Position numbers and translations under genes: made by a program
DNA from: Thermostichus sp. DRC_bins_24
GTDB taxonomy: Bacteria > Cyanobacteriota > Cyanobacteriia > Thermostichales > Thermostichaceae
Direction: 5' to 3'
Assembly: GCA_039794845.1 (NCBI GenBank)
Contig: JAUQVK010000110.1
Span: 1 to 14,294, forward strand
DNA length: 14,294 nucleotides
In this document: positions 1-14,294 of the stretch, in pieces
How positions within the stretch are numbered: the stretch's first letter is position 1
Layout of the letters: the number at the start of each line of letters is the position of its first letter
Notes under the pieces: generated by a model
What the model saw: only the letters and a program-made list of their open reading frames with translations
Database searches by the model: none
What the model was told of the DNA's origin: nothing

Positions 1-24
1 GGGGGGGGGGGGGGGGGGGGGGGG
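1..24. other. Poly-G run (24 G), probably a sequencing/assembly artefact at a contig edge
   Basis: Uninterrupted G homopolymer at the very start of the window; typical of two-colour Illumina no-signal tails. Confidence 0.7.
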
Positions 25-194
25 AATTGGGCAAAAACCTCGATCGGCTCCAGCATCGGTTGGGGATCCCTCGGCACACCGCCCTCAAGGCTAACCCAGC
101 TGCAGGGGTGAACAAAACAACCCTTGCCCGCAGCCAAGTCTGCCGCCATCGGAACCTCACCCCAGAAGGGCCGTGGCGATAATTGATAAGGAAT

Positions 195-1394
195 ATGAAG
201 ATGAGGCTCCCCATCATGAAGCACCTCCCCACCCTGTTCCTGGTTTTGGGAATGGTTTCGGCTCCTGCTCCGGTGAGGGCGAATCCCATCACTGCAGAAG
301 CGGTGATGGCCCTGCAACAGGGGGATCATGCCCAAGCGCTGCCCAGAGCCAGAACCGAGCAGGCATTTCGGGTTGTCCCCTTGGCCAGTGGGTTGGAACA
401 TCCCTGGGGAATGGCCTTTCTGCCGGATGGCTCCATTTTGGTTACGGAACGCCCGGGGCGACTGCGCTTGGTCACCGCCAATGGGCTGGATCCGCAACCG
501 ATTGGCGGCGTACCGGAGGTGGTGGCGCAAGGACAAGGGGGCCTGCTGGACGTGGTGTTGCACCCCGACTACAGCGAGAACGGCTGGATTTATCTGGCCT
601 ATTCCGCCCCAGGGCCCGGCGGGGCAGGAACACGGGTCGCACGGGCTAGGCTAGGCCAGGAAGGACTGTACGACCTGGAAGTGATCTTCGATATGGAGCG
701 CAAAACCCCAGCAGTGCACCATTTCGGGGCACGGCTGGCCTTTGACGAGGAGGGGTTGCTTTACATTGGCACCGGGGATCGGGGGGAACGGAATCGCGCC
801 CAGGATCTCGGGGATCATGCCGGCAAGGTGCTGCGCATCACGGATTCGGGGGGGATCCCGGCAGACAATCCTTTTGTAAACCAAGCGGGGGCCTTGCCGG
901 AAATCTACACCTACGGCAACCGCAACATTCAGGGCCTGACCCGGCATCCCGAAACCGGGGCAATCTGGTCCCATGAGCATGGGCCGCGGGGCGGAGATGA
1001 AATTAACATTATTGCCCCCGGTGTGAACTACGGTTGGCCGTTGATCACCCATGGGCGAGAATATGCGGGCGGGCCGGTGGGCCAAGGGCTGTCGGAAGCC
1101 CCGGGTTTGGCCTCGCCTCTGTTGCACTGGACACCATCTATTGCGCCCTCGGGCATGACGTTTTACACAGGGGAAGCCTTCCCAGAATGGCAGGGGAATC
1201 TGTTTGTGGGGGCGCTGGCAGGCCAACATCTGGCCCGGTTGCAATTGGATGGAGATCGTGTGGTGGCGGAAGAGCGCCTACTCGAAGGCGCTGTCGGTCG
1301 CATTCGGGATGTACGACAGGGGCCGGATGGTTTGCTGTATCTGCTCACGGATGCCCCCAATGGATCCCTGTTGCGGCTAGAGCCGAAATCTTGA
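195..1394 (+). CDS. PQQ-dependent sugar dehydrogenase (soluble aldose dehydrogenase, YliI/Asd, GSDH family), exported
   Basis: Motifs GLEHPWGMAFLPDG, GQGGLLDV, HFGARLAF, YGNRNIQG, EHGPRGGDEINII, NYGWP, IAPSGMTFYTG, GRIRDVRQGPDG; N-terminal signal peptide. Start is ATG 195, 201 or 216; TAAGGA at 187-192. Confidence 0.92.
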   Translation: MKMRLPIMKHLPTLFLVLGMVSAPAPVRANPITAEAVMALQQGDHAQALPRARTEQAFRVVPLASGLEHPWGMAFLPDGSILVTERPGRLRLVTANGLDPQPIGGVPEVVAQGQGGLLDVVLHPDYSENGWIYLAYSAPGPGGAGTRVARARLGQEGLYDLEVIFDMERKTPAVHHFGARLAFDEEGLLYIGTGDRGERNRAQDLGDHAGKVLRITDSGGIPADNPFVNQAGALPEIYTYGNRNIQGLTRHPETGAIWSHEHGPRGGDEINIIAPGVNYGWPLITHGREYAGGPVGQGLSEAPGLASPLLHWTPSIAPSGMTFYTGEAFPEWQGNLFVGALAGQHLARLQLDGDRVVAEERLLEGAVGRIRDVRQGPDGLLYLLTDAPNGSLLRLEPKS

Positions 1395-1672
1395 GGTAAA
1401 AGGCAAATAAGGGCCAAACCCGGCTTCGTCCAATGCTGTGTTACTGGGTGGCCTGCCGCTGCTGATTTGAGCCGTATCTGGATTTGGGAGGAGAGATGGG
1501 TAAGGAGAGCCCTAAGTGCCGGAGATAACCCGTCACTGCACCCGACTTGGGTTAGATTTGTCCCGATATTCCAGCTTGCTGCCGGAATCTGGGCGGTCTT
1601 GCTGACAGCAGACAGGTTCCACGAAGGATAATTGACAACTTGTTGAACAGGGTTGAACAGGTGGGGGATCCC

Positions 1673-2173
1673 TCAGGGGTTGCCAGGCAAACTCAGCACC
1701 GGGATGATCAGCTCTTGTACCGGCAGAGCCGCGGGCTGAGTGGTGTCACTGCTGAAGCTCGTTGAGGGAGCTGAAGGAGTGGGTGAGCCACCAACAGGCC
1801 GCAGTTGCCAGCGGATGATCTGCTCACCCCGGTAGTAGGTCACAAACATCTGATCCCCTTGGGATTGAATTTGCCAGGTCCCGTCACCACTGTCGATTGA
1901 GGTGTGCCCGCCGGAAAAGGGTGCATCCAGGGCCGGCCCCGATTGGGTCCAAATGCGACCTCCACCCGTTTCCAGGATCAGTTGCACCGTCGCCCCCTGA
2001 CCTTGACCGCTCAAAATTTGGCCGGTCCCACTCCAAGTCCGGGTTTCGGTCTGAGCCAGAGCCGGTTGTCCAAGTTGGAGAGCCATGAACAACAGCCCTG
2101 TCCAGCCCAAATGACTTCGTCCCGTCGCCATCCAATCGGGAAGGAAGGAAGAAGCTTGAGAGAAAAAAGCCAT
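1673..2173 (-). CDS. Hypothetical exported protein
   Basis: Signal-peptide-like segment (GLLFMALQLGQPALA|Q), Gly/Thr/Gln-rich beta-type core, low-complexity Pro/Ser/Thr tail. Start ATG 2173 or 2131. Confidence 0.7.
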   Translation of the reverse strand: MAFFSQASSFLPDWMATGRSHLGWTGLLFMALQLGQPALAQTETRTWSGTGQILSGQGQGATVQLILETGGGRIWTQSGPALDAPFSGGHTSIDSGDGTWQIQSQGDQMFVTYYRGEQIIRWQLRPVGGSPTPSAPSTSFSSDTTQPAALPVQELIIPVLSLPGNP

Positions 2174-2469
2174 TGCACTCACGTTGAAACTACACACTGC
2201 GACAAGACCGAAACACGAAAGGAAGAAGGGAAAAGGCGCTGTAGGAGGCAATCCTTTACACAGCCCATTACACAGTCTACCGAAAGCCTTCCAGAACCCT
2301 TGGCTAAGCCTGTTGTCAGAAGTCTGAAGGCCGTTGATCCCAATCTAGGCAATCCCCAAACCGCCAGACAGGATGCAACCTGAGCCTCTGGCTGCGGGGA
2401 TCCCTACTAGCCATTTCGCCAATGCGCAGAGTCGGGTTGAAATAGGTATTGGAGCAGATACTACAACTC

Positions 2470-3321
2470 TTAGCCGAGGGAGAGGAAGCGCTCCAGGGCA
2501 GCCACCGCCGCAGGCGGCCATCGCCGGACGGTTTTGACCCACTCTACATCGCCGTAGCGGGGATCCAACCCTTGCACTGCAACCCAGTGACTTTCCGCCT
2601 CTCCGTGGTGGCCCTGGGTCCAAAGAATGGCACTGAGGGCGGCTCGCATGTCCGGGAACTTGGGATACTTCCGCACCAAAGCTCGCATCAGTCGTACCGC
2701 CGCTTCGGTTTCCCCCACCTGATACAAGCTCAGGGCATAGTTGGCTTGGGCAAACGCATAGTCGGGGGCCAATTCTGTGGCATGGCGGTAATCCGCAACC
2801 GCCCGTTGCCAGTCTCCCAAACCGGCTTCCGCATTGCCCCGGTTGTTGTAGGCTGCCGCATCGTAGGGATCCAATTCCAACACCCGTTCGTAATCGGCAA
2901 TGGCCGCCTGCCACTCTCCCAGCCCCTCCAGTGCTGCCCCCCGGTTCAGGTAGGGATCCGGTGCGTTGGGAGCCAAACGAATCGCCTCAGCATAATCCGT
3001 GAGTGCCTGTTGCAGCTTGTGCTGGCTGACGCGGGCATTGCCCCGATTACTCCATAGGGCTGGGTTCTCCGGCTGACGTTCCAACAGCTGGCTCCATAGG
3101 GTTTCCGCCTGGGCAAAATCCCCTCGGTTGGTGGCGGCAAAGGCTGCTTCAAAGAGTTGGTCGATCTCGGGGCTCACTGCCTGTGTGTCTTGCTTGGGGG
3201 CAGGTAGGCCCTTCAACTCAGCAGTCAGACCCGCTCCCGTCCAGGCCAGGATCCCCAGCCAAAGCAGCAGCACCAGCAGCAAAACAGAAACTCCCTTTAG
3301 AAACACTTGGACAGCCTTCAT
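2470..3321 (-). CDS. Tetratricopeptide repeat protein with N-terminal TM/signal anchor
   Basis: About 34-aa repeats (WSNRGNA..., YLNRGAA..., YNNRGNA..., QANYALS...), each ending in L-x-P; hydrophobic N-terminus. ATG 3321 preferred over the ORF-track start 3408. Confidence 0.9.
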   Translation of the reverse strand: MKAVQVFLKGVSVLLLVLLLWLGILAWTGAGLTAELKGLPAPKQDTQAVSPEIDQLFEAAFAATNRGDFAQAETLWSQLLERQPENPALWSNRGNARVSQHKLQQALTDYAEAIRLAPNAPDPYLNRGAALEGLGEWQAAIADYERVLELDPYDAAAYNNRGNAEAGLGDWQRAVADYRHATELAPDYAFAQANYALSLYQVGETEAAVRLMRALVRKYPKFPDMRAALSAILWTQGHHGEAESHWVAVQGLDPRYGDVEWVKTVRRWPPAAVAALERFLSLG

Positions 3322-3426
3322 CGCTTCAATCCGTGTCTTGGGTTGCCCAACCATCTTAAGCGGTTGCCCCCGGGATCCTGCTTCATCCGTTGAGGGCCCC
3401 AGACCCATTGACCCCTGTGCAAGTGC

Positions 3427-3456
3427 TTGCGCTCTGCCGGAGCAACCCGCTATGCT
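3427..3456 (+). promoter_or_regulatory. Putative sigma70-type promoter of upp
   Basis: TTGCGC (3427-3432), 18-bp spacer, TATGCT (3451-3456), 25 bp before the GTG start. Confidence 0.35.
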
Positions 3457-3481
3457 ACCGCCCAGATTGAGGCATTCTTCT

Positions 3482-4141
3482 GTGGCAAGTCAGCAGCTTC
3501 GCGTTTATGTCCCTCCTCATCCGTTAATTAAGCACTGGTTAACCGTGGCTCGGGATGCCGAAACCCCGATGCCCCTGTTTCGGAGCGCCCTGTCGGAATT
3601 GGGCCGTTGGCTCACCTATGAAGCGATGCGGGAATGGATTCCCACCCAAGCCGTGCAGGTGCAAACCCCCCTCGAGCCGGCTCCGGCAGAGGTCATCGCC
3701 CCGGATACCCCGATGGGCATTGTGCCTGTGTTGCGGGCAGGCTTGGCGATGTTGGAGGGTTGTCAGGCCCTATTGCCTCAGGCGCGGATTTTTCATCTGG
3801 GCATGGTGCGGGATGAAAAGACGCTAGAAGCCAGTTGTTACCTAAATCGCCTGCCGGAGCGAATCCCGGAACAGATGCGTATTCTCATTCCGGAGCCGAT
3901 GTTGGCAACCGGAGGGACGTTGGTGCAGGTCTTGGATGAGTTGAAGAAGCGGGGGGCGGATCCCAGCTTGGTGCGGATCGTCAGCGTCTTGGCTGCCCCG
4001 CCGGGGTTACAACGGTTGGGATCCCGTTACCCGATGGTGCAAATTTTTTGCGCCATGATCGACGAGCGGTTGAACGATCAAGGGTTCATCATGCCAGGGC
4101 TAGGGGATGCAGGGGATCGCGCCTTTGGCACAGAGGGGTAG
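3482..4141 (+). CDS. upp: Uracil phosphoribosyltransferase
   Basis: Cyanobacterial-type N-terminus QLRVYVPPHPLIKHWL; VPVLRAGL; PRPP-binding EPMLATGGT; C-terminal GFIMPGLGDAGDRAFGT. GTG start at 3482 with GAGG upstream. Confidence 0.97.
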   Translation: MASQQLRVYVPPHPLIKHWLTVARDAETPMPLFRSALSELGRWLTYEAMREWIPTQAVQVQTPLEPAPAEVIAPDTPMGIVPVLRAGLAMLEGCQALLPQARIFHLGMVRDEKTLEASCYLNRLPERIPEQMRILIPEPMLATGGTLVQVLDELKKRGADPSLVRIVSVLAAPPGLQRLGSRYPMVQIFCAMIDERLNDQGFIMPGLGDAGDRAFGTEG

Positions 4142-4274
4142 TCTCTGAAGGGATGAGGGCTTTCTCTACCGCTAGTGGTTTTACAGCCCTTGCGCGGGTT
4201 TTCTACGGCAGGGCTTGTGCTTTCTTTTCTCGCTTTGCGGGGTCCGGAGGGCTATCTTTCTGGGGGGTGGATCT

Positions 4275-4497
4275 CAACCTCCACGGTTGTTACAGGTGAC
4301 CGGCGGTGCCCTATGGTGGGCGAACGCACTGGCGTGCCCTGGGCGTAAAGGGTTGTAAGTCCATCTGATTGGTGAAACGAACACACATTTGGCAGCAATC
4401 GGTTGTCCTCCGGACGACCTGGGGGGTCACCGAGCTTTTCGCTACGCCTGGCGCTACACTCATTCAACAGGTCATTCAGCAGGTGCCCCGAGGCGGG
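4275..4497 (+). ncRNA. ssrS: Probable 6S RNA (cyanobacterial SsaA type); ends approximate (could span about 4265-4503)
   Basis: Nested pairings read by eye: CCTC 4278-4281/GAGG 4490-4493; GGTGACC 4295-4301/GGTCATT 4470-4476; central bubble; TGGCG..GGGCGTA 4330-4347/TACGCCTGGCGCTA 4443-4456; two apical hairpins (4365-4395, 4399-4433). CTGATTGGTGAAA and ACCGAGCTTTTCGC resemble cyanobacterial 6S motifs as I recall them. TATCTT -10 candidate at 4253-4258. Confidence 0.75.
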
Positions 4498-4645
4498 CCT
4501 GTCGGACTAAACCCATTCTGGTGGGTCAAGCTGTTGGATTATGGAAATGTTGGCCGCTTTAGCCCCAGAGCCTGCTTTCGGGATCCCGGCTGAGCGGGTG
4601 AACTGGGGTTCTGATGGTGTTAGCGCGTTTTCCCCTCCTGCGCCT

Positions 4646-5533
4646 ATGCGACTTGTCCTTACCAGTTTGGATGGCAGCCTGTTGGATATGGAGTCCAATA
4701 GTTACGGTGCTGCCCGGCAAGCCTTGGCTGCTCTAGAGCGTCGCTCCATTCCCTTGGTGCTTTACAGCCTGCGTACCCGCGCTCAGCTGGAACATGTGCG
4801 TCAACAGCTGCGCCTGGAGCACCCATTCATCTGCGAGGATGGTTCCGCCCTCTACATCCCCGAGCACTACTTCCCGGCGGGCATTCTCGATGACCAGTGG
4901 CAGCATCAGCCTCCCTACTACGTGCGGGCCTTGGGGTTGCCCTACCCCCGCTTGCGCCGCATTTTGCAACAGGTGCGCCAAGACTCCCATCTGGATCTGG
5001 TAGGGTTTGGGGATTGGACCGCCGCCGAGTTGGCCGCCGCCACCGGGATCCCTCTGGCCGAGGCAGAACGAGCCCAACAGCGGGAGTACAGTGAGATTTT
5101 TAGCTATTCCGGGGATCCCAAAACCCTACGAGCAGCCTTTGCCCGGCAGGAGGCCAACCTCACCCAGCATCGGCTGCAACTGCGCCAACTTAACCTCTCT
5201 AGCCCGCCACAGAAGTGGTACCTGACCGGGTGGGCTCTGCCGACCAAGGCCACAGAACCCGGTTTCTTACCCGGAGAACAGGCAGTACGGTTGCTGCTGG
5301 ATTGCTACCAACAGCATCTGGGCCAAGTTAAGGCGCTGGGTATTGGCTGCTCCCCGGCGGATACGGCTTTTTTGCGTTGGATGGAACAGAAGGTGGTGCT
5401 TCCGAGCCCTATTGCGGATAGTCTCTGGAGTGAGGCCGAGCCTCAATGGCAATTGGCCCAGCTCCCTGGGCCGGAGGGCTGGAATGAAGTGGTGTTGATG
5501 TGGTTGGAGGAAACAGATCATGGTGATGAATAA
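4646..5533 (+). CDS. HAD-IIB family, mannosyl-3-phosphoglycerate phosphatase (MPGP/YedP)-like protein with degenerate catalytic motifs
   Basis: RLVLTSLDGSLLD, SLRTRAQL, HPFICEDGSALYIP, LGLPY, GFGDWT..ELAAATGIP, AQQREYSE, GIGCSPAD follow the MPGP layout. ATG 4646 places motif I at the N-terminus as expected. Confidence 0.85.
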   Translation: MRLVLTSLDGSLLDMESNSYGAARQALAALERRSIPLVLYSLRTRAQLEHVRQQLRLEHPFICEDGSALYIPEHYFPAGILDDQWQHQPPYYVRALGLPYPRLRRILQQVRQDSHLDLVGFGDWTAAELAAATGIPLAEAERAQQREYSEIFSYSGDPKTLRAAFARQEANLTQHRLQLRQLNLSSPPQKWYLTGWALPTKATEPGFLPGEQAVRLLLDCYQQHLGQVKALGIGCSPADTAFLRWMEQKVVLPSPIADSLWSEAEPQWQLAQLPGPEGWNEVVLMWLEETDHGDE

Positions 5534-6224
5534 AAACCAGATGGGTCGTCGGGCTGCCCACTGGGGCTGGAGGACGGTGGGGTGTGTGCTTGGCTTGGCG
5601 ATCGGGGTGCCTGCCTATGCGGAAGCGCCGATGACCCTGCTGACGGGGGAGCAAACCGTGGCCCAACTGAAAGAAGACGGGGCCCGCTACATGCAGATGG
5701 GCTTTCATACCCTGGCCATCAATGCCTATCGAGGGGCGATTGAGCTGGAGGAGAAGACGCTGGTTTTACCCAGCGAACGGGATGCCGATGTGCCGTTTAA
5801 TCTCGGCCTCATTTACGCCCGTCAGGGTAATCTGCCGGAGGCGCGTGCTGCCTTTCAACGGTCGGTGGATGTGGATCCCAGCAGTTTTAAGGCCCGCTAC
5901 CAGTTGGCCCTGGTGGATTTGAAACTGGGAAATCCGACGGCTGCCAAAGAACAGCTCACCCTCTTGGCCAATGCCGCCACCAGCAATCCCGAAACCCACA
6001 GCCACATTCAGGCTTTGCTGGCCACCCTGGAGTCTGTTCCTCTGCCCAGCCAGAAAGATGACCTAGCGCGCACCCCGGCAGTGGAGTCGGAAGCGGCCAA
6101 ACTGTTGCTCGAACCCCAGAAAACGGAAACAGCCGCCCTGCCCCCGGCGAGCGAAGAGGAATTGCTAGAGGAAGAGAAACCTCTCTCAGCCCTGCAGCGG
6201 TTGCGCCAACGGGAACTGAACTAG
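5520..6224 (+). CDS. Exported tetratricopeptide repeat protein
   Basis: GGAGG at 5506-5510; signal peptide (VLGLAIGVPAYA|E); TPRs such as FNLGLIYARQGNLPEARAAFQRSVDVDP and ARYQLALVDLKLGN; acidic low-complexity tail; overlaps the upstream gene by 14 bp (alternative ATG 5526). Confidence 0.85.
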   Translation: MVMNKNQMGRRAAHWGWRTVGCVLGLAIGVPAYAEAPMTLLTGEQTVAQLKEDGARYMQMGFHTLAINAYRGAIELEEKTLVLPSERDADVPFNLGLIYARQGNLPEARAAFQRSVDVDPSSFKARYQLALVDLKLGNPTAAKEQLTLLANAATSNPETHSHIQALLATLESVPLPSQKDDLARTPAVESEAAKLLLEPQKTETAALPPASEEELLEEEKPLSALQRLRQRELN

Positions 6225-6257
6225 AACCATCTCCGCCCGAGAGGGGAAAGTTTAATA

Positions 6258-6284
6258 CCGGGGATCCCGCTCTGGGATCTCTGG
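6258..6284 (+). terminator. Stem-loop between convergent genes, putative terminator
   Basis: CCGGGGATCCC-GCTCT-GGGATCTCTGG, 11-bp stem with two G-U pairs; lies between stops at 6224 (+) and 6300 (-). No U-tract on the + strand. Confidence 0.4.
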
Positions 6285-6299
6285 CTGCTGGGTCTGGGT

Positions 6300-6446
6300 T
6301 TAGCCCCGTTTGGGATCCGGTTGGCGCTCTTCTGGCTGAGGGCTTTTGGTGGTGAACACCGTGGTGAACATCATCAGCATGCCGCCGCCTAAGATCAGCA
6401 GGGCCAATCCTGCGACTATTCCGTTCATCCAGGTTTGGGCCTCCAT
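6300..6446 (-). CDS. Small single-pass membrane protein, 48 aa (MEAQTWMNGIVAGLALLILGGGMLMMFTTVFTTKSPQPEERQPDPKRG)
   Basis: Manual translation, below the ORF-track cutoff. ATG 6446, TAA 6300-6302, GGAG 10 nt upstream, one uncharged helix of about 23 aa then a charged tail; co-oriented 61 bp downstream of lptF/G. Confidence 0.72.
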   Translation of the reverse strand: MEAQTWMNGIVAGLALLILGGGMLMMFTTVFTTKSPQPEERQPDPKRG

Positions 6447-6507
6447 GGGGGTCTGTCTCCACGATCCAACGCGACTTCGATCCTACCGGAGGAACTTTGG
6501 GCTGCAG

Positions 6508-7710
6508 CTATTGATTGGCCCGGTAAAGCAACCCCAAACCCACCGCTACACAGATCAAATTCGGTAACCAAGCGGCCACCGCTGGCCCTAAGGTGCCTAT
6601 TTGCCCCAAAGCTTGGGTGATAAACAGCAGCACATAGAACGCGAAAATAATCAGCACACTGATGCCCAACCCCAAAGAGGAGCTGGTGCGTTGCGGGCGC
6701 AACCCCAAAGGGGCCCCGATCAGGGTGAAGGCCAGACACACAAAGGGAATGGCATATTTTTGGTTAAGGCTGACCTGGAGGCGTCGCACCCGTTGCAGAT
6801 CTCCAGAACTGGCGATCACGTCGATGTAACGGCTTAGCTCTTGAATGTTCATTTCCTCGGGGCTACGGGCCTCCTGAGCCAGCTCCAGCGGGGCACGGGA
6901 CAGGCGCAATTCCTGGCGGCCAAAGGTAGCGATGTTGCTGTAGGTGCCGTCAGGGGAGACGATGTAATTGGTGCCATCCTCGAACACCCAGATGTTGTTC
7001 TGGGGATCCCAGCGACCCCGTTGGGCCAGCAGGATTTGGTTGAGGGCCTCGTTGGAAAAGTCTAGAACAACAATGCCACGCATTTGGTTGCCATCGAAGC
7101 TGCGGGCATAAAACTGGCGGGTCAACCCCTGCCGACGGGAAAAGCTGCCATCTCCGTCGGGGCTAAGGATCTCGCCAAACTCTTGGTAGAGAATGTTTTC
7201 TCGCCGAAAGTCGGGATCCCGATTCAAGGCCCGATCCAACGTGGTGGCCGCCCGGCGATTGCTACTGGGAACCACCAGCTCGTTGAACAAAAACGTCAAA
7301 CTCGTCACCAGCAAACTAAGGATGAGGGCGGGCACCACCAGGCGATAGAGGCTCACCCCACATCCGCGCATGGCGGTGATTTCGCTATCCGAAGACAAGC
7401 GCCCATAGGCCAGCAGCGTCGCCAACAACATCGACATCGGGAAGGTGAGGACAATAATCCCCGGCGCTCGAAAGGCGAACACCTGCAAGGCTGCCGGAAT
7501 GGAGAGACCCGCTTCCACCACCAGGCGCACCAGCTCAAACAGGGATCCCACCGCCATGACCAAAGCCGTGAAGGCCCCCACCCCAAACAAAAAAGGCAGC
7601 ACCATCTCGGAAATGATGTAGCGATCCATCAAGCCAATCGAACACCAGACGGAAACCGATGGAGTCGTCTTCGGCGAGCGGGTTTGCGGTGGTGTAGAGC
7701 TGACTTTCAC
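6508..7710 (-). CDS. LptF/LptG (YjgP/YjgQ) family LPS export ABC permease
   Basis: MDRYIISE, PMSMLLATLLAYGRLSSDSEITAMRGCGVS, 3 TM + periplasmic domain + 3 TM, KYAIPF, AAWLPN. Start GTG 7710 or ATG 7629. Confidence 0.93.
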   Translation of the reverse strand: MKVSSTPPQTRSPKTTPSVSVWCSIGLMDRYIISEMVLPFLFGVGAFTALVMAVGSLFELVRLVVEAGLSIPAALQVFAFRAPGIIVLTFPMSMLLATLLAYGRLSSDSEITAMRGCGVSLYRLVVPALILSLLVTSLTFLFNELVVPSSNRRAATTLDRALNRDPDFRRENILYQEFGEILSPDGDGSFSRRQGLTRQFYARSFDGNQMRGIVVLDFSNEALNQILLAQRGRWDPQNNIWVFEDGTNYIVSPDGTYSNIATFGRQELRLSRAPLELAQEARSPEEMNIQELSRYIDVIASSGDLQRVRRLQVSLNQKYAIPFVCLAFTLIGAPLGLRPQRTSSSLGLGISVLIIFAFYVLLFITQALGQIGTLGPAVAAWLPNLICVAVGLGLLYRANQ

Positions 7711-7769
7711 GATGCACAGTGGGGGGGTAGGGGGTAGGCAACATAGGGATTCCAACACAATCCCAACAA

Positions 7770-8498
7770 TTACAGGCGGAACTTCTCCCCTAGGTAGTAT
7801 TTGCGCACCAAGGGATCCGCCGCCAACTCAACCGAAGTACCTTTGGCCAGAATCGCCCCATCGTTGAGGATATAGGCGCGATCGGTGATCTCCAGCGTCT
7901 CCCGCACATTGTGGTCGGTGATCAACACGCCAATCCCCCGGTGCTTCAGCTTGGCCACCACCTCCTGAATATCCGCCACCGCAATCGGATCGACCCCTGC
8001 AAACGGCTCATCCAGCAGCAAAAATTTCGGCCCTTGGATCCCGGCGGCAAGGGCACGGGCAATCTCAGCTCGGCGACGTTCCCCCCCCGATACTTGCAAA
8101 CCGAGGCTGCGGGCAACATGGGTGATGCGAAACTCCTCCAGCAGTTGATTCAAGCGTTGCTGCCAGAGGCGGCGGGGCACCCCCGTTTGCTCCATGATCA
8201 GCAGGAGGTTGTCTTGAATGCTGAGACGACGAAAAATGCTCGGCTCCTGAGCCAGATAGCCAATGCCCAGTTGGGCACGGCGGTGCATGGGCAGGTTGGT
8301 GATATCCCGATCGTCCAGCCAGACATGGCCCCGATTCGGCTGGATCAAGCCCGTCATGATGTAGAAGGTGGTGGTTTTCCCCGCCCCGTTGGGCCCAAGC
8401 AGACCGACGATCTCCCCCTGCTGAATGTTCAGGCTGACATCGCTCACCACTTCACGGCGACCATAACGCTTACAGATGTTTTCCAGGTAAATCTGCAT
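7770..8498 (-). CDS. lptB: LPS export ABC transporter ATP-binding protein
   Basis: Walker [66 protein letters not shown]; 242 aa from ATG 8498. Confidence 0.97.
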
Positions 8499-8758
8499 AG
8501 GCTGGCAGGGGGTTTTACCGATTCTAAAGGGTGCTTCCTCCCAACTCAGGAGAAGGTACACCCGAGCCTGGGGCACGAAGGGATCCCAAGCACCAAAGCA
8601 CACCCGTTTCTCTCCTGAAGATGCCCCAAACCCCGCCCACAAACCAGGGGGATCCGAGCAGAATTGGCCACCTTCAAGCTGACCCCGAGAATCTTGGCTA
8701 TCATCGCTTCGGACTGCAACCGCTCACACCCCCCCAGGATGGGATCGTTGGTCTTCCC

Positions 8759-9112
8759 ATGCTCCGTTGCCCGGCCTGCTACTGGATCAACCTCGACTCC
8801 GATTACCACTGTCGCCGTTGTGGATACTTTTTGCGCCAGCGCCCACTCCCCTATTCTGTAAAGAAGGGAAAGAAGGGCTCCTTTATCCAAGCCAAGCCCG
8901 TCCAGAGACGCAAAAAACTTACCCAAGCATGGTGGCAAATCCACTGGGATCGCGTCCTGACTTCGGTGGCAATCCTGGGGGTTCTGGTGGGATTGGGGCA
9001 ACTGTCTTGGTATTGGATACAACCCATGCTGCAGGATCCCCCCCTTCCGAATTTCGGCGTTGATGCAGAAGCGCCGAGCCGACAAGACAACGAACGCCAA
9101 CGCACCTTCTGA
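8759..9112 (+). CDS. Zinc-ribbon domain membrane protein (hypothetical), 117 aa
   Basis: CPAC-x10-CRRC directly after ATG 8759, Lys/Arg-rich linker, one TM helix (VLTSVAILGVLVGLGQLSWYWI). Confidence 0.75.
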   Translation: MLRCPACYWINLDSDYHCRRCGYFLRQRPLPYSVKKGKKGSFIQAKPVQRRKKLTQAWWQIHWDRVLTSVAILGVLVGLGQLSWYWIQPMLQDPPLPNFGVDAEAPSRQDNERQRTF

Positions 9113-9257
9113 GAGCGAATCTGTTAGATTGAGCCGGACAAAAAGGTTCAAGGGTGGTCGAAGCCAGTAGATGCCACTATCATATGACCAACGCAGAAGA
9201 ACTCCGGTCTGCTGCAACCTCACATTGTTAACGTTGAAACTGTAGGGCTTGGCAACT

Positions 9258-9743
9258 ATGAATCTGAAAGTTCCCGCCATTTTGGCACTGCTTACCACGG
9301 CAGCTGTGGCCTCTACTGCAGCAGCCACAACTTACAACTCCTGCTTCATGCGCTATCTGGTGGCTTCCAAAACCTGTGTCAACTGCCGCATGGGATCCAT
9401 CGAGTTGAACGATCTGGATTTGTCCGAGGCCAATTTCAGCGGTTCCGACTTAATTGAGGCCAATTTCGAGCGCACTACTCTAACTGGCGCCGATCTCAGC
9501 CAATCCTACTTGGTGGGGGCCAACCTGCGTCAGGCCAAATTGGGGGAAGCCAACCTGAGTGGTGCTTACCTGGAGGGGGCGGATTTACGCGGGGCAGATT
9601 TGCGTGGGGCGGATCTGTCTTCTGCCTCTTTGTACGGAGCTGACCTGCGTGGAGCGGACCTGCGCGGCGCCAACTTGATCGGGGCCGACCTGCGTTTTAC
9701 CCGCACCTGGGGTGCCCGCATGCAGGGTGCTGTGACCCAGTAG
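9258..9743 (+). CDS. Exported/lumenal pentapeptide-repeat protein
   Basis: Signal peptide, TCVNC cap motif, then tandem A(D/N)Lxx pentapeptides (ADLRG repeats), visible as 15-nt DNA periodicity around 9540-9695. Confidence 0.93.
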
Positions 9744-9800
9744 GATTGCCCGCCGAGCAACGGTCGAATGCCGTTCAGGTCATCAACATCAAATCCTCTC

Positions 9801-9830
9801 GGGATCCTCAAACGGGGATCCTTCTTTTGT
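9801..9830 (+). terminator. Rho-independent terminator downstream of the pentapeptide-repeat gene
   Basis: GGGATCCTC-AAAC-GGGGATCCT 9-bp stem followed by TCTTTTGT; lies between the convergent CDS and tRNA. Confidence 0.6.
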
Positions 9831-9860
9831 CGCTTTCTGCAGATCACCCAATCCAACCGA

Positions 9861-9941
9861 TGCGGATGGCGAGACTCGAACTCGCAAGGATAAACCACAC
9901 GCCCCTCAAACGTGCGCGTATACCAATTCCGCCACATCCGC
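9861..9941 (-). tRNA. trnL: tRNA-Leu(GAG)
   Basis: Reverse complement GCGGATGTGGCGGAATTGGTATACGCGCACGTTTGAGGGGCGTGTGGTTTATCCTTGCGAGTTCGAGTCTCGCCATCCGCA: acceptor GCGGATG/CATCCGC, anticodon loop TT-GAG-GG, extended variable arm, GTTCGAG T-loop; CCA not encoded. Confidence 0.97.
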
Positions 9942-9955
9942 TTCTGAGCTTAATC

Positions 9956-9985
9956 ATCATAGCGGCAGATCTGCTCGGGTGTTAA
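9956..9985 (-). promoter_or_regulatory. Putative sigma70-type promoter of tRNA-Leu
   Basis: Minus strand TTAACA (9985-9980), 18-bp spacer, TATGAT (9961-9956), 14 bp upstream of the tRNA 5' end. Confidence 0.55.
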
Positions 9986-10027
9986 GGGAAGTCCCAACTT
10001 TGCAACAGAAAAGCCGGAGGGCAACGG

Positions 10028-10972
10028 TTAACCTTCTGTCCAAAAGCGCTCAGACAGGTACTTATCCGCCCCATCGCAGAAAATCGTTACCACCACTCCT
10101 GCCGAGAGCTGACGCGCCACCTGCAAAGCCGCCACCACATTCGCACCGGCAGAGATCCCCACCAACAAGCCCTCCTCCAAGGCCAGGCGTTTTACCATTT
10201 TCTGGGCTGCTTCCGTTGAGATCTCCAATTGCCGATCCGGCAGAGTGGGATCGTAAATCTCCGGTTTCAGGGCCGTGGCCATGTGCTTCAGCCCCTCCAA
10301 TCCGTGAAAGGGCGAGTCCGGCTGCATGGCAATAATTTGAATGTCTGGGCGGTAGTCTCGCAAACGACGGCCCACCCCCATGCAGGTACCGCTGGTGCCG
10401 AGTCCGGTGACGAAATGGGTCACCTGCCCTTGGGTTTGTTCCCAAATTTCTACCCCCGTGCCCTGGTAATGGGCCTGCCAGTTGGCGGGGTTGCTGTACT
10501 GATCGGGGTAAAAGTAGAGATCTGGATCCTCGGCATACAGGGCCCGCGCCTTTTCAATCGCCCCATCCGAACCAAGGGCGGGATCCGTCAAGACCAAATC
10601 CACGCCGTAAGCGGTGAGGATCTTTTTGCGTTCTGGGCTGGCGTTGGCCGGTAGGGCCAGCTTGACTTTGTACCCCAAGGCCGCTCCAATCCAGGCATAG
10701 GCAATACCGGTGTTGCCGCTGGTGGCATCCAGAATGATCTTGCCGGGGGTGAGTTTGCCCTGACGTTCGCCGGTTTGGATCATATTCAGGGCAGGGCGAT
10801 CCTTCACCGATCCCCCAGGGTTATACCATTCCGCTTTGGCATAAAGACGCACCGTCTCGGGCAGATCAGCCGTGACCCGCCGCAGCCGAATCAAGGGGGT
10901 TTGGCCCACCAGCTCAATCGGACTATCCACGGCAGGGATCAGCAGGCGGGAACGGGATTCAATTGGGTACAA
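10028..10972 (-). CDS. PLP-dependent cysteine synthase family protein (CysK/CysM-like)
   Basis: VGQTPLIRL, KAEWYNPGGSVKDR (PLP Lys), DATSGNTGIA, DQYSNPAN, GLGTSGT, GISAGAN, DGADKYLS. TTG 10972 preceded by GGGAGGGAG. Confidence 0.93.
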   Translation of the reverse strand: MYPIESRSRLLIPAVDSPIELVGQTPLIRLRRVTADLPETVRLYAKAEWYNPGGSVKDRPALNMIQTGERQGKLTPGKIILDATSGNTGIAYAWIGAALGYKVKLALPANASPERKKILTAYGVDLVLTDPALGSDGAIEKARALYAEDPDLYFYPDQYSNPANWQAHYQGTGVEIWEQTQGQVTHFVTGLGTSGTCMGVGRRLRDYRPDIQIIAMQPDSPFHGLEGLKHMATALKPEIYDPTLPDRQLEISTEAAQKMVKRLALEEGLLVGISAGANVVAALQVARQLSAGVVVTIFCDGADKYLSERFWTEG

Positions 10973-11291
10973 GTGGGCTCCCTCCCTAGAAGAAAAGCAG
11001 AGCGCTGCAGGTCTTCGACAACCCTTGCTCATCTTATCCCGGTCTTTCTTGCAAGTTAGCCAATGCAGATTGTTCCGGCGTCGTGCCCAACGGGACGGAG
11101 TCCTTCATCTACCTTGCCCCCTATCGCCGGTGCAGTCGGAAAGGGCTGTAAGGGCTTTTCTCACCCCTAACGGATTTCCCCGGTAGCCTCTAAGATTAAG
11201 GGTAGGGCACCTCATTCTCCTCCGGAGGAGGGGAAGAGTTATCGTGATTTGCCTACGGCACCTGGGTGGGAACCGCGCAAGTCGGAGGGTC

Positions 11292-12431
11292 ATGGCAGAA
11301 ATTGGCATTGTTACCGCTCAAAACTTCGATCGGCGGCGGGGTCAAATTCATGTCTACGATGGCGAGGGCAAAGGCAAGTCTCAAGCGGCTCTAGGAGTTG
11401 TGCTGCGTTCCATTGGCTTAGGCATTGAAAACGCTGCCCCCAGCCGTGTGTTGTTGGTGCGTTTCCTGAAAGGGCCAGGCCGTCCTTATGCAGAAGATGC
11501 TGCCATTGCTGCGCTGCAGCGGGGTTTCCCTCATTTGATCGACCAGTTGCGTACCGGACGGGGGGAGTTTTTCGGGCCAGAAGACATTACCAAGTTCGAC
11601 CGGCAGGAGGCTCGCCGCGGCTGGGATGTGGCCAAAGGGGCTCTGGCCTCTGGGTTTTACTCGGTGGTGGTATTGGATGAGCTGAACCCGGTGCTGGATC
11701 TGGGGCTGTTGCCTGTGGAAGAAGTTGTGAGCACCCTGCGGCAAAAGCCCGAACCGATGGAGGTGATCATCACCGGTCGCGGTGCCCCCAAGGAGATCAT
11801 CGATCTGGCGGACTTGCACTCGGAAATGCGCAGTATGCGCCAAGCGGAAGGGGGGAACCGCCAAAATGGCCAGTTCCATTCCAGCGGCATTGAGATTTAT
11901 ACCGGCGCGGGCAAGGGCAAATCCACCAGTGCCTTGGGGCGAGCCCTGCAGGCCATTGGGCGCGGCATCAGCAAAGATCTCTCCCATCGCGTGTTGATTA
12001 TGCAGTGGCTGAAGGGGGGAACGGGCTACACCGAGGATGCGGCGATTCGTGCTTTGCGAGAAAGCTACCCCGACTTGGTGGATCACCAGCGCTGTGGTCG
12101 GGATGCGATTGTCTGGCGGGGCAAACAGCAAGAGATCGACTACGTGGAGGCGGAACGCGGTTGGGAACTGGCTCGGGCAGCCATGGCCTCAGGGCTTTAC
12201 AAAACGATCATCATGGACGAGCTGAACCCGACGGTGGATCTGGAGCTATTGGATGTGGATCCGATCGTGCAGGCGCTCTTGCGTAAACCCCGCGATACCG
12301 AAATCATCATCACAGGCCGTTGCCATGCCCCACTACCCTACTTTGAGCTGGCCTCTGTGCATTCGGAAATGGTGAGTCACAAGCACTATGCCGAGCAGGG
12401 GGCAGACCTGCGGCGGGGCGTCGATTATTAG
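11292..12431 (+). CDS. cobO: Cob(I)yrinic acid a,c-diamide adenosyltransferase (CobO/BtuR), cyanobacterial tandem two-domain form
   Basis: Two copies of the CobA/BtuR domain: IHVYDGEGKGKS..LDELNP..EVIITGR and IEIYTGAGKGKS..MDELNP..EIIITGR; ends RRGVDY. ATG 11292 with GGAGG at 11284-11288. Confidence 0.93.
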   Translation: MAEIGIVTAQNFDRRRGQIHVYDGEGKGKSQAALGVVLRSIGLGIENAAPSRVLLVRFLKGPGRPYAEDAAIAALQRGFPHLIDQLRTGRGEFFGPEDITKFDRQEARRGWDVAKGALASGFYSVVVLDELNPVLDLGLLPVEEVVSTLRQKPEPMEVIITGRGAPKEIIDLADLHSEMRSMRQAEGGNRQNGQFHSSGIEIYTGAGKGKSTSALGRALQAIGRGISKDLSHRVLIMQWLKGGTGYTEDAAIRALRESYPDLVDHQRCGRDAIVWRGKQQEIDYVEAERGWELARAAMASGLYKTIIMDELNPTVDLELLDVDPIVQALLRKPRDTEIIITGRCHAPLPYFELASVHSEMVSHKHYAEQGADLRRGVDY

Positions 12432-12577
12432 TAGGGGCTTGGCGAAGGGGCTGCCATGACCCATTACCCCAATGATCTTTGCCCCTTTGTCCGCTCTCCT
12501 TGAACACAGTAAGGGATCCCTCTCCTGCTAGCCTGGGGAGGTGCCAATGTATTCCTTTTTCTCGCGCGACGGCAAAG

Positions 12578-14294
12578 ATGGAATCTCAAAACTCGCAATT
12601 TAACTTCGACCGTAAGCTCTGGAATCGCTTTATCACCGTTGCCCAGCCCTATTTCTATCCGGTGGTACGGTATGGCGGCTGGATCTTCTTGGGTTTGCTG
12701 GCGGCGGCCATGGTGTTTGTGGTCGCCTTGATGTTCTTTGTGGAGATTGGGGTGACCTTGGTGGGGCAAGCCCTCTTCCCAGAGTTTTTCACCAATTTGG
12801 CGGCGGGATTGGTGGCCCAAACGGAAAGGAATCTAGCTTCCCCGGTGTTTTGGGTGGCGGCTGTAAGCCTGGCACTGAGTAGCCTTTGCTTCGTGGCGGT
12901 GTGGCGACAGATTTACCAACGTTGGGTGCAGTGGGTGTTGCTCACCTTTTTGCTATTCCTCTCCCTGACGGTGAACCGCCTGAATGTGATGATCAGTTTC
13001 ATCTTTCGGTTTATCGATACAGCCCTGCAGCAGAAAGAGGAGTCTACTTTCTGGCAGTTTTTGATCATTTACGGGGTCTTGATTATCTCCGCCATCCCGA
13101 TTTTGGTGATCTATCGATATAGTCGCCTGAAACTGGGCCTGTTTTGGCGGGAGTGGTTGACCCGATACTTCTTGGATCGTTACTTTGACCAACGGGCTTA
13201 CTATGAATTGGATTCCAACGCTGCCAATACCGAGATCGATAACCCCGACCAGCGCATGTCGGAGGATGTGCGCTCCTTCACAGGTACAACCCTTTCGTTT
13301 TTGTTGGATATTCTCGATTCCATTCTTACTCTCTATGCCTTTACGGGCATTCTCTACGGCATCTCTCGTCCCCTGGCGCTGGGGTTGGTGGTTTATGCCA
13401 CCATCGGTACAGCCATCGCCATTTTGGCCGGTCGCAAGCTAATCAAGGTTAACTTCGATCAACTGCGTTATGAAGCCAATTTTCGCTACAGCTTGGTGCA
13501 TGTGCGTGACAATGCCGAATCCATTGCTTTTTATCAGGGAGAAGGCCAAGAGCTACGACAGATTCTAGAGCGATTTGGAGCAGCTCTACGCAATTTTAAT
13601 TTGCTGATTATTTGGCAGGCCGTTATCGATATCTTCCAGTATGCCTACAACTATTTCACCCGTATTGTGCCCTATGTGATCGTAGCTCCTCTCTACTTCA
13701 GCGGGGTGCGAGACTTCGGTACCATTACCCAGGCCACCATTGCCTTCAGCCAAGTTTTGAGTGCTCTATCCATTGTAGCCAACCAGATTCAGAGCATCTC
13801 CAGCTTCGCCGCCGGGATCAACCGTCTGGGTTCCTTTCACGAGTCGCTGGGGGATCCCACCCTGCGGTACACCCGCGAGCGGGAGAGCAACATCCAAACT
13901 CGCATCGCCCATCAGTTGGTGCTGAACCAAGTGACCTTGCGCACCCCCAATTCCGAACGAACCTTGGTGCGGGATCTCTCCTTTGTCTTGGAGTCTGGGC
14001 AACGGCTGCTGATCGTCGGGGTGAGTGGAAGTGGCAAAAGTTCTCTGCTGCGGGCCATCGCAGGGTTGTGGACCAATGGCAAGGGATCCATTGCCCGACC
14101 GGACACGGAGGAGATGCTTTTCTTGCCCCAGAAACCCTACATGTTGCTGGGATCCCTGCGGGATCAACTGCTTTATCCCATGCGGCGTAAGGATGTGACG
14201 GATGAGGAGCTGATCCGGGTGCTGAACCAGGTAAACCTTGCGGAATTGCCGGAGCGCGTGGAAGGGTTTGATGCCGAAAAAGACTGGGCCAACA
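12578..14294 (+). CDS. Fused ABC transporter permease/ATP-binding protein, ABCD/YddA/BacA-like; truncated at window end
   Basis: Manual translation (absent from the ORF track, no stop seen in window): MESQNSQFNFDRKLWNRFITVAQPYFYP..., IDNPDQRMSEDV, EAA-like EANFRYSLVHVRDNAESIAFYQGE, Walker A GVSGSGKSS, FLPQKPYMLLGSLRDQLLYP. Confidence 0.93.
   Translation, partial: MESQNSQFNFDRKLWNRFITVAQPYFYPVVRYGGWIFLGLLAAAMVFVVALMFFVEIGVTLVGQALFPEFFTNLAAGLVAQTERNLASPVFWVAAVSLALSSLCFVAVWRQIYQRWVQWVLLTFLLFLSLTVNRLNVMISFIFRFIDTALQQKEESTFWQFLIIYGVLIISAIPILVIYRYSRLKLGLFWREWLTRYFLDRYFDQRAYYELDSNAANTEIDNPDQRMSEDVRSFTGTTLSFLLDILDSILTLYAFTGILYGISRPLALGLVVYATIGTAIAILAGRKLIKVNFDQLRYEANFRYSLVHVRDNAESIAFYQGEGQELRQILERFGAALRNFNLLIIWQAVIDIFQYAYNYFTRIVPYVIVAPLYFSGVRDFGTITQATIAFSQVLSALSIVANQIQSISSFAAGINRLGSFHESLGDPTLRYTRERESNIQTRIAHQLVLNQVTLRTPNSERTLVRDLSFVLESGQRLLIVGVSGSGKSSLLRAIAGLWTNGKGSIARPDTEEMLFLPQKPYMLLGSLRDQLLYPMRRKDVTDEELIRVLNQVNLAELPERVEGFDAEKDWAN

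Follow-up and report, generated by a model that had tools for sequence, protein, structure and literature searches.

A predicted HAD-IIB pseudo-phosphatase of the GpgP/MpgP family, retained under purifying selection in Thermostichus and related cyanobacteria

Organization of the locus

The window, by which we mean the whole 14,294-nt stretch of DNA that was analysed, encodes a HAD-IIB protein of the GpgP/MpgP type, and the gene is followed by an overlapping TPR gene (Table 1). The first-pass annotation had described the former as a full-length ORF keeping the cap-domain motifs GFGDWT and QREYSE, and the open frame and both motifs were found. The start codon was placed by alignment: in each of the 20 orthologs first examined, the reading frame opens at the aligned position with an ATG and with MR or MK. 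A longer ORF opening at an upstream ATG (4541) was ruled out by these ortholog starts; the stretch 4541-4645 also shows indels among congeners that are not multiples of three. The protein carries no signal peptide.

Table 1. Features of the pseudo-phosphatase/TPR locus, in positions of the window.
Feature	Position	Strand	Basis and remarks
Terminator-like hairpin after upp	4192..4220	+	Consensus scan; sets off the pseudo-phosphatase/TPR unit
Conserved non-coding block	4523..4559	+	About 90-125 nt upstream of the start; alignment of 11 genus upstream regions
HAD-IIB (GpgP/MpgP-type) pseudo-phosphatase CDS	4646..5533	+	295 aa and stop; translation, profiles, AF2 model, orthologs
Ser7 codon AGT	4664..4666	+	Nucleophile Asp position, motif I TSLDGS; DNA read, alignment
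Asp9 codon GAT	4670..4672	+	Second motif I Asp (general acid/base), kept; codon comparison
Motif II region S41-L42-R43-T44	4766..4777	+	Ser41 and Thr44 kept; Ser42-Lys43 of the family changed to Leu-Arg
Cap motif GFGDWT	5003-5020	+	Residues 120-125; translation, alignment
Cap motif QREYSE	5078-5095	+	Residues 145-150; R146 and E150 conserved in clade and outgroup
Remodelled motif III loop	5231..5281	+	Residues 196-212; genus-specific insertion, no conserved Lys
Motif IV C235-S-P-A-D239 (GIGCSPAD)	5348..5362	+	First Asp (Mg2+ ligand) to Cys, Asn to Ala, last Asp kept
GGAGGAA, Shine-Dalgarno-like site for TPR gene	5506..5512	+	Inside pseudo-phosphatase codons 287-289
TPR gene	5520..6224	+	234 aa, N-terminal signal peptide (…AYA|EAP); Pfam TPR families; 14-nt overlap with pseudo-phosphatase stop
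Terminator-like hairpin after TPR gene	6326..6343	+	Consensus scan

In the window's family, the pseudo-phosphatase is probably translationally coupled to the overlapping signal-peptide TPR gene. Of the 22 same-family genomes whose pseudo-phosphatase is intact, 21 show an overlap of 11-26 nt between the two frames, the consensus scan found no terminator-like site between them, and the GGAGGAA site of the TPR gene lies within the last codons of the upstream one. This GGAGGAA stretch is also intact in the congener G002, whose pseudo-phosphatase gene is otherwise broken. Such an arrangement would suit a cytoplasmic protein devoted to the co-transcribed TPR protein, perhaps as its assembly factor or as a chaperone before export, with a function residing in the pair, yet we consider this role quite improbable. 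The clade predates the pairing and extends beyond it: the TPR gene lies directly downstream in none of the seven sister-family loci, and genome-wide searches of four sister-family genomes and of genome G016 gave only generic TPR matches (27-37 bits) or none. Moreover, in G002 the TPR gene (73% identity) is still intact next to a broken pseudo-phosphatase gene, and the mature proteins would occupy different compartments, since of the two only the TPR protein bears a signal peptide, which looks cleavable. A complex prediction for the pseudo-phosphatase with the mature TPR protein (residues 36-234) scored 0.00, which speaks neither for nor against binding.

The C-terminal tail of the pseudo-phosphatase, WLEETDHGDE, is acidic and clade-specific. 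We considered it as an EEVD-like TPR-binding peptide and set this aside, as its codons carry the Shine-Dalgarno-like site and start codon of the TPR gene. Much of the conservation of the tail is explained by constraint at the nucleotide level, because these codons stay intact in G002, in an otherwise broken gene.

Upstream of the start codon, the conserved non-coding block is possibly a promoter or regulatory site, as judged from its conservation. The consensus scan gave no sigma-70-like promoter match in 4000-6600, no NtcA-type GTAN8TAC site was found upstream of the gene in 11 congeners, and the only Rfam match in the window was a tRNA (9861-9941), with no riboswitch in the vicinity of the gene. 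Outside the window's family no neighbours are conserved. Genes found next to the orthologs there include glgA, a ROK glucokinase, transketolase/DHFR and a His-phosphatase, a mostly sugar-metabolism flavour that is too weak to be used.

Fold, family and active-site residues

The AF2 model of the protein is of high confidence (pLDDT 92.2, pTM 0.90), with lower values in and around the motif III loop (pLDDT of 74, 87, and 67 for residues 181-190, 191-200, and 201-210). It predicts a Rossmann-like HAD core with a C2B cap, as in MpgP. The top Foldseek matches were the Thermus thermophilus MpgP structures 3zty and 3ztw (E-values from 7.5e-21 to 2.2e-20, TM 0.70-0.84), with the Pyrococcus horikoshii MPGP and Escherichia coli YedP as further matches, and the ESM Atlas returned HAD-IIB/MPGP clusters only.

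The profiles of the enzyme families recognize the sequence below their cut-offs: 140.3 bits vs. 164.75 for TIGR01486, 120 vs. 244 for TIGR02461, and 94.5 vs. 282 for the YedP-type TIGR02463. NF009342 aligns over the whole protein (residues 1-295, model positions 1-302) with 593.4 bits, 2.6 bits under its cut-off of 596, and is matched by all 20 same-family orthologs tested (best E-value 5.9e-209). The clade and this model represent one and the same sequence family. Its equivalog name (PRK12702), 'mannosyl-3-phosphoglycerate phosphatase', is probably wrong for the clade, because the active-site residues of the matching proteins do not support it. NF009342 and several database names would thus lead metabolic reconstructions of these mat organisms to infer, wrongly, the synthesis of mannosylglycerate or glucosylglycerate.

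HAD-type GpgP and MpgP enzymes are described as having four invariant Asp residues and requiring divalent cations (PMC3240985). Phosphorylation takes place on the first Asp of motif I, the nucleophile, and the D473A substitution abolishes the SPP activity of SPS7942 (PMC9971976). In the window protein, two of these four positions still hold Asp (S7, D9, C235, D239). The first-pass annotation had read a Ser at the nucleophile position and a Cys in place of the first Asp of motif IV (GCSPAD); the former agrees with the DNA, the translation and the alignment with YedP, the latter with the DNA (TGC, 5348-5350) and the same alignment. In the HMMER alignment with YedP (1xvi), Ser7 stands opposite the first Asp of DLDGT and Cys235 opposite the first Asp of GDGPND. 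The claimed replacement of the motif III Lys holds insofar as no conserved Lys is present, while its exact column is ambiguous owing to a loop insertion of 12-14 residues: HMMER pairs Gly210 with the YedP Lys, MAFFT places the outgroup Lys at Pro199. Lys201 of the window protein is common to none of the 10 congeners.

The losses go further than had been noticed. Compared with 147 MPGP-family outgroup proteins, eleven positions conserved at 80-98% are changed in the clade: D7, T11, Y18, S42, K43 (to R), E47 (to Q), N65 (to D), R189, K199, D235, and N238. Of 153 outgroup proteins, 149 have Asp at the nucleophile position and 127 at the motif IV position; outgroup frequencies are 93% for S42, 96% for K43, 92% for K199, 84% for D235, and 85% for N238. 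Both Lys residues of the phosphoryl site (those of SSKT and of motif III) are gone, as K43 is replaced by R and K199 is absent. Conserved residues outside the four catalytic motifs are lost as well (Y18, G187, R189), which indicates that the ancestral pocket is not intact. R146, E150, and E64 are retained.

Across the clade, position 7 varies among S, G, N, R, T and D and position 235 among C, S, T, W and D; 20 of 29 orthologs have R at position 43. Both the nucleophile and the Mg2+-ligand Asp are kept in two of 29 orthologs and in none of the 10 congeners. Within the genus, Ser7 and Cys235 occur in all 11 genomes, and Ser7, Arg43 and Cys235 are maintained through synonymous codon changes (Ser7: AGT in 10 and AGC in one; Cys235: TGC in six and TGT in five), while Asp9 is encoded by GAT in all 11. 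As Asp to Ser (AGT) and Asp to Cys (TGC) require two base changes each, and both residues are found in all genus genomes, chance or sequencing error is excluded.

Other catalytic residues persist. Position 9 is acidic in 27 of 29 orthologs (Asp in 22, Glu in five; Ser and Gln in one each), D239 is invariant, and S41 and T44, the motif II Ser/Thr, are conserved, so that a phosphate-binding or residual catalytic site may persist. The protein could, on this evidence, still be an enzyme that acts by non-canonical chemistry, neither GPG nor MPG being its substrate, and dispenses with phospho-Asp7 and the usual Mg2+ site, using Asp9, Asp239, Ser41 and Thr44 plus, in the genus, Ser7 or Cys235. The fixation of the last two residues through synonymous codon changes would agree with this, as would purifying selection as strong as on the neighbour genes (see below). 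We nevertheless regard continued catalysis as unlikely. The phosphoryl-stabilising K43 and K199 are gone, as are N65 and N238, and positions 7 and 235 vary across the clade, which fits relaxed constraint better than a new catalytic residue. We know of no HAD phosphotransferase that lacks the motif I nucleophile Asp.

Distribution, selection and the missing synthase

An ortholog is found in 22 of 22 same-family genomes, in one of them as a pseudogene, and in seven of seven sister-family genomes. In a class-wide sample of 401 genomes, scores of at least 261 bits were obtained only in the window's family, the sister family and a further family (f27), and the next best score was 126 bits. Among the searched genomes, the clade is confined to one cyanobacterial order, comprising Thermostichus and its relatives out to Synechococcus sp. 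PCC 7336.

Selection on the gene is purifying. The median dN/dS over 55 genus pairs was 0.104 (range 0.04-0.19), far from 1 and between the medians of the neighbours upp (0.055) and the TPR gene (0.135). This bears directly on whether the gene is a functionless one in decay, its open frame surviving by chance. Multiple active-site losses, the pseudogene in G002 and the failure to find a partner synthase would all be expected of such a gene, but the conservation data already contradict it and leave it highly improbable: 29 genomes, at 45-91% identity, have an intact frame, the median dN/dS is 0.10, 20 same-family orthologs share 68 invariant columns, and the protein gives a high-confidence model. 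The earlier proposal of a catalytically dead protein that is retained rather than decaying is thus borne out, as far as sequence can tell, by the ortholog residues and by dN/dS. The gene is dispensable at least in G002, a congener with a 2.2-Mb genome, since this genome has let it decay to a pseudogene.

On the tree, the state of the nucleophile Asp changed at least three times. The earliest-branching members keep three of the Asp residues, yet K43, N65, K199, and N238 are already non-ancestral in them. The nearest intact relatives, P0044 (from a Leptolyngbya sp. MAG) and P0216 (from genome G076), belong to another cyanobacterial family, group with the pseudo-phosphatase clade with an SH-aLRT support of 99, and retain DLDGT, SSKT, ENG, DKG and GLGDxPND. 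Both are encoded directly downstream of a gene that scores 510.8 bits on NF040724, the GpgS model. For this reason, the label 'GpgP-like' fits the window protein better than the 'MPGP-like' given to it at first.

A partner synthase, usually adjacent in this enzyme family, was not found with the pseudo-phosphatase. The 14,294-nt window holds no MPG or GPG synthase gene, as had been noted, and this extends to the whole 99.9%-complete genome, in which PF09488 found no MpgS and NF010496 reached at best 50.6 bits vs. a cut-off of 262. With NF040724 and the GpgS protein of the sister as queries, GpgS was found in none of 23 same-family genomes, the window's own included, and neither MpgS nor GpgS was found in any of the 22 same-family genomes. 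GpgS was present in eight of 41 genomes, exactly those with an intact MPGP-family paralog. Since the partner synthase was not found, the protein of the window's family appears to have no substrate pathway.

Proposed role and comparison with known systems

The reading that we consider likely is that of an exapted pseudo-GpgP: a well-folded protein that has probably lost catalysis, is kept by selection and would now act as a non-catalytic binder. Its ancestor would have been a glucosyl- or mannosyl-3-phosphoglycerate phosphatase (GpgP/MpgP), whose Asp-based, Mg2+-dependent phosphoryl transfer was presumably lost with the nucleophile Asp, the first motif IV Asp, the motif III Lys and several further residues of the phosphoryl site. 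The active site would have been lost in steps, with purifying selection acting on the whole protein throughout. We infer this loss of activity from sequence alone. At present the protein may bind a ligand or a protein partner through the retained core-cap cleft (E64, R146, E150, S41, T44, D9, and D239) and through putative clade-specific surface residues (R24, E31, R32, R33, H59, W85, Y154, W191, C220, H224, W268, and W286). The first-pass annotation had proposed a ligand sensor or scaffold, with sugar-phosphoglycerates as candidate ligands; these are less likely, because GpgS and MpgS were found neither in the genome nor in the 22 same-family genomes and because Y18, G187, and R189 are lost besides the phosphoryl-site residues.

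One may go further and picture the clade as a metabolite receptor exapted from GpgP, in which a phosphorylated or carboxylated carbon metabolite, such as glycosyl-glycerates acquired from the mat, or 3-phosphoglycerate, would be bound in a remodelled cleft free of Mg without turnover, and closure of the cap would signal to a partner. We hold this to be an unlikely proposal. If true, the output of the secreted TPR envelope protein, which is co-translated with it, would depend on the carbon or osmotic status of the cell in the Thermostichus family, and this would make a stand-alone bacterial HAD pseudo-phosphatase a sensor.

The window protein would be a new dead variant within a known enzyme family. 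We found no literature on this clade, and the papers found on haloacid dehalogenase pseudophosphatases concern eukaryotes. The pseudo-GpgP reading matters as a clean, datable conversion of a bacterial enzyme to a pseudoenzyme with every stage still found among living genomes: a sister family has intact gpgS-gpgP pairs, early-branching members keep three Asp but not the Lys and Asn residues, later members lost Asp residues at least three separate times, and one genome carries a pseudogene. It suggests that a phosphatase can outlive its own pathway under selection and points to a non-catalytic role in early-branching hot-spring cyanobacteria.

Among characterized proteins, the closest in fold are MpgP and GpgP (TIGR01486; 3ztw/3zty from T. 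thermophilus, 1wzc/2zos from P. horikoshii), which have the same core and C2B cap (TM 0.70-0.88). Identity to MpgP is 26%, with GFGDW, REYSE, E64, G66, T44, D239, and GPEGW in common. Unlike these enzymes, the window protein lacks two of the four invariant Asp, both conserved Lys, N65, and N238, has a loop insertion in motif III and the tail WLEETDHGDE, and comes from a genome in which no synthase was found. E. coli YedP (1xvi; TIGR02463) can be aligned with it from end to end, including the C-terminal GPEGW, but retains the DLDGT and GDGPND that the window protein does not. The intact sisters P0044 (47% identity) and P0216 share with it the C-terminus GPEGWNEAVLxWLE; they have all catalytic motifs and an adjoining NF040724-type GpgS, whereas the window protein has neither.

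The SPP-like (PHD) domain of sucrose-phosphate synthase (SPS) from Synechocystis PCC 6803 is described as an inactive HAD-IIB domain without the motif I nucleophile Asp, for which phospho-sugar binding or regulation was proposed (PMC9971976). That domain is fused to its own synthase and belongs to the SPP subfamily, whereas the window protein is a stand-alone member of the GpgP/MpgP subfamily without a synthase. In its mode, however, the window protein as we propose it would resemble this non-catalytic domain and the inactive plant SPP isoforms.

Frame, fold and active site of the HAD-like protein

Translation of positions 4646-5533 on the forward strand gives a stop-free frame of 295 aa, in agreement with the full-length ORF claimed in the first-pass annotation. 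In all 20 orthologs first examined a start ATG aligned with 4646 and the protein began with MR or MK, and the congener alignment of 4541-4645 contained indels whose lengths are not divisible by three; this places the start of the gene at 4646, and a longer ORF from ATG 4541 was rejected. The sole Pfam matches of the protein were Hydrolase_3 and S6PP, both sub-threshold. Among the NCBIfam models, NF009342/PRK12702 ('mannosyl-3-phosphoglycerate phosphatase') matched over the full length with 593.4 bits (cut-off 596), and TIGR01486 (MPGP family; 140.3, cut-off 164.75) and TIGR02463 (YedP; 94.5, cut-off 282) were sub-threshold. By sequence, the nearest solved structures were T. thermophilus MpgP (3ztw, E 7e-17), P. 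horikoshii MPGP (1wzc) and E. coli YedP (1xvi). The AlphaFold2 model, for which 29 sequences served as input, reached a pLDDT of 92.2 and a pTM of 0.90, and Foldseek placed T. thermophilus MpgP, P. horikoshii MPGP and YedP in the top ranks (E 7.5e-21 to 1e-15, TM 0.64-0.88). Taken together, the sequence matches, the model and the Foldseek ranking make the assignment of a predicted MpgP-like fold secure.

HAD-type GpgP/MpgP enzymes are described in PMC3240985 as having four defining Asp residues and requiring divalent cations. According to section 2.1.2 of PMC9971976, the nucleophile that becomes phosphorylated is the first Asp, and a D473A mutant lost SPP activity. In the alignment with YedP, Ser7 of the window protein takes the place of the nucleophile Asp and Cys235 that of the first motif IV Asp, whereas Asp9 matches the second Asp and Asp239 the last; two of the four defining Asp are kept. 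Both substitutions had been proposed at first reading and were read directly in the DNA (AGT at 4664-4666, TGC at 5348-5350). The absence of the motif III Lys, also claimed there, held as well: in the genus 12-14 residues are inserted in the motif III loop, the alignments of the genus and of the clade (the 29 orthologs from the window's family and its sister family) show no conserved Lys in this remodelled loop, and the confidence of the AlphaFold2 model dips at the loop. Comparison with 147 outgroup MPGP-family proteins (200-340 aa) showed that D7, T11, Y18, S42, K43 (to R), E47 (to Q), N65 (to D), P151, G187, R189, K199, G211, D235, N238 and D247, 80-98% conserved in the outgroup, are altered in the clade, and that T44, E64, G66, R146, E150, D239, G278 and W279 are retained. 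These residue changes show a protein predicted to be incapable of the canonical phospho-Asp/Mg2+ mechanism.

Distribution of the gene and selection acting on it

A genome search of 41 relatives revealed an ortholog in 22/22 same-family and 7/7 sister-family genomes and none in 11 genomes from other families of the class, three of which have a paralog only (35-38% identical). Motif IV reads GLGNSPND in three other-family paralogs (G031, G036 and G038). When the clade profile was run against a class sample of 401 genomes, scores of at least 261 bits were confined to the window's family (21/22), the sister family (7/7) and the family f27 of the intact sister proteins P0044 and P0216 (2/2), the next best score being 126 bits. 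This restriction to three families agrees with a library-wide search, in which 2,190 members of the family passed E<=1e-3 and only five representatives had at least 220 bits, followed by a gap down to 140 bits.

The 29 orthologs carry S (17), G (3), N (3), D (3), R (2) or T (1) at position 7 and C (13), S (10), T (3), D (2) or W (1) at position 235, both Asp being retained only in genomes G025 and G027. Ser7 and Cys235 occur in 11/11 genus genomes, where Cys235 is encoded by TGC in six and TGT in five, and Arg43 by three synonymous codons. All residue counts exclude the congener G002, and the tallies also exclude a 37-sequence 'clade' set that mixed in intact P0044 and fragments.

Simple decay of the gene is a rival explanation that finds its example in G002 (2.2-Mb genome), whose copy is a pseudogene with about 120 N-terminal codons gone, stops and frameshifts. 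Across 55 genus pairs, pairwise NG86 analysis gave a median dN/dS of 0.104 (range 0.040-0.195; median dS 0.82), that is, not near 1, these ratios being approximate because genus-pair dS is high (median 0.8) and the related genomes not being independent samples. Flanking genes gave 0.055 (upp) and 0.135 (downstream TPR gene). Within the HAD-like gene the minimum of 0.05-0.08 was found in the first 150 aligned codons, a stretch that includes the dead motif I. The HAD-like gene is under purifying selection and is not decaying; the initial view that active-site losses in an intact frame do not reflect decay is borne out by the ortholog spread and dN/dS.

Gene neighbourhood

Features on the contig and in the compared genome G002
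Feature	Position	Strand	Remarks
upp (uracil phosphoribosyltransferase) ORF	3128-4141	+	337 aa from TTG 3128
Near-invariant non-coding block	4523-4559	+	GGTCAAGCTGTTGGATTATGGAAATGTTGGCCGC, genus upstream regions including it
TPR protein gene	5520-6224	+	signal peptide, 234 aa; overlaps HAD-like stop by 14 nt; ATGGTGATGAATAA
LptF/LptG permease gene	6508-7758	-	
ABC ATPase gene	7770-8642	-	
260-aa ORF	8546-9328	-	no Pfam or NCBIfam match
tRNA	9861-9941	-	
Cob(I)yrinic acid a,c-diamide adenosyltransferase	11244-12431	+	395 aa; long PRK07413 type, 730 bits
HAD-like pseudogene in G002	L042 (G002:C19), about 940-1300	minus	last ~14 codons VVLRWLEETDHGDE

The upp gene lies upstream of the HAD-like gene in 17/20 loci examined and is followed by a terminator-like hairpin. 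The UPRTase domain begins at residue 128 of the ORF as listed, and translation probably begins near 3509 instead. The non-coding block, which may be a promoter or operator, sits about 90-125 nt 5' of the HAD-like start and includes ATG 4541, the source of the misleading longer ORF. The permease, ATPase and 260-aa genes, in this order, are convergent to the TPR gene, and the adenosyltransferase contains two CobA/CobO/BtuR stretches, a duplicated domain.

The TPR gene has a GGAGGAA site 7 nt 5' of its ATG, and its product a conserved mature N-terminus (PPMxLLTGExTVAQLKEDGxRY), a disordered tail and a conserved C-terminal LQRLRQRELN. A dedicated role of the HAD-like protein together with the TPR protein is a second rival, in line with the 11-26 nt overlap of the two genes in 21/22 same-family genomes with an intact HAD-like gene (the exception being G016). 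Against this, the overlap is absent at all seven sister-family loci, and no TPR-protein ortholog was found in G016 or in genome-wide searches of four sister-family genomes; the TPR protein appears restricted to the window's family. The pairing, being confined to this family, is therefore a family-level addition and not the reason for the clade's existence. G002 has kept an intact TPR gene, and its broken HAD-like gene is still unbroken over the last ~14 codons, which contain the TPR-gene Shine-Dalgarno site and start codon; part of the C-terminal conservation of the HAD-like protein is therefore a constraint from the TPR-gene initiation region. Locus L028 (G013), with a TPR frame cut to 180 aa, was excluded from the TPR and HAD-like protein alignments (A2 and A3).

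Origin, annotation and proposed role

The closest proteins outside the clade, P0044 (47% identity, Leptolyngbya sp. MAG) and P0216 (G076), keep DLDGT, SSKT, ENG, DKG and GLGDxPND. In a 74-row maximum-likelihood tree (outgroup of 200-330 aa, quick IQ-TREE search, SH-aLRT support only), the 29 orthologs form one clade (support 99) whose stem is long (0.56), with P0044 as sister (support 99), and the window's family is a single group (support 91). The first branches are G025 and G027, the two genomes with three Asp. The earliest branch is already non-ancestral at K43, N65, K199 and N238, and thus the Lys and Asn were lost first; the nucleophile position shows at least three changes of state, and the tree pattern implies that the aspartates were lost later, more than once.

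Immediately 5' of the intact phosphatase gene, both f27 genomes have an open frame of 419-431 aa. Against NF040724, the GpgS model of the Methanococcoides type (cut-off 700), the G054 copy of this frame gave a full-length match of 510.8 bits, and its PDB matches were GpgS and MpgS structures. Searches with the G054 protein and NF040724 detected GpgS in 8/41 genomes, exactly the eight that also have an intact MPGP-family paralog, and in 0/23 genomes of the window's family. The window genome (99.9% complete) is among the latter, so the lack of an MPG/GPG synthase, first noticed in the window, holds genome-wide; searches for MpgS (PF09488) and with the actinobacterial model of GpgS gave nothing above cut-offs there or in nine other genomes tested. 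The only other HAD-IIB gene from the MPGP-family search of the window genome was a Cof-type hydrolase. Five sister-family genomes (L044, L047, L048, L049 and G027:C430) carry, in addition to the dead copy, a second MPGP-family gene that is intact (TDLDATL or TDLDGTL … ALGDSPND) adjacent to the GpgS-type gene, presumably a working glucosylglycerate pathway. As intact relatives lie beside GpgS and GpgS was not found in the window's family, the clade very probably descends from a GpgP encoded in a gpgS-gpgP pair, and the window protein is very probably a remnant after pathway loss.

Databases already contain the sequence family as NF009342, matched by 20/20 orthologs tested (best E-value 5.9e-209), and names in the protein's 90% cluster are 'hypothetical protein', 'HAD hydrolase family protein' and 'mannosyl-3-phosphoglycerate phosphatase'. 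Judged from sequence, this equivalog model appears to be built on a catalytically dead clade, and its product name is probably an over-annotation; no description of the family as a pseudo-enzyme was found in the literature searched.

We infer that the protein most likely acts by binding, in a non-catalytic role that would use the remaining cleft residues and the clade-specific conserved residues G21, A22, R24, A29, E31, R32, R33, H59, W85, D117, Y154, W191, C220, H224, W268 and W286. Residual non-canonical catalysis, to which the kept Asp9 and Asp239 would be open and the altered nucleophile unfavourable, is a less likely reading. Binding has a precedent in Synechocystis sucrose-phosphate synthase, whose inactive SPP-like domain is a proposed sucrose-6-phosphate binder (section 2.1.2 of PMC9971976); the same Asp is missing there and in the window protein. 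Inactive HAD modules are already known; what is new here is a dead GpgP that stands alone, extends across an order and has no accompanying synthase.
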